Shown here: piece after piece, positions 1 to 64,000 of the stretch
How positions within the stretch are numbered: the stretch's first letter is position 1
Layout of the letters: every line of letters starts with the position of its first letter
Assembly: GCA_040326155.1 (NCBI GenBank)
Contig: JBEQLE010000008.1
Coordinates: forward strand, 1 to 64,000
Length of the DNA: 64,000 bases
Direction of reading: 5' to 3'
Source of the DNA: Leptospirales bacterium
GTDB lineage: Bacteria; Spirochaetota; Leptospiria; Turneriellales; JAOUFE01
The notes under the pieces: model-generated
Seen by the model: only the letters and a program-made list of their open reading frames with translations
Database searches by the model: none
What the model was told of the DNA's origin: nothing
Translations under genes and position numbers: made by a program

Positions 1-235
1 CCAGTCGATCTCTGGGAACTTTTAATTTTATGTAATTATTAACTGCCCGAACCAGGCGTTCGTAATAGCCATTTCCTTTATTTTCCGGAACTTTGTTTTC
101 TCTCAGATACTCTTTTCGTTCCAGGTTCATGATTGTTTCAAAAACAGTCTTAATTATTTTTTCGATTGCATTCGTATTGTCATAATGCAATATATCTTTA
201 ACTACTTTGGTGAGATTTTCATCAAATGGTTTCAT
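1..235 (-). CDS. IS256-family (Mutator) transposase, N-terminal part, runs off window start
   Basis: Manual translation: MKPFDENL...IMNLERKEYLRENKVPENKGNGYYERLVRAVNNYIKLKVPRDRL; the NGY..R...L.VPRDR motif is typical of IS256 transposases. AGGA precedes ATG 235; alternative in-frame ATG at 265. Absent from the ORF track. Confidence 0.85.
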   Translation of the reverse strand, partial: MKPFDENLTKVVKDILHYDNTNAIEKIIKTVFETIMNLERKEYLRENKVPENKGNGYYERLVRAVNNYIKLKVPRDRL

Positions 236-316
236 GGTCCGTCCTTTTTTGGTTGTTGTTTGCATTTCAACTTTTTAAGGACGGCCTATTTTAGACACAA
301 TTTTTAATACGGTATC
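1..316 (-). mobile_element. IS256-family element, upstream end with terminal inverted repeat (about 291-316)
   Basis: Minus strand from 316 reads GATACCGTATTAAAAATTGTGTCTAA, resembling IS256-type IRs (GATA...AATTGTGT). It lies just upstream of the transposase and coincides with the break in the NHL-repeat ORF. Confidence 0.7.
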
Positions 317-630
317 GTTGTGATGCCTTCGGGGGCATTAAACCTCGCCGCATTGCCAGTGCCGTCGGTATCACCGCAAGTGTTTGCGCCAGGGGCCGGG
401 CCTGCCAGAGTTGTCACGACGCCGGTCAAAATAACAATCTGACGTATTTTGCAACCCGCTGCAACATAAAGGTTAGTTCCATCGGTTGTTATAGACGTTG
501 CTCCGGTAAACCTCGCCGCATTGCCGGTGCCGTCGGTATCACCGGCAGTCGTGGTTCCTTGGGCCGGGCCTGCCAGAGTTGTCACAACGCCGGTCGAAAT
601 CACAATCTGGCGTATTCTGTTGTTTGACAA
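304..630 (-). pseudogene. Fragment of NHL-like repeat (beta-propeller) protein, truncated by IS256
   Basis: Two about 56-aa repeats IRQIVI.TGVVTTLAG...GDTDGTGNAARF (168-bp period). No N-terminus or signal peptide; reading ends ITT-IPY* at the IS end where the other repeat has ITT-DGTNLY. Confidence 0.75.
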
Positions 631-730
631 GTTTGTTTTGATTCAGCCTGTTAAGCGTAGGGGCGAAGTGTTTTGCACTTTTATGGAGCCACTGGCTCGT
701 CTCCGAATAATGCTATGTTATATCTTATTG

Positions 731-756
731 TAGGGCCTTGCAATGGCAAGGCCCTA
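731..756. terminator. Perfect 11-bp hairpin (REP-like GTAG start; possible terminator)
   Basis: TAGGGCCTTGC-AATG-GCAAGGCCCTA just downstream of the 779..1762 gene. Confidence 0.55.
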
Positions 757-778
757 TTTAACGGGTCAAAAGGCTTGC

Positions 779-1762
779 TTATTTACCAAAATCAACGCCA
801 AAAATTGCATCCGTTGTGCCAGATTGTCCAGTAGTCCAATTAGCCCCACCATCTGTGGAATAATGGACACCGCTAGTGGAATTACCATCATTGTCCACAG
901 CGACCCAACGACTGGTGCCGTCATAAGCAACGCTCTTCAAGTCCTCCGTTATGCCGCTTGTCACAACAGTCCAGTTAGCCCCACCATCTGTGGAATAAAT
1001 CACCGTACCAATAATACCCACAGCAACCCATCGGCTGTTGCCGTCATAAGCAACACTTTTAAGGATATTCCCGGTGCCTGATATACCAGAAGTCCAACTT
1101 ACCCCTCCATCTGTGGAATAACTGACACTACCATTATCGCCCACAGAAACGTAACGATTGTTACCGTCATGAGCAATGGCATATGTATGCTCCGAATTGT
1201 TGGCTGTTCCACCATCCGTCCAGTTTGCCCCTCCATCGAAGGACATACGAACTATACCACTATCGCCCACAGCGACCCAACGAGTGGCGCCATCATAAGC
1301 AGCCTGATAAAGGGTTGATGTTGGACTGGCGAATACCCCAGCAGTCCAAGTAGCCCCCCCATCGAAGGAGTAGAGAGCTGTTCCCGAAAGTCCTAAAGCC
1401 ATCCAGTGATTGTCATCATAAGCAACACCATAAAGGAGATTCCCAGTGTTGGATGTACCAGCAGTCCAACTTACCCCGCTATCTGTAGAGTAATGGACAC
1501 CACCACCGGCTCCCACAGCGACCCAACCAGTGGCACCATTACTAGCAACACTTCTAAGATGATCCGTTGTACCGGAAGTACGAGCAGCCCATGTTGCCCC
1601 ATCGTCTGTGGTATAACGAATCGCACCATTATTTCCCACAATGACCCAACCGCTTGAAACCCCATCAGTCGTTACATCAGCAGTCCCATCATTCGCACAG
1701 CCTATTGATATACCAACGATCAGTGTCATCATGCTAAACATGATTGTAATTATTTTTTTCAT
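779..1762 (-). CDS. Lipoprotein, 7-bladed Asp-box/BNR beta-propeller
   Basis: Signal peptide with lipobox ISIG-C; seven repeats WVAVG..G...YS.DGG.(T/N/S)W; GGAG SD. Confidence 0.85.
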   Translation of the reverse strand: MKKIITIMFSMMTLIVGISIGCANDGTADVTTDGVSSGWVIVGNNGAIRYTTDDGATWAARTSGTTDHLRSVASNGATGWVAVGAGGGVHYSTDSGVSWTAGTSNTGNLLYGVAYDDNHWMALGLSGTALYSFDGGATWTAGVFASPTSTLYQAAYDGATRWVAVGDSGIVRMSFDGGANWTDGGTANNSEHTYAIAHDGNNRYVSVGDNGSVSYSTDGGVSWTSGISGTGNILKSVAYDGNSRWVAVGIIGTVIYSTDGGANWTVVTSGITEDLKSVAYDGTSRWVAVDNDGNSTSGVHYSTDGGANWTTGQSGTTDAIFGVDFGK

Positions 1763-2050
1763 ATGTTCTCCTTACAGGGTTATATGCGATTATTTTAATA
1801 TCATATCGCTTTCCTGATCTTTTTAAAGGTTATACATTACTAATTTGCGTTTGTCGACCGAGATTCGAATCCTGAACCTCTTTTTTGAATTTATCAGAAT
1901 AAAAACCTGGTTTATTTTTTTTAGTAGACATTGCAAATTATAAATCAAGTTAAGTTAGGTGATAAATTCTCTGACGCAGGGGGACTTTCACATATTTGCA
2001 AAGGATTATATCTTTAGAAAAGTGTCTAATAAAGGTAAAAATATTCTAAC

Positions 2051-3631
2051 ATGGCAAAAAAACACTCACCAAAATTTTTAATATTTGCAATATTGCTTTA
2101 TCTCATTGGATCTTCCGTATTTTCATCAGAAATACAATATGGAAGAGATTGGAAATTTTTATCGGTAAAAAGTGAGACCCAAGAATATGATTTTCAATCC
2201 ATAAAATCAAAAGATATAGATTGGATTTCTCAGGAAAATAACATTCTCGACTTTGGCCACACTTCCGGTGATATCTGGCTGAAAGTCGAAGTTTTTGATA
2301 TCCCTCTGGATGAAAGCAAGATTTTTTTGGTGTTCGGCGAATTATTAATGCATTATGCTGCGGTTGAGGTTGGCAATAACGATAACAAATTCATAAAAGA
2401 AACAGGAATAACTATTCCTTTTGAAAATAGAGATACTCAATATGTGTATTCCGCATTTAAACTTCCTATACACAGCCAAAAGTTATTTTATGTAAAAATA
2501 CAATCATCTTCAATAATTAGTTTTCCTGTATCGCTCAGGTCAAAAGTTGAAGTTTATAAGGCTCTAATTGAATTTAAAATTATCCAGGGTGTTTTTTCCT
2601 TTATCTTCTTAATGGTAATTTTATATACCCTTTTGGTATATATGCCTAATAAAGATGTTATTTACCTTTATTATTTGGGCTATGTTGTTTTTACTTTTTT
2701 GAATTTATTTGTTATACGTGGAGCCTTTTTCGAATTTATTAATATTGAGTCGGGCATATGGCACGCCAAAATTGCGCTTTTTTTATATACAACCGCTACT
2801 ATATTTGTGTTGATATTTTCTATTCGGTTGCTGCGTGTCAAATTTTATCTAGGGAAGTGGATCTATCTTTTTTATATGCTGATCGTTTGCTACGCTATTA
2901 ATTATATTTTAATGTTTTCGGATTTGGAGCATCCTCTGCCCCGTGATTACCCCTTTGTGTTGAGCGTGGTTTCAACGCCAGTATTACTAATTACCAGTTG
3001 GGTGATTTATCGAAAAGGGAATAAACTGGCATTGTTTTATTTGCTGGCCTGGACTCCGATGATGATCTTAGTCTCAGCCTATTCTCTTTATCATTTGCTA
3101 GGCCTGCCGTATAATTTTTGGCTTTATTATGGACCGGTATTGATTATACCAGTTGAGTTTTTTGTGTTTAACATCGTTATTTTCAAAAAAATTAAATTTG
3201 AAATCAATATCACAGATTATTTCATAATCAATAAGCAACAATTAGGCACTTATAAAAAAACAAATCTGAGCAATATCCCGGTAGATAAAACAATCTCATC
3301 TTTACAGAATTTGATGCAAGTTCAAAAGATCTACAAACAAAATGCTGACCTCAACCTGTCTCAACTGGCTGAAATGTTGCAGATTAAACCTCACCAGTTA
3401 ACCGAATTGATGAACCAGGCAATGGGAACCAGTTTTTCAAACTTTCTTAGCAAACACAAAGTGCAAGAAGCGAAGCGGCTCTTGTCTGAGAATCCCGAAT
3501 TGCGAATTATTGATGTTGCCTATGAATCTGGTTTTAAGTCAAAGTCCACCTTTAATACTGCGTTTAAACAAATCGTTGGTACCTCGCCTTCAGATTATGC
3601 AAAGAAAATTGGGACTGTTTCGAGCTTTTAA
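2051..3631 (+). CDS. 7TM-DISM membrane sensor with C-terminal AraC HTH
   Basis: Signal peptide, DISMED2-like region (DFGHTSGDIWLK), about 7 TM helices, AraC HTH (IIDVAYESGFKSKSTFNTAFKQIVGTSPSDY). Confidence 0.9.
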   Translation: MAKKHSPKFLIFAILLYLIGSSVFSSEIQYGRDWKFLSVKSETQEYDFQSIKSKDIDWISQENNILDFGHTSGDIWLKVEVFDIPLDESKIFLVFGELLMHYAAVEVGNNDNKFIKETGITIPFENRDTQYVYSAFKLPIHSQKLFYVKIQSSSIISFPVSLRSKVEVYKALIEFKIIQGVFSFIFLMVILYTLLVYMPNKDVIYLYYLGYVVFTFLNLFVIRGAFFEFINIESGIWHAKIALFLYTTATIFVLIFSIRLLRVKFYLGKWIYLFYMLIVCYAINYILMFSDLEHPLPRDYPFVLSVVSTPVLLITSWVIYRKGNKLALFYLLAWTPMMILVSAYSLYHLLGLPYNFWLYYGPVLIIPVEFFVFNIVIFKKIKFEINITDYFIINKQQLGTYKKTNLSNIPVDKTISSLQNLMQVQKIYKQNADLNLSQLAEMLQIKPHQLTELMNQAMGTSFSNFLSKHKVQEAKRLLSENPELRIIDVAYESGFKSKSTFNTAFKQIVGTSPSDYAKKIGTVSSF

Positions 3632-3669
3632 ACTTGTGCGATATAGCAATGTAGTAAAACACTTTCGCT

Positions 3670-3790
3670 CTGCTTTTATCTCTTTTATACGTTTAACCGC
3701 GTGAATATAAGCGGCAGTCCGCATGTTAACTTTTTTATCGTTTTGGATATTATAGACTTTTTCAAAAACGTGTTGCATAATTATTGATTT
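3670..3790 (-). pseudogene. C-terminal relic of Glu/Leu/Phe/Val dehydrogenase (GDH-like)
   Basis: IMQHVFEKVYNIQNDKKVNMRTAAYIHAVKRIKE matches the GDH C-terminal helix pattern (..MRTAAY..AV.R); the rest of the gene is absent. Confidence 0.6.
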
Positions 3791-4055
3791 TCGGTGCCGA
3801 CTCGGCAAAAACGGCGTTCAATGCGTCGGCAATAGCGTATCCCGCGCCTTCCATTGCGGGATGAATAACATCTTTTTGAATCTGGCCCGTACTGCGAAAA
3901 AGAGTGTTAGCGTAATCGTCAATTATATTCCCGATTACGCTGGTTAACGAATTAAAATGCGGCGAAAAATACGAATTTTCATGCTCGTCAAAATACGAAA
4001 CCGTGAGATTATGATCTTTGGGTTTATATTGGGCCGCCGCGAGCACCGCGCGGGA

Positions 4056-5168
4056 TCAAAGCGATTTGATGTTTTTGTTTCGCCACTCTTTCGGAGTCAT
4101 GCTTGTTACGCTTTTAAACGCTTTGTAAAAAGTAGCCGGAGTGTTAAATCCAATTTCGTAGCAAATTTCGGCTATACTCTTCTTGTGTGCTGTCAATAAT
4201 TCCATGGCGTCTTTTATACGCAGATTATTGATATAATGAGAAAAATTCACATTCTCGTGTTTATTTAAATATTCGGACATTTGATGAGAGTTGACACCGA
4301 CCGCTTTTGATAAACTCGATAGATGAATATCCTCTTCGAGGTATATTTTATCTTTTTCTATAAGCTCTTTTAACGCTTCCCGAATTTTTTTCGTATGTTC
4401 CCGGTCGAGATAGCGTCCCAAACCTTCCGCAATACCAAAAGTGTTTACTTCAAAATATATTGCGCCCGATTTAAAATAAAACGGCCATACTTGAAAATAA
4501 ATAAAAGCGATCCAGATTACAAGGAAAAGGGGAAATTTATTATAAATTGCGTTGTGATTTCCAAAACCAAAAATAAAAAAGTTATAAATATGCATTATTA
4601 ACAGCAGAGCGCTGAGCGTTATCAAGACAGCCATCGTGACCAATAATTTCTTCTTTATTTTCTCTTTTCCGGCAGGGTTAAAAGTTATTATAGAAAAAAC
4701 AATAACGCCAATGTAAGTAATTACCCCGGCGCCGAATTCCATATAGTAACTCAATTGGTAAGGAAAAAACACAGGTTTATCCATTTGATGTAAGCTATCA
4801 TAAATTTCCGAAATTTCGCCGTAGTTTTTCGCCATGTATAGAACATATAAACCGACCTCTACAAAGGGATATACAAAAAACAACCGTGCGCGTTTTTTCC
4901 ATTTTGCGTTATCTTCGCTCATCAATACAAGGTTAACGCCAAATACCGCGAAAGTAATCGATGTAATCATGGGCGAAGATCCCAAAAGCCAGGGTGCGTG
5001 CGTTAACGCTCCAGAATAATACATAGACTCAATCAGCGACAACAAACCCATTAAAAATAGAAAAAGGCCCAGTATTAATCTTCGAGGGCTGCGAATTTGC
5101 CATATATAAATGAGACTATTTATAAAAAATATAAAAGCGAGAAAATAGAAAGCCCCAAAATAAATCAA
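4056..5168 (-). CDS. Membrane-bound AraC-family transcriptional regulator
   Basis: Multiple N-terminal TM helices; C-terminal AraC HTH (IAEICYEIGFNTPATFYKAFKSVTSMTPKEWR); AGGAG before TTG. Confidence 0.88.
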   Translation of the reverse strand: MIYFGAFYFLAFIFFINSLIYIWQIRSPRRLILGLFLFLMGLLSLIESMYYSGALTHAPWLLGSSPMITSITFAVFGVNLVLMSEDNAKWKKRARLFFVYPFVEVGLYVLYMAKNYGEISEIYDSLHQMDKPVFFPYQLSYYMEFGAGVITYIGVIVFSIITFNPAGKEKIKKKLLVTMAVLITLSALLLIMHIYNFFIFGFGNHNAIYNKFPLFLVIWIAFIYFQVWPFYFKSGAIYFEVNTFGIAEGLGRYLDREHTKKIREALKELIEKDKIYLEEDIHLSSLSKAVGVNSHQMSEYLNKHENVNFSHYINNLRIKDAMELLTAHKKSIAEICYEIGFNTPATFYKAFKSVTSMTPKEWRNKNIKSL

Positions 5169-5805
5169 CTTTTGCTCCTGACGCGCTTCGTATCTTTGCG
5201 GGGTTTCGCCCCAGGCGAATGATAAAAAAAAGATACCCGTAACGCTTTATTTTTGCCGCGCAATTCTTTCTATTCTCGCGACATCTTCGTTATTAAATCA
5301 CCCGTATTGAAACACAATTTTACTCATGTATTACTTATTGGCTTTTTATTGCGTTCCCAGTTGCTTTACAATCCTGTTTCGCAAGTCCCAAAGATTAAAT
5401 TCCATGGACAATATCTTCCTGAATTTCCATAACGTCAAATAATTTTTTCAAATTTAGCTGATTTAGGATTTTCAATATATATGTTTTTATGAGGTATTTC
5501 TCGATAAAGATGGTTATATTGTCAGCAAGAAAAGGAGAAAAGACTCTGACGAAGACAATTAAAAGCGTGGTTTTAATTTTAAAGAGTCAGGCCGGGTTCG
5601 ATCTGGGAATTCTCACTAATATAAAGGGAAATTCGAGAGGGGTTTCATCCTTCGGAATGTGACCGCGCAACCGAGGGAGTAAATTTTTTTGAAGTAGAAT
5701 ATACATAATTTATCGGGGCCAACAGTTTAATATTCGACTTTATATTATTTTGCCACGGTCAAATTCCTATTATGTTATAACCAATAATTGAATTATTTGA
5801 ACGGT

Positions 5806-6192
5806 CTAAGCCTCACTTAATTTTTTTAATGTTATGGAGATCTCCCCTTTATTTAATTTCCCGGAAGCAACATTGATCATCATTTCGTATAAAATTTCAT
5901 GAGGATCATTGATATCGATATTATTCAAATCCAAAAAAACCAATCCGGAAGTTAAAGCAGTTCGTTTATTCCCATCTACAAAAGGATGATTCTGGGTTAT
6001 ATGAAATATATATGCAGCTGCCATTTCATAAATATCATTATGCAAATATTGGCCGGAAAATTGGGCTTCAGGCATCGCTATCGCTGAGCTTAATAGATTT
6101 ATGTCTCTAATACCACTGCTACCACCATATGCATTGATCTGGTTTTCATGAATTAATATTATCTCCGCAAGAGATAGAAATTTTTTATCCAT
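5806..6192 (-). CDS. doc: Doc/Fic-family toxin
   Basis: Fic/Doc motif HPFVDGNKRTA; N-terminal YGGSSGIRD. Confidence 0.92.
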   Translation of the reverse strand: MDKKFLSLAEIILIHENQINAYGGSSGIRDINLLSSAIAMPEAQFSGQYLHNDIYEMAAAYIFHITQNHPFVDGNKRTALTSGLVFLDLNNIDINDPHEILYEMMINVASGKLNKGEISITLKKLSEA

Positions 6193-6196
6193 CAGC

Positions 6197-6424
6197 TTAT
6201 TTGGCTAACTTTGATAAGGTTTTGCTAAACTTTCGGTTGATCTTATCTAAAGAATTTTTTACTTTTTCTTCCGCTTGCTCATCTGTTTGAGGTGAGATAA
6301 TCAGATTTTTTCCATCAGTATTTATCTCTAATGGTGTTTCATCACTTATTTTAAGCAATTCTAGAATTGGCTTATCGATGATCAAAGCTGAACTATTACC
6401 GTGCTTAATAAGTTTCTTAATCAT
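6197..6424 (-). CDS. AbrB/MazE-type antitoxin of the Doc module
   Basis: KLIKHGNSSALIIDKPILELL AbrB-fold motif; ends 4 nt upstream of doc. Confidence 0.88.
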   Translation of the reverse strand: MIKKLIKHGNSSALIIDKPILELLKISDETPLEINTDGKNLIISPQTDEQAEEKVKNSLDKINRKFSKTLSKLAK

Positions 6425-6430
6425 AACAAC

Positions 6431-6459
6431 AATGTATACACGATAGTGTTACGTGTCAA
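6431..6459 (-). promoter_or_regulatory. sigma70-like promoter of the antitoxin-doc operon, probably leaderless
   Basis: TTGACA-N17-TACATT with 6 nt to ATG; ACAC-gata-GTGT inverted repeat in the spacer. Confidence 0.6.
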
Positions 6460-6538
6460 TAAAATATTTTCTATAAATACCTGGAAATATTACGGTTGCA
6501 TTGCGCACTATAAACATACGGTGTGCTATTCCTTAATT

Positions 6539-6735
6539 CACAAAAAAATCCTGCGGTTTTTTTGTATCGCTCCGTTCGACTATAGTTTGAAGTTTATTTC
6601 GGAAAAAAACGTCGTTTTTTTCCGATCGCTCCGTGGAATTATTGTTGCTTCGTTCGATTTTCATTTGAAGTATTTTGTTTCCAAAAAGCATGGTTTTTAA
6701 AAACCAGCTTCGAGGTATTATTTTAGTATTTCGTC
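6539..6735 (+). repeat. Dispersed intergenic repeat family A, copy 1
   Basis: CACAAAAAAATCCTGCGGTTTTTTTGT...GCTTCGTTCGA...TTTGAAGT...CCAAAAAGCATGGTTTTT, shared with copies at 9915, 30320 and 56795. Confidence 0.75.
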
Positions 6736-6805
6736 GGGAAATGGCCAGCCATTTTCTTCGAAAGAATAATCTTGATAGTGGTATTACCTTTCATAGTTTG
6801 GCAAT

Positions 6806-7357
6806 ATGGGTAAGCAATTCAATAAGTTGGAAGAGAAGCACAAAAAGTTTATTTCGGAGCAAAAAATTTTCTTTGTAGCAACTTCACCGAAAGGGGGAAA
6901 GATAAATCTCTCACCAAAAGGGATGGACACTTTTCGCGTAATCAATTCAAACAAAGTTGCCTGGCTGAATTTTACGGGTTCGGGAAATGAGACGGCGGCC
7001 CATCTGTTTGAAGACGACCGTATAACGGTTATGTTTTGCAGTTTCGACCAGAAACCGTTGATTCTTCGTTTATACGGAAAAGGGCAAACGGTTCATCCCA
7101 GAGATTCGGGGTGGCAAGAGTTGTTGAAACTGTTTCCGCCCGAGCGCGGCGCCCGACAGATTATTTCCATTGATGTGGACATGGTGCAAACTTCCTGCGG
7201 TTATAGTGTTCCCTTTTACGAATACAAAGGGGAGAGGAATCGTCTTTTAGAATGGTTTGAGGCAAAAAGCGACGATGAAATTCACAGCTATTGGGAAGAG
7301 AAGAATACTCTTTCTCTGGATAATAAACCAACCTATGTGTTAAGGCCCCCCAAATAG
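6806..7357 (+). CDS. Pyridoxamine 5'-phosphate oxidase-like FMN-binding protein
   Basis: FFVATSP..G.INLSPKG.D, LNFTGSGNETAAHL, VQTSCGYSVP motifs. Confidence 0.88.
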   Translation: MGKQFNKLEEKHKKFISEQKIFFVATSPKGGKINLSPKGMDTFRVINSNKVAWLNFTGSGNETAAHLFEDDRITVMFCSFDQKPLILRLYGKGQTVHPRDSGWQELLKLFPPERGARQIISIDVDMVQTSCGYSVPFYEYKGERNRLLEWFEAKSDDEIHSYWEEKNTLSLDNKPTYVLRPPK

Positions 7358-7397
7358 TTAATATAGATTGAATAAAGAGTTAATACCTTTTTTATAA

Positions 7398-8390
7398 TTA
7401 TTTTTCGAAATGGCGTAACGGTTTGTCATAGATTAAATTCCTTAAATTAACCGGTTGTTTTAAAAGTCCATTTTCTATCATAATTCGTGAAAGTTTTCGT
7501 CCGGTTAAAAACAGTATGGGAGAATCACCTAAAATAAATCTGCAATTTTCCTCATAATCAGGTATTCGAAGGCCCGATAAAGATTTAGTAAATTGGTCCG
7601 GGGTAATCTTTTGCCTGGTTGCCATTATATTGGCTGACTTTTTCGGAGAGCTTTTAAGGTAATCTACAGCCTTGAACCAACCAACCAGCAAGTGATGAAT
7701 TAAGCCATCGAAATTCGTTCCAGGGTCGACCTTAATCGCCAGTACATCGACAATTTCACCGGGTATGCCGGAACTGTCAAAAATAATATTCGTGTGTTGT
7801 GATGCAAGTTGTGTCAGTACAGGTTCGAAAGTCACCACCGCAGAAATCCCGTTAGAGTAAAATTCTTTAAGATGTTTATCAATTCCTATGTTAACTATGA
7901 CTATATCGGATGTTCTCATTCCATGAATTTCAAGGGCGCGAGTTAAGAAAAAAGACCCTAAAGCGTTGTTCTCCACCCCCACTTGTTTTCCCTTTAAATC
8001 ACGAACGGTGTGAATACTGCTTTTGGCAACAATCGCATCCCCTCCATGTGAAAGGTCCAGCATTAAAACAATTTTGAGGTTTGGTATATCCTGGGACAAT
8101 AATAGAGTTTCGTCGAGAGTCAAAGCTGCTGCGTTAATTTTACCATCCCGAAACGCTTGCATGACTTCGGACGTATTGGAATATTCTTCCAACATAACCT
8201 TAGTTCGATCAAAATATTTTTTATTAGCTGCAATATATAAAGGAGCATAACCCGGCCAGGAGTTGGCCCCTATTTTTATGAATTCCGCTTTCGGTTCTTT
8301 GCAATTCACAACGATCAAAGCAAAAATAAACCATATCCAAATAAAAATTTTCCAGTACTTTTTGCTTTTCCCCATTATGGAGCCATGCAA
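7398..8390 (-). CDS. NMT1/SsuA/TauA-like substrate-binding protein
   Basis: N-terminal signal; WPGYAPLYIA, DLSHGGDAIVA, DLKGKQVGVE; no adjacent permease or ATPase. Confidence 0.82.
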   Translation of the reverse strand: MHGSIMGKSKKYWKIFIWIWFIFALIVVNCKEPKAEFIKIGANSWPGYAPLYIAANKKYFDRTKVMLEEYSNTSEVMQAFRDGKINAAALTLDETLLLSQDIPNLKIVLMLDLSHGGDAIVAKSSIHTVRDLKGKQVGVENNALGSFFLTRALEIHGMRTSDIVIVNIGIDKHLKEFYSNGISAVVTFEPVLTQLASQHTNIIFDSSGIPGEIVDVLAIKVDPGTNFDGLIHHLLVGWFKAVDYLKSSPKKSANIMATRQKITPDQFTKSLSGLRIPDYEENCRFILGDSPILFLTGRKLSRIMIENGLLKQPVNLRNLIYDKPLRHFEK

Positions 8391-8439
8391 TATCTACTCA
8401 ATAAAATATCAAGAACTAATTTTGTTGCGCTATAGTTCT

Positions 8440-8979
8440 TCAAAGCCGAAGGTTCATGCCGGTTTGGGTCGTAAAACCAATTGTGCGAGAGGTAACCTTC
8501 CCTTTGGAATCGATAAAATAAAAGGTTGGAAACCCTGAAATATGGTATTGCTCTGCCACACGAGAGTCTCCCGCTAATACAGGCATTTCTAAACTATGCT
8601 TTTTGGCAAAAATTTCAAGCTCTTGAACATTATTGTAAGATAGCCCCACAGCCAGTACAACCGTTTCATCTTTTGTATCTGCATTATGAAGATTGCCCAC
8701 ACTTGCCGAGGTCAAATTACAAACACTACACCAGGGAGCAAAAAAATAGATCATCACGGGCTTTCCTTTATATTGTTCAAGAGAAAAACTGTCGCCTTTT
8801 AAATCAGTTAAAGTAAACGCAGGTGCGGTCTTCTCTTCCGGAATTAAATTTCGGGTCTGGTATGCATGCACCCCGTATAATATTATAAGGTAAAATGGTA
8901 ACTGTAGAAAGGCAAAACGATAATATGGTCCGATAGTTTTCCATTTTTGCCGACTATATTCAAAAAGTTGCTTTATCAT
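8440..8979 (-). CDS. TlpA/ResA-like membrane-anchored thioredoxin-fold protein
   Basis: TM anchor, APAFTLTDL, WCSVC CxxC, GFPTFYFID. Confidence 0.88.
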   Translation of the reverse strand: MIKQLFEYSRQKWKTIGPYYRFAFLQLPFYLIILYGVHAYQTRNLIPEEKTAPAFTLTDLKGDSFSLEQYKGKPVMIYFFAPWCSVCNLTSASVGNLHNADTKDETVVLAVGLSYNNVQELEIFAKKHSLEMPVLAGDSRVAEQYHISGFPTFYFIDSKGKVTSRTIGFTTQTGMNLRL

Positions 8980-9505
8980 ATTATCCTAATATAGTAAATT
9001 TTCAGCAGACGGCAACGTTTTCTTGCAAGGAGACGTCTTTGTGTTGGTGGCTTAAGGTAAATATACGTGGGTAAATCCACGTCAGTTTTACAAGAAATCG
9101 CGCAAAAGGCGCGGGCCTGCGGAGGGTTCGCGAAAAACAGAATTACTATATTTCATAGAACGAAACGCCGCGCAGTTCCCCGAATTATTACACCTGAATT
9201 TTCGAAGGTCCTCCCTCCGGTCGGCCTCGGGGCATAGAAAAAAATAATTATGATCAACCCTCCTCCGCCCTGACAAGAGGTGTATATTACTCATTACCAT
9301 TTCGTTCCAAGTCTATTACAAAAAAACCTCATGCCGCTTGGGGAATTCCACAAGCGAAACAGATACCGCCTTCGCCCTGGGGGTTTCCCCAGAATCAGCG
9401 TTAACCGCCAAGCCGATACAAAAAAAGGAAAATAATTTTAAATAACTTCATGTTTTCATTATTATACTTGACAAGCTGAATTCATCAGTCATAAACCGTC
9501 TACAA

Positions 9506-9586
9506 ATGAGACAAGATTATTTACAAAAAAACACGAATCCAAAAAGCGATTGTACACAACGTCGCTCAAGGGGTGCCTTTGTTTAA
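9506..9586 (+). CDS. Candidate leader peptide (uORF), 26 aa: MRQDYLQKNTNPKSDCTQRRSRGAFV
   Basis: ATG 9506 to TAA 9586, downstream of TTGACA (9468-9473); the stop codon lies inside a predicted antiterminator stem. Confidence 0.45.
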   Translation: MRQDYLQKNTNPKSDCTQRRSRGAFV

Positions 9587-9652
9587 GTAGTTCGTTATAT
9601 ACGTTCCAACTAATTAAGAAAGGCGAACCCAGTGTTCGTCTTTTTGCGTTTT
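9575..9652 (+). promoter_or_regulatory. Mutually exclusive antiterminator/terminator pair (attenuator)
   Basis: 9575-9592 GCCTTTGTTTAAGTAGTT pairs with 9608-9624 AACTAATTAAGAAAGGC; alternatively 9619-9628 AAAGGCGAAC pairs with 9634-9643 GTTCGTCTTT, with the T-rich tail TTTTTGCGTTTT from 9641. Confidence 0.6.
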
Positions 9653-9693
9653 ATACTGCGCATTTGAAAAGTTGGAAGAATTTGGAGAATATA

Positions 9694-9852
9694 ATGAATA
9701 ATAAAGCAGAAAAGGGAAAAACTGATATGGTAAAAACCATTAAGCGTATGTCCCGGCATGAGTTTTTGTTAAAGCCTTCTGTGGCTTTTAAGTCAAAAAA
9801 AGCCTACAGAAGAAAAATGAAGCATAAGAAAAGTGTTTCAGCCGATTCCTAA
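9694..9852 (+). CDS. Small basic protein, ArfA/BrfA-like ribosome rescue factor candidate (52 aa)
   Basis: GGAG SD at 9684; MNNKAEKGKTDMVKTIKRMSRHEFLLKPSVAFKSKKAYRRKMKHKKSVSADS; KSKK-x-Y-x-RK-x-KHK motif. Confidence 0.55.
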   Translation: MNNKAEKGKTDMVKTIKRMSRHEFLLKPSVAFKSKKAYRRKMKHKKSVSADS

Positions 9853-9914
9853 TGACGCGGATAAAGTACGTTTTAAATCGAATCAAATCTATGGCAGAAG
9901 GGTTGGCTTTTTTT

Positions 9915-10048
9915 AGTGCACAAAAAAATCCTGCGGTTTTTTTGTGTCGCTTCGTTCGACGTTCGTTTAAAGTTATTTGTTTCCAAAAAGCGTGGTTTTT
10001 TATCGATCCTTTCATGGTATATTACTCACTTCGTTCAACTTTCGTTTG
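9915..10048 (+). repeat. Dispersed intergenic repeat family A, copy 2
   Basis: TAGTGCACAAAAAAATCCTGCGGTTTTTTTGTGTCGCTTCGTTCGACG...AAAGTTATTTGTTTCCAAAAAGCGTGGTTTTT. Confidence 0.75.
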
Positions 10049-10717
10049 CTAATGGAGGCTATCTAAAATGCGTTTTATCCAATTCTCAAAATTATTACAC
10101 TTTGTCCGAATTGTATCAATACCTATTTTTTGACTAATGATAGTACCATCTTGAACTTTATTGTAATTCGGATATATTGACCGGATTCTAGCCGAAGGAT
10201 GAGTCGTTGCGCCAGAATTAATTTTTTCGATATTGGTATACTGTTTTATTATTGTGTTTAACTTTTTTTCGGCGTGTAAATCTAAAAAAGTTTCAGCCGA
10301 AATTTTTGGATCAACAAATAGTAACGTTTCAAATTCATGAAGAAACAGGTATGGAATAAAATTTGGCCGCGCAATATCAGCTTGCCATGTCTTATATAAG
10401 TAAGCGATTTTTTTATAGATTTCCATATTTGGTAATTCCTTTAATCCCGGAAAATCTATAGGCAAACCATAATAATCGAACATTGTTGTAATAATACATT
10501 GCTCATCTTTTATTCGATGAATTTCATCTTTAATTTTAGAATACGTTGTTACACCACCTTTAAAAGTTTTACCAGATTTTTCTCTCTTGGTTTTAATAAT
10601 AATCGGTTGAATATTCAGGGATGTATTATTCAAACTTGATTTTATATAGGGAGATAAAACTTCCTTTATAAATTTCTCTTCAGTTTGACCTTCCACAATA
10701 ATATAAATTCTGCACAT
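10049..10717 (-). CDS. DUF4276-like (TOPRIM-like) protein
   Basis: IYIIVEGQTEEKF, TTMFDYYG, FIPYLFLHEFETLLF, C..FENW; starts 3 nt downstream of the ATPase. Confidence 0.8.
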   Translation of the reverse strand: MCRIYIIVEGQTEEKFIKEVLSPYIKSSLNNTSLNIQPIIIKTKREKSGKTFKGGVTTYSKIKDEIHRIKDEQCIITTMFDYYGLPIDFPGLKELPNMEIYKKIAYLYKTWQADIARPNFIPYLFLHEFETLLFVDPKISAETFLDLHAEKKLNTIIKQYTNIEKINSGATTHPSARIRSIYPNYNKVQDGTIISQKIGIDTIRTKCNNFENWIKRILDSLH

Positions 10718-10720
10718 TTT

Positions 10721-11818
10721 TTATGGACGCCCGCCTAGCACATTTTTCTCCCAGAGTTCGCCAATGGCATAATCTTCCAGCCAGGTATCTACTTCTTCGG
10801 GACCAGGTCTTTTGAATAGAGTTTGTTCGTTTCCTCGTTCCACAATAATAATATCTTTTGGTTCGAACTGGTTAAGGAAGGTGACCGATTGTGTTGAAAT
10901 GATAATTTGTGTTTTTTGGGAGGTCGATTTTATCATCCCGGCTAAAATCTGAATTGCATACGGGTGTAGCCCAAGTTCCGGTTCATCGAGAATAATAGTA
11001 GCCGGTAAATCAGGTTGTGTAAATAAAGTTGTCAGACACATAAAGCGTAATGTGCCATCGGATAAAGAGTTTGCGTCAAAATATTGGTCGGACCCTTTCT
11101 CTGCCCATTCCAGTTTAATTTGATTTTCATTACCCGGCCAGGGTCTGAGTGTAAAATCATGAAAGAAGGGAGCAACAAGCCTGATGGTATCCACGATTTT
11201 TTTATAGTGAAGTTCATATTTGTTTTTAAGCCAGAATAGATATGCGGCAATATTTGATCCGTCTGCTCGAAAGAATATTTGATCGCCGACAGATTGAAGT
11301 TTTTTCATGTTTGAAGTATCGCTTGTATCATGAAAATGATAGAGCTGCCAGCTTTTTATGGAATCGATTACGTACTTTTCAATAGATTTTTCTTTGTTGC
11401 TCTTTTCAAAAAGTTTAGTTTCACGTGTTGTATTATGAATTATTCTTTGCATTTTCCTCTCAGGATCTACAAACCCAAAATAAACTGTTTCCTCACTAAA
11501 AATCAACCCATCCCCGGCCGGTTCTAAAATAAATTCATAACCATTTAGATATTGTTCATCATCAAAGAAGATTTTGACCTCAAGTTTTTCTGTTGTTTTG
11601 CCACCAAAATAGAGTATTTTTTCTACGCCTCCGGCTTTAGCAATATACGATTCAAGCCTCAGATCAATCAAGTTTCGGAGCATTTCAAAAAGCTTGATAA
11701 AATTAGATTTACCCGCGCCGTTTGCGCCGATTAAAATATTCAGGTTCGTTAACTCAAAATTATCTAGTTCACGAAAACTTTTAAAACCTTTTATGCTGAT
11801 ACGACTCATTACTTTCAA
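10721..11818 (-). CDS. ABC-type (AAA_21/AAA_15-like) ATPase
   Basis: Walker A GANGAGKS, signature SLSDGT, Walker B ILDEPELGLHP, ISTQS, C-terminal GELWEKNVLGGRP. Confidence 0.9.
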   Translation of the reverse strand: MKVMSRISIKGFKSFRELDNFELTNLNILIGANGAGKSNFIKLFEMLRNLIDLRLESYIAKAGGVEKILYFGGKTTEKLEVKIFFDDEQYLNGYEFILEPAGDGLIFSEETVYFGFVDPERKMQRIIHNTTRETKLFEKSNKEKSIEKYVIDSIKSWQLYHFHDTSDTSNMKKLQSVGDQIFFRADGSNIAAYLFWLKNKYELHYKKIVDTIRLVAPFFHDFTLRPWPGNENQIKLEWAEKGSDQYFDANSLSDGTLRFMCLTTLFTQPDLPATIILDEPELGLHPYAIQILAGMIKSTSQKTQIIISTQSVTFLNQFEPKDIIIVERGNEQTLFKRPGPEEVDTWLEDYAIGELWEKNVLGGRP

Positions 11819-12043
11819 CCTCTACCCCCTTAATAAGACTTTTTTGATTTTTTTTTCATTATCTGGGAAGTAAAGAGGAATATTTTCCTAATTCCGATTA
11901 TTTTTTAAAAAAAGGGGAAATTAATTAGATTACCTATAGAAACCTCAATAAATAAGTCAAAATTATTTGTTTGACTAGAGAAGTATATTTTAGTAGTGTC
12001 TTTGTATAATCAAAGGAGTTTTATCAAAACTTTCTTTGGAAGG

Positions 12044-12436
12044 ATGGTGAACAAAATAGGTTTACATATTTTACGCAGGCGTAGAAATTTACTGTTTGTT
12101 GTTTTTACAGTGTTCATATTCCAAACCGGTTTTATTGCCTGCAATAATAAACCTGTTACAATGAGAAATGTTACTGATAATACGGTCGAATTACATCAGA
12201 ATGAAACATTTAACTCTTACTTTGGCGGCATTATTCTCGCATCCGACCTGTGGATTTTCACAACCGGAAAACGCTCTCTAATTTTCGCTAACTTTGGTAC
12301 AACGCCCCTCGAAAATATCGGGGGGTTAAGCGGAAAAGCAGAGCTTTGCAGCGGAAGGGGGGGCTCACCCTTTTTTAAGTCACTTTTTCTCTTCAACCAC
12401 AATTTCCCATTTGCCACCGCTAGAGTTCACATTTAG
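12044..12436 (+). CDS. Possible lipoprotein N-terminal remnant (hypothetical)
   Basis: GGAAGG before ATG; basic N-region, hydrophobic stretch and FIA-C lipobox; the distal part runs into GC-rich hairpin DNA and overlaps the convergent gene. Confidence 0.3.
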   Translation: MVNKIGLHILRRRRNLLFVVFTVFIFQTGFIACNNKPVTMRNVTDNTVELHQNETFNSYFGGIILASDLWIFTTGKRSLIFANFGTTPLENIGGLSGKAELCSGRGGSPFFKSLFLFNHNFPFATARVHI

Positions 12437-12799
12437 ATAATACGACCCTGCTGGTTGCTGGATTGAAGTTTCGCTCTCCTCGGATTGCTGAATCATTACA
12501 TCGGGGAATCCCCCGGTTTTCATGATATCTTGACCTTCCGGTACCACATAAAAAGAAAAAAGACTATATCTTCCGGCTTTAAACTTATACTTTGCCCGCA
12601 CCGAACCTCCCATTAGCTGAAAAGGTGCAGACTTTTTCATACCACTCCCTTTGTATGTGTATACCTCCGTCCATTGCTTTGGTGCTTCTGTCGCATCGGC
12701 GCTTTTCTTGCTACCACCACAGCCTATTGCAATGGCTGCCACAATGAAAATTGAACTTAATAATCTCAAAAAGACCCACTGTTTTTTTTCTCGCGTCAT
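12380..12799 (-). CDS. Lipoprotein of unknown function
   Basis: AAGGA SD before MTREKK; lipobox IAIG-C; beta-rich C-terminal domain (GSYYLNVNSSGGKWEIVV). Confidence 0.8.
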   Translation of the reverse strand: MTREKKQWVFLRLLSSIFIVAAIAIGCGGSKKSADATEAPKQWTEVYTYKGSGMKKSAPFQLMGGSVRAKYKFKAGRYSLFSFYVVPEGQDIMKTGGFPDVMIQQSEESETSIQQPAGSYYLNVNSSGGKWEIVVEEKK

Positions 12800-13078
12800 A
12801 AAAATTTCCTTTTTAATTTTGGATTGATTACATAATGATATGCATTTTTTCTTATGTTTTGTCAAGGTTTTTTAACGTTTCCGGCAACGGCATAATGAGA
12901 AGTTCCCGAATATAATATACCTATAGAATATAGGGGAAATATACCTTTGGATATATCGTGCAGATTTGAATAAAGTGAATCGTGTAATACAACGGTTGTA
13001 TAAATCTGTAAATCTGCTTGCTTATGAGTGCATGGCAAGAATGCTATTTTTGCTCGTACGTAGAAAAATAAATTAAAG

Positions 13079-13114
13079 AATACAATAGTGGCCAGTTATG
13101 ACCACTATTGTATT
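13079..13114 (-). terminator. Intrinsic terminator of 13125..14096
   Basis: 16-bp stem AATACAATAGTGGCCA/TGACCACTATTGTATT (G-U pair on the minus strand), paralogous to 14366-14400. Confidence 0.7.
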
Positions 13115-13124
13115 GAACAAAGAA

Positions 13125-14096
13125 TTATTGAATAAAAAGTTGTCTTACAAAATCATGTCCAAGACCATCAGCTGTGGTTTTGCTTGTAAAACTTGCGCCT
13201 CCATCGGTTGAGAGGTTCAATGCTCCGGGATTTCCGGCGTATATCGTTGAACTTGTTACAAATATACACAAAATATTTACGTTGGCTAGACCTGCTGTTA
13301 TATTTGTGAAGCTTGTACCACCATCCGTAGATATACTTAAACCATTCCTCGTGCCAGCATAGATTGTTGAGTTCAATACAAATACAGAATAAACAATATC
13401 ATTTCCCAGACCATCTAATGTGGTTTTGTTTGTAAAATTTGTGCCGCCATCAGTCGATATGCTCAAACCAAGCCTCGTGGCAACATAGATTGTTGTACCC
13501 GATACAAAGAGTCCCATAATAGTATCAGAACCCAGGCCATCTAATGTGGTTTTGTTTGTAAAATTTGCACCGCCATCTGTTGATATGCTTAAACCCGAAT
13601 CCGTTCCGGCGTAAATGGTTGAACCTGATACAAAGAGTCCACTAATATTATCAGAACCCAAACCATCAGCAGTCGTTTTGTTTACGAAACTGACCCCGCT
13701 ATCCGTAGATATGCTTAAACCCGAATCAGTACCGGCATAAATTGTTGTGCCTGATACATATATTGCTTGAACCCAATCCGAACCCAGACCATCGAATGTG
13801 GTTTTGTTTGTAAAACTAGCCCCACCATCCGTAGATATACTTAAACCTAAATCCGTACCGGCATAAATTGTTGAACCAGATACATATACTGACTTAACAG
13901 TATCCGAAGCCAGACCTTGAGCGGTGGTTTTGTTGGTGAAACTTGTACCACCATCGGTAGATATGCTTAAACCTAAGCCGGTAGCCGCATAAACTGTTGA
14001 CGTTTCTACTGCCTCGTCCGTATTGTCCATGTTAGCACAAGCCATAAAAAAGCTTGTAATCATAAAAATTGTTAATTTTAAATATCTTCGTTTCAT
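13125..14096 (-). CDS. Lipoprotein, 7 x 42-aa Asp-box beta-propeller (paralog 1)
   Basis: Lipobox FMA-C; seven GLSISTDGG.SFTNKTT.DGL....V..VYVSGSTIYAGT repeats. Confidence 0.88.
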   Translation of the reverse strand: MKRRYLKLTIFMITSFFMACANMDNTDEAVETSTVYAATGLGLSISTDGGTSFTNKTTAQGLASDTVKSVYVSGSTIYAGTDLGLSISTDGGASFTNKTTFDGLGSDWVQAIYVSGTTIYAGTDSGLSISTDSGVSFVNKTTADGLGSDNISGLFVSGSTIYAGTDSGLSISTDGGANFTNKTTLDGLGSDTIMGLFVSGTTIYVATRLGLSISTDGGTNFTNKTTLDGLGNDIVYSVFVLNSTIYAGTRNGLSISTDGGTSFTNITAGLANVNILCIFVTSSTIYAGNPGALNLSTDGGASFTSKTTADGLGHDFVRQLFIQ

Positions 14097-14174
14097 AATG
14101 TTTTCCCCTTTTAACTTTCTGGTGTTGTATTTTATAGCCTGTTTATTGCTTTGTGTATAGAAGTAGAATCTACC

Positions 14175-14196
14175 AACTACGTAGGTATATTATACG
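14175..14196. promoter_or_regulatory. Conserved 22-bp upstream motif, copy 1
   Basis: AACTACGTAGGTATATTATACG, identical to 15486-15507, about 79 bp upstream of ATG. Confidence 0.6.
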
Positions 14197-14197
14197 T

Positions 14198-14307
14198 ATG
14201 CTTCAAAGGAATTGCTTGAGACACTACTCTATGATATGAATCAAGGCAAGGCAGGCAATGTAGGGATTCAAATTTTGACATCGAGAGAAAAAGAAATACT
14301 GCGAGTG
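14198..14307 (+). pseudogene. Internal relic of a duplicated response regulator gene
   Basis: Aligns by eye with 16043-16150 (ASKELLETLLYDMNQGKAGNVGIQILTSREKEILR vs ASKELLDTLLDDMNHGKAGNVGIQVLTPREKEILR). Confidence 0.85.
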
Positions 14308-14365
14308 TATTTCAATAGAGCTTATCTTGCGATAATGATGGAACATATCAGCAGATTAATTAAAG

Positions 14366-14400
14366 AGTACAATAGTGGTCAGTATGACCACTATTGTACT
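14366..14400 (-). terminator. Intrinsic terminator of 14411..15409
   Basis: Perfect 16-bp stem AGTACAATAGTGGTCA-gta-TGACCACTATTGTACT. Confidence 0.7.
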
Positions 14401-14410
14401 AAACAAAGAA

Positions 14411-15409
14411 CTATTGAACAAAAAGTTGTTTTACAATATCCTCTCCCAGACCATCTGCTGTGGTTTTGCTTGTAAAACTCGCGCCTCCATCGGTTGAGAT
14501 ATTCAATCCTCTGGGATTTCCGGCGTATATCGTTGAACTTGATACAAATACACTTAAAATATATGCGTCGTTTAGACCCGACGTTATATTTGTGAAGCTT
14601 GTACCACCATCCGTAGATATACTTAAACCATTCTTCGTGCCAGCATAGATTGTTGAACCGGATACATATACATCTGAAACCCAATTATGTCCCAGACCAT
14701 CTGCTGTGGTTTTGTTTGTAAAACTTGTGCCGCCATCTGTTGATATGCTTAAACCCATAGTCGTTGCGACGTAAAGGACTGAACCTGATACATATACTGC
14801 TTCAACCCAATCAGAACCCAGACCATCAGCTATGGTTTTGTTTGTAAAACTTGTGCCGCCATCTGTTGATATGCTTACCCCGAAACCCGTACCGACGTAA
14901 ATGGTTGTGCCTGATACATACAGTGCGTGAACATCATTATCAGCCAGGCCATCAAAAATATCTTTGTGTACGAAACTGACCCCGTTATCCGTAGATATGC
15001 TTAACCCCGTATCCATACCGAGATAAATTGTGGAACCAGATACATGCACTTCTTGAATCCAATTAGAATCCAGACCATCATCCATGGTTTTGTTTATAAA
15101 ACTTGCGCCACCATCCGTAGATATACTCAACCCATTACCTGTACCGGCATAAATTGTTGAACCAGATACATATACTGAAAAAATAAAATTCAAACCCAGA
15201 CCTTCAGCGGTGGTTTTGTTGGTGAAACTTGCACCGCCATCGGTCGATATGCCTAAACCTGAACTGGTTACCGCATAAACTGTTGGCGTTGCTGCCTCGT
15301 TCGTGTTCTCCGTAGCCGTATCCTCTGTAGCCGTTTCCCCCATGTTAGCACAAGCTGCAAATAAACTGCTTAATATAAAAACTGTAAATATTAAATATCC
15401 TTTTTTCAT
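14411..15409 (-). CDS. Lipoprotein, 7 x 42-aa Asp-box beta-propeller (paralog 2)
   Basis: Start MKKGYL (GGAG SD), lipobox FAA-C, Thr/Glu linker, seven STDGG repeats; paralog of 13125..14096. Confidence 0.88.
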   Translation of the reverse strand: MKKGYLIFTVFILSSLFAACANMGETATEDTATENTNEAATPTVYAVTSSGLGISTDGGASFTNKTTAEGLGLNFIFSVYVSGSTIYAGTGNGLSISTDGGASFINKTMDDGLDSNWIQEVHVSGSTIYLGMDTGLSISTDNGVSFVHKDIFDGLADNDVHALYVSGTTIYVGTGFGVSISTDGGTSFTNKTIADGLGSDWVEAVYVSGSVLYVATTMGLSISTDGGTSFTNKTTADGLGHNWVSDVYVSGSTIYAGTKNGLSISTDGGTSFTNITSGLNDAYILSVFVSSSTIYAGNPRGLNISTDGGASFTSKTTADGLGEDIVKQLFVQ

Positions 15410-15485
15410 AATTGTTACTCCCTTACCTTTTGGCAACAAAAGATATACGGTATTTATTGACATTTGTAAAGACGTTGATTTTACT

Positions 15486-15507
15486 AACTACGTAGGTATA
15501 TTATACG
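15486..15507. promoter_or_regulatory. Conserved 22-bp upstream motif, copy 2
   Basis: Identical to 14175-14196; lies between the lipoprotein and the divergent response regulator. Confidence 0.6.
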
Positions 15508-15672
15508 CATGCTTTATATTTGTAGAATTTACTTATTGTAAAAGTCCAAAATCTCAGTTATATTCTTATTAGATTAAACTATGGAGCGTAATACAATAAT
15601 TTCAATGGTAATCCTGTTTATTGTTTGGTATTCGTTCCATTATGAGAGTTCTGAAGGAAACCGGAGGTAAGT

Positions 15673-16305
15673 ATGCATAAGTTAATTATTGCGGACGATC
15701 ATTCCATTTTTCGTAGTGGCTTAAGAAAAGCCCTCGAAGAAAAGTTGGATATCGAAGTTATACAAGAATTAAAAAGTACAACGGAAGTAGAATCCGTTCT
15801 GCCCGAAACAGACTGTGACGGTTTGATTCTTGATTTATCAATGAATAATATAAACTCTTTATATTTAGTGAAAAAGCTAAAAAAGATGAAACCGAATTTA
15901 AAAATAATAATTTTGACAATGCATGATAGTAAATATTTTTTTAACCAGGCTATGGCAGACGGCGCCAATGGGTATATTCTCAAAACGGATGAACATGCAA
16001 ATATTATAGAGGCAGTTAAAAAGGTTCTAAACGGTGGCTCTTATGCTTCCAAAGAGTTATTGGATACACTACTCGATGATATGAATCATGGCAAGGCAGG
16101 CAATGTAGGCATTCAAGTATTGACGCCAAGAGAAAAAGAGATATTGCGTATGGTTGCATTGGGAGAAACGAGTAATGCCATTGGACAAGCACTAGACATC
16201 AGCCCTCGTACGGTTGAGAATCACCGGAATAATATTCGAAAGAAATTAGATCTGGTTGATCTTGCCGATATGGTTAAGTTCGCCAAAATGAATGAACTTG
16301 TTTGA
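15673..16305 (+). CDS. NarL/LuxR-family response regulator
   Basis: IADDH...LILDLSM...LTMH receiver domain; LTPREKEIL...SPRTVENHR HTH. Confidence 0.93.
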   Translation: MHKLIIADDHSIFRSGLRKALEEKLDIEVIQELKSTTEVESVLPETDCDGLILDLSMNNINSLYLVKKLKKMKPNLKIIILTMHDSKYFFNQAMADGANGYILKTDEHANIIEAVKKVLNGGSYASKELLDTLLDDMNHGKAGNVGIQVLTPREKEILRMVALGETSNAIGQALDISPRTVENHRNNIRKKLDLVDLADMVKFAKMNELV

Positions 16306-16320
16306 ATATAATACGATTAT

Positions 16321-18270
16321 TTAGTATGGAATATCAATTTGTAATCTGGTGCCTGTTTTTACCTGATGATCGATTATAAAATTTCCTTTAAGTGATTTTA
16401 TACGCTCTTGAATTAGGTGAAGACCGAGACCTGCTGTAGATTTATCTTTTGGAATGCCTACGCCGTCATCTGTAATTAAAATTCGTAACATATTTGCACT
16501 CAGCTTTTCTGAAAGCACTTGAAACTCGTACGCGTGCGCATGTTTAATGGTATTGAACAGGGATTCTTGAATAATGCGGAAGACTTCGAGGTTTTGCTCC
16601 GGTGAGAGCAAAGATTCAACAGGATGTAATCTTACTTTTGTAAGCAATGAGTTTGTGCCCGGTGTTCCTTGTATTAACTCTTGTATAGCATTCTCCAGTC
16701 CCAATGGTTGCAAGGCTGCGGGCACCAGAGAATGTGAAAAATTTCGGGCATGAGTCATGGTGTTTTTTAGTATTTGAACAGAGTCGTCCAAATCAAATTC
16801 TTTTCGAGTTTGCTTAGACAAGCCTCCAAGCTTGAATTGAACGGTTGCCAGAGATTGTCCAAAGTCATCATGTAACATTCCGGCAATTTTATTTCGTTCA
16901 ACTTCCTGAAATGTTAGAAGTTTTTGGTTTAATCGGGAAACATTTTCAAAGAGCTTACCTCTTTCTTCTTGCAAAGATTTGATACGATCTGCCAGTGCTA
17001 TACTGAGCAAAAAAGCTTCCAAAGAATTACTGAATTGCATTCCGTATTCAGTGAGTAAATTTGTGGGAAGTACTCCGGCAAACTTTAACATAAAAGCTAT
17101 CATTCCTATTAATAACATTGTCCATGCCAGTAGATAATACCGGGCCGGCTTATACCCCTGTATAAAGAAATAGACTCCGGCTGTGCTCGCTATAACAGCC
17201 CCCAATACAGTGGAAACCACCCAGATTCCCATATAATACTTCAGGGGTAAAAAAGCGTATACAATGGAAGAAATAAAAATAAAGACAAGTAAAAACCGGG
17301 AGGGATAATATATGAAACGGGTTTCTTTAGTTACATTTAAAAAGCTGCCCATAAAAAGAAGTACGCCACCAATACCTACATTTGATGCTAAGAAACCGGA
17401 ATAATTTTTCCACCAAATCGATGAATCGGGCCATAAATATTGATCGCCGTAGCCTCTGTAAATAGCAAAAACAAATATAATTCCAGTCAGATATACACAG
17501 TAATACAGGTAACTTATATCTTTAATCCCAAAAAACAGAAACAAATTATAAAGAAGCATAATGATTAAGGTTCCAAAGAAAAGCCCCATCATGAAAGTTT
17601 CCAGGCTGGACATTTCAAGAAAACTTTCTTTGTCCGATAAATACATGGGCAAAGAGACCATGCCGGCATCTTGAATATAGATATAAATTGTAATTTGTTC
17701 GCCGGGTTCTAAAGATACCGGAAAGGTTGGATTACGTCTCTTATAATCAAGATCATTATAGTGCACGTTCTGTCCCGCTTCAACGATTTTCGGTTTTTGA
17801 TTGTCTCGAACAACAACAAATCTGATTTGGTCAATCTGCGTCAATTTGATTTCGAAAAACCAATTGCGAATGTTTGTATCATTGACAACCCGGCTTTTCA
17901 ACCAGTATCCCTTGGTCGTAATTCCAAAGCTGGGAATATCACTATCTACGATTACAAATTCGGATTCTTTTTTCTGGGAAATTTCTTTAAATGAAATAGC
18001 GTTCTCTTTTTCAACATACAATACTGTTTTTGACCCAATGGACTTTCCATTAAAGACGCTGGTTTTTAAAACAGGCAAATTAGACTTCGTCTCCTGGGCT
18101 AACAAACCTGGAGTAAAGAAAATGAAAGTCAGGAAGGTAAGTACAATAGCACCAAACCGAAACTTAACTTTGTTATCAAGTAAGACACCAGACATACAAA
18201 AAGGCTTTAATAGAGTACCGAAAGAGTATTGACGCAATAAGAATATGTGATTCATCCAAATTAACTTCAT
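16321..18270 (-). CDS. 7TM-DISM sensor histidine kinase (HisKA_3 type)
   Basis: DISMED2-like FGITTKGYWLK, 7TM, ERNKIAGMLHDDFGQ H-box, QESLFNTIKHA N-box, DDGVG and GLGL G-boxes; true start may be about 75-100 nt downstream. Confidence 0.9.
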   Translation of the reverse strand: MKLIWMNHIFLLRQYSFGTLLKPFCMSGVLLDNKVKFRFGAIVLTFLTFIFFTPGLLAQETKSNLPVLKTSVFNGKSIGSKTVLYVEKENAISFKEISQKKESEFVIVDSDIPSFGITTKGYWLKSRVVNDTNIRNWFFEIKLTQIDQIRFVVVRDNQKPKIVEAGQNVHYNDLDYKRRNPTFPVSLEPGEQITIYIYIQDAGMVSLPMYLSDKESFLEMSSLETFMMGLFFGTLIIMLLYNLFLFFGIKDISYLYYCVYLTGIIFVFAIYRGYGDQYLWPDSSIWWKNYSGFLASNVGIGGVLLFMGSFLNVTKETRFIYYPSRFLLVFIFISSIVYAFLPLKYYMGIWVVSTVLGAVIASTAGVYFFIQGYKPARYYLLAWTMLLIGMIAFMLKFAGVLPTNLLTEYGMQFSNSLEAFLLSIALADRIKSLQEERGKLFENVSRLNQKLLTFQEVERNKIAGMLHDDFGQSLATVQFKLGGLSKQTRKEFDLDDSVQILKNTMTHARNFSHSLVPAALQPLGLENAIQELIQGTPGTNSLLTKVRLHPVESLLSPEQNLEVFRIIQESLFNTIKHAHAYEFQVLSEKLSANMLRILITDDGVGIPKDKSTAGLGLHLIQERIKSLKGNFIIDHQVKTGTRLQIDIPY

Positions 18271-18483
18271 TTGACTTCAAAACAATATTTTGTTTCTTTA
18301 CGGTCAATAGAAAAATAACATTAGATGATATAGTTTCTAAAGGCTTGCTTCGTTGTGCTTTTTTTAAAATACTTTAGTTGGTAGTTTATTTAGTTTGTTG
18401 ACGATTTATTCACCCTTTGCATCCGTTACCTGCTAAACAATGAAGATTTATAGGAATTGTGTGTTACACAATAAAGTGAAAAT

Positions 18484-20361
18484 ATGGATCAAGATAAAAT
18501 CATAAAATTAATAGAAAAACTCAACGTCTACTCTCGTAAGCACCCCGGTAGATACAAACGGAAAGTGTGGAGACTGGCCGCAGCAGGTTATTTTTACCTG
18601 TTATTCATATTGGCTATCCTTGGTGCGCTTGTGGGTGCTTTTGCTTATTATTACTTATACACAGAAAGTCCAAAATTAACCACTCTGAAATTCTCTATAC
18701 CGGTTTTACTTTTATTCCTCGCCATTTTGAAAGCCGCCTGGATTCGGATACCGCCTCCCTGGGGACTGGAAGTAAACCTCGATGCTTTTCCACATTTGAA
18801 AAATGCGCTGGATGAAATCAAGAAACGTTTAAATGGTCCAAAAATTCACTCTGTAAAAATTACGGACGAATTTAACGCTGCAATTGTACAGACTCCCAGA
18901 CTTGGTATCTTAGGCTGGCAAAAAAATCACTTAATTCTAGGTCTGCCCATGGTTCAGTCACTGTCGATGGACGAGTTTAAAGCCGTTGTTGCTCACGAGT
19001 ATGGGCATTTGGCCGGCGCTCACGGTAAATTTGCCGCAAAGATATACCGTGTACGTGGAACATGGGCACGGTTGCATGAAGCCATTGGGGAAAGCCATAG
19101 TTGGAGTGGTTGGATTTTTAACGGTTTTATAAAACGGTTTGCGCCATATTTTAATATATATACATTTGTTCTTGCCCGTAGTAACGAATACGACGCGGAC
19201 GCCGCTTCGGCAGATATTGTAGGCGCTGAAACAACTGCCTCTTCGTTAATTCGTGTGGTAACAATGGGCGCTTTGTTTGAAAAATATTTCTGGAAATCTG
19301 TTTTCGACGAAGCTGCTTCATCTGAAGTTCCACCGGACGAAGTTTTAACACGCGTTCGCCCTTTCTTAGAAAAAATTGACAATGATAAATTAGTAAACAT
19401 GCGTAATCTGGCTATGATACAAGAGACCGGTTTTGACGATACCCACCCGGCACTAAAGGACCGCCTTAGCGCCCTTGGGTGTGATTTTCGAGAACCCCTT
19501 GCGGTTCATGTTTCAGCGGCGTCGCACTTTTTGGGGGAACAGGAAAAATCGATCAGCGATGCAATTTCTACAGCCTGGAAAAATCAGGTTGCCGATGGGT
19601 GGACTGAGCATCGGGAGAGTGTACTAAAAAACAAGCAAAAACTCTCCGAATTAAAAACCGAAGTCGAACAAGGCAAAGTAGCTCTAAAAGACTATTTAGA
19701 ATATGCATACTTGACAGAAGAGATGGAAGGGCCTGAGAAAGCTTTCGTTGTCTTTAAAAGTATTCTTGAAACCGAACCTGAGTCGGCCGATGCGTTGTTT
19801 CATATGGGGCGTATTTTAATGGATCAAGAGGATGATACCGGAATCGAGTATTTACAAAAAGCGGCTAAAGCAGACGAAGATCTTGAGATCCATGTGTACC
19901 CCCCGATACTGCAATACCTGACATTAAAAAACCGTCAAGATGAATTAAAAAGTTATAAAGAAAAATATGAAAAAGCTTTACTTCATGCGGAAAAAGTTCT
20001 ACAGGAAAAAGAGAGCCTTACCGGTGACAACGAGTTTGAGCCTCACAATCTTGAACAAGAGACAGTGCAAAGTTTGGCTACCCAGCTGCGAGAATTTCCT
20101 ACCATTGACAAAGCGTATGTGGTGCAAAAGAAATTACATTTAAGTAAAAAGCCTATCTATGTTATCGGCTTAACCAGAACAAGAATCGCTGGAATACTCG
20201 AGCATACGGATATCACGAATGAACGGGTGGTTCAAGGAGTGGTAAATACCCTTGATTTTGAAGGACAATTTGTTTGCGTTGTTATAGACTCAAATCGAGA
20301 TCCGCTTGGAAAAAGACTTCCAGAAATTCCCGACTCGTTCATTCTAAATGGTAAGCAGTAA
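18484..20361 (+). CDS. M48 (HtpX/Ste24-like) zinc metalloprotease with TPR-like C-terminus
   Basis: TM helices, FNAA, HEYGH, EYDAD, DTHP...R motifs. Confidence 0.88.
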   Translation: MDQDKIIKLIEKLNVYSRKHPGRYKRKVWRLAAAGYFYLLFILAILGALVGAFAYYYLYTESPKLTTLKFSIPVLLLFLAILKAAWIRIPPPWGLEVNLDAFPHLKNALDEIKKRLNGPKIHSVKITDEFNAAIVQTPRLGILGWQKNHLILGLPMVQSLSMDEFKAVVAHEYGHLAGAHGKFAAKIYRVRGTWARLHEAIGESHSWSGWIFNGFIKRFAPYFNIYTFVLARSNEYDADAASADIVGAETTASSLIRVVTMGALFEKYFWKSVFDEAASSEVPPDEVLTRVRPFLEKIDNDKLVNMRNLAMIQETGFDDTHPALKDRLSALGCDFREPLAVHVSAASHFLGEQEKSISDAISTAWKNQVADGWTEHRESVLKNKQKLSELKTEVEQGKVALKDYLEYAYLTEEMEGPEKAFVVFKSILETEPESADALFHMGRILMDQEDDTGIEYLQKAAKADEDLEIHVYPPILQYLTLKNRQDELKSYKEKYEKALLHAEKVLQEKESLTGDNEFEPHNLEQETVQSLATQLREFPTIDKAYVVQKKLHLSKKPIYVIGLTRTRIAGILEHTDITNERVVQGVVNTLDFEGQFVCVVIDSNRDPLGKRLPEIPDSFILNGKQ

Positions 20362-20525
20362 GTTACTTTTTTATTCATAAGAATATGACCAATTATTACC
20401 AATAATCGACACTGTTTGGCTATAAAGGTTCAACCAGAAACCAAGCGGTGGTTTAGGCCTGAAAAAGGTTTGACGATGGTGAAGCCAGGATAAAACATCA
20501 ATTTAAAATCATTCATCAATGGAGA

Positions 20526-21449
20526 ATGCATATGTCCCTTTATGGTCTATTTCAACGTAAAAGTCCGAACGGTTTCGGGTATAATACTACGGCTGAGGAG
20601 GTTACAAAAGACCTCTCTTTAAGCGGAAAAACAATTTTAATTACAGGGTGCAATTCGGGACTCGGTAAAGAGACAGCGCGTGTGCTTGCTAAACGCGGGG
20701 CTAAAGTTTTTGGAACAGCGCGAACATTAGAGAAGGCGCGTAACGCATGCGCTGAATTTGGCCAAAGCGCAGTTGGGCTTTCTTGCGAGCTGTCCGACCC
20801 GCAAAGTGTTCGCTCAGCAGTGAAGGAGATAAAAAATAAAGTTAAAAAACTCGACGTTATTATATGCAATGCAGGAATAATGGCTCTACCAAAACTCAAA
20901 CGTGCGCATGGCTATGAGCTACAATTTTTTACGAATCATATCGGGCATTTTATTCTCGTAACGGGACTTCTCGATCACCTTTCAGACAATGGGCGCGTGG
21001 TCATGTTAAGTAGCGCGGCCCACAAAGGTGCCCCGTCCGAAGGCATCCAATTTGACAATCTAGCCGGAGACGAGACATATACCCCCTGGAGCTCTTATGG
21101 GCAATCTAAGTTTGCTAATTTACTTTTTGCCAGAGAACTCGCACGGCGATTTGAAGACACAGACAAAGTTGCCATTGCCGTTCATCCCGGCGTCATAAAA
21201 ACAAACCTCGGTCGCCATATGAATTCGGTGGTTAATTTCGTGTTTGGTTTGATAGGCCCTTTGTTTTTAAAAAACATACCGCAAGGCGCAGCCACAGAGT
21301 GTTACGCAGCAGTCCACCCCGGCGCTGCCGAGCATTCGGGTTCTTACTTTGCCGATTGTAACCCGATTTCACCACGGTCCGACGCCAACAACATGGAGCT
21401 GGCTTCGAAGCTCTGGCAAAAGTCCGAAGAAATTGTGGCCGGTCTATAA
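20526..21449 (+). CDS. Short-chain dehydrogenase/reductase (retinol dehydrogenase/WWOX-like)
   Basis: TGCNSGLG, CNAGIMA, TNHIGHF, YGQSK, VHPGVIKTNL. Confidence 0.92.
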   Translation: MHMSLYGLFQRKSPNGFGYNTTAEEVTKDLSLSGKTILITGCNSGLGKETARVLAKRGAKVFGTARTLEKARNACAEFGQSAVGLSCELSDPQSVRSAVKEIKNKVKKLDVIICNAGIMALPKLKRAHGYELQFFTNHIGHFILVTGLLDHLSDNGRVVMLSSAAHKGAPSEGIQFDNLAGDETYTPWSSYGQSKFANLLFARELARRFEDTDKVAIAVHPGVIKTNLGRHMNSVVNFVFGLIGPLFLKNIPQGAATECYAAVHPGAAEHSGSYFADCNPISPRSDANNMELASKLWQKSEEIVAGL

Positions 21450-21450
21450 T

Positions 21451-21530
21451 ACGTCGGGGATAGCGGCGGCTCTTTATGGGGTCACATTGTGACCCTTTAA
21501 AAGCCAAAGCGAAGGGGCAGGCTTGCCCCT
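21451..21530 (+). repeat. Structured repeat family B, copy 1 (includes terminator-like hairpin 21512-21531)
   Basis: Its reverse complement shares TCGCTTTGGCTTTTAA and AAGAGCCGCCGCTA with 25123-25181; internal hairpin GGGTCACA-T-TGTGACCC. Confidence 0.7.
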
Positions 21531-21545
21531 TTTAAAATATTAAAA

Positions 21546-24500
21546 TCAAACTTTGTAATATTCGCAATCGGGATGATGGAATATTAAAGCACTGGTGCTT
21601 TGTTCAGGCATCATCTGCCATGCTTCAGTAAGACCAAGGCCAATATCTTCGGGTTTTAATATGTTGTAGAGTTTTTTCTGGTCGGAAAGTTCCGGGCAGG
21701 CGGGGTAACCAAAAGAGTAACGAAGGCCGCGCTTCGGTGCAAGACCCCACTCCTTAATTACTTCTCTGTGAATATATTCGGCTAACGCCTCGGCCATCTG
21801 GGTTGAAAAACCTGCGAACAGATATGATTTTTCCAACTCGCCTTTATCTTGCAATTCGTTAATAATGTCGGCAGAAATTTGACCGGCGGTAACGGCGCTA
21901 AGTGCAAGGTAGTCCTCTTTGTCGGGGGCGATATAGTCGGCGAGAGAGATTCCGTCTTTTCCGCTTTGGCGAGGAAAGTCGAAAGTTTCCAACGGGTTAT
22001 CTTTTTCGTCAAATAGTGATATGGAATTTTTTTCTGATCGGGCTTTGTAAAAACCGTAAACGAGGTCAAGACTCATCCAATTGTTTTTCTGAGCCTCTTC
22101 GGCCAGTTCGTATAAACGAGGTCTAAAGATCTCTTCAATTTGTTTTTTAAACTCGTCGCCTTTACTGCGCACTCCCCATTTAAATCGAAACAGGTTTTGT
22201 TGATCGATTAACGAAAAAACAGATTCAAAGTCGGCGCCTTTTATAATTTTTCTTCCCAGAAAAGGAGGGGCGTCTACCGGGGATGGTTTTATTTTCGCGC
22301 TTCGAACAGTAGAAACTTCAACAATTTTTTCGACCTTTTTAGCAGAGTGAGCGGCCAGGGCTTTTTCTTTATTGTCTTTTACGATGGCGGTTTTAGCAGC
22401 CGGGTCAACGAAGTCGTTGGCGATGTTTAAACCCTCAAAGGCGTCTTTCGCATAAAAGACTCCCGGCTCGTAGTAGTTTTCTTTATCGGGAAAAGCAATC
22501 TGGTAGGAATATTTTCGGTTGATGGCGGCGCCCCCTACTATGACGGGAAAATCGAGCGAGGCTTTTTGTAACTCTTCGACACAAATTCCCATCTGTTTTG
22601 AAGTAGAAACCAGAAGGGCCGAAAGACCGATGGCAATAGCGTTTTCTTTTTTCGCCGCTTCTATAATCGTCTGAACCGGAACCTGTTTGCCAAGATCAAT
22701 AATAGTAAAACCATTATTCGATAATATTGTTTTTACGAGGTTTTTTCCAATGTCGTGAACGTCCCCGTAAACGGTGGCAAGAACAATGGTCCCTTTCGCG
22801 GCGCTTTCAGCTTTGTCGAGAAATTGTTCAACGTGAGAGACAGCTCGTTTCATCACTTCGGCGGATTGTAAAACAAAAGGTAGAATCAACTCACCCGATC
22901 CAAATTTTTCGCCGACCTCTTTCATTGCTGGCAGTAAAACTTCGTTGATAGTTTGAACGGCTGTTTTGTCTTTTAAAATTTCATCCAGGGGCGCCTCAAT
23001 CTCTTCGGGTATTCGATTCACTATTTGAAAACGAACTTTTTCTAAAGGTGGCATTTTTTTGAGCGCGGCTTTGGTGTCTTCTTTGCTGGCCCCTTTTATC
23101 GCTTTGCGGCTTTCAAAATAAGTGATGAATTCAGCAAGGGCGCTTTCATGCTTGTAAAAAATAAGATCTTCACAGATTTTTTTATCTTTGTCTGTAAGCT
23201 GAGAATAAGGGACAATGTCTTTAGGATTCAAAATCGCGGTATCTAAACCATACTGTACGGCGTGGTAGAGAAAAACCGAATTCAAAACTTTTCTCGCCGG
23301 GGGCGCAAAACCAAAAGAGATGTTGGATAGTCCAAGCGTAGTTAACACACCGGGCAAATCTTTCTTTAAAGTTTTTATGGCATCTAACGTGGCAATCGCC
23401 GATTTGTTATATTTTTCTTCACCGGTTGCAAGTGTAAACGTAAGACAGTCAAAAAGTATATCATGGGGTTTAAGTCCGTACTCTTTTGTAACTATTTCGT
23501 GAATTCTGTGTGCAACTTCGAGTTTCCACTCTACTGTGTCGGCCATCCCCTTTTCGTCGATGGTTAAAGCGACAACTGCGGTGCCGAACTTTTTAACCAA
23601 AGGCATAATGGATGCGATTCGACTGGTTCCATCGCCTTCGAGGTTAATGGAATTTACAACAGGTCGACCGGGGCAAACTTTAAGGGCGGCTTCTATGACG
23701 TCGGCTTCGGTAGAGTCGATCATTAAAGGGGAGGCAACCGAGTTGCTCAGTATATTGACAAGTTTTCCCATCGCCTGAACTTCATCGTCCACTTCATTGG
23801 ACGCGAGGCAAAGGTCGAGTATATGGGCTCCGCCCTCTTCCTGGTTTCTAGCCAGAGTAAGCATCGCCTCAAGATCGCCGGCGTTTCGAAGCTCTTTCAT
23901 TTTGCGGGAGCCTTGTGCATTTAGTCTTTCGCCGATCAGCATAGGGGCCGGCTCTTGTATCAAAGAAACTGCGGTCATGGCAGAAGCGACAGACGGGAGT
24001 TTTTCAGGCGCGGGTGTACGAGGCGTTACATCGGGATTATCATCGATAATTTTTTTCAGGGCGCGTATGTGGTCGGGGCTTGTTCCGCAACACCCACCGG
24101 TTATATGCAGTCCAAAATCTTTTACAAAAGAAAAAATCTGTTCGGCGAACTCTTGTGGATCCATTTTATACACTGCGTGTCCATCTTCGTTCACCGGCAT
24201 TCCAGCGTTGGGGATAGCCGAGATTGGTTTCGAGGAGTTCTCGCATAGATAACGAACGGACTCTCGCATTTCGGGAGGACCGGTAGAACAGTTTAGCCCT
24301 ATAATATCAACAGGTAATGGTTCTAGAATTGCAAGGGCGGCTTTTATGTCGGTCCCCAGAAGCATTCTTCCGGTGGTATCCAGGGTAACCTGGGCTTGTA
24401 TAAGTACATCGTTTGCATCGGGTATAAGTCCATCCGTGTGGGCTTTTTTCCTGGCGGCGTCGGCTCCGGCAACGGCGGCTTTCACTTCGAGAATATCCTG

Positions 24501-24998
24501 TGAGGTCTCAATTAAAATTCCATCTACCCCACCCTCTATAAGCAGGTAAGATTGCTCTGTAAAAATATCAAAAAGTTCGTCATAGCTTATGGCAGAGAGA
24601 GCTTCGTCAGTCGAAGAAGGCAACATCCCGGTAGGTCCAAGCGAGCCAAATACAAAGCGAGGTTGCTCGGGCGTCGAGAACTCATCGGCGACTTTCCGTG
24701 CAATACGCGCGGCAGAAATATTATGCTCTTTTACCGTGTCTAAGTCGTACTCTTCGAGCTTGAGTCGGTTGGCGCCAAAAGTATTGGTTTCGATGACATC
24801 GGCCCCGGCCCCTAAGTAGTCACGGTAAATATCTTCAATAACATCCGGCCGGGTAATGACCAGGTGATCGTTGGCCCCTTCCAGTTTATCGCTCCCAAAA
24901 TCAGCAGGGCCGAGATTGCATTTTTGTATTTGAGTCCCCATGGCCCCGTCAAATACAATGGTACGTTTTTTAATAATTTCGCGGAATTTTTTAGACAT
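21546..24998 (-). CDS. metH: Cobalamin-dependent methionine synthase
   Basis: DGAMGT, NCSTGP, GGCCGT (homocysteine/Zn domain), IGERLNAQGS pterin domain, GDVHDIGKN B12 motif, RYSFGYPACP; start MSKKF (24998) or TTG (25013). Confidence 0.97.
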   Translation of the reverse strand: MSKKFREIIKKRTIVFDGAMGTQIQKCNLGPADFGSDKLEGANDHLVITRPDVIEDIYRDYLGAGADVIETNTFGANRLKLEEYDLDTVKEHNISAARIARKVADEFSTPEQPRFVFGSLGPTGMLPSSTDEALSAISYDELFDIFTEQSYLLIEGGVDGILIETSQDILEVKAAVAGADAARKKAHTDGLIPDANDVLIQAQVTLDTTGRMLLGTDIKAALAILEPLPVDIIGLNCSTGPPEMRESVRYLCENSSKPISAIPNAGMPVNEDGHAVYKMDPQEFAEQIFSFVKDFGLHITGGCCGTSPDHIRALKKIIDDNPDVTPRTPAPEKLPSVASAMTAVSLIQEPAPMLIGERLNAQGSRKMKELRNAGDLEAMLTLARNQEEGGAHILDLCLASNEVDDEVQAMGKLVNILSNSVASPLMIDSTEADVIEAALKVCPGRPVVNSINLEGDGTSRIASIMPLVKKFGTAVVALTIDEKGMADTVEWKLEVAHRIHEIVTKEYGLKPHDILFDCLTFTLATGEEKYNKSAIATLDAIKTLKKDLPGVLTTLGLSNISFGFAPPARKVLNSVFLYHAVQYGLDTAILNPKDIVPYSQLTDKDKKICEDLIFYKHESALAEFITYFESRKAIKGASKEDTKAALKKMPPLEKVRFQIVNRIPEEIEAPLDEILKDKTAVQTINEVLLPAMKEVGEKFGSGELILPFVLQSAEVMKRAVSHVEQFLDKAESAAKGTIVLATVYGDVHDIGKNLVKTILSNNGFTIIDLGKQVPVQTIIEAAKKENAIAIGLSALLVSTSKQMGICVEELQKASLDFPVIVGGAAINRKYSYQIAFPDKENYYEPGVFYAKDAFEGLNIANDFVDPAAKTAIVKDNKEKALAAHSAKKVEKIVEVSTVRSAKIKPSPVDAPPFLGRKIIKGADFESVFSLIDQQNLFRFKWGVRSKGDEFKKQIEEIFRPRLYELAEEAQKNNWMSLDLVYGFYKARSEKNSISLFDEKDNPLETFDFPRQSGKDGISLADYIAPDKEDYLALSAVTAGQISADIINELQDKGELEKSYLFAGFSTQMAEALAEYIHREVIKEWGLAPKRGLRYSFGYPACPELSDQKKLYNILKPEDIGLGLTEAWQMMPEQSTSALIFHHPDCEYYKV

Positions 24999-25035
24999 AG
25001 TCAATTCTGCCAAACAGAACTAACCCGTCAAGCAT

Positions 25036-25061
25036 TATCGATACATCTAAGTGTATCGATA
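25036..25061. promoter_or_regulatory. Inverted repeat adjoining the putative metH -35 box
   Basis: TATCGATACA-N6-TGTATCGATA next to TTGACG (25031-25026). Confidence 0.45.
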
Positions 25062-25122
25062 TAGGGTAAATATAATCGGATGGGGAAATTCAGACCTAAT
25101 GAGAGCGCGTATAGTCGATTTT

Positions 25123-25181
25123 CCCCTCGCTTTGGCTTTTAAGCAGGGCCGTAGCCCTGCCCTAAGAGCCGCCGCTACCCC
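25123..25181 (-). repeat. Structured repeat family B, copy 2
   Basis: Flanks as copy 1, different internal hairpin GCAGGGC-cgta-GCCCTGC. Confidence 0.7.
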
Positions 25182-25339
25182 TTTTATATTGTTGTAGCGT
25201 TCAAACAGAGAAGTATTGGTACTTTTAATATAATTTCAGCGCAATGTACACATAGCTCCGCTCTGGGTTAAAAATGGTTATTCAATATGGTCTACTTATG
25301 CAGCCAGTTTCTCTGGAAACAACGCTTCTACAGGCAAGA

Positions 25340-25951
25340 CTACCAATATTCACTATCGGGAAAATGTCTTAAGTGAATGTTTTTGTGCGGGGGGCTTATG
25401 ATGGGTAAATCGACATCTCTATACAGCTTAATCCCCAGCCAGTAAAACGCCAGCCGATGAAACCTGCTCACCCTCCCGAGCGACAGCCTCTCCAGCTCAT
25501 CCAAATTCCATTCAAGCGCCAGACGCACCAGATGAGACATCGTAAAATTCAGCCTGCCTGAAGTAAGCCGAATAAAAAACTCATCGCGACCATACAGACA
25601 GAGTTTATGCCGGTGCAAATCTTCAACCTTATTGTTTCCCGCATAAATGTGTTGCTTAGCACGTTCGCTGAGTTCTTCGAATTTTTCCCCTGCCCTGCCC
25701 GAACACCCCTGTTGGCCAAAACCTTCGCCCATTTGCCGCTTAAGTAAGCGAAACACACAGTACCGAACAACCCACGAGTAACTCTTTTTCTTCAGGTCGG
25801 CAATTCGGACGATTTTTTCCCAGGTTTCCTGGTTCAAGTGAATTTCCAATATATGATCAGGAGTAACACGAACCTTCCAGAATGGTTTATTCTTGTTTAA
25901 CATATTCATGTAATAGGGCAAATTGCCGTTTTTTTTCACAAAAAGGTGCAA
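25340..25951 (-). CDS. Hypothetical protein with two ribbon-helix-helix-like segments
   Basis: EIHLNQETWEKIVRIADLKKKSYSWVVRYCVFRLL and HKLCLYGRDEFFIRLTSGRLNFTMSHLVRLALEW; start uncertain. Confidence 0.6.
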   Translation of the reverse strand: MHLFVKKNGNLPYYMNMLNKNKPFWKVRVTPDHILEIHLNQETWEKIVRIADLKKKSYSWVVRYCVFRLLKRQMGEGFGQQGCSGRAGEKFEELSERAKQHIYAGNNKVEDLHRHKLCLYGRDEFFIRLTSGRLNFTMSHLVRLALEWNLDELERLSLGRVSRFHRLAFYWLGIKLYRDVDLPIISPPHKNIHLRHFPDSEYW

Positions 25952-25967
25952 AAATTAGAAAATATTT

Positions 25968-26046
25968 ATGAACATGTTCATTTTTACTTGACGCCCCAAT
26001 ATAAATTACCTACATTAAATATATAAAAGTGAACACGTTCACTTTT
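25968..26046 (+). promoter_or_regulatory. sigma70 promoter bracketed by two palindromic TetR-type operators
   Basis: ATGAACATGTTCAT (25968-25981); TTGACG-N17-TACATT (25988-26016); AAAAGTGAAC-ac-GTTCACTTTT (26025-26046). Confidence 0.7.
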
Positions 26047-26075
26047 GACAACAACAAACCAAAAAGGAGAATATC

Positions 26076-27032
26076 ATGAAAGGGAATTTAAAAAACAAAC
26101 ACACAGTCACCGGAGCCTTTGGATACTCAGGACAATATATAGCGCTCAGACTCTTAGCAAATGGTCACGAGGTAAACACACTGACTGACTCACAGCAAAG
26201 ACAATCGCCTTTAAACGGCAAAATCGAATCAAGCGGTTTTCACTTCGACGAACCGGAAAAACTGGTAAACTACCTGAAAAACACAAAGGTACTTTACAAC
26301 AACTACTGGGTCAGGTTTAACCATAAAACTTTCACCCACGAAGAAGCCGTACAAAACTCATTTACACTGATCGACGCGGCAAAAAAAGCCGGGGTCGAAA
26401 AGGTTGTACACATCAGCATAACCAACCCATCGCTCGACTCAGACCTGGAATATTTTCATGGCAAAGCCAGAATAGAAGAAAAACTGAAAAACTCGGGACT
26501 CTCTTATTGCATCTTGCGACCAGCCGTAATATTCGGGGGCAGCGATATACTCATCAACAACATCGCCTGGGTCGCCCGACACTTTCCCATATTCCCACTT
26601 TTCGGGAACGGAAATTACAAACTACAACCTATTCATGTCGACGACCTTGCAAAAATCGCCGTAGAAAAAGGAACAGGAAAAACGAACGAGACATTCAACG
26701 TAATCGGTGAAGAGACCTACACATATAAAAAACTCATCGAAACCATATGTCACGCCCTCGGAAAAAAACGACTCATTTTCCCAGCCCCGGCCTATGCCGG
26801 ATACCTGGCAGGAAAAATAATCGGAGCTTTTACAAAAGATGTGATGATAACAAAAGAAGAGATCAAAGGGTTAACCGCAGGCTTATTGTACGTCAACCCC
26901 AAAGAGCCCTGCATAAAAGGAGAAACCAGTTTACAGGAATATGTTGACAAAAACTGGCAGACAATAGGTAATGCTTACGCATCAGAAATTAAAAGAAGGA
27001 TACAAAGAAAACCAGGATATGGGCAACTATAA
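26076..27032 (+). CDS. Atypical SDR / NAD(P)-dependent epimerase-like protein
   Basis: VTGAFGYSG, YFHGKA, ILRPAVIFG, LQPIHVDDLA. Confidence 0.88.
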   Translation: MKGNLKNKHTVTGAFGYSGQYIALRLLANGHEVNTLTDSQQRQSPLNGKIESSGFHFDEPEKLVNYLKNTKVLYNNYWVRFNHKTFTHEEAVQNSFTLIDAAKKAGVEKVVHISITNPSLDSDLEYFHGKARIEEKLKNSGLSYCILRPAVIFGGSDILINNIAWVARHFPIFPLFGNGNYKLQPIHVDDLAKIAVEKGTGKTNETFNVIGEETYTYKKLIETICHALGKKRLIFPAPAYAGYLAGKIIGAFTKDVMITKEEIKGLTAGLLYVNPKEPCIKGETSLQEYVDKNWQTIGNAYASEIKRRIQRKPGYGQL

Positions 27033-27699
27033 AAAAAGTGAACAAACAAAAGCGATCGTGATGGAAACAGCGCTGGAGCTTTTTCGAGCCGAAGGTTTTG
27101 CCGAAACGACAATGAGACAGATTGCTAAAAAAGCCGGCATCGCCCTCGGAACGATTTATATATATTTCAAATCAAAAGAAGAACTTGTATTAGAATACTA
27201 CCAGAAAGTGCAACAAGAACTACTTCTTCAAACGAGCGTCGACACACAAAAAAAACCCTATCGACTTGAGGTCGGGTTGAAAGACTTTTTTTACCTGCAA
27301 TTTAAAATGCTCGAAAAAGATAAAAAGTTTCTATCAGCCCTGGCGTCTGCGGCGGCAACACCCGACAACCCCGTATCGCCATTTGGCAAAGAGAGTAAAC
27401 ATATTCGCAAGCTACATATGGAAATGCTTAAAAAGATTGTAGACAATTCGAAAACAAAAATACACCCCAAAGTACAAAAAGAGCTGCCGGAACTTCTCTG
27501 GTTTTTACAAATGGGGTTAATCTTTTTCTGGGTTCATGACAAATCAAAAGAGTCTGTAAAATCAATCGAGATGACAGATACAACCGTAGAACTAATCGGG
27601 ACATTCCTGAAAATACACAACAAACCCTTTGCCTCCGGCCTTCGAAATTCTTTATTAAAAATTATAAAAAACCTGGTATCTATTGTAGACGAAACATAG
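27019..27699 (+). CDS. TetR-family transcriptional regulator
   Basis: GFAETTMRQIAKKAGIALGTIYIYFKSKEEL HTH; start MGNYKK overlapping the upstream gene end. Confidence 0.92.
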   Translation: MGNYKKSEQTKAIVMETALELFRAEGFAETTMRQIAKKAGIALGTIYIYFKSKEELVLEYYQKVQQELLLQTSVDTQKKPYRLEVGLKDFFYLQFKMLEKDKKFLSALASAAATPDNPVSPFGKESKHIRKLHMEMLKKIVDNSKTKIHPKVQKELPELLWFLQMGLIFFWVHDKSKESVKSIEMTDTTVELIGTFLKIHNKPFASGLRNSLLKIIKNLVSIVDET

Positions 27700-27733
27700 A
27701 CAGAAAGAGAATAAAAGCAAAAAAAAACAAAAA

Positions 27734-30145
27734 CTAAGAATGAAACATTTTATGCAAAGCCGTCTTGTCAAGATCAAGGGGCTTGCCTGGTTTTATCGAG
27801 CGGTACTTCACAGTGGCCTTCAAACCAGGCAGATTTACCGACTGAAAGGAACCCATAATTTCAACACAACTTTTACGAATTTCTTTTGTAATTACAATAA
27901 AGTCATCACCCTGAACTCGAAACAAAAGAGAACCGGGAAAAAGAGAACCGAGCTCACCTGCAATTTGAACAAGAAGTACATCACCCTGCTCCCAGCCATG
28001 CTTATCATTATAATCGGAAAACCGGTTAATACTGATAAAGATAATTGTGTTATAAAAATTCATCCTTTCGGTATCCTGAATAAGAACATTAAAGTAGTCT
28101 TCATTATGAAGCTCAGTCAACCGATCTGAGAAAAAATATGAAAATCGTTTTTTCTCAAGTTCAGAAGCCGGAAACTGGCTTTCAATTACAGGAACCTGAA
28201 TATTGGCAAGAGTTTTTACCGCCGCAGCTACCACATCAGGGTGAAACTGAGAACCCGAGTTTCGTTGAATTTCTTCAATAGCAGCGTCCCGGTTGAGTTT
28301 ATCGTGGTATACCCGGTCTGTGGTCATCGCGTCAAAAGCATCGGCGACAATAAGTATTCTGGCCAGAGGGGGAATTTCATTCCCACGAACACCGGAAGGG
28401 TACCCGTTTCCATTATGCCATTCATGGTGGTAACGAATAATCTCAGCAAGCTCTTTATACATTTTAATTTTACTTAAAACATCATAACCGGACTCAACAT
28501 GCAGCTTAATTAAATCATATTCAAGTTTGGAGAGCTTACCGGGGCGCAGTAAAATCGAATCAGGTGTTGCCACCTTACCAATATCATGTAAAATAGAAGC
28601 CTTCTGCAACTTGTCAATATCGCTCGCTTTCACGCCCATCGCAGAAGCAATTAAAGCGCAATAACCGGCAACACGAACAGAGTGACCGGCAGTATAGGAG
28701 TCTCGCTCCTCTATCATATGAACAAAAGAAAGAATAGTCTCTTCAAAATTTCGAATCTTTTCAGCTTTTAAGCGGGTAACGTCCTTTTGTCTTGTGTAGG
28801 CGTCTATGGCAAAACCGAGATCACCGGCGAGTTCCTCAAGCATAACCACCTCTTCAGGCTGGAACGGCTCAGAGCGAAATGTATACACAAGCAAAGCGCC
28901 AAAAGGTTTATTATGAGAATGGGAACGAAGTGGAATAGAACATAGAGATTGATACCCCGACTCTAAGCCTAAATCCCTCCAGGGGTTCATCTGCTCTTCT
29001 CTGTTAATATCATTTATTAAAACAATTCCATCCTCTCGAATCGAGCGTACAGCAGGATGAGCAGAAAGGGGGCTTTTTGTATCTAACGAAACCTCGGTTC
29101 GAGCGACAATATTAAAAGTATCTTCAGAGTGATAATGGTTCAATTTATTACTCTGGCCCTTCATAATAGCCAACCAACATAAACTGTAGTGAGAGTGGGC
29201 GGCTAGAATATCACACACATGTGACAACAAAGAATCGACGGACTGGTAAGTAATAATTTCCTTATTTACCTTTGTTACCGTACTCATAATTTCGCGCAGG
29301 TATTTCTCCTTCTCAAACAAGAGTTTAATCTTGCTGGTTCGGTCTTTCACACGCTGTTCCAGATTTTTGTTAACGGCAAGCACCTCTTCTCGCCCTTTTC
29401 GAATAACAGAAAACAATATCCAGGTAATAAAAGCGACTAATAAAGTAATAAATAAAATTGCAATCTCAACGTAATTCGAATTGGCGTTTATAAACGCTTC
29501 TTTTTCACGAAAATCTTGAATAGGCACAGTAATACGAATGCCCCCCCGCTGGTCCCCGGGTTTTGAGGAAGGATGACAACTGACACAAGACTCTTCGGTC
29601 TTTAAAACACCCAGAAAATAGAGAGAGTTTGGTTTCTCCGGTGGAAATTCAAAATAGTATTTTTTTTCCTTTCGACTTTCAAGATAAGTTAAAGCCCGTT
29701 TTTCAAATTCATCAGGTTTATTCACAGGGTTTAACGGAGTAAGACTGGTAATTTTATAATAATGATCATCGTCGTCCTGAACATTCATCTTCATTTCAAA
29801 AATCTGCCGGGTCATAAAAGCAGGGTTCATTAAAATCAGAGTTTCCCCATTCGCGGCTTTCAGAGTATTATTTCTAAGATAAGGATTAGGTTCCAGCCCC
29901 GGACGCTGTTTAACATAAACTCCCTTGTGGGACGCAGCCCAGGAGCGGACAAGTACAACGGTATCAAAAAGAGATATCGCCTCTTTTTTAAGTGTATCCC
30001 GGGAAAGTTCAATTTGACCGAGACTTAAACGGCGAATAGTCAACAGGGTAAAACCAAGCAAAACAAACGCTAAAATAATTACCCAGATTGCATATTTTTT
30101 GTGTGAACTATTTAAAAGCATTATCTTCACATGTAAACCTATCAC
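27734..30145 (-). CDS. Membrane HD-GYP phosphodiesterase with heme-c (DUF3365/Tll0287-like) sensor, GAF and degenerate GGDEF domains
   Basis: TM; NPAFMTRQ, PLNPVNKPDEFE and CVSCH; TM; GAF-like region; YTAGHS..V, LHDIGK, HHEWHNGNGYP; C-terminal D.LT.L.N...GWEQGD...RVQGDDF. Confidence 0.88.
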   Translation of the reverse strand: MIGLHVKIMLLNSSHKKYAIWVIILAFVLLGFTLLTIRRLSLGQIELSRDTLKKEAISLFDTVVLVRSWAASHKGVYVKQRPGLEPNPYLRNNTLKAANGETLILMNPAFMTRQIFEMKMNVQDDDDHYYKITSLTPLNPVNKPDEFEKRALTYLESRKEKKYYFEFPPEKPNSLYFLGVLKTEESCVSCHPSSKPGDQRGGIRITVPIQDFREKEAFINANSNYVEIAILFITLLVAFITWILFSVIRKGREEVLAVNKNLEQRVKDRTSKIKLLFEKEKYLREIMSTVTKVNKEIITYQSVDSLLSHVCDILAAHSHYSLCWLAIMKGQSNKLNHYHSEDTFNIVARTEVSLDTKSPLSAHPAVRSIREDGIVLINDINREEQMNPWRDLGLESGYQSLCSIPLRSHSHNKPFGALLVYTFRSEPFQPEEVVMLEELAGDLGFAIDAYTRQKDVTRLKAEKIRNFEETILSFVHMIEERDSYTAGHSVRVAGYCALIASAMGVKASDIDKLQKASILHDIGKVATPDSILLRPGKLSKLEYDLIKLHVESGYDVLSKIKMYKELAEIIRYHHEWHNGNGYPSGVRGNEIPPLARILIVADAFDAMTTDRVYHDKLNRDAAIEEIQRNSGSQFHPDVVAAAVKTLANIQVPVIESQFPASELEKKRFSYFFSDRLTELHNEDYFNVLIQDTERMNFYNTIIFISINRFSDYNDKHGWEQGDVLLVQIAGELGSLFPGSLLFRVQGDDFIVITKEIRKSCVEIMGSFQSVNLPGLKATVKYRSIKPGKPLDLDKTALHKMFHS

Positions 30146-30319
30146 GACTCTTCAGTATATAAGATAATAAACATTTATAATTAAATCTTCCTTATATAGT
30201 TATCTACGTATATAATACATCACAACATAAGAGTAGCTTACAAGACAATAGAGATCCCTCATAGGTCAATCAAAAAACAGAGATTAAACCAGAGCTACCC
30301 CTTTTGTATCAACCAGGCT

Positions 30320-30363
30320 GCTGTGGTTGTGTCACTTCGTTCGACGATCGTTTCAAGTTATTT
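30320..30363 (+). repeat. Repeat family A, partial copy 3
   Basis: GTGTCACTTCGTTCGACGATCGTTTCAAGTTATTT vs GTGTCGCTTCGTTCGACGTTCGTTTAAAGTTATTT in copy 2. Confidence 0.6.
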
Positions 30364-32445
30364 CAATTCAAACTGAGAATTGGCGGCAGGGCTAATTTGA
30401 ACTGTTTCTTTATTTTTTCGTTTTTCAGCAACTACGGACCAGTAAATATTACCAGGTTTTAATTTTTCGTTACTCTTCAGTTTATACGAAAGTTTCTTCA
30501 CAGACGCTTTCTTAATTAGAATTTTTTTCTTGTTACGAATTGAGTACACACTAATCGTATAATAATTTGCTGAAGAGACCTCTGCCCACGAAAATTGGAT
30601 TTTCCCGTCTTCTACAAGCTGAACCACCGAGTCTTGCGCCGGGGTAAGTTTTATCGGAGAAGACAAAGCCTTTCTAACATAATACACGCTTATTATTTTA
30701 CTTTTTACTTTAGGTTTATCTGAACCCTTGTAAAACGCTTTCACCCGCCAGTAATACTTTCCGTAGGGAATTTTCCTTTCGAGTTTAAAGTTTGATTTTT
30801 GAAGACGCCGGGTTATTATTGGTTTCTTGAGTTTAGATGAAGACGAAAGAATAAATTCATAACTAAAACCTTCTCCAAGGTCGAACCAGGCAAACCTGAG
30901 CGATTTCTCAGAAACAGCGCTTTCAAAAATATAGTGATTACCGGGACGCTTCAGCTCCAGAGAGTCGATCATTTTTACCTCGAACAATCGCGGCTTCGAC
31001 GCTTCAGAAGAAGAAGATTTACTGAAAACGGAGACAACGCTCCAATAGTATTTTCCGGCTTTCAGTTTTTTCGAAACAGGTAAACTTGTCTTATCTGTTA
31101 CTTTCGAAAAGACACTGGTTTTTTTCCCTGGGTTTGAATAAATCGTAACCCGGTAGTGACCTGCACCGGGAACCACCTTCCAGCGCAAGAAAGCCTTCTC
31201 TCTTTTTATAGAAACTTCATGAAAAATCTCCCCTTTTTTTGTTATAATTTTAGGAGAGGCGGCATTTTTTCGTTTTTTCAACTGAAAAGTGTGAACTGGA
31301 TATTTCACCATTTGAGCAGCCTGTATTCCATTCGGAAATTTACAGCGAACGCTCCAATAATACGTTCCGGCGCCGGGAAAACTCGCCGAAAAAGAGCGTG
31401 CATCAACAGTAAATTTCTCTTTAAATTCACCATTTAAATCGGCCTTGTCCGAAACAATAAGTGTGCTGGAACCGCATTTTTTTGAAATTTTCCAGGTGAA
31501 TTGTGTCTTAGGACTCTTTCCATGAAAATCTATTATGGCATTTTGAGAGGGAACAATAAGGTCGGGTTCTTGAATACGAACGACTTGAACCATACGGGTT
31601 TCAGAAATAAATTTCTTCTTCCCGTTTTTACCGGTAACTTTCCAGTACCAGGAGCCGGGTTCAAGAGGTACAATTCGTGAAACCGTTTTACCGACAGCAA
31701 TAGTTTTACGATTTTTAAAAGAAGGATTATCGGCTAAGACAAAATTCCCACCGCTGTAACCTTTGGGAGCCTTCCATGTAAATGTAAGGCTAGTCTGTGC
31801 AGTCGATGTAAGTACAACACGGCTGTCTTTGGGTTTTTTCAATAAAATTTCAATTTTAACTATTTTCTTTTTTTTGTTCTTATCGGTGGTTAATTTTTCA
31901 CCTTTTTTCACTCTCTCTTCTTTACCCGATTCGTCAATAAAACGAACTGAACCTTTTTTAACAGAGACTTCGGTATCGCCATTCTCGGTTACCGCAACCG
32001 AAGCGTCGGCTTCACCCACATCAAACGCCTCTCCCTTGTCAGTCATAAGGTACGCTTTTTCACCTTTTACCCCGGTGGTTTTTACGCGACCCGATTTTAT
32101 TTTCAAAGCTGCGGTATCATCATAATTTTCTACAATGATCATTGAGTTGGGAGAAAGTTCAAACTCAACGCCGTTATTCAACGTCAATTTTGCATCGGAA
32201 CTTTCTTTTGTTAATATGGAATCTTTAGAATATACATCCTCGTTTTTATCGATATCCTCCCAGACAACGCGTTCCTCGTATTTTCGCAACACCTGAAATC
32301 GTTTAAAAGAAAGTTTTCCAATAGACTCGCTATCACTACCCCTTTGAATTTTTTTTGTAAGGTGCAGGTATAAACCCGTAGAGAGCATACTCACCAAAAG
32401 CAGACTCGATATTAAAACAATTTTGTCCGGTCGTTCCAGCTTCAT
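30358..32445 (-). CDS. FecR-like domain protein with repeated Ig/FN3-like modules
   Basis: N-terminal TM; FecR-like DSILTKESSDAKLTL...LSPNSMI...VSVKKGSV; several G.YYW.V modules; overlaps the cyclase stop codon (ATGA). Confidence 0.8.
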   Translation of the reverse strand: MKLERPDKIVLISSLLLVSMLSTGLYLHLTKKIQRGSDSESIGKLSFKRFQVLRKYEERVVWEDIDKNEDVYSKDSILTKESSDAKLTLNNGVEFELSPNSMIIVENYDDTAALKIKSGRVKTTGVKGEKAYLMTDKGEAFDVGEADASVAVTENGDTEVSVKKGSVRFIDESGKEERVKKGEKLTTDKNKKKKIVKIEILLKKPKDSRVVLTSTAQTSLTFTWKAPKGYSGGNFVLADNPSFKNRKTIAVGKTVSRIVPLEPGSWYWKVTGKNGKKKFISETRMVQVVRIQEPDLIVPSQNAIIDFHGKSPKTQFTWKISKKCGSSTLIVSDKADLNGEFKEKFTVDARSFSASFPGAGTYYWSVRCKFPNGIQAAQMVKYPVHTFQLKKRKNAASPKIITKKGEIFHEVSIKREKAFLRWKVVPGAGHYRVTIYSNPGKKTSVFSKVTDKTSLPVSKKLKAGKYYWSVVSVFSKSSSSEASKPRLFEVKMIDSLELKRPGNHYIFESAVSEKSLRFAWFDLGEGFSYEFILSSSSKLKKPIITRRLQKSNFKLERKIPYGKYYWRVKAFYKGSDKPKVKSKIISVYYVRKALSSPIKLTPAQDSVVQLVEDGKIQFSWAEVSSANYYTISVYSIRNKKKILIKKASVKKLSYKLKSNEKLKPGNIYWSVVAEKRKNKETVQISPAANSQFELK

Positions 32446-34337
32446 TTTGGGTCATCCAGAATTTCGTATTTGACCTCTCCTTCATCCGCTACGGGGTTTG
32501 CCGGTCCTTTAAAATCAATACCAACCATGGCTCGCATTTCCTCTATATTTTTCGGAGCATCGGGGTCTCCTTTATTACCAAGCACGGCGTAAATTTGCTG
32601 GGGATCCGATTTTCCTTTTACTTTAATTTTTTGCATAGCCACACAATCAAAAAGGTTTTCGACTCTGGAAAAAGTTTCCTGAGAAATAAGAATATCGGTT
32701 CCAAAGGGTTTGTTCAAAGCCTCAATACGAGAAGCAAGGTTTACGGCGTCCCCGATTACGGTATACTCCAGACGATCATTAGAACCAATTTGCCCTGCAA
32801 TAACCGGTCCACTGTTAATTCCCGAACCAATTTTAATAATAGGTTTTTTAGGAGCACCCCTTCCTACATTAAACTTAATTAGGGCCAGACGCATCATAAG
32901 AGTTCCGTTAATGGCATTTTCTTCATCGTTGCCTCTGCTAACGGGAGTTCCCCATACCGCCATAATGGCATCGCCAATAAATTTATCAACAACTCCATGG
33001 GTTTTAGTTATACATTCGAGCATAACCGTCATATATTCATTTAAAAATTCAACGACCTCTTCTGGTTCCAGAGTTTCCGAAATATTTGTAAAAGAACGTA
33101 TATCCGAAAAAAAGATGGTCGCTTGCGCACGCTCTCCACCCAGTTTAATTTCACCACGCATCGCTTGTTCGGCGATTTCAGGGTTCACAAATTTATTCAA
33201 TGCCCCTTTTAACTTTTCTCTTTCTTCGAGACCGGTACTCATAAGATTAAAGGCTTCCGTTAAATGACCCACTTCATCCCGAGATGTAGAGGTTAGCTCA
33301 TGATGGTAATTCCCTTTTTGAATTTCATTACTTGTCTGGACTAAACGCTTCAAAGGCACGGACAAAGACTTAGCGAAAAAATAGATAACGGTAAAAGCAA
33401 GAACAAGAACAATAAGAGTAATAAAAATCGAAGCATAACGTATTTCGCGAATCGCTTCAAGGGCCTGGTACTGGGAGACTTCAGCAATCACCATCAGGTT
33501 TCCAGTAGGAATTCGGTTAAAGGCCCCGTAAAACCACTCATCGGTATCATTCTGGTACATTAGAGTTCCAGCGTTCGCGGTCTGTGAAAGTATACTTTTT
33601 ACTTCAGAGCGCTCCGCTAAATTGCCTTCATCCAGAATAATACCTCGATCGTTTGAGGCGATCAAATTTCCGGAAGCGTCAATGAGGTGGGTTCTGGTCG
33701 AATCCGATTTTTCGCCAAAAATAGCCATAATAGAATTCATTTGTATAAGAATAACATACACCTGAGATTTTTTCCCGGCGTCCGGGACGGGAGTTACAAT
33801 AGCCATCACCGGAGTCTGAAAAAGAGCCGAAAGATTTTTTACAAGAGTAATTCCGTTAAAGCTTGCAACGAGATCTTCTTCAAGATGTTCATGAACAGAA
33901 AGTACATCGGAAATATTTATATCAGAGTCTTTAAAAAATACGGAATCATACATATCGTCGACTTTACGAGTAGAACCCGAAGATGTCTTTTCAACCAGCG
34001 ACGTATAAAAAACCTCTTTTTCGTCACTGAAAAAACGAGATACCAGCGCCGCTTTACCGGCACGAAAATCTTTTTTCGTAGAATACATAAGATCTACTTC
34101 ATTTATTTGACTGTCTAAAGAGATTTGAATTCGCTCAGCCAGCAATTTCGCAGTAGCCGTTTTTTCTGCGAAAACTTTATTTTCCGTATCTGTCTCAAAA
34201 TAGTTCAATGCAAACATGGTTGTGGCCGTCAAGCTCGCAACTACGATTAAAGAGATAATCGACTGTAATTTAACCCGAATTGGAAATTTCGGGGATCTGT
34301 TTTCAATAGATTCGTTACCGGATTCTTGAGCCGTCAT
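32442..34337 (-). CDS. Membrane class III adenylate/guanylate cyclase (Cache-like sensor + HAMP)
   Basis: AGGAG before MTAQES; two TMs, HAMP (DEVGHLTEAFNLM), FFSDIRSFT, DKFIGDAIMA, YTVIGDAVNLASRIE. Confidence 0.93.
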   Translation of the reverse strand: MTAQESGNESIENRSPKFPIRVKLQSIISLIVVASLTATTMFALNYFETDTENKVFAEKTATAKLLAERIQISLDSQINEVDLMYSTKKDFRAGKAALVSRFFSDEKEVFYTSLVEKTSSGSTRKVDDMYDSVFFKDSDINISDVLSVHEHLEEDLVASFNGITLVKNLSALFQTPVMAIVTPVPDAGKKSQVYVILIQMNSIMAIFGEKSDSTRTHLIDASGNLIASNDRGIILDEGNLAERSEVKSILSQTANAGTLMYQNDTDEWFYGAFNRIPTGNLMVIAEVSQYQALEAIREIRYASIFITLIVLVLAFTVIYFFAKSLSVPLKRLVQTSNEIQKGNYHHELTSTSRDEVGHLTEAFNLMSTGLEEREKLKGALNKFVNPEIAEQAMRGEIKLGGERAQATIFFSDIRSFTNISETLEPEEVVEFLNEYMTVMLECITKTHGVVDKFIGDAIMAVWGTPVSRGNDEENAINGTLMMRLALIKFNVGRGAPKKPIIKIGSGINSGPVIAGQIGSNDRLEYTVIGDAVNLASRIEALNKPFGTDILISQETFSRVENLFDCVAMQKIKVKGKSDPQQIYAVLGNKGDPDAPKNIEEMRAMVGIDFKGPANPVADEGEVKYEILDDPK

Positions 34338-34443
34338 AAATACTCCTGTTAATGCATTATAATTGGATAATAAAATATAAAATCCAGCTGTAAAGCCCAT
34401 TGTCAAGTGGGTTTTTACCGGAATTTAAATAATCAAAAACAAG

Positions 34444-37062
34444 CTACGTTAAAAGAGCGTCCGTTATAATTTCAACGAGAGACGGTCCCTTCACTTTCAG
34501 AGCTATTTCTATGGTTTTCGCAAGTTCATCTGGTTTTTCAACTCGATAGCCTTTAGCGCCGCAAAGGTTCGCATAATCGGCAAAACGAGGATTATGCAGA
34601 TCGGTTTGCCAGACATCAAGTTGAGCGGCTCTTTGCTCTTTTGAAATTTTACCAAGCTCATTGTTATTCAGTAAAATATGAGTAATGTCCATGTTATACT
34701 TTACCGCAGTGGTTAGCTCACCCATGTACTGGCCAAAACCACCGTCGCCGCTAATTGAAACGATTTTTCGCCCGCTATTTGCAGCCCAGGCTCCCATGGC
34801 CGCCGGAAAAGCAAAACCAATCGAGCCGAGATAACCCGACATAAGAACGCTCTGTTGATTGCACTCAAAATAACGCCCGAACGAGTAGGTATTGTTTCCA
34901 ACATCCACTGCGATGACCGCGTCTTTGAGCAAAATTTTAGAGAGCTGCGCAAAAACAACAGCCGAGTTTATTCCATTGCCGTTATCCTGAGTCTCGCGTT
35001 TACTTTTTTCAAGACGCCATAGTTCCCACTGCTGCGCAATTTCATCTTTTTGATTATGCCATTTCTTTTCGGGCAAATTCTTTTGTATTAAGTTGGCCGT
35101 AGTTTTAATATCGCCCCAGACCAACTCATCCACAGGGTGAAATTTACCCAGAGCCATTCGGTCATAGTCCACCTGAATAATTGGTTTGGACGCATCGATT
35201 CCGGTATGTTGTGAAAACGAAGCTCCAAAAACAACCAGCTGGTCTGAACGATTCATAAGCCAACTGGCAACGGGCGTTCCACTGCGTCCCAAAACTCCGG
35301 CAGCCAGCGGATGGTGATCGGAAATTTGCCCTTTGGCTTTAAAAGTCGTAATAACCGGGCAATCTAAAACCTGAGCCAGCTCTATAATTTCGCTCATCGC
35401 TTCACGCGCGCCATAACCAACAATAATTACAGGTCGTTGAGCTCTTGCAATTCGATACACGGCGTAATTCAGAGCCTGAGGCGGGGGGGTAATATCCGTC
35501 TGGCTGACTCGCCCGAGCGGTCGCCCCGGCCCCGTATCTTTCGCGTCTAAAACCTGTACTTCATCGGGCAAAATGAGATGCGAGATACTCTTTTCAATAA
35601 CAGCACTTTTTAGAGCCAACGAAGTCAGTTCGGAATATTTGCTTCCCGGCAACATTGTCTGGCTGAATGTAGATACGGCGCTGAAGGCCGAAGCAAGATC
35701 GATCTCTTGAAAAGACCCCGGACCAAGTACCTGGGTATTTACCTGACCCGTTAAAGCCAAAACCGGCGCTCTGTCCATTTTGGCGTCCCAAAGACCTGTT
35801 AACAAGTTCGTGGCGCCCGGACCCGCAATAGACAATACGGCGGCCGGTAGCCCCGTAAGTTTAGCATAACCAGAAGCAGCAAAAGAGGCGGCCCCTTCAT
35901 GACGTATCCCAAAATAACGAATTTTACCTTTTTGTTCTTGAATTCGGATGGCTTCGGCCATTCCCAGGTTGGAATGCCCCACCATTCCAAAAACAGTATT
36001 TATACCCCACTCCACCATGGTCTCTGCCACAACGTGGCTTACGGTCCATGTCGATTGAGAGGGCGATTGACTTAAAACTTCTATTTTCCCCTCGTTTTCA
36101 CGAATCTCCAATTTTTCAACTTTTAAATTATTACCGATGCCTTTTCCGTCTTTTAAGGAAAATTCGTAACCATGCCACGGGCAACGAATGGATCTGTCTG
36201 TTAAAGAGCCTTCCTGCAAAGGCCCGCCCTGGTGAGGACACGTTGCGTCAAAAGCGACGAAGCCTTCCTTACTATTTACGATTATTACTTTGGCAGAATT
36301 CACGGTTACGGTTGTTATTTCATTTTCTTTAAAGTCATTCACCTTCCCGACTTCTACCCATGTATCCACCACTTCACCGGTTTTTCGATTCGCGGCAGAT
36401 ATGGTTAAAGCTTCATCATCTTTAAAACCAACATACCAGTGGGTGCCGTCACAAAATGGTTTATTTCTCGACTTGCCACACCGGCAAAGTGCATAGTGTT
36501 CACTGCCCACTCCTTCAGGAAGTTCTTCATTTTCCAGAGCAATATTACCGCGAACGCTGTATGGCCCATCGCGCAAGACTTGAATTTCAGGCAGCTCATG
36601 AAAAGATGTCTCAATTTTTCCAGCCTCTTCATAGGCCAGAGCCCCCGAAGGGCATTTATGTATAATACCTTTTATTTCGTCCGGTGTCGCTCCGTTCGCA
36701 TCAATCCATGGTTCAACGCCGCTTCTCCAGACCGAAGGCAGACCGCTTGTACAAAACCCTGCATGGGAACATATTCCCCGGTTATCTCGAATAGTAATTT
36801 TTTCGCCCTTATAAATATCGAGTTGATCGGGTACTCTTTCAGGCTCTTTTTTATCTTGAAATTGAATCGCCCTATGGGTACCGTCGCAAAACGGTTTCGT
36901 CGCGGCAGCTCCGCAGCGACAAAGTGACATTTGTTCTTTCGTACTAATATCTTCTTCTCTGGAATTTTTAAATACTTCTAAATTGCTGACTTTAATTGAT
37001 CCATTTTCTTTAATTCGAATAGATGGTTTTTTAGAGCTGTTTTTTTCCATATGCACTAACAT
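34444..37062 (-). CDS. Fusion: CDGSH - ferredoxin-like - CDGSH - Rieske - ThDP-dependent pyruvate oxidase/ALS-like enzyme
   Basis: CRCG...PFCDGTH twice, CSHAGFC...CPSGAL, CPHQGG...CPWH, RHEGAA, GDGGF...NN; start may be MEKNSS at 37050. Confidence 0.9.
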   Translation of the reverse strand: MLVHMEKNSSKKPSIRIKENGSIKVSNLEVFKNSREEDISTKEQMSLCRCGAAATKPFCDGTHRAIQFQDKKEPERVPDQLDIYKGEKITIRDNRGICSHAGFCTSGLPSVWRSGVEPWIDANGATPDEIKGIIHKCPSGALAYEEAGKIETSFHELPEIQVLRDGPYSVRGNIALENEELPEGVGSEHYALCRCGKSRNKPFCDGTHWYVGFKDDEALTISAANRKTGEVVDTWVEVGKVNDFKENEITTVTVNSAKVIIVNSKEGFVAFDATCPHQGGPLQEGSLTDRSIRCPWHGYEFSLKDGKGIGNNLKVEKLEIRENEGKIEVLSQSPSQSTWTVSHVVAETMVEWGINTVFGMVGHSNLGMAEAIRIQEQKGKIRYFGIRHEGAASFAASGYAKLTGLPAAVLSIAGPGATNLLTGLWDAKMDRAPVLALTGQVNTQVLGPGSFQEIDLASAFSAVSTFSQTMLPGSKYSELTSLALKSAVIEKSISHLILPDEVQVLDAKDTGPGRPLGRVSQTDITPPPQALNYAVYRIARAQRPVIIVGYGAREAMSEIIELAQVLDCPVITTFKAKGQISDHHPLAAGVLGRSGTPVASWLMNRSDQLVVFGASFSQHTGIDASKPIIQVDYDRMALGKFHPVDELVWGDIKTTANLIQKNLPEKKWHNQKDEIAQQWELWRLEKSKRETQDNGNGINSAVVFAQLSKILLKDAVIAVDVGNNTYSFGRYFECNQQSVLMSGYLGSIGFAFPAAMGAWAANSGRKIVSISGDGGFGQYMGELTTAVKYNMDITHILLNNNELGKISKEQRAAQLDVWQTDLHNPRFADYANLCGAKGYRVEKPDELAKTIEIALKVKGPSLVEIITDALLT

Positions 37063-37619
37063 GAAATATTACGAACAATGTCAAGTGCAGTTAGATAATT
37101 CTTCATTTTGTGAATAAAATTTATTTGCTTTATCACCTTTTTGCTTCGATCAAAGTAGCGGGGTCCAAAATATTTAAAACACTAAATTTTTTATTTTGTT
37201 GTAAGATTTAACCGCCTTTTTATACTAACTGTAATAAGTAATAAAAATGACCTTCCTGCTCAATAATCCACTTTAAAAAGGATTCAATTATGGATACAAC
37301 GGAAAAAAACGGAGAAACCTCTGCCTCATTAACGGGTATAGCTTTGCCTGAAATTAACTTGAGAACACAAGACGATGCGATGGTTGATTTAAAAGCTGCT
37401 AAAACATTAAAATCTAATTCATAAAAAAATAAGAATCCATATATTATACCATTAAATTTCATTATCTAAATAAAATTCATCCTTGACAATGAAACGATTA
37501 TGTGTATCTAATTATTTAGTTATTGCCAATCGTACGTTTTAACAGGATATGGTAGTAAAATCGAACTATATTTAACATGATTCTTAAATCGGTGATATGG
37601 TTACCAAAAGGATGGAAAA

Positions 37620-37829
37620 TTGGCAAAACAGAACTATAAATATGAAAAACGTCAGAAAGATATTGCTAAAAAGAAAAAAAAAGATGAGAAACGGCAAAGA
37701 AAATTAAGTAAAGCTTCAGACGCTGGTGATGAAAATCCGGAGACCGATGGTGAATCGGAAGCGGTAAGCGAAAATGTTGAGAACAGCGCCCAAACTAATG
37801 TAACTACAAGTGACAGTAGCGAATCATAA
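37620..37829 (+). CDS. Small Lys-rich protein with acidic tail
   Basis: MAKQNYKYEKRQKDIAKKKKKDEKRQRK; GGA-type SD; TTG start. Confidence 0.7.
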   Translation: MAKQNYKYEKRQKDIAKKKKKDEKRQRKLSKASDAGDENPETDGESEAVSENVENSAQTNVTTSDSSES

Positions 37830-37923
37830 AACCCGCCACAATCGCTCCGTAATTTAAGCAACTCACGACGTTTATCGACAAGCATTACCAATATGCCTTC
37901 GTCGCGCCATTTCATTTATATGA

Positions 37924-37944
37924 GCCCGCCGGTAGTCGGCGGGC
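37924..37944. terminator. GC hairpin between convergent genes
   Basis: GCCCGCCG-gtagt-CGGCGGGC. Confidence 0.5.
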
Positions 37945-37961
37945 ATTCAGTTTAAAGTGAT

Positions 37962-38573
37962 TTATTTATTTTTTGTTTTTACAACAATGCCGGCTAAAAG
38001 CTCTTCAAAATCTTCAAAGTACTTATCAAATAAATCGGCGCTGGTATAAGTGATAATCTGGAAAACACCTTCGGGACCAGACCAATATGCACTGTGGTAT
38101 ACAAATTTAATTCCTTCAATTGTTCCCTTGATATCCATAACCAGAACATTTTCACCATTTATTTGGGTTATTTCATCATAGGTTACTCTTGCATCCTTAG
38201 CTACCTTCTTGGCATTCGTCAGGGCTGTGGTTTTCAGTACATCAAGTTCCATTTCAATTTTCTCAATGATCATCACAGAATAACCCCCGCCGGACTGGTG
38301 TATCATGCTGAACTCAGCCGCACCATTTAAGGGCTTTTCCGTTTCTTTCCATTTATTGGAATCATACCATATCTCTACAAATTTCTTTTTACTCTTTAAT
38401 ACCTTTTTCGCAGTACTCGGTTTATTCAATACCGGCATATACTCCCAAGTATTATCTTCATTTAGAGTAACTGGCTGTCCATCTGATGTTTCAGCCCCCA
38501 TTGGAAAATCGGCTGCGTACACGCCCCCGATTAGAGTCAATAGCGCTGTAGTCATAATAATAAATCGTTTCAT
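37962..38573 (-). CDS. Secreted hypothetical protein (DUF3157-like N-terminal motif)
   Basis: GGAGG SD, signal peptide, TSDGQPVTLNEDNTWEY motif. Confidence 0.8.
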   Translation of the reverse strand: MKRFIIMTTALLTLIGGVYAADFPMGAETSDGQPVTLNEDNTWEYMPVLNKPSTAKKVLKSKKKFVEIWYDSNKWKETEKPLNGAAEFSMIHQSGGGYSVMIIEKIEMELDVLKTTALTNAKKVAKDARVTYDEITQINGENVLVMDIKGTIEGIKFVYHSAYWSGPEGVFQIITYTSADLFDKYFEDFEELLAGIVVKTKNK

Positions 38574-38803
38574 GGTTTCCTCCACCGTTTAATACATAAA
38601 TTCTTGTACAAGGTTAAGATAGGTGAATATCTTAGCAAGAATAAAAACACTAGTATGGTATATCGTTTCCTGCTTTCCTTATTAAAAATTCTTTCTCTCT
38701 TCGTGTCCTTTGTGCCTTTGTGGGCAAAATTGTTCCTTTGCCTGATTCCTGATATCTTTGAAGATTTTTATGGACAGCTCACGCGCATGCTCTAAGTAGA
38801 GTT

Positions 38804-39373
38804 GTGGAATTTTCTTTAGAGTTGCCGGAGCAAAGTTACGATTCTGATAATTTGTTCAGCGTGTTTGGAAGGGCTGTATATTTAGCGCTTCGTTTTGAAG
38901 AGCAATGCCTTGGTCTGGCGTTTCTGGCGGGCTTTCCGAACCCGCAAAAGGTGTTGTCCAGCGAAACTCAAACTGGAGCTTTTGCGCAGGAACTCGAAAA
39001 AAAAATTACCGAACCCTACCTGGCCGATTCGTTAGAATTTTTACGTTCTCTTATGAAAATAAATACAAAAATAAATTCGAAAAAAAAACCGCAGAAGAGT
39101 TCAACGGATAAACTAAATGACATTTTAAACAAGGCAAGAATAGCCCGAAACGAACTTCTTCACGCACCGGGGCCATTTTTTCCCACCCAAGACGCCACGC
39201 CGGAATTGGATACCGAGCGGCTGAACACAATTCTGCTCGATTTAGCCGGAGGTCATAGAAGTGTAGTTTTGCTCGCCTCGGGAGTATTGCAAAAACCCAT
39301 ATCTAACATCGAACGAGCGCAAAGCTATCCTGAAAATGTACTGGGCTGGGTTCTCGGTTCCAGGACCGACTGA
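38804..39373 (+). CDS. Hypothetical protein
   Basis: 189-aa ORF with plausible composition; contains ARNELLH (R-x4-H, HEPN-like spacing). Confidence 0.6.
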   Translation: MEFSLELPEQSYDSDNLFSVFGRAVYLALRFEEQCLGLAFLAGFPNPQKVLSSETQTGAFAQELEKKITEPYLADSLEFLRSLMKINTKINSKKKPQKSSTDKLNDILNKARIARNELLHAPGPFFPTQDATPELDTERLNTILLDLAGGHRSVVLLASGVLQKPISNIERAQSYPENVLGWVLGSRTD

Positions 39374-40360
39374 CCATGCATTGCGAAAATCTTTTCTGAA
39401 TAAAATATTAGTGGAATTCTTTTCTGGTTTATTTTCTGGTTTTTCGTCCGCATTTTCTTCAAGCGCATCTTCCGGGTTGGACTCTGGGGCTGTTTCTATT
39501 ATTAATTTTTCTACGGTGTACCCTTTTTCTTTCAGCATTTCCAGCACACTGTCGGGGCCGGAGAAATGACCGACGCCGACCAAAACTAATTCAGTTTCAG
39601 GCGTTCTTAAAAACCCGGCAATTTTTGGTATCCACCTTTTATTACGTTTGACCAGCAAATTATTATACATGGTTGGAAAATTTACTTTCCAGTTTTTAAT
39701 AAATAATTCATAAAGTTCTTGTTCCTGTCCAGATCGCCAGACATCCACAATTTTATGAAGGTGGTTTTCCGCTTGATCCATATCGCCAAGCGCATCGACA
39801 ACATATTCATTTTCATAACCTTCCCCCAGACTCACAAGTAACTTTAATTGGTATTGAATAGTTTCAAGTCCGATCACCTTTCGCCCATCTTCTACCGCTT
39901 TATTAAAATAATACTTGTCCACCCCGTCCGTAATGCCGGCTTTTTGCCATTTTAGCGCCATAAGATAATTTATAACCATCCATGGCTTCATTATCTTCAA
40001 TACGGAAATCTGAAGACTGTTTTCTTCACAGTACGCTTTTAGTTTCGCATACACTTCAGGCGATAATTCCGTTTCTAAGGTTTTACCATCCTTGTATACT
40101 CCGTTTTTTGTAATATATTCGATCATTTTTGGAGGAGAGATTTTACTCATGTCCACCTCAAGAATCAGAGTTTCAGAATTTTCATAAACCCAGTCATACT
40201 CCTTCGGAATACTGTTATTGTCTTTGAATAGAAGGTGTATTGTCCCCCCGAGATAAACAATGTTCCCCTTTTTTGAGGTAACTTTCCAAACTGATGCTTC
40301 GGAAAACAGGGCCGTTTGTAAACCTGCAAATAGAATAATAACAGTACATATTTTTTTCAT
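39242..40360 (-). CDS. TraB/GumN-family protein
   Basis: Signal peptide, YLGGTIHL, GVD, GLET..Q, RNKRW, VGVGHF.G. Confidence 0.88.
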   Translation of the reverse strand: MKKICTVIILFAGLQTALFSEASVWKVTSKKGNIVYLGGTIHLLFKDNNSIPKEYDWVYENSETLILEVDMSKISPPKMIEYITKNGVYKDGKTLETELSPEVYAKLKAYCEENSLQISVLKIMKPWMVINYLMALKWQKAGITDGVDKYYFNKAVEDGRKVIGLETIQYQLKLLVSLGEGYENEYVVDALGDMDQAENHLHKIVDVWRSGQEQELYELFIKNWKVNFPTMYNNLLVKRNKRWIPKIAGFLRTPETELVLVGVGHFSGPDSVLEMLKEKGYTVEKLIIETAPESNPEDALEENADEKPENKPEKNSTNILFRKDFRNAWSVGPGTENPAQYIFRIALRSFDVRYGFLQYSRGEQNYTSMTSG

Positions 40361-40409
40361 CTGCCAGAATTTGAAACTATAGCTGAAAAATCAATTTATT
40401 TTTGTGAGT

Positions 40410-42455
40410 TCACAACATGTCGATCGGGTCTATGTCGATTTCTGAAGAGACGCCTTCGACGCGGTTTTGCGAGGTGTTGAAAAATGATCTCAGCTTGCCG
40501 CCAAAGCGTCGGAGTTTTTCGGCTGATTTATCTTTTGCCAAAATGTGAAGTCGGTACTGCCCCTTTATTTTATAGAGCGCCGCTTCTGTCGGTCCGTAAA
40601 TTTGTTCTGGCATGCTTTCGGAACTCTCTGTTGTAAACAGAGAATTTTCTGTCTCCATTTCTGAGATATATGCCGAGAGCCGGTGAGCAATTCTCCATAA
40701 CGTATCTTCTTTATCGGAACGTAGTACGACACGAAGCAGTCTGCCGAAAGGTGGAAACCCCATCTCTTTTCGCAACTGTATCTCTTTTTCGTAAAAAGCT
40801 TCGTAGTCGCTCTGCTTTGCATAATCGATGGCGTAGTGTCCGGCTTGAACAGTCTGCATTACGACCTCTCCTTTTGAGTGCCTGCCGGCTCTTCCCGAGG
40901 CTTGCACCAGAAGTTGAAATACCCTTTCTGGACTTCGAAAATCGGGTAGTGATAAACCAATGTCTGCATTTAAAATTCCCACCAGAGTTACGCCTTCCAG
41001 GTCGAAACCTTTTGCAATCATCTGCGTTCCAATTAACGCTTGAATTTTTCGGGTTCTCATGGCTTCAAGCACATCTTCTACAAAACCCGAAGCGCTTGCG
41101 GAGTCCTGGTCCATTCTTGCATATTCAATATTCGGAAAGTGAAACTCCATTGCGTCTTCGGCTTTTTGTATACCCTTGCCCGAAAGTTTCAAGTCGCCCC
41201 CGCACTCGGTACATTTACCCGTATACGGTTCAGTATGTCCGCAGAGGTGGCATTTAAGAAAACTACCACCGTCTTTGCTTTTGTGGTGGGTCAGCGAAAC
41301 GCTGCAACTCGGGCAGGACATGGTTCTTTCGCAACTTTGACAAAAGGCAAAATTCGCATACCCTCTACGGTTCAGCAATAAAATAACCTGTTTTCCCTTT
41401 TCAAAATGTTCTTTCATTTTTTTGACTAAAAACGGAGATAAAATATCGCCGCCGGGCTCTCCGGGGTTGAACTTTGGAAGGTGGATATCTGGCAGTTCCA
41501 TTTCTGTCGCCCTCTTTTTCAGTACATGCAGCTGCATTACTTTTCTTTTTGCATAGTACATCGTTTCAACAAGAGGTGTTGCCGACCCACTGATCATAAT
41601 GGGAGACAAGGAATAGGGCCAGCTGCCTTTATGCGACAAACGATTATGCGCCACCCATTTGGCATTGTACCTTGCCCCGAATTGTTCTTTATAGGAGGAA
41701 TCATGTTCTTCGTCAATTACGATTAGACCCAGGTTTTTAACCGGTGCAAAAACCGCCGATCTGGTCCCCACAACAAAAATCGCCTCGCCTGCCAGAACTC
41801 TTTTATATTCGTTCAAACGAAAGGAGCGTCCCAACCCCGAATGCAATATTGCCATTTTATCACCAAATATGGGTTTCAATTGTTCGAGAAACTGGTAAGA
41901 AAGGGCTATTTCAGGTAGAAGCAACATGGTTCCCAGGTTTTTCTCCATGTACTTTTGTATAAGTTCAATATAAACTCTGGTTTTTCCCGAGCCTGTTACC
42001 CCGTGCAATAAATGCATTTTAAGACTGCTGCCGCCATTTTTTGCGCCGGTAAGTATATTATCTACAATCTCTTTTTGTTCGCGGTTTAATTCCGGAAGCT
42101 CCACATCTTTCGCTTGTTGGCCTACAAGTTTTTTATGCTTACGCCCCGAAGGGATCATTGAAAAAAGGATATCGGCTCGACGGGCCAGATAATGGGTAGC
42201 AACTCTTTCGGAGAGTTCAAACTGTTCTTTATTTATTATAGATTCTTTGTCAATAATTCGTGAAATTGGTTCCAGCTCTTTTTTTTCAGAAGCAGCGACT
42301 CCACTTCGAATATGAACCACCAGGCCAACCAGTTTATTTTTTTTAAAATCTACAATAATTCTCTGGTAAAGCCGAATGCGATCAATTAACTTCTCCGGCA
42401 CATAATACAAGACAGGCTCGCGCCAGGGGGCATCTACATAAACGGATACAATCAC
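40410..42455 (-). CDS. priA: Primosomal protein N'
   Basis: HGVTGSGKT, DEEHDSSYK, four CxxC pairs, GTQMIAKGFD, QASGRAGR. Confidence 0.96.
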   Translation of the reverse strand: MIVSVYVDAPWREPVLYYVPEKLIDRIRLYQRIIVDFKKNKLVGLVVHIRSGVAASEKKELEPISRIIDKESIINKEQFELSERVATHYLARRADILFSMIPSGRKHKKLVGQQAKDVELPELNREQKEIVDNILTGAKNGGSSLKMHLLHGVTGSGKTRVYIELIQKYMEKNLGTMLLLPEIALSYQFLEQLKPIFGDKMAILHSGLGRSFRLNEYKRVLAGEAIFVVGTRSAVFAPVKNLGLIVIDEEHDSSYKEQFGARYNAKWVAHNRLSHKGSWPYSLSPIMISGSATPLVETMYYAKRKVMQLHVLKKRATEMELPDIHLPKFNPGEPGGDILSPFLVKKMKEHFEKGKQVILLLNRRGYANFAFCQSCERTMSCPSCSVSLTHHKSKDGGSFLKCHLCGHTEPYTGKCTECGGDLKLSGKGIQKAEDAMEFHFPNIEYARMDQDSASASGFVEDVLEAMRTRKIQALIGTQMIAKGFDLEGVTLVGILNADIGLSLPDFRSPERVFQLLVQASGRAGRHSKGEVVMQTVQAGHYAIDYAKQSDYEAFYEKEIQLRKEMGFPPFGRLLRVVLRSDKEDTLWRIAHRLSAYISEMETENSLFTTESSESMPEQIYGPTEAALYKIKGQYRLHILAKDKSAEKLRRFGGKLRSFFNTSQNRVEGVSSEIDIDPIDML

Positions 42456-42523
42456 AAAGGCCGGTTTATCGGTCTACCCGGCAAGGTAAACCGAAAATCA
42501 GAACTTCTATTACTTATGTTATT

Positions 42524-43699
42524 TCATCTCTTCCTGGAGGCTTGTTTAAGAATATACGTGGCAATTTCATTCTTTTGAATTTGACTGGTTCCTTCGTAAA
42601 TTGTTAAAATTTTTGCATCTCTGTACATTTTTTCAACAGGATAATCTTTCACGTACCCATAGCCGCCGTGAAGTTGCAACGCATCGTTAGCTATGCTGAC
42701 TGCATTTTCACTGCAATAATATTTGGCAATAGCCGAATATTTGGCCAAATCGGAATGGTGCAAGTCAGCACACCTGGCAGCTCTGTATACCAACAACTGC
42801 CCCGCTTCGATTTTCACCAGCATATCGACCAGCATATGTTGCACAACTTGAAAGTTAATTACACTTTTACCAAATTGAACTCTTTCCCGGGTATACTTTA
42901 CAGCTTCGTCGTATGCGCCTCTGGCCACACCCACGGCCATTCCCGCCACCACAGGTCGTGAAACATTTAGAGTTTTTATAGCATGGATAAAACCTTTACC
43001 TTCGTGTAAACCCACAAGATTCTCAGCCGGAACTTCCACATCTTCCATAATAATCTGAGCTGTATGTGAAGCTCGAATTCCCAGTTTATTTTCCAGTTTT
43101 CCAAAAGAGAGTCCTTTCATCCCTTTTTCCAGAATAAAACAGGAAAATCCGCGCGAACCTTTACTCGGGTCGGTTTCGGCAAACACTGTATAGATATCGG
43201 CCTGTCCCGCATTGGATATCCATTGCTTGGTTCCATTTAATATATATGCGTCTCCCTTTTTTACAGCCGTTGTTGTCATGGCGGGAACATCCGAACCTGC
43301 GTCTGGTTCGGTCAGTCCAAAAGCTCCCAGTTTTTCACCTGAAGCCAGCGGGGTTAAATATTTCATTTTTTGCTCTTCGGTTCCCCCGATTTCAATCGGA
43401 AAGGCGCCTAACTTCGAAGCCAGGTAAGCGGTTCCAACCCCCAGGCAATACTTCGAAATTGTCTCGCCCATCATGGCAGCGACTAAAGAACTTGAACCCA
43501 GGCCGCCGTATTCCGTTGCATATAATACACTAAAAAGGCCGGCTTCCCGAAACTTATCGAAAACCTCATGCGGAAAAATTTCTTTTTCATCCATTTCAGC
43601 CCGTCTTGGTATAATTTCATTTCGGCAAACCTCGTCCGCCATTTCCAATATTGTTACATCATCTTCCGATAAAGAAAAATCCATTATATCTTTGCTCAT
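42524..43699 (-). CDS. Acyl-CoA dehydrogenase
   Basis: AFGLTEPDAGSD, GTKQWISN, QLHGGYGY, YRDAKILTIYEGTSQIQ. Confidence 0.95.
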   Translation of the reverse strand: MSKDIMDFSLSEDDVTILEMADEVCRNEIIPRRAEMDEKEIFPHEVFDKFREAGLFSVLYATEYGGLGSSSLVAAMMGETISKYCLGVGTAYLASKLGAFPIEIGGTEEQKMKYLTPLASGEKLGAFGLTEPDAGSDVPAMTTTAVKKGDAYILNGTKQWISNAGQADIYTVFAETDPSKGSRGFSCFILEKGMKGLSFGKLENKLGIRASHTAQIIMEDVEVPAENLVGLHEGKGFIHAIKTLNVSRPVVAGMAVGVARGAYDEAVKYTRERVQFGKSVINFQVVQHMLVDMLVKIEAGQLLVYRAARCADLHHSDLAKYSAIAKYYCSENAVSIANDALQLHGGYGYVKDYPVEKMYRDAKILTIYEGTSQIQKNEIATYILKQASRKR

Positions 43700-43888
43700 T
43701 TTTTCTCCTTTTCTGAGTCAATTTTAACTTACTTCTATAATTTCTATATCTACACCATTGGGTTTGTAAACAGCAATAGCGCCTTTAACAATAACAATAT
43801 CGATGATATTCTTCCAGACCATTATACCTTTATCTCAATATACTGTTTTTCTGTCATTTCTTTCAATTTTATTGTCCAATTTTTATTC

Positions 43889-45082
43889 TCACTTAATTTT
43901 TTTGCCAAAATCGGTTTGCATCTGAAAATAAACGGCATTATCCCGAACATCTCCACCGTTTATCGTCAGGTGATCACGACGTATCTGATAAAAAACCTGG
44001 CCCTTTATGCGACTTTTCTGTAAATAGAAGTTAAAGCCTATCCAGAAATCACGTAAAATCTCTGAGTTTTCTATGTTTTGGTTACCATCGAGATCGAGTT
44101 CAAAATAGTCATATCGAAAAACAGCCATAAGAAATCGTTTACCTACAGGCAAAACATAACCCGCTGTCGCCTGGTACGAGAAATTGTCGTTGGCCGCATT
44201 GCCTGTAAATTTTGTTACAGAAGCATTCAGGTAAATTTGATATAGAAATAGTGTCATATCTCCGCTCACGCCGCCAACACTGAGGTTGTTAGCAAAACGT
44301 CCGTATTCAGCCGACTCAGTATACATTCCTGAAACTCCGAAAGAAAGCAGGTTGTTATTGTCGAACACCTCTGTTCCTTCTTTCCAGGCTTTACCTTCTG
44401 GTCCACCCAGGGGATGATATTCGAGGCGGGCATTCCAGAGCGGCGCTGTTGGCTCTCCCGAATTCGAAGCTTGAACATATTTTCGTCCTACCCCGTCATC
44501 GCCGGCGCCGTCCCCGTTGGTAAGTGAAACCATGAATTTCATTTTATTTTTCATACTTCCCACAAAACCCAGCGGATTCACGTCGAACATTACCCCGATA
44601 TCGTAAAGTTGTATCATGGAGTTCATAAAAGAACGCTCCAACGCAACAAAGTTGCCCGAAGAAGCCAGACCTTCCCGAAAAAACGGTAATTTAAATTGGC
44701 CAAAAGTTATTCGCGATTCGGGAAGTCCGGTTGCCAGCCAGAAATTTGCAAACTCAATAGCGGAGTATGCGTCTGTTAATGTGTTGGTTGAACTAAGCGT
44801 TGGCTTAGCTAAAAAATTCTCCAGTCTTAAATCGACAATTCCGCCAAACCAGTCAGCCCCTTGAAAAATAAACCCTGCACGTAACCTGCGAAAGTTAAAA
44901 TCGAGCGCATCGTAATCACGGACCGAAGCATAGGGAGTGGCAACCTCTCCGGCAACCATTCTAGTCTGAATTCGAATTCTAACCTTCATATAGGATGAAT
45001 CTTCGACATCATCTGCGGCCCACATCGTCTGGCTGCATAACAACAGCATTATTATATAAACAAGTCGTTTTGATAATTTCAT
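43889..45082 (-). CDS. OprO/OprP-like outer-membrane porin
   Basis: Signal peptide; FNFRRLRAG, FGQFKLPF.RE..SS.....ERS motif; amphipathic strands. Confidence 0.75.
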   Translation of the reverse strand: MKLSKRLVYIIMLLLCSQTMWAADDVEDSSYMKVRIRIQTRMVAGEVATPYASVRDYDALDFNFRRLRAGFIFQGADWFGGIVDLRLENFLAKPTLSSTNTLTDAYSAIEFANFWLATGLPESRITFGQFKLPFFREGLASSGNFVALERSFMNSMIQLYDIGVMFDVNPLGFVGSMKNKMKFMVSLTNGDGAGDDGVGRKYVQASNSGEPTAPLWNARLEYHPLGGPEGKAWKEGTEVFDNNNLLSFGVSGMYTESAEYGRFANNLSVGGVSGDMTLFLYQIYLNASVTKFTGNAANDNFSYQATAGYVLPVGKRFLMAVFRYDYFELDLDGNQNIENSEILRDFWIGFNFYLQKSRIKGQVFYQIRRDHLTINGGDVRDNAVYFQMQTDFGKKIK

Positions 45083-45118
45083 AATAGCCCTTCCTTATCT
45101 CAATACTATAAAAATAAA

Positions 45119-46453
45119 CTACCCGATTATGAAAGGCCAAAAGTATGTTGCAACCAGGGAAAGAATAATTACGCCTATCCAGTTGACTATAAAACCGGTT
45201 TTTGCCATAGTCTTCATTTCGACTAAACCACTCGACATAATAATGGCGTTGGGTGGGGTTGCAATGGGAAGCATAAATGCGTAACTTGCGGCAACGGTCA
45301 CAATAATAAGCAACCTCTGGTCTAATCCATATGCATTCGATAATTCAAAAAAGATCGGTAGCGCGAGCGAAACAAATGCTGTATTGCTCGTAACCTCCGT
45401 CGTAAAACTCACCAGGGCGGCAGTCGCAAATAAAATTAAGAGAATGGGCCAATACTCAATACCTGTAAATTGTGCAATAATAATTTGAGCTAGATCGAGC
45501 TTAATTACCGCTGCTGCGATTGAAAACCCCGCTCCAAACAAAAACAATATTTCAAAAGGTATTTTTTTGGTGTCCTGCCAATCGAGAAAATTGATTCCGG
45601 GTAAAAACATGGTAAGACCAAATGTGAGTAAAAGCAATTTTTCGTTTAACCCAAGTCCCATATAATAAGGCTCTATTTTTGCATTTGCAATTAACAGTAA
45701 AAAAAGGAATATTAAAATATAGGATAATTTTTTTTGTTCTTTATCCATAAGCATCGGCTTATGTTGCCCTTTCTCTATTATAACTTTTCGAACAGGCCAG
45801 GCAATAATGTAAGGTATGGTCGCTAACATAAATGCGACCACGGGAATCATCATAACCATCCAGACGACAAAAGAGGGCGCTGCCGTTCCCCACTCTTCCA
45901 TTTTTTGCAGTAAAATTAAATTTGGCGGAGTGCCTACAGGTGTTAAAATTCCACCCATGCTGGCTCCATATGCTGTCGCTAAAAGTAGACGAACTTTTAC
46001 TTTTGGGTCTTTAGCCAGCAAAAGAGCAATGGGCATTAGCATCAGGGTTATGGTTGTATTGGATAATACAGCGCTTAATAAAGCCGAGGTAATGGCCACG
46101 GCGTAGGTAAGCCCCACCGTGGTTGAGGGAAAAAAGGAAAGTAATTTCAAGGCAAGGTATTTATGCAGGTTGGTTTTTTCGACGGCTATGGCCAACATAA
46201 ACCCGCCTAAAAATAAAAAGATAATGGGTTTTGCATAATTGGCGGTTACTGCCTTTACCTCCATAAAGCCAAAAGCAGAAAAAAGAACGATTGGTAAAAG
46301 CGAGACCACCCCCATGGGCAGTCCACCATTCGTCCATAAAGCAATGGTAAAAGCCAGCACTCCAACAAAGGAAGCCTGCATGGGTGTAAGCACCATGGAG
46401 CTTAAGGCATAGAAAATTGCTCCGAGTATTAAGGCTATGGTGATTTTTTTCAT
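45119..46453 (-). CDS. SLC13/DASS anion:sodium symporter
   Basis: IFLFLGGF, LSNT, TPVGTPPN, FTTEVTSNTA, AFMLPIATPPNAI. Confidence 0.93.
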   Translation of the reverse strand: MKKITIALILGAIFYALSSMVLTPMQASFVGVLAFTIALWTNGGLPMGVVSLLPIVLFSAFGFMEVKAVTANYAKPIIFLFLGGFMLAIAVEKTNLHKYLALKLLSFFPSTTVGLTYAVAITSALLSAVLSNTTITLMLMPIALLLAKDPKVKVRLLLATAYGASMGGILTPVGTPPNLILLQKMEEWGTAAPSFVVWMVMMIPVVAFMLATIPYIIAWPVRKVIIEKGQHKPMLMDKEQKKLSYILIFLFLLLIANAKIEPYYMGLGLNEKLLLLTFGLTMFLPGINFLDWQDTKKIPFEILFLFGAGFSIAAAVIKLDLAQIIIAQFTGIEYWPILLILFATAALVSFTTEVTSNTAFVSLALPIFFELSNAYGLDQRLLIIVTVAASYAFMLPIATPPNAIIMSSGLVEMKTMAKTGFIVNWIGVIILSLVATYFWPFIIG

Positions 46454-46492
46454 GGTTTTCCCTTATTGTAGCGGATATTTTATCCGCCCATT

Positions 46493-47803
46493 TTACATGT
46501 TTTGCAAATTATAAAATCGTAGTTTATGATCCAGAAAATCTGTTAGAACAAGAATTTTCCCGTCTGGAGATATGTCAAGCCCGGTCGGTTGGTTTCCCCC
46601 TTCTACCTCACGAACAACCTCTAAACGTTTTAAATCGATCATTATAATTTTACCAAATTTTGGCCCTTTCAATAAATAACTTTTTTTATTATTAGGCCCC
46701 CGGCAAGAAACAAAAAGGGTTGTTCCATCAGGAGAAACAACGATGGTATTTGGTTTGTCATACACAGGTATGGTTTTAATGAGTTTCAAACTCTTCTCAT
46801 CAATGACTTCAACGATAGCGTTTAACATGTCAGAGACATAAATTCTACCTTTGTTATCACGAACCAAATGTCGCTTTGCTCCAGGCTTGCCGTCAATTTT
46901 GGTATTTTTTTTAGACTCAAGGTCAATTCTAAGAAGGTTACCTCTTATCGTGTCCGATTTATTTCCTGAATATAAGGTTACATAGAGCGCTTTTGAATCG
47001 GAAGAAAGTAACAAGCCGCGTGGTATACCGCCGGTTTGCAAAGTATCGATCTGTTTTTTACGTTTAATGTCAATAACCGAAACATCACCGGAAAGCCAAT
47101 TCGAAACATAAACCCTTTTTCGCGATTTATCGTATTCCATAAACTTGGTCCAATTGCCCGAGACCGTTATGGTCGTTTTATATTTAAACGTTTTCAGATC
47201 AAAGACATGAATAGACGAAGTCATCTGGGTTATCCAGAGTTCTTTCGTATCCGGTATAACAAGAGATTCGACAAAACCGCTTTCTCCGATATACTTTTCG
47301 GGAACAGGCAATAACTTTCTTTTTCCGGTTTTTATATCGATTATAGAAATTCCCGAGGCATCGAGCAGTGGAACAATTACAATATGGTTGTTCATAAACC
47401 GAGCACTTTTAGGTTTTTTCCCCGTGTTTATATAACCGACGGGTTGGTAGGTTTTATCAATTTTCTGAAATAGAATATCGCGATAAAAGCCGGTAAGGTT
47501 GATTTTTTTGTCAAATAAAACACCTTCGGACACGATTTTCAAATAAAAAGATCGATTGCGAATTTTTTCGGGTAGAATGATATCAACATATCCCAGATTT
47601 TTTTCGATATGTTTCGAAATCGATTCAACCTTTTTTCCGTCAATAAACGCCGTTACGGGTTCCCACGGTTGCAAGTATATACGCCATTTATCTGGCTCAC
47701 CCGCATGTAAAAAGCAGACAAATAAAATAGAACATGTAAATAGAAAAACAGAATTTCGAAGAGTTTGTTTTGCGCAGGTTTTCAAGGTCTTCAAGGTTTG
47801 CAA
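46493..47803 (-). CDS. YncE/YVTN-like beta-propeller secreted protein
   Basis: Signal peptide; VYVSNW...VSVID, PRGL.LS.D, PTGLDISPDG repeats. Confidence 0.82.
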   Translation of the reverse strand: MQTLKTLKTCAKQTLRNSVFLFTCSILFVCFLHAGEPDKWRIYLQPWEPVTAFIDGKKVESISKHIEKNLGYVDIILPEKIRNRSFYLKIVSEGVLFDKKINLTGFYRDILFQKIDKTYQPVGYINTGKKPKSARFMNNHIVIVPLLDASGISIIDIKTGKRKLLPVPEKYIGESGFVESLVIPDTKELWITQMTSSIHVFDLKTFKYKTTITVSGNWTKFMEYDKSRKRVYVSNWLSGDVSVIDIKRKKQIDTLQTGGIPRGLLLSSDSKALYVTLYSGNKSDTIRGNLLRIDLESKKNTKIDGKPGAKRHLVRDNKGRIYVSDMLNAIVEVIDEKSLKLIKTIPVYDKPNTIVVSPDGTTLFVSCRGPNNKKSYLLKGPKFGKIIMIDLKRLEVVREVEGGNQPTGLDISPDGKILVLTDFLDHKLRFYNLQNM

Positions 47804-47901
47804 TGATTTTCAAATATAAGGCACAGTCAAGTGGATTTTTTTAGATACTACTTTTTAGATAATACATAGGGGCTGCTTTTATCTTCAAATAATCTGAAAA
47901 G

Positions 47902-48303
47902 TTAAGGACACCGGGAACAAACGCGCCGGAAAGTTTTCATTATACGATATGCCGGTACGGCCCCATTCACAAGAAATGACTTTCGCAACACCCAGCGAAC
48001 CGGTTTTGCCATAGGAAGAATTTCAACAATTTTATCAATGGCCTCCGCCCCTGAGAATATTTCGCCGGACGGGGAAATAAGATGGAGGTCGTTGCTCAGA
48101 GTTTCGTCAGTTTCGATATTTTTTACATACTCTTCAAAATCAACGAAAAGAAAAACTCTGTTTTTATCAAGCTTGCGAAGAGTTCCGGCACCTTTGGAAC
48201 AAACCTTACAGCCAGAATCATAGACCATGGTCCACTGTTTTTGATCATCCTTACTCATTTTTGACAATTCCGAGACCATGTTTTCTAAGAAACCGGGCCC
48301 CAA
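47902..48303 (-). CDS. DCC1/DUF393 thiol-disulfide oxidoreductase family protein
   Basis: YDSGCKVC, LHLISPSGEIFSGAEA; start uncertain. Confidence 0.8.
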   Translation of the reverse strand: MGPGFLENMVSELSKMSKDDQKQWTMVYDSGCKVCSKGAGTLRKLDKNRVFLFVDFEEYVKNIETDETLSNDLHLISPSGEIFSGAEAIDKIVEILPMAKPVRWVLRKSFLVNGAVPAYRIMKTFRRVCSRCP

Positions 48304-48359
48304 CTGTGGAAACCCGGTTTATTGTTAACACTTGTTGTTAACATTTCTAAATAATACTT

Positions 48360-49706
48360 TTAAAATTCAAATGACATGTTAAATACCACTTCAATCTGAG
48401 TTTGAGTTTCATATTGATCGTTCCCAATGGGTGCAAAAGTCCAATTATATTTCAACCCGATTAACATAAAAGGAAGAGGATGATAACCGATCATAGCGGC
48501 TAAAAGTGAGTCTTCATCCAGAGCAAACAAATCGGCTCCATTTTGAATACCCACCCTGTCATACCAAGCACCAAGTTCGATTTTAGGAATCAGCTTGGGA
48601 GGAATAATTACTTCCAGGTGAAGAATGCCATCGGGGTCGGTATCTGTCTGCTGATAACCGCCAATAATCTGTACAGCATCAAATAAGGAAAACCCGAGCT
48701 CTCCATACGTTCCTCCTGAGGCAAGTTTCGACGACAGTTCATCTCGGCCAATTACAGCACCCGAAGAACTGGTTGCGGGCTGGTACCGATTGATCAGATA
48801 CATAGTGTTGAAAAACGAAGGTACAAACTGATCTTTAATCCATCGTCTTTCCACCTTGGCTTGAATTTTAACAATGTTTCCGGGCAGTGCAAATTGTGTT
48901 GCTACGCCAATTAACTGGCCAGAGCCATATTGAAGATATTTTGCCCAGTCATAATATACTTCAAGCTTAAAAATATCGGTCTCAATAATCGGCAAGCCGA
49001 CATCTAATGCATAGGCAGCCAAAAACTCCGATGTGGTTGTTTTATTATTATTTGGTGACCCCGTGTTATAAGTGGAATTTGTAATTGTAGAATCGGTGCT
49101 AAAATCTGCAACAAATGTCCCGCCAAACTCAAGTCCGCCGATTATGGGTAGATCACCGATTGGTGTAAATTTAAGCGGACGAACATAGAGCCTGGCTCCG
49201 GTAACAGACGCGTCGATAAAGTCGGAATAAATACCCTCAATACCCACTTTCTCAAAGTCAAGGTCGAATTCCATACCGATTCCCCGGTCATCCAGAGAAG
49301 GGCTATTGGAAAAGTTGTACATTAAAATTCCATGCCCCAGAGATGAATTGCTCAGGTTTCCTACTCGAGTGTATAAAAAACCAAAAGCCTTCTCTTCTTT
49401 AGTTCCCAGACGTACATATCGAATAATTTTAGCGATATCACGTATTTCATCCCAGTCGCTCTTACGAATGGTCCCGTCCTGGGTGTTAATGCGAAGGGTT
49501 AAATCGGCTCCGAAACCAAATGGCCCCAAAGCCAGGTCCGGTGTGAATGATAAATTGAAGTATGGAATGCCATCGATCATTGAAAAACCGATACCACCAC
49601 CAAGAGAGTTGCGAGACTCTTCAGAAAGCATACTTTGCGCTTGCAGCGAACCAAGCCCTATCATCGCAGAAAAAATTAATAGTGCTATTTTTTTATAACT
49701 TCTCAT
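48360..49706 (-). CDS. Probable outer-membrane beta-barrel protein of unknown function
   Basis: AGGAG SD, signal peptide, alternating aromatic strands, C-terminal FNMSFEF. Confidence 0.75.
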   Translation of the reverse strand: MRSYKKIALLIFSAMIGLGSLQAQSMLSEESRNSLGGGIGFSMIDGIPYFNLSFTPDLALGPFGFGADLTLRINTQDGTIRKSDWDEIRDIAKIIRYVRLGTKEEKAFGFLYTRVGNLSNSSLGHGILMYNFSNSPSLDDRGIGMEFDLDFEKVGIEGIYSDFIDASVTGARLYVRPLKFTPIGDLPIIGGLEFGGTFVADFSTDSTITNSTYNTGSPNNNKTTTSEFLAAYALDVGLPIIETDIFKLEVYYDWAKYLQYGSGQLIGVATQFALPGNIVKIQAKVERRWIKDQFVPSFFNTMYLINRYQPATSSSGAVIGRDELSSKLASGGTYGELGFSLFDAVQIIGGYQQTDTDPDGILHLEVIIPPKLIPKIELGAWYDRVGIQNGADLFALDEDSLLAAMIGYHPLPFMLIGLKYNWTFAPIGNDQYETQTQIEVVFNMSFEF

Positions 49707-50070
49707 ATTTACTCCTTTATAAAACGTAGTATTTAATCGGAACGATCAAAAAGATACTACATTAAAAATGAATTCAATGGGACGAGAAACCCAGCAAATT
49801 ACAACATTTTTCAGGAAAAACTCCCGCTGTTACATGTTATCCATTTATTCAACGATTTGTCAAGCTCAATGATACATTTCGTCAAAAAGCGGATCAGGAA
49901 AAATCGGCTTGCTTATTAAAAACCCTAAAAACATCAGAAAAAATTTTTTTTAACCATTTAAGAACGAAATTACTTGAATGAACACTTTTTTTTTCCGATA
50001 ATATTAAAACAGACAACTTCAATCGTCTCAACATTAATAGTTTTCAGATGTAAAAAAAAAGGAGAATAAA

Positions 50071-51585
50071 ATGGCAAGCAAAGTCAATGGCGAAAAAAAA
50101 CAAATGTCGGTGGTTACAAACGATAAAGAGTACGTACTCGATTACGATCAAATATTGGTCAGTCATACGAACTTAAAAGGAATCATTACATATATAAATC
50201 GTGAGTTTGAAATTATCTCAGGGTTTTCAAAAGAAGAGTTAATTGGAAATCCCCACAGTATTATTCGCCACCCCGGCATGCCTCGCAGCGCATTTTACGA
50301 CCTCTGGGATACTATTAAAAAAGGAGACTCATGGAAAGGGTATGTAAAAAACCGAACCAAAGACGGTGGTTACTATTGGGTAGATGCGCGAGTCTCACCT
50401 TTATATGAAAATGGAGAGCATGTTGGATATTTATCAGTTCGATATAAACCCGAACCTACCGAGTTGAAAAATGTTATTAAGCTATACGATAATTTATTGA
50501 AGGAAAAAGGGAACTTCCCATATACGGACCAGGGACCAAGTACGAAAATTTCTACAAAAATTACTATTCTCGCGTCATTGATGGCCTTGCCCATTGCTTA
50601 CGCTGCTTTACACCAGTTTACTCCCCTGCCGTTTACCGTCGATTTGGCCATTTCCGGCACTTTATACCTTATTTCTCTTTTCTCCTTAAACCTGTTCACC
50701 AAAAAACTAATTGGAACTCCGGTTAAAGAATCGGTAACCACAGGAACAAATCTGGCCAAAGGGTATTTACAAATGGACTTACCGGTCAACCGTCATGATG
50801 AGATGGGAAGTTTCTATAAGACTCTGCACATTATGATGAATAACTTTACCGGTGTCATTGGAAAACTCGGAGAAAACTCTAAAACAATGCAAGTTGCCAT
50901 TAACAACATTGCGCAAACATCGCAGGCTCTGAGTCAAAATAGCTCAGAACAAGCCGGGGCAGTCGAAGAGACAAGTTCATCACTCGAAGAAATGGCCGCG
51001 ACAATTATACAAAATGCCGACAACGCAAAATCAACCGAATCCATTGCGAACAAGACAGCGGACCAAAGTGTTGAAGGTGGTAAAGCAGTAGAAGAAACTG
51101 CTGGGGCAATGACCGAAATTTCCGGAAAGGTCGGGGTGATCGAAGAAATTGCCTACCAAACAAACCTTCTTGCCTTAAACGCTGCCATTGAAGCAGCCAG
51201 AGCAGGTGAATCGGGAAAAGGCTTTGCTGTCGTAGCCGCAGAAGTTCGTAAATTAGCCGAAAGAAGCCAGGGCGAAGCAAAAATGATTACCGATATTGTC
51301 CAAAAAAGCGTCGAGGTTTCAACGCGAGCCGGTCAAATTATTGAATCGATCGTTCCCGATGTAAACAAAACAGCAGAACTTGTAAAAGAGATCTCAGCCG
51401 CGTCGGATGAACAAACAGTGGGTGTCGACCAAATGAACAAGGCAGTAGCACAACTCAACCTCGCAGCCCAGGGTAACGCCGCTTCAGCCGAAGAACTTTC
51501 GAGTACTGCGGAAGACCTGAACGAACAATCCGTGCAACTTTCAGGAATTTTAAATTCCTTTAAATTACGTCGAAAAACAAGATAA
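50071..51585 (+). CDS. Aer-like PAS-domain methyl-accepting chemotaxis protein
   Basis: PAS ([16 protein letters not shown]...W...[14 protein letters not shown]), [33 protein letters not shown]. Confidence 0.93.
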
Positions 51586-51601
51586 TACTTAAAACTATTC
51601 T

Positions 51602-51654
51602 ACAGCAGAAAAAGAGAAAAAGAGAATAAACCCTTTTTTCTCTTTTTCTGCTGT
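51602..51654 (+). terminator. Long hairpin after the MCP gene
   Basis: ACAGCAGAAAAAGAGAAAAA...TTTTTCTCTTTTTCTGCTGT. Confidence 0.7.
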
Positions 51655-51747
51655 TTACCATTTATAATTTTCTCGAAAACTACTTGTTTTCGCTATTAAT
51701 AGTAGTTCAGGCTTTTCAATATCTACCGAAAATGAATATGTAGACAT

Positions 51748-52527
51748 ATGTTCATTGTAAAAGCTATAACGAATCGAATATTACAGGTATGGAAATATAC
51801 AGGAGGTTTATTCGCTCTTATATTTTTCTCTGTCCGTGATTATCTATTTGAACGCAAAGGACGTCATTTAGTACATAGCATTATCACCTCCCAGATTTAC
51901 TTTACCGGGAATAAAGCGATTACAATTATTTCAACGGTTGCTTTTACACTGGGCGCCATAACAGTAATACAACTCTTTAGCAGACTTTCCAGTGTCGGCG
52001 CCGTTGAGTATATGGGTGTAATTTTGAACGTGGTTATAATACGAGAACTTGGCCCATTGATAACGGCTTTTGTAGTTATCGCCCGTTCGGGTTCAGCCAT
52101 TTCAGCTGAAATTGCCACAATGATGGTCACTGACGAAATCAGCGCTATTGAAATGCAAGGTATAAACACTTTAAAAATAATCGTATTCCCACGAATAGCG
52201 GGTGTAACTATTTCGTTAATTATGCTATCGATATATTTTATTACACTCGGGTTAACCGGAGCTTTTATAATCGGCAACCTTTATTCAGGGCTGACGTTTG
52301 ATACTTTTCAAAAGTATATGTTAAATTCTATTGGATTTCTCGATATTTTAGCCAGCATTATGAAGAGTGCCGTGTTCGGCCTTTTTATTGCGGCAATTCC
52401 CATTTATTATGGCTTTCAGGCTTTTACATATACTCAAATTCCCCAGGTGACAACAAAAGCCGTGGTGAGTTCTATTTTTACTTTATTTGTGCTTGATATA
52501 TTAATTACTTTGATGTTTTCTTTATAG
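51748..52527 (+). CDS. mlaE: MlaE-family permease
   Basis: IRELGPLITAFVVIARSGSAISAEIATM..TDEI.A...G, PRI. Confidence 0.92.
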   Translation: MFIVKAITNRILQVWKYTGGLFALIFFSVRDYLFERKGRHLVHSIITSQIYFTGNKAITIISTVAFTLGAITVIQLFSRLSSVGAVEYMGVILNVVIIRELGPLITAFVVIARSGSAISAEIATMMVTDEISAIEMQGINTLKIIVFPRIAGVTISLIMLSIYFITLGLTGAFIIGNLYSGLTFDTFQKYMLNSIGFLDILASIMKSAVFGLFIAAIPIYYGFQAFTYTQIPQVTTKAVVSSIFTLFVLDILITLMFSL

Positions 52528-52535
52528 GGCAGAAT

Positions 52536-53261
52536 GTGAGCGAAATAGTATTAGATAATGTCGGACTGGTCAGCAATTCGACGCAAATTTTAGAAAATAT
52601 AAACGAAACGATTTTTCGTGGGGAGCTTTACTGTATTTTAGGAACGTCAGGCAGCGGAAAGTCTACCTTGTTAAAAGTCATTAACGGACTCTTAATTGAA
52701 ATAGAAGGAAAAGTCATCGTGCAAGGCAAGAGTATTTACAACTACAGTCCAAAGGAAATGTTAAACTACCATAACCGGTGTGGGTTTGTATTTCAAACTT
52801 CAGCATTAATAAGTAACATGACGGTGTTTGATAATCTTGCATTATGCTTTCAATACCATACAAATTTAACAAAGATTGAAATTTTTGAAAAAATTGAACC
52901 GCACCTGGCTTATTTTGACGTCGATACAACTATATTGGAACAACGCCCCGCTTTTTTAAGCAATGGAGAAAAGCAAATTTTCGGAATTATTCGTGCCTTG
53001 CTGAGAGATCCCGAATATCGATTCTGGGACCAGCCGCTCTCCAGCCTGGACCATATTTATCAAAATAGAGTACAAAAATTAATAGAAAAATCACGGGATG
53101 AAGGAAAAACAACAATATTAGTTTCTAATCATCCTAAATATGCGTTGAAGGTCGCCGACCGTATCGGAATTTTACACCAGGGCAGATTAATTGCCAGTGA
53201 AACCCCCAGGGTAATTAAAAAAACAAAAGACTCCATAATAAAAAGGTTAATTCAAAGTTAA
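52536..53261 (+). CDS. mlaF: MlaF-like ABC ATPase (degenerate motifs)
   Basis: GTSGSGKS, GFVFQTSALI, LSNGEKQ, RFWDQPLSSLD. Confidence 0.82.
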   Translation: MSEIVLDNVGLVSNSTQILENINETIFRGELYCILGTSGSGKSTLLKVINGLLIEIEGKVIVQGKSIYNYSPKEMLNYHNRCGFVFQTSALISNMTVFDNLALCFQYHTNLTKIEIFEKIEPHLAYFDVDTTILEQRPAFLSNGEKQIFGIIRALLRDPEYRFWDQPLSSLDHIYQNRVQKLIEKSRDEGKTTILVSNHPKYALKVADRIGILHQGRLIASETPRVIKKTKDSIIKRLIQS

Positions 53262-53273
53262 CGAGGAAAGATT

Positions 53274-54368
53274 ATGCCATTTACATTTAAAAACAAACAA
53301 AAAGCCGTCTCAATGTTTTTCATGGTGGGGCTATTTCTCCTGGTTGTGTTAGGAGTGCTGTTTGCAAAGCAAAGCGACTTAATAACTTCAAAAGTGAAAT
53401 ATTACACTATATTCACAGATGCCCATGGGTTTTCAGGTGGCGCCGATATTACCTATAGAGGTTTTAAAATCGGTCGCATCACCTCGGTCAGCCTTACAGA
53501 AGACAACAACATACAAGCAAATTTATACATATACAAAAAACATGAGAGGTTGATTGGGCCCGACTCTGTATTACGAGTACAAACCAATATAGTTGGATCT
53601 TCATCACTTACATTAATGACCTTTGATCCTGTACCTGAAGAAAAAATATCTGACAAAGACACAACAAAGGGCGAACAAGCCGAAAAAAATCCGGATGGCA
53701 AATTAGACAAAATTGACGAAAAGCAAAATAATAATGCCCCGGACAAAGCTCCCGAAGACACTCTAGCCGAAACGACCCAGGAAGATACTGAACCTCTAAA
53801 GGATATTAAAGGAAATTTTGGTACAATAAGAGAAGGAATATTCTCTTCCGATATGGCTCAAGGGAAGAAAATATTAAAAGAAAAGGCCGCTACAACAATC
53901 GCTGGGGATGAATTATCAGATAAAATTGCCGTATTACTTGACGATGTTCACACGCTGCAGCCTGAATTAAAGTCCACTCTGGAGAATATTTCAAAATCAA
54001 TGGAACACATGAGTGTTATTTTAGCAAGCTTACGAGGTAGCAATAGAACCCCACTGGGTGAATCGGTGCTTTCCATACTCAAAAATACGAATGAAACAAC
54101 TAAAAGCTTAAATGAATTAAGCGCAGCTTTAAATTCACCGAAAAACACCGTTGGCTCTTTAGCTCGCGATAACGGAACCATGCTCAAAACACTCAGTGAG
54201 GTGATGGCAAATCTTGAAGTTCTTTCGAAAGATTTAAAAACATTTTCAGCATCTACCGTAGGTGATGAAGCAAAAATGGAAAAATTAATGCGCTTGATCG
54301 ATGAGAATCTTGTCGAAACAAAAATTCTCGTGAAAGGAATGCAAAAAGTCTTTCCCTACCGCGAATAA
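53274..54368 (+). CDS. mlaD: MCE/MlaD-family protein
   Basis: TM anchor, FTDAHGFSGGADITYRGFKIGRI MCE motif, long helical tail. Confidence 0.88.
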   Translation: MPFTFKNKQKAVSMFFMVGLFLLVVLGVLFAKQSDLITSKVKYYTIFTDAHGFSGGADITYRGFKIGRITSVSLTEDNNIQANLYIYKKHERLIGPDSVLRVQTNIVGSSSLTLMTFDPVPEEKISDKDTTKGEQAEKNPDGKLDKIDEKQNNNAPDKAPEDTLAETTQEDTEPLKDIKGNFGTIREGIFSSDMAQGKKILKEKAATTIAGDELSDKIAVLLDDVHTLQPELKSTLENISKSMEHMSVILASLRGSNRTPLGESVLSILKNTNETTKSLNELSAALNSPKNTVGSLARDNGTMLKTLSEVMANLEVLSKDLKTFSASTVGDEAKMEKLMRLIDENLVETKILVKGMQKVFPYRE

Positions 54369-54401
54369 AAGAAATTCAACGAGTAGCGTTTTACTTGTTT
54401 G

Positions 54402-54854
54402 CTATATCACTTTTTTAATCTGGCGATTCAATGTGGAAGCTATTATTAGATCAACCCCGGTTTTTAATATATCAGACCAGCGTTGTTTAATTTGTTCGTT
54501 CATCTGAGGTTCATATGCTGTTAATTTCGAAATGAGAATATCACGCCATTCCCACATTGTGTAAGGTGGAAGTTCATCGAGACAAGTCATTACGGGAAGT
54601 TTTCTTACATATTTGCCATACCTACCCCAGATTGCGCCCGTAGATGAACAATCGAGGGAATACCACAACAGTGTATCGGCGGCTTCTAAAATTTTTCCTT
54701 TTATTTGCGGCTCTGGCTCCTGGCTAAACATGGAAATTGCCTCGGGAGTCGTACTGGAAATTGCATAGTACACATCGTTCCAAAAGTCACGATTTTTGGC
54801 ACAAGCGCGATAGCTTTGCCTGAGAACGAGATCTGTATTGTCGGTTAGTTCCAT
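54402..54854 (-). CDS. Globin-like protein lacking histidine
   Basis: AAGGA SD before MELTDN; SYRAC...FW..VY......PE...MF and PP.....W...L......EP........W..IL..G pattern of bacterial single-domain globins. Confidence 0.55.
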   Translation of the reverse strand: MELTDNTDLVLRQSYRACAKNRDFWNDVYYAISSTTPEAISMFSQEPEPQIKGKILEAADTLLWYSLDCSSTGAIWGRYGKYVRKLPVMTCLDELPPYTMWEWRDILISKLTAYEPQMNEQIKQRWSDILKTGVDLIIASTLNRQIKKVI

Positions 54855-54951
54855 TTTCCTTATCTCTAAATCAGCCAAAGAGCTGATACAAATCGATTTC
54901 AATGTAACAATAATTCTTTGACGTGTCTACTTTTGTTTTGTATAAAGCCCA

Positions 54952-55194
54952 TTAACCATCAATTTTCCGATGTGAACCATCGCAGTCCGGTGGGTAATTT
55001 GTTTGTTTGCATTGACATAATGACATATACTTATCTGTTTTCACTTCAAATTTTTTCGGTGAAAAAGAAGTCCTATCATGATGGCCATCGCAAAAGGGCT
55101 GCTTTAAAGATAACCCACATTGACACCAGTAGTAAGTACCCGCAGCCAACTTTTCTGTATATGGTTTCTTCATGGCAACTTTTGGCTTTTGCAT
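54952..55194 (-). CDS. Double CDGSH iron-sulfur protein (CISD3/MiNT-like)
   Basis: WCQCGLSLKQPFCDGHH and LCQCKQTNYPPDCDGSH. Confidence 0.92.
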   Translation of the reverse strand: MQKPKVAMKKPYTEKLAAGTYYWCQCGLSLKQPFCDGHHDRTSFSPKKFEVKTDKYMSLCQCKQTNYPPDCDGSHRKIDG

Positions 55195-55367
55195 GCATTT
55201 TCCTTATTCTTAATGACTTAGACGTACAACTAATACATAATCCGTCAACCAGGTTTTAATAATTGTTATAATTATTATAAAAACATCCCCCTGCGACCTT
55301 ACATCTTTCTGACAATTACAGGCAACCTGAATTGACAAACCATGCCTGAATTTAACCATGTTAACTT

Positions 55368-56765
55368 ATGAGCGACAATAACACAATGCAGCAAACAGAA
55401 GATGTTGCGGTTCGACAACTGATAGACCGTTATAACACCCCGGTCCCGCGATACACTTCCTACCCGACCGCTTTGGAATTCGAACCCGAATTTAACGAAT
55501 CTCTTTTTTTTGAAGCGTTAAACCAAATGGACCAGGAAAAACCCATTAGTCTATATATTCATATCCCTTTTTGCGAAAAACGTTGCCACTATTGTGGCTG
55601 TAATGTCATTGTAAGCCGTCGAAAAGAGTTACTTGCACCATTTTTAGATGACCTATATAAAGAAATTCAACATAAAATCGAGAAAATCGGATTTAAACCC
55701 CAGGTCGCACAACTGCACTTCGGGGGAGGAACCCCGAATTATTTATCGGCGAAGGACTGGGAAGAGCTTCTTGCTTTTCTAAAAGAACACTTCACTTTTA
55801 ACTCGGAAATCGAAATGAGTGTTGAACTCGACCCCATGCATTTAAACGATGAATATTTAACCGATTTAAAAAAACTGGGGTTTAATCGACTAAGTTTTGG
55901 AATTCAAGATATTCATGATAAAGTTCAACATGCAGTGAATCGTGAACAAAGTTTCGATCATATTAATGCTTGTTACAGCAGCGCTCGTAAACTCGGGTTT
56001 GACTCTCTCAACGTAGACTTTATTTACGGCTTGCCCTACCAGGACGAAGAATCGTTTAATGAAAATATAGATTGGGTAAAAACCCATAGGCCCGATCGAA
56101 TTGCCATCTTCAGTTATGCACATATTCCATGGATAAAAAGCCATCAAAAAAATATGCCAGAAGAAGCTCTACCAGACGCCGCCACAAAAATGTCTATATA
56201 TTTATCTTCTCGAAAAAAACTGCTTGAAATTGGCTATGTCGCCATCGGTATCGACCACTACGCCATACCCGAAGACGAACTAAGCCGAGCTCGTGAAGAC
56301 CGAAGTTTACACCGAAATTTTATGGGATACACGACCAAGGCAAACATCGACATGCTTGCATTTGGGCCAAGTGCAATTTCCATGGTCGGTGGTGTGTTTG
56401 TACAAAACCATCTAAAACTGCGTTCTTATGAATCGGCTGCAAGAACCCAGGAGTCACACTTTGAAAAAGGTTACAAAATGACAGAAGAAGATATTCTTCG
56501 TTCTGAAGTTATTCAGTCTATTATGAATAACTTATTTGTAGATATTCAGGAAATAAATAAAAAATGGAATATCGATTTCTGGAGTAAATTCGGGGATGAA
56601 AAAGAGCGGTTAAACTCTTTTAAATCGGAAGGCCTTATTAAATATAATGATTCTACCATCGAAGTGACAAAAACCGGCTCTTACGTTGTTCGACATATTG
56701 CCACCACGTTCGATGCCTACCGGGGAAAAAACGATAAAGAGAAACGATTCTCAAAAGGAATTTAA
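55368..56765 (+). CDS. hemN: Oxygen-independent coproporphyrinogen III oxidase
   Basis: PRYTSYPTA, YIHIPFCEKRCHYCGC, HFGGGTP, HRNFMGYT. Confidence 0.95.
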   Translation: MSDNNTMQQTEDVAVRQLIDRYNTPVPRYTSYPTALEFEPEFNESLFFEALNQMDQEKPISLYIHIPFCEKRCHYCGCNVIVSRRKELLAPFLDDLYKEIQHKIEKIGFKPQVAQLHFGGGTPNYLSAKDWEELLAFLKEHFTFNSEIEMSVELDPMHLNDEYLTDLKKLGFNRLSFGIQDIHDKVQHAVNREQSFDHINACYSSARKLGFDSLNVDFIYGLPYQDEESFNENIDWVKTHRPDRIAIFSYAHIPWIKSHQKNMPEEALPDAATKMSIYLSSRKKLLEIGYVAIGIDHYAIPEDELSRAREDRSLHRNFMGYTTKANIDMLAFGPSAISMVGGVFVQNHLKLRSYESAARTQESHFEKGYKMTEEDILRSEVIQSIMNNLFVDIQEINKKWNIDFWSKFGDEKERLNSFKSEGLIKYNDSTIEVTKTGSYVVRHIATTFDAYRGKNDKEKRFSKGI

Positions 56766-56794
56766 CAAAAATATAAAAGGGGAAGCGGGGAAAA

Positions 56795-57017
56795 ACCGAA
56801 CGAAGCGAATAAAGTACAACGAAGCGGGCTTTTAAAAACCACGCTTTTTAAAAGTAAAAAACTTCAAACAACAATCGAATGAAACGGCTTCGTCGAGTTT
56901 TCGTGCGAAAAACTCGACAGACCATCGTCCCTTCCGCTACCGCTAGCGGGACTCAAGCCAAAAACCGCAGGATTTTTTTACAAACTAAATGTAACCGAAG
57001 GATTATTTTGTGCACTA
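56795..57017 (-). repeat. Repeat family A, copy 4 (inverted, duplicated head)
   Basis: Minus strand TAGTGCACAAAATAATCCTTCGG...AAAAAAATCCTGCGGTTTTT...TTTGAAGT...AAAAAGCGTGGTTTTTAAAA. Confidence 0.75.
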
Positions 57018-59810
57018 AAGAAAAGACAACAGGTTGTTTATTTCACCGAGTTTTCTCTGGGCGTCGGCTTGCTTCGATTTTTCGCCTTCAATTAAGTCGG
57101 CGGGAGCATTTTCTACAAACTTCTCATTGGACAATTTCTTGTTAATCGAATTTACGTATTGTTCGAGGTTTGCCGCCTCTTTACCAAGGCGCTCTTTCTC
57201 TTTTTCGGCGTCGACTAAATGTAAAACATCGAGAGCGATTGTGCCATAATCAAAAGGGGCTTTTATACCTTCGAGCGACGCATTACCAGTCTGGGTTTTA
57301 AACTCTTTGAGGTTCGTCAAACGAACGATGTGATCTTTCTGAAGTTCTAACTCACCGGCTATTTTTTCATCGTTAAAACCAACCGAGACCGAGAATTTTT
57401 CTCCCGGAGGCAGACCCAGCTCACCGCGCAAGGAACGAATTTTATTGATAACACCGATTAACCTTTGAGTTTTTTCCCATCCATCAATACTGGCCGAGTC
57501 GGAAAATTCAACGGGTTGCGGCCACGAAGCTACGATAATTTTCTCAGCAACTTTATCAGAACTTTCATCTTTCGTGTTTTCGGCCCAGAAACTGTAAAGT
57601 TCTTCTGTAATAAACGGCATAACCGGATGAAGTAGTTTCAGAGAGTTTAAAAATACAAAGTTTAAAACATAGCGTGTCGTCTCTGCCGTTTCGGAATCTT
57701 TCAAAGAAGTTTTGGACAGTTCCAGATAGTGACCACAAAAAGTTTTCCAAATAAAGTCGTATATGCTTTGCGCATACTCGGCAAAACGCATCGCCTCTAA
57801 AGAGTCGTTAATTTTACTCAGTGTGTTATTAAACTCTTTTAGAATCCAGGTGTCGATGGTCCCGAGTTCACCAGGCGCAGCCTTGGGCAAAACATAATCG
57901 GACGGTTGGTTCATCCAGATAAAACGAGCGGTGTTCCAGATTTTATTACAAAAAGCAGCGTAACCTTTTAAACGACTTTCGTCGTAAATAATATCTTTAC
58001 CTTCGGGCAGAATCGATATCATGAAAAAGCGAAAAGCGTCGGTTCCATACTCACCCATTTTCTCAAGGGGGTTCACAACGTTACCTTTTGACTTACTCAT
58101 TTTCGCTCGATCAGCGTCTCGCACCAGACCGTGAATATAAACTTTTTCAAAAGGAATCTCTTTCATAAAGTGTTTACCCATCATGATCATTCGGGCGACC
58201 CAGAAAAAGATAATATCAAAACCGGTGACCAGAACCCTGGTCGGATAAAATAAAGAAAGTTCGGTGTTGTCTACCGGCCACGACTTATTCTCTTTACTCT
58301 CTTTACTCTCCTGTTCAGAAAGAAGCGTAGAAAAGGGCCAGAGCGCCGAAGAAAACCAGGTATCGAGAACATCCTCGTCTTGTTTTATGTTAGAGCTATC
58401 ACACTTTTCACATTTGTCGGGCTGTGAAAGGGCAACATGTATATGGCCACACTCGTCACAAATATAAGCGGGAATGCGATGCCCCCACCAGAGCTGACGC
58501 GAAATACACCAGTCTTGAATATTATACATCCACTCAAAATAGGTATTCTCCCACCGTTTGGGAACAAACTCTATGGAGCCATCTTTTACAACTTCAATAG
58601 CTTTTTCAGCAAGCGGTTTAACTTTTACAAACCACTGCAAACTTGAAATGGGTTCTACAACGGTCGAACAGCGATAGCACTGCCCCACCGCGTGTTTTAT
58701 ATCTTCAATATTTAATAAGTACTTTTCGGTTTCCAGATCTTCGAGAATTTTCTCTCGAGCTTTTTCACGGGTCAGCCCTTTGTATTTTCCGGCCAATTCA
58801 TTCATTACCGCATGGTCATCGAGAACTCTCGTTATAGGAAGGTTGTGACGTTTACCGGCTTCAAAGTCATTCGGGTCATGAGCCGGGGTAATTTTTACAA
58901 CGCCCGTACCAAACTCTTTGTCTACAAAATCATCAGCTATTACAGGTAGAACCTTACCAATAAGTGGCAACACAACTCGTTTACCAATAAACTGTTTATA
59001 ACGATCATCATCGGGATGAACCGCCAGGGCCTCATCACCCAGCATGGTTTCGGGTCGAGTGGTTGCTACAGTTAAAACATTTCCTTCGGCAAGAGCCTTT
59101 TGAATTTCATCGTTTGTGGGTTCGTCGGAATCGACAAGGGGATAGTGAACATGATAAAGTTTACCTTTGCGCTCTTTGTGCTCCACCTCAATATTCGAAA
59201 TCGCGGTTACACAATGAGGACACCAGTTAATAATTCTTTCGCTTCTATAGATAAGACCTTCGTTATAAAGACTAACGAAAACTTCACGAACGGTATGCGA
59301 AAGTCCTTCGTCCATGGTAAAACGCTCTTTTTCCCAGTCGACAGATTCGCCAAGCTCGCGCTGCTGGTGGGTGATCATCCCGCCGGACTCTTCTTTCCAC
59401 TGCCAAACCCTCTCTTGAAATTTTTCCCGGCCCATCTCCCACCGGTTTGTTCCCTCTTTCGCGAGCAATTTTTCTACAACGTTCTGGGTGGCAATTCCAG
59501 CGTGGTCCGTTCCCGGCAGCCACATCGAGACATCGCCCTTCATTCGGTGATGCCGTACCAGAATATCTTGTATAGTATGATTCAGTGCGTGCCCAAGATG
59601 CAACGACCCGGTAACATTCGGAGGCGGTATAACCATCGAAAACGTTCTGTTTTCGCCATGAAGTTTTTTACCCTGCTCTTTTGTAATTTCACCCTCGGTA
59701 TTATGTTTCCAGGAAAAATAACCGCCCTCTTCCCAGATCGGATACCACTTTTTCTCAAGCCCGTGCGGGTTATACTTCGAAGGTAAATCTTTAATATTTT
59801 CATCGGCCAT
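57015..59810 (-). CDS. valS: Valyl-tRNA synthetase
   Basis: PPPNVTGSLHLGH, DHAGIATQ, DWCISRQLWWGH, KMSKS, C-terminal coiled coil; start MADENI. Confidence 0.97.
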   Translation of the reverse strand: MADENIKDLPSKYNPHGLEKKWYPIWEEGGYFSWKHNTEGEITKEQGKKLHGENRTFSMVIPPPNVTGSLHLGHALNHTIQDILVRHHRMKGDVSMWLPGTDHAGIATQNVVEKLLAKEGTNRWEMGREKFQERVWQWKEESGGMITHQQRELGESVDWEKERFTMDEGLSHTVREVFVSLYNEGLIYRSERIINWCPHCVTAISNIEVEHKERKGKLYHVHYPLVDSDEPTNDEIQKALAEGNVLTVATTRPETMLGDEALAVHPDDDRYKQFIGKRVVLPLIGKVLPVIADDFVDKEFGTGVVKITPAHDPNDFEAGKRHNLPITRVLDDHAVMNELAGKYKGLTREKAREKILEDLETEKYLLNIEDIKHAVGQCYRCSTVVEPISSLQWFVKVKPLAEKAIEVVKDGSIEFVPKRWENTYFEWMYNIQDWCISRQLWWGHRIPAYICDECGHIHVALSQPDKCEKCDSSNIKQDEDVLDTWFSSALWPFSTLLSEQESKESKENKSWPVDNTELSLFYPTRVLVTGFDIIFFWVARMIMMGKHFMKEIPFEKVYIHGLVRDADRAKMSKSKGNVVNPLEKMGEYGTDAFRFFMISILPEGKDIIYDESRLKGYAAFCNKIWNTARFIWMNQPSDYVLPKAAPGELGTIDTWILKEFNNTLSKINDSLEAMRFAEYAQSIYDFIWKTFCGHYLELSKTSLKDSETAETTRYVLNFVFLNSLKLLHPVMPFITEELYSFWAENTKDESSDKVAEKIIVASWPQPVEFSDSASIDGWEKTQRLIGVINKIRSLRGELGLPPGEKFSVSVGFNDEKIAGELELQKDHIVRLTNLKEFKTQTGNASLEGIKAPFDYGTIALDVLHLVDAEKEKERLGKEAANLEQYVNSINKKLSNEKFVENAPADLIEGEKSKQADAQRKLGEINNLLSFL

Positions 59811-59872
59811 ATCCACCAAAACAGTGTTTTGAGACGGCTTGTCAATGGTTAGATTAAGGCAGGGAAGCAAGG

Positions 59873-59938
59873 AGGGTGCAAGTCTGCCCCCTCGCTACAA
59901 ATCTTTTTATTAAAAAGATTTTCTGCTACCCCCGACGT
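59873..59938 (-). repeat. Structured repeat family B, copy 3 (diverged)
   Basis: AGGGTGCAAGTCTGCCCCCTCGCT...GCTACCCCCGACGT matches the ends of the reverse complement of copy 1; internal hairpin AAATCTTTTT-att-AAAAAGATTT. Confidence 0.55.
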
Positions 59939-60322
59939 TTTTTAGTGGATTTGTAAACTTCGTTTTCGAATTTTCATTATACAATATTTATATTTACTTT
60001 TCCGGCTGACCGCCGGGGAGGGTGTCACTTTTCTTTTTCCGCAAAAATAAAAGTAACCAAAAGAAAAACGCCCCATCCCGCCGCCCTCCTGGCGGGGGGA
60101 TGGGGGAGATTAAGCCTCCCGGTATTGGTTCTCTAAAAGGAAATTTCTGGCTGCGCGTTTTGGTACAATTTGCAGTGCGGAAATCTACCAAATTCTTCCT
60201 TGTATCCACGACTTCAAGTTTTTTCACTTTGACATCCGTATACAAAGTGTTAATGGCAATTATGTTAGGCATGTTTTGAATATTGTATTTACTATTTGAT
60301 TTATTTACCAAAAATATCCTAA

Positions 60323-60532
60323 ATGTCATCTTACCTAGAAAAAGTCCCTACAACAGAAGTAAACCTTGAATCAATTTGGGGTACAGGAAAATTTTTTTTC
60401 CTGGAAAGGTTTCATAAATCTATAGCAGAATCTCATCCGTGTGTGAATTTCAACGCATGGCAAAATGATTATTCTGAAGATCCCTTCTTCTCTTTTTTTT
60501 CTGAACTTCACTCTCACATAACCTATTTATAA
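60323..60532 (+). pseudogene. KAP-family P-loop NTPase N-terminal relic
   Basis: LESIWGTGKFFFL...VNFNAWQNDYSEDPFFSFF: degenerate Walker A and the KAP FNAW..D...DP motif. Confidence 0.7.
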
Positions 60533-60765
60533 CTATATTACTTTCTCTATCTAGTGCAGTGTCTGTTTAATTTGTTCCGTTAGCGCTATCAGGGCTCAGG
60601 CCTCGTAAGATTCAGTGTAGGTTTTTCACAGCAACATTCGTATGTGAAGTGTTGGGTGGAATGGCTGGGATTATTCGAAAGTTTATTTACTCAGTTTATA
60701 TTTAATTTGTTTTAAATGAAATACTTATATCAAGTTAATATTACAGTCATAATTGTGCCGCAAAA

Positions 60766-61071
60766 TCAGGCTATCTTACTTAACTTAATATTTATTTTAT
60801 ATCCCAAGGCAGATAATACTCTAATCATAAAATCAGTTGAAAAATCTGTTCTACTTCTATTTAGCAAAGCTGTGATGCGCGTTCTGGCTGTTCCGACTTT
60901 CTTAGCAATTTCTGCATGAGTCAGCTTAGAACGATCTGCTAGCAGAATTATTTTGTCATTAAGGCTTGAACGAAATTCCCATTCAATAGCATCAGACTCA
61001 GGCAGTCCTAATACTTTTGCTAATTCCTTGGCATCCTTAGCCGCAATTATTTTTGAATTCTCATTTTTCAT
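60766..61071 (-). CDS. XRE/HTH antitoxin (HigA-like)
   Basis: LTHAEIAKKVGTARTRITALL...FSTDFMIRVLSALG; overlaps the toxin stop. Confidence 0.85.
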   Translation of the reverse strand: MKNENSKIIAAKDAKELAKVLGLPESDAIEWEFRSSLNDKIILLADRSKLTHAEIAKKVGTARTRITALLNRSRTDFSTDFMIRVLSALGYKINIKLSKIA

Positions 61072-61399
61072 TTAAATGCTCCACAATTTCTTTTAAACGT
61101 AATCTTCCTGTATTTATTTCTTTCAAAGGTGTTTTATTTGATTTTTTTTGAAACATGTGAAATACAATAATTGAATCTTTTATTTTTGTATAATAGAACA
61201 CTCTATACGCGTTTCCAGCTTCTTTTAACCTTAGTTCAAAAACTCCTTTTTTTATAGTCGTAAATGGTTTAGATTCTGGAGGTCCCAAAGTTTTTCCTAG
61301 TTGTAGATCAAAAATCAAATCACCTATTTTCTTCCTTACTTCGGTATCACAAGCTCGCAGGTATTTTACTACTTCAGAATGGAATAAAGTACCTTTCAC
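61061..61399 (-). CDS. RelE/HigB (Gp49-like) toxin
   Basis: GVFELRLKEAGNAYRVFY...HMFQKKSNKTP.KEI; toxin-first gene order. Confidence 0.88.
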   Translation of the reverse strand: MKGTLFHSEVVKYLRACDTEVRKKIGDLIFDLQLGKTLGPPESKPFTTIKKGVFELRLKEAGNAYRVFYYTKIKDSIIVFHMFQKKSNKTPLKEINTGRLRLKEIVEHLNEK

Positions 61400-61404
61400 A
61401 ATTC

Positions 61405-61433
61405 AATGTATTGTTTTTAATACATATAGTCAA
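61405..61433 (-). promoter_or_regulatory. Promoter/operator of the HigBA-like operon, probably leaderless
   Basis: TTGACT-N17-TACATT with 5 nt to GTG; ATGTATT-N6-AATACAT inverted repeat. Confidence 0.6.
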
Positions 61434-61521
61434 CTTTTATTCCGTTCTGCCAGCCACAACCGATAATAAATTTTCATCTGCTCGCGCCAGACTGCGCGGT
61501 CAATTAGGCCACCCCAAAGAG

Positions 61522-61586
61522 TCCATCTTCGTATCTTAATCATGTCAATCCTGTAAATCCTGTCTAATTCTTCTTCTCCCTCCCTG
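61522..61586 (+). repeat. 65-bp direct repeat, left of vapBC
   Basis: 62/65 identical to 62375-62439; core AATCCTGTAAATCCTGTC. Confidence 0.85.
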
Positions 61587-61660
61587 TATTTTTAGTTGCC
61601 AACACACATGTTATAACATATATTATGTTCAATATACTGCATATTGGAGGTAAACACATT

Positions 61661-61891
61661 ATGGGTCAATTATCGATTTACATAGATAATGAAACTTTGA
61701 AAAAAGTAGAGCAAGCGGCAGAAAATGAAAGTGTTTCGGTTTCGAAATGGATTACAAGTCGCCTGAAAAATTCTTTTCAAACAAACTGGGACGAGAGTTT
61801 CTTTTCCTTATATGGATCGATTAACGATAGTTCTTTTAAAAGGCCTGAGCAAATTAGCTACGAGCATGATTCAAAAAGAGAAACGTTGTGA
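61661..61891 (+). CDS. vapB: VapB antitoxin (RHH-like)
   Basis: GGAGG SD; QLSIYIDNETLKKVEQAA...SVSKWI; overlaps the vapC start; upstream TTGCCA-N17-TATATT with ATGTTATAACAT palindrome. Confidence 0.85.
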   Translation: MGQLSIYIDNETLKKVEQAAENESVSVSKWITSRLKNSFQTNWDESFFSLYGSINDSSFKRPEQISYEHDSKRETL

Positions 61892-62289
61892 ATATTTTTT
61901 TAGATTCAAATATTTGCATCTACTATTTAACCGGGAAGTATCCGGTTATTACGGAAAATATAAAAAACAACGACCCGATACGTGTAAAAATTCCATCTCT
62001 CGTAAAGGCCGAATTAACGGTAGGTGCGCTCAAAAGCAAAAGACAAACCGAAAACCTGCATATAATAAATACTTTTCTTTCTTACTTTGAAATTATTCCA
62101 TTCGGCAATATGGAATCTGAAATTTATGCCGAAGTAAGAGCTAGCCTGGAAACATCCGGTAAAATAATTGGCCCCAATGACCTGATTATTGCAGCGACGG
62201 TGATGGCAAACAATGGTATACTAATTACCAATAATGAAAAAGAGTTTAAAAGGGTGAAGAATCTGCGTATCGAAAACTGGGTGAAATAA
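61888..62289 (+). CDS. vapC: VapC PIN-domain toxin
   Basis: FLDSNICIY, AEL..GA.KS, IGPNDLIIAA, LITNNEKEF.RV. Confidence 0.93.
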   Translation: MNIFLDSNICIYYLTGKYPVITENIKNNDPIRVKIPSLVKAELTVGALKSKRQTENLHIINTFLSYFEIIPFGNMESEIYAEVRASLETSGKIIGPNDLIIAATVMANNGILITNNEKEFKRVKNLRIENWVK

Positions 62290-62374
62290 TCTTTATAAAA
62301 AAAAGAGTTACTATTAGTACTTCGTCTTTTAGTTATGAAACTCACCTTCCTCTTCGGGTTTTACGCCCGAAAAA

Positions 62375-62439
62375 TCCATCTTCGTATCTTAATCATATCA
62401 ATCCTGTAAATCCTGTCTAATTCCTTTTCTCCCTCCCTG
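62375..62439 (+). repeat. 65-bp direct repeat, right of vapBC
   Basis: 62/65 identical to 61522-61586. Confidence 0.85.
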
Positions 62440-62520
62440 CTTTCCTCATAGCCATTCTTTTCTTTATTATTTTATAATAAATATTGACAAAACAGATTCT
62501 CTTTACTAATATAATTAGCA

Positions 62521-63177
62521 ATGGAAAAACAAAATGCTACATCGGCAATTCAGAGGTCATGGATTCTAATTTTACTCTTTCTCGCTGTGGGATGTTCGCA
62601 AATTCCCGAGCACTTGAAATCTGTTCCGCTCGATGCTAAAGACACTAAGCCGTTGTCCGTAAACCAGGACATTCCGAATGTTGATATGGAAATTGAAGGC
62701 ACCGAATTTCGAGAATATGTAACCGGAAAACCACTTATACTGATTTTCTACAGGGGTGGATGGTGTCCGTATTGCAATACTCACTTTGGTGAAATTTCAA
62801 CAATTCAAGATGAGTTGATTTCGATGGGAGTACGTATAATTGCGATTAGCCCCGACAGTCAGGAAAGTTTAATGAGTACGAAAGAAAAACATATGATGAA
62901 ATATGAACTTGTCTCTGATCAAGATGCGAAAATTATTGCCGCTTTTGGTTTAGCTTACCGGGTAACGGACAAACGGGTTTCTATTTACAAGCAACACAAA
63001 ATGGATATTGAAAAAGCCTCCGGTCGAAACCATAGAGTATTGCCGGTTCCAGCAGTTTATCTGGTCAATTCAAAAGGAACCATCATTTACAAATATGCCA
63101 ACCCAGACTACAAAGTCAGATTGCAACCTGAAGAACTATTAAAAGAGGTAAAGGCTCTTATTGAAAACGAAATGTAG
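62521..63177 (+). CDS. AhpC/TSA peroxiredoxin-like lipoprotein
   Basis: Lipobox LAVG-C; FYRGGWCPYC; LPVPAVYLV...YANPDYKVR. Confidence 0.88.
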   Translation: MEKQNATSAIQRSWILILLFLAVGCSQIPEHLKSVPLDAKDTKPLSVNQDIPNVDMEIEGTEFREYVTGKPLILIFYRGGWCPYCNTHFGEISTIQDELISMGVRIIAISPDSQESLMSTKEKHMMKYELVSDQDAKIIAAFGLAYRVTDKRVSIYKQHKMDIEKASGRNHRVLPVPAVYLVNSKGTIIYKYANPDYKVRLQPEELLKEVKALIENEM

Positions 63178-63260
63178 GGTTTCGGTCAATTTACAGATTG
63201 ACCAATAATGTTTGAGAATATTACTTGACCGTTCGCAATCCATGAATCAGACGGTATATA

Positions 63261-64000
63261 ATGAAATCGGGCGCAAATTATAATCAATTTTCAGGTGAAC
63301 AAAGACATTCGCTTCAAAAGCTGGCTCAAAACCTTTTGGTGTTGGCAGATGTCCAGGCGAAAGAACTTGAAGTTCGTTTAATTGAACTTGAAATAGACCC
63401 TCCTTTTTTTCTGTATAAACCATGCTCTTTATTATCGCGCGGTGTAACTCCAGGTAAAGTAGAAGCCATTATTTTAAACTATATCGATACCGGTAATTTT
63501 AAAGGGTATGAAAGAGCCAAACGCAAGTGTGTCACGCTGTTTACCAAAACCTTTGGACTCGGTCACTCTGTACTCACCGATGAATTTAATGATTATTTTG
63601 GAATAGACATACTGAAGGAACCTTCTGAGGAGCAAACCAAAGAAGATGATGACGAAGACGACGATTTTAATGTTCCAAAGTTTGTTAACGATATCTGGGA
63701 CAAAGAACCGATGTCCGATAAAACTCTCGCTTTAGAAGAGTTTCTTACTTCTACCCCTTTCGATCAGTGGTCCGGTCTTGTACCTCAATTTGCCAGAGAT
63801 TACGCAAGGCAATTTATAGCAGCCTTAGCCGGAGCCAGCGGTAGCGCTATTGCAATTGTAATGCGATACCTTCAGGAAGAACCCGAAATATCTGAAGAAA
63901 TTGCTATTTCGCTTAGTGAGCAAGAGTACACGGAAGAGACCGTGATCATGGCCCAGGAAATGGTTATAATGTTAATTCAACAAGAATTGGATAAAAGCGA
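63261..64000 (+). CDS. Hypothetical protein with FliG C-terminal-like region; runs off window end
   Basis: Manual translation is open to the edge: MKSGANY...EIDPPFFLYKPCSLLSRGVTPGKVEAIIL...FIAALAGASGSAIAIVMRYL...EETVIMAQEMVIMLIQQ; absent from the ORF track. Confidence 0.6.
   Translation, partial: MKSGANYNQFSGEQRHSLQKLAQNLLVLADVQAKELEVRLIELEIDPPFFLYKPCSLLSRGVTPGKVEAIILNYIDTGNFKGYERAKRKCVTLFTKTFGLGHSVLTDEFNDYFGIDILKEPSEEQTKEDDDEDDDFNVPKFVNDIWDKEPMSDKTLALEEFLTSTPFDQWSGLVPQFARDYARQFIAALAGASGSAIAIVMRYLQEEPEISEEIAISLSEQEYTEETVIMAQEMVIMLIQQELDKS

Follow-up and report, generated by a model that had tools for sequence, protein, structure and literature searches.

What kind of gene lies at positions 9468-9852 of a Leptospirales bacterium contig, and what decides whether it is transcribed? 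The initial annotation of the window (by which we mean the whole analysed stretch of 64,000 nucleotides, positions 1 to 64,000 of contig JBEQLE010000008.1) had placed there a small basic protein and, upstream of it, a short open reading frame (uORF) whose end is buried in a stem that competes with a terminator; it proposed a ribosome-rescue factor of the ArfA/BrfA kind, induced when translation is under stress. All the features that it listed lie where it placed them (Table 1). We estimate at roughly one in two the probability that the 52-aa protein represents a new ArfA/BrfA-like rescue family, the control of which has been switched in the window to ribosome-dependent attenuation, a reading built on sequence comparison and RNA folding.

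Table 1 Coordinates of the 52-aa protein gene and of its leader in the window
Feature	Position	Strand	Basis
-35 hexamer TTGACA	9468-9473	+	Read in sequence
Putative -10 hexamer CATAAA, weak, 16-nt spacer	9490-9495	+	GTCATAA common to L024 and L025
Leader uORF, 26 codons plus TAA (9584-9586), near-leaderless	9506-9586	+	ORF read, counterparts at 4 loci
Small hairpin within the uORF, possible RNA-polymerase pause hairpin	9545-9566	+	RNAfold
Antiterminator 5' arm, holding the last uORF codons and the TAA	9570-9595	+	Folding
Antiterminator 3' arm (9617-9630 doubles as terminator 5' arm)	9601-9630	+	Folding
Intrinsic terminator with T-rich tail	Stem 9617-9645, tail to 9652	+	Scan, 12 pairs
Shine-Dalgarno sequence GGAG of the main ORF	9684-9687	+	6 nt 5' of the ATG at 9694
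Main ORF, 52-aa basic protein	9694-9852 (codons 9694-9849, stop 9850-9852)	+	Homologues, dN/dS

A family of small basic proteins in the class of Leptospira

Comparison of the main ORF with L024, a 71%-identical metagenome copy, gave a dN/dS of 0.12 over the whole frame (dS = 1.43) and of 0.024 over codons 13-46. In L024 and in a further related locus, L025, GGAG or AAGGAG stands at the equivalent place before the main ORF. Since its homologues are under purifying selection the ORF did not arise by chance, and judged by these substitution rates it is a real gene. By homology, its product joins other small basic proteins of Leptospira's class in a family that has yet to be characterised. Searching 1.84 billion proteins yielded seven representatives at E<=0.001, and a family profile recovered 38 proteins (P0005, a 1089-aa match devoid of an aligned stretch, was ignored). 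The family was found in 56 of 190 genomes of the class, a count that falls to 54 when two matches are discounted, one lying in a 1163-aa frame (G115) and the other (E 0.005) in a 120-aa frame (G095). All 41 genomes of one genus (g21) carry it; because LEPBI_I2122 (P0136) is identical to the protein of locus L006, g21 is the genus that holds Leptospira biflexa, a non-pathogenic and genetically tractable species. A related-locus match inside a 265-aa frame (L026) was spurious and was dropped.

The family consensus is SR..F.LKP....SKK.Y.RK.KH, and S20, R21, Y38 and R40 are invariant in an alignment of 25 family sequences. The conserved N-terminal block reads IKRMSR.EF.LKPS, the basic C-terminal segment of the 52-aa protein is KSKKAYRRKMKHKK, and the window protein contains Y38-x-R40-K41-x-K43-H44. 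Members from the Leptospiraceae are without the KH pair and have YSRKKKEDH instead. A Lys-His pair common to ArfA and BrfA contacts U534 of the 16S RNA, as described in PMC6881298; K43-H44 of the window protein was noted as its counterpart.

Relation to the known rescue factors

Membership of ArfA or BrfA is not borne out, and profile comparison with ArfA, BrfA and ArfT detected homology to none of them. None of the 25 family members matches the Pfam ArfA model (PF03889) or the ArfT-type KGG repeat at E<=10. The single window protein has no match among solved structures, and a profile of the 25 members, searched against solved chains at E<=10, retrieved two unrelated chains, neither of them ArfA or BrfA. 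With hhalign, FLLKPSVAFKSKKAYRRKMKH was aligned to residues 25-45 of E. coli ArfA (P 0.0075) with a probability of only 5%, the comparison being with the single E. coli sequence, since none of the ArfA homologues obtained fell below 80% identity to it. Against DUF7230 (PF23876), with its curated cut-off of 27 bits, the window protein reaches 18.9 bits (E 0.0016); weak matches to the same model occur in five of the 25 family members (best E 5e-05), all under the cut-off, and the model scores 17.5 bits on the bacterium's own genome. In NCBIfam, S21 alone responded, faintly (E 0.29). The nearest clusters in the ESM Atlas consist of hypothetical proteins and of a DUF7230 cluster (11% of its members carry DUF7230, score 0.92), which we regard as a lead only.

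The protein resembles ArfA in being small (52 aa, compared with 72 aa encoded in E. coli) and in its basic C-terminus, Y-x-R-K-x-K-H as against S-Y-M-R-K-G-K-H in E. coli ArfA; moreover, a hairpin within the ORF of most relatives should yield a non-stop mRNA, with hydrophobic or junk residues encoded beyond it. It differs from ArfA in that the family has no profile match and no KGKGS glycine-rich stretch (this part of the ArfA motif being absent from the window protein), in its N-terminal block, which is another one, in the phylum in which it occurs and in the window copy itself, which ends in a normal stop codon and has, instead of an in-ORF element, an attenuator upstream. Two features are shared with BrfA: the Lys-His pair, which the window protein has in its basic C-terminal region, and, in relatives such as L011, L030, L032 and L052, a counterpart of the rho-independent terminator described inside the brfA ORF; the profile search of solved structures, however, gave no similarity to BrfA, the lineage is a different one and the window copy is without an in-ORF terminator. 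ArfT, a proposed recruiter of RF1 or RF2, is likewise small, charged and helical (PMC6514570), but differs in its KGG repeat, which no member of the family matches. According to PMC8012679 and PMC6881298, ArfA does not extend beyond the beta- and gamma-proteobacteria, nor BrfA beyond Bacillus; the BrfA paper (PMC6881298) adds that rescue systems still awaiting identification may exist in numerous bacteria.

A terminator-like hairpin inside the ORF of most relatives

A hairpin with a T-rich tail is situated within the ORF, 6-67 nt 5' of the stop codon, in 28 of 37 loci. When ten representatives were folded, z-scores lay between -1.2 and -5.6; the form found in subgroup A of g21, which has a 16-nt loop and an interrupted T-tract, reaches only -1.2 to -1.5. 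The stems differ by lineage with compensated changes: an Arg codon is CGA or AGG, and the 3' arm is TCG or CCT accordingly. The residues encoded beyond the hairpin are unconserved and of variable length. A hairpin or terminator inside the ORF and before the stop codon is described for arfA and brfA (PMC8012679, PMC6881298), and the hairpin of the relatives matches, at the level of sequence, that non-stop-mRNA design. In most relatives transcription would yield a non-stop message, the product of which would escape destruction only when tmRNA tagging fails. In the window copy no in-ORF terminator was found between the Y.RK motif and the stop codon, where there is just an 8-bp hairpin (z -2.3) lacking a T-run; among the five sequences of the window's clade, no conserved RNA structure common to all was found in the coding region. 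Relatives that have the in-ORF hairpin are ~40% identical to the window protein, and it is from them that the strongest functional argument for the window protein is borrowed. The reading of the family as a type I toxin or membrane peptide was rejected, because the hydrophobic tails run to ~10 residues, show no conservation and do not occur in the window clade.

The hairpin bears on an alternative in which the leader works as proposed and the protein is some other small basic factor that binds the ribosome or RNA without recruiting a release factor, for instance a ribosome-associated protein induced by stress, one of the hibernation type or an accessory ribosomal protein. The lack of ArfA, BrfA or ArfT homology would suit such a factor, as would family-level matches limited to weak DUF7230 and faint S21, and basic motifs of the Y.RK.K type are low in information. 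A second back-up, furthermore, is not obviously needed where 40 of the 41 g21 genomes hold a third RF-1-domain gene together with the family. This alternative, which we deem rather unlikely, nevertheless leaves the terminator-like hairpin and the junk tails following it without a reason: tmRNA tagging, as long as it is not saturated, leads to the destruction of whatever a non-stop mRNA encodes, which among the cases described (PMC8012679, PMC6881298) suits back-up rescue factors alone.

In the Leptospiraceae, the family and the third RF-1-domain (ArfB-like) gene show no complementary distribution. Outside this family of bacteria, nine of 11 holders have at most two RF-1-domain genes, as have many non-holders. 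The bacterium's own genome (assembly 94.66% complete) contains tmRNA, SmpB, RF1, RF2 and PrfH, and neither ArfB nor an ArfA model match was found in it: the sole ArfA hit (E 0.64) lies elsewhere, in a 1714-aa frame, while the E. coli positive control was over the cut-off.

What stands of the rescue-factor proposal is the Y.RK.KH motif and the hairpin in the relatives' loci; the assignment to ArfA or BrfA finds no support. For the rescue family that we favour, we propose that, in a ribosome halted at the 3' end of its message, the basic C-terminal segment occupies the vacant mRNA channel and that the conserved N-terminal half (the block given above) recruits a release factor. With less confidence we would entertain that this is a fourth, sequence-unrelated family of release-factor-dependent rescue peptides, belonging to Leptospira-class spirochaetes and equipped with two interchangeable feedback circuits, one operating through non-stop mRNA and tmRNA and the other through a uORF attenuator. 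If true, the family would be a spirochaete solution to ribosome rescue, found in L. biflexa too, and an in-ORF hairpin followed by a junk tail may serve as a search signature for rescue factors among unannotated small ORFs.

A conserved leader with two alternative folds

The leader of the window recurs at four further loci (L024, L025, L002 and L061) and is therefore not a chance arrangement; it is carried by just about four independent lineages. A covariance model (R1) run on 34 genomes of the window's order detected true leaders only in G000, G007 and G009, and in G007 the ORF that follows does not match the family. Five weaker R1 matches (E 0.005-0.09) were dismissed as ordinary gene-end terminators. 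A scan of positions 8900-10300 against Rfam at E<=10 gave five noise matches, none near its gathering score. Three features expected of a ribosome-dependent attenuator are present in the leader: an intrinsic terminator between promoter and gene, an antiterminator overlapping it and a conserved short ORF, the occupancy of which by a ribosome could decide between the two folds.

The stem that the initial annotation had drawn as about 16 bp (9575-9592 with 9608-9624) is present and is part of a longer helix, 9570-9595 with 9601-9630, which encloses a small inner hairpin (MFE -19.7 kcal/mol, z = -3.4) and is equalled in folding by one of 200 shuffles. Its 5' arm has the core GCCTTTGTTTAA at 9575-9586, and the core GCCTTTGTYTAR is invariant in four of the five leaders; the sequence and register of the 3' arm vary by lineage and the pairing is kept in all five. 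The competing terminator, trailed by GCGTTTTATA, does share sequence with this stem, AAAGGCGAAC being common to it and to the antiterminator 3' arm. RNAalifold gives a consensus terminator for the five leaders, with both-sided changes preserving two of its pairs. In computed folds, each conformer was obtained under the condition that should favour it: an RNA ending before the terminator 3' arm adopts the antiterminator fold, and masking a stretch the size of a ribosome around the uORF stop leads to the terminator fold, in 5/5 leaders each. In the window, little energy separates the terminator from the antiterminator state (-26.6 versus -25.6 kcal/mol), which makes neither a clear default. The attenuator idea thus gains from the retention of uORF, antiterminator and terminator in five loci and from the switching of their folds.

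TTGACA is found 38-40 nt 5' of the uORF ATG in four leaders (those of the window, L024, L025 and L002); L061 has TATAAT 10 nt 5' of the ATG in its place. The promoter scan left CATAAA unscored, scoring TTTAAA at 9437 and TATTAT at 9465 instead. From the hexamers we infer that the transcript starts ~2-5 nt 5' of the uORF ATG. The uORF, which begins at 9506 and encodes the peptide MRQDYLQKNTNPKSDCTQRRSRGAFV, has counterparts of 26 codons in L024, 27 in L025, 30 in L002 and 26 in L061; in 5/5 leaders it terminates within the core of the antiterminator 5' arm or 9 nt beyond, and the frame is kept in four of the five despite a 3-nt difference in length.

Is this frame translated, or is it a by-product of constraints on the RNA? 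In the latter case the leader would be a riboregulator working independently of uORF translation, in which the choice between the two folds falls to a ligand, to another RNA or to a protein, the basic one itself being a possibility. The uORF is without a Shine-Dalgarno sequence, its peptide is unconserved between leaders, and between the window and L024 it shows a dN/dS of 0.43 at a dS of only 0.30; the main ORF has a dS of 1.43, a contrast indicative of constraint at the RNA level. The ATG frame of L002 ends 9 nt later than those of the other leaders and reads the conserved arm differently, and a further hairpin 5' of the antiterminator, lying within the uORF at an equivalent place and differing in sequence, appears in all five leaders (RNAfold, no statistics). 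Against this reading, which we hold to be decidedly unlikely, the distance from promoter to ATG is fixed and the frame stays open for 26-30 codons into the arm in 5/5 leaders despite diverged sequence, whereas such a uORF arises by chance in 2.2-12.7% of 5000 shuffles per locus (0.022-0.127); the stop codon is central in an arm that a terminating ribosome would cover; Rfam offers nothing beyond noise at E<=10; and 5'UTRs of <10 nt are common in L. interrogans, where PMC5243855 reports them for ~440 mRNAs.

That uORF and terminator form an independent small gene, the 52-aa ORF being transcribed separately and adjacent by coincidence, is highly improbable: the terminator after the uORF is a good intrinsic one and 45 nt separate the T-tract from the main Shine-Dalgarno sequence in the window, but the order of elements is kept in five loci, the uORF peptide is unconserved, the alternative helix, which overlaps both the uORF stop and the terminator, is conserved, and the terminator, which ends 20-50 nt before the main ATG, is so close to it in L002 and L024 (about 20-33 nt) that a separate promoter lacks space.

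A proposed ribosome-dependent switch and its known counterparts

The attenuator that we favour would take over, in the window's lineage, the role of the missing in-ORF element. Transcription would begin a few bases 5' of the 26-codon uORF, and a ribosome promptly reaching the uORF stop would cover the antiterminator 5' arm (9570-9595), upon which the terminator (9617-9645) would form and transcription would end. Were ribosomes scarce, slow or stalled early in the uORF, the antiterminator would form and RNA polymerase would read into the gene. Because the uORF stop is inside the antiterminator arm itself, naked leader RNA is predicted to read through. The leader probably switches the gene on when translation falters. 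A near-leaderless uORF attenuator of this kind would sense the availability or speed of ribosomes, inducing the factor when these are trapped.

If true, the family offers a natural experiment, in which one gene is governed by an in-ORF terminator or by a leader-peptide attenuator depending on the lineage; the contrast asks which signal a back-up rescue factor must sense, the failure of tmRNA or the shortage of ribosomes. The leader comes closest to the ribosome-dependent transcription attenuators, rli80-hflXr above all, and to classical leader-peptide attenuation of the trp type. For factors of the present kind the control logic had been taken to be undescribed, which is half right: a uORF-dependent transcription attenuator is known to control HflXr, a ribosome-recycling factor of Listeria (PMC6310831). 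Its leader, rli80, has a 14-aa uORF that contains an RLR arrest motif; this uORF overlaps an anti-antiterminator, and mutation of its start codon locks the switch off, as described in the same source. The rli80-hflXr system of Listeria monocytogenes and the window leader are alike in having a short uORF, a mutually exclusive antiterminator and terminator, and a cargo that handles (in our case putatively) blocked ribosomes. They differ in that the uORF here is of 26-30 codons, near-leaderless and free of a common arrest motif, in the placement of the uORF stop within the antiterminator arm itself, and in the cargo, which is a GTPase in Listeria and a 52-aa peptide here.

The 52-aa protein and its relatives

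The 52-aa ORF almost certainly encodes a real, conserved protein. A word-indexed search with the window protein returned one relative, a metagenome copy (L024) with 71% identity, and between the two the main ORF shows a dN/dS of 0.12 (0.024 for codons 13-46). An exhaustive phmmer search of 1.84 billion representatives yielded seven proteins at E≤0.001, six of them 50-57 aa long; the seventh (1089 aa, without an aligned stretch) was ignored. With a profile built from nine members, matches were found in 56 of the 190 genomes of the window's class, of which two were discounted (a 1163-aa frame in G115 and a weak match in G095). By group, this search gave 2/2 genomes of family f7, 8/42 of f9 and 45/114 of the Leptospiraceae; the window's own family comprises three more genomes, all without a match. 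Within the Leptospiraceae, all 41 genomes of genus g21, to which Leptospira biflexa belongs, and three of the five of g46 carry the family; g19 (22 genomes), g20 (24) and g53 (8) gave no match with the nine-member profile. Locus L006 encodes exactly the L. biflexa protein named “Hypothetical protein LEPBI_I2122”. Family members bear only the names “hypothetical” or “uncharacterized” in the sources and have no precomputed Pfam annotation; full-text literature searches for DUF7230, for LEPBI_I2122, and for ArfA together with Leptospira and ribosome rescue found no publication. Across 25 aligned members S20, R21, Y38 and R40 (window protein numbering) are invariant, and the consensus is ..K.IK..SR..F.LKP.....SKK.Y.RK.KH.

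The likeness to ArfA and BrfA claimed in the initial annotation did not extend to detectable homology with ArfA, BrfA or ArfT: no ArfA or KGG-type model and no solved ArfA or BrfA chain matched the protein or the 25-member family. In Pfam the window protein reaches 18.9 bits with DUF7230, below the cut-off of 27, and 5/25 members match this model, all sub-threshold (best E 5e-05); neither the ArfA model nor the KGG-type model matches any of the 25 at E≤10. In a search of the own genome the ArfA model did not match the main ORF and found the E. coli control, and the solved ArfA or BrfA chains were matched by neither the single protein nor the family profile. Compared with E. coli ArfA (annotated K-12 record), the family profile aligned FLLKPSVAFKSKKAYRRKMKH on a 21-residue ArfA stretch (P 0.0075, probability 5%), which we regard as a motif resemblance, not as evidence of homology. 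No test applied places the window protein in the ArfA or the BrfA family, its likeness lying in the proposed way of working. According to the excerpted text of PMC6881298, a Lys-His pair common to ArfA and BrfA touches 16S rRNA in the mRNA channel; the pair is found as K43-H44 in the window protein, but is absent from the Leptospiraceae members.

The leader of the window gene

The TTGACA, the 26-codon uORF, the terminator, the SD (GGAG) and the 52-aa ORF are all present, in agreement with the initial annotation; the stem said to bury the uORF end is present too, as a larger helix than claimed. This helix has an MFE of -19.7 kcal/mol and z = -3.4 (1/200 shuffles equally stable), the whole leader (9503-9652) z = -2.1. 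A promoter scan scored a different pair just upstream, not the CATAAA.

Features of the window at and beside the candidate rescue gene
Feature	Position	Strand	Basis
-35 element, TTGACA	9468-9473	+	read in sequence
Putative -10 element, CATAAA, weak	9490-9495	+	read in sequence
uORF, ATG start, 26 codons, MRQDYLQKNTNPKSDCTQRRSRGAFV	9506-9586	+	ORF read in sequence
Antiterminator helix, enclosing a small inner hairpin	9570-9595 with 9601-9630	+	folds
Terminator-like hairpin followed by a T-rich tail	9617-9645	+	terminator scan
GGAG	9684-9687	+	read in sequence
Main ORF, 52 aa	9694-9852	+	ORF read in sequence
DUF4276 protein	within 10049-11818	-	Pfam, E 4.9e-42
AAA_21/AAA_15 ATPase	within 10049-11818	-	Pfam, E 4.4e-30

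The window belongs to a subgroup of five loci (with L024, L025, L002 and L003) whose proteins end in KH and an acidic tail. The leader is found in the first four of these and in L061 of genome G007. An exact pattern search detected it in 3/190 genomes of the class, and a covariance model run on the 34 genomes of the order recovered the same three; five weaker matches of the model were rejected as ordinary gene-end terminators. The uORF, antiterminator and terminator recur in these five loci; the terminator is the consensus structure given by RNAalifold for all five, with both-sided changes kept at two pairs. It ends only ~20-33 nt ahead of the main ATG in L002 and L024, so that transcription of the gene has to pass through it. 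The antiterminator 3' arm differs per lineage in sequence and register with pairing retained, while the core of the 5' arm, GCCTTTGTYTAR (window 9575-9586), is invariant in four of the five leaders (window, L024, L025, L061). Since the core is fixed while its partner drifts, it is constrained by more than pairing, perhaps by the final codons of the uORF, by the surroundings of its stop or by an RNA contact.

Both conformers form in silico in all five leaders: the long antiterminator when the RNA is cut ahead of the terminator 3' arm, and the terminator when ~30 nt around the uORF stop are masked, as by a terminating ribosome. In the window the terminator and antiterminator folds differ little in energy (-26.6 vs -25.6 kcal/mol), so that neither is a clear default. 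A small hairpin within the uORF (9545-9566), a few bases ahead of the antiterminator arm, has a counterpart in the other four leaders, with a different sequence in each of the five; it might make RNA polymerase pause and so keep translation in step with transcription.

The uORF comprises 26 codons in the window, L024 and L061, 27 in L025 and 30 in L002. Its ATG lies 38-40 nt past the start of TTGACA in four leaders and 10 nt past a TATAAT in L061, and the 5'UTR would be only 2-5 nt long with the -10 placed at CATAAA. A Shine-Dalgarno sequence ahead of the uORF is absent from four leaders, and L002 has a weak GAG. In L. interrogans 5'UTRs of <10 nt are reported to be common (~440 mRNAs; PMC5243855). 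Four of the five uORFs end A-F-V-stop inside the antiterminator arm; that of L002 runs from its ATG to a TGA 9 nt further on, and the A-F-V frame of this locus, though open, lacks a canonical start. When the sequence from transcript start to arm was shuffled 5000 times per locus, a comparable uORF (ATG in a post-hoc 18-nt window, frame ending in or just past the arm) arose in 4.2, 6.0, 3.3, 2.2 and 12.7% of shuffles at the five loci; multiplying these frequencies overstates the case because the sequences are related, the window and L024 being close kin, which leaves ~4 independent lineages. The uORF peptide is not conserved among leaders. Between the window and L024 its dN/dS is 0.43 and its dS is 0.30, vs 1.43 in the main ORF, which argues for constraint at the RNA level as well.

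L061 (1409-1800 on contig C14) carries a perfect copy of the leader, with a 26-codon uORF ending AFV-stop, antiterminator and terminator, and the ~46-aa Shine-Dalgarno-led ORF behind it has no match to the family. Family-like motifs (SR..L..P, PS, Y.RRKH) occur there in three frames in the right order, none of them significant. L061 could be a decayed copy, a product of assembly indels (the genome is in 1050 contigs), or a leader with a different cargo gene.

Terminator-like hairpins inside the ORF of relatives

Together with the window we compared 36 further loci (37 in all), leaving out L048, L049 and L051 as duplicates of counted loci. In 28 of the 37 the ORF contains a hairpin with a T-rich stretch behind it, starting at the Y-S-R-K codons and ending 6 to 67 nt ahead of the stop codon. 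The 28 consist of all script-passing Leptospiraceae loci plus L030 and L032 of f9; L004 has the same hairpin below the script's T-count. Some of these hairpins have the classic form of an intrinsic terminator: eight T directly follow the stem in L011, seven T follow a 14-bp G+C-rich stem in L052, and TTTTTATTTTT or TTTTTGTTTTTT follows the stem AGACCGG/CCGGTCT of L030 and L032. Relative to dinucleotide shuffles, the fold z is -3.1 to -5.6 in L006, L011, L029, L030, L032 and L052, and weaker (-1.8 to -2.3) in L033 and L050; subgroup A of g21 folds poorly (-1.2 to -1.5), with a 16-nt loop and an interrupted T-tract. Stem changes are compensated between lineages (TTCCCGAAAAGG/CCTTTCGGGAA in g21-B, TCCAGGAAGA/TCTTCCTGGA in L029, TTCCAGAAAGA/TCTTTCTGGAA in L050), and the stem Arg codon alternates between CGA and AGG or AGA, the 3' arm changing to match. 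In the 25-member alignment the residues encoded 3' of the hairpin are unconserved, Phe/Leu-rich and 6 to 23 long, as expected if the region is a U-tract and not protein.

When a message ends before its own stop codon, its product is tagged for degradation by trans-translation. As excerpts of PMC8012679 and PMC6881298 describe, this non-stop design of arfA and brfA makes the back-up factor appear only on tmRNA failure. The arfA/brfA hairpin ahead of the stop is mirrored in the 28 loci, the window copy not among them, and the Leptospiraceae and f9 relatives probably share the non-stop mRNA design. None of the five KH-ending loci has an in-ORF terminator; each has an ordinary stop codon. L031 and L055 (f9, genus g32) and L003 (G013) have neither leader nor in-ORF terminator, so that the family has at least three regulatory arrangements; the ORFs of the first two begin ~40 nt, and that of L003 ~50 nt, past the stop codon of the preceding gene.

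A further hairpin of 13 bp and a single bulge in the window coding region (9773-9813) draws spurious Rfam miRNA and histone stem-loop matches. Only L024 shares it; one pair is compensated (T-A to C-G), at the price of an Arg-to-Gly exchange caused by the 3' change, and the hairpin is not kept in L025, L002 or L003.

Rescue genes in the own genome and class

The own assembly (94.66% complete) encodes one tmRNA (tag ADDVDYAMAA), SmpB, RF1 and an RF2 with the SPF motif; ArfB was not found in it. A third RF-1-domain protein is PrfH (253 aa; TIGR03072, 195 bits vs a cut-off of 166.65; contig C168, L059 1078-1839, + strand). Over the class as a whole, the family and a third RF-1-domain gene do not show complementary occurrence: 40/41 g21 genomes have both, and 9/11 holders outside the Leptospiraceae have at most two RF-1-domain genes, as do many non-holders. 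RF2 of the window's order is a single uninterrupted frame, with one in-frame TAA in one (G016) of the 30 matches listed; all seven RF2 matches listed for g19/g20 have one in-frame TAA, presumably a programmed frameshift site, though with TAA.

Proposed mechanism

Transcription would start just ahead of the uORF. A ribosome trailing the polymerase and reaching the uORF stop would cover 9570-9600, the antiterminator 3' arm thereby freed would pair with 9634-9645, and transcription would end near 9646-9652. Should ribosomes fail to load, lag behind or stall ahead of roughly codon 17, formation of the antiterminator would come first and the gene would be transcribed. On this model a shortage or slowness of ribosomes, as caused by trapped non-stop complexes, would induce the gene. 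The direction of this switch is the least secure part of the model. The weak local hairpin AAGG/CCUU might serve as an anti-antiterminator of the kind present in rli80-hflXr, where, according to a passage of PMC6310831, the switch becomes locked off once the uORF is no longer translated. The leader would be a transcription attenuator of the leader-peptide type; its closest described counterpart, the hflXr leader of Listeria, likewise controls a factor recycling blocked ribosomes (PMC6310831, in excerpt).

From sequence comparison we consider a ribosome-dependent attenuator in the window reasonably likely, and a rescue function of the protein slightly favoured; to the two together we give a probability of roughly 40-50%. 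No paper on the family or the leader was found, in literature mostly outside subscription journals. If true, new would be a spirochaete family of ArfA/BrfA-like factors and the replacement of a non-stop circuit by an attenuator within one family.

Directly downstream and convergent with the main ORF lies a two-gene pair, a DUF4276 protein and an ATPase whose Pfam family description is putative AbiEii toxin, type IV TA system. The pair looks like a defence-type module unrelated to the putative rescue gene.
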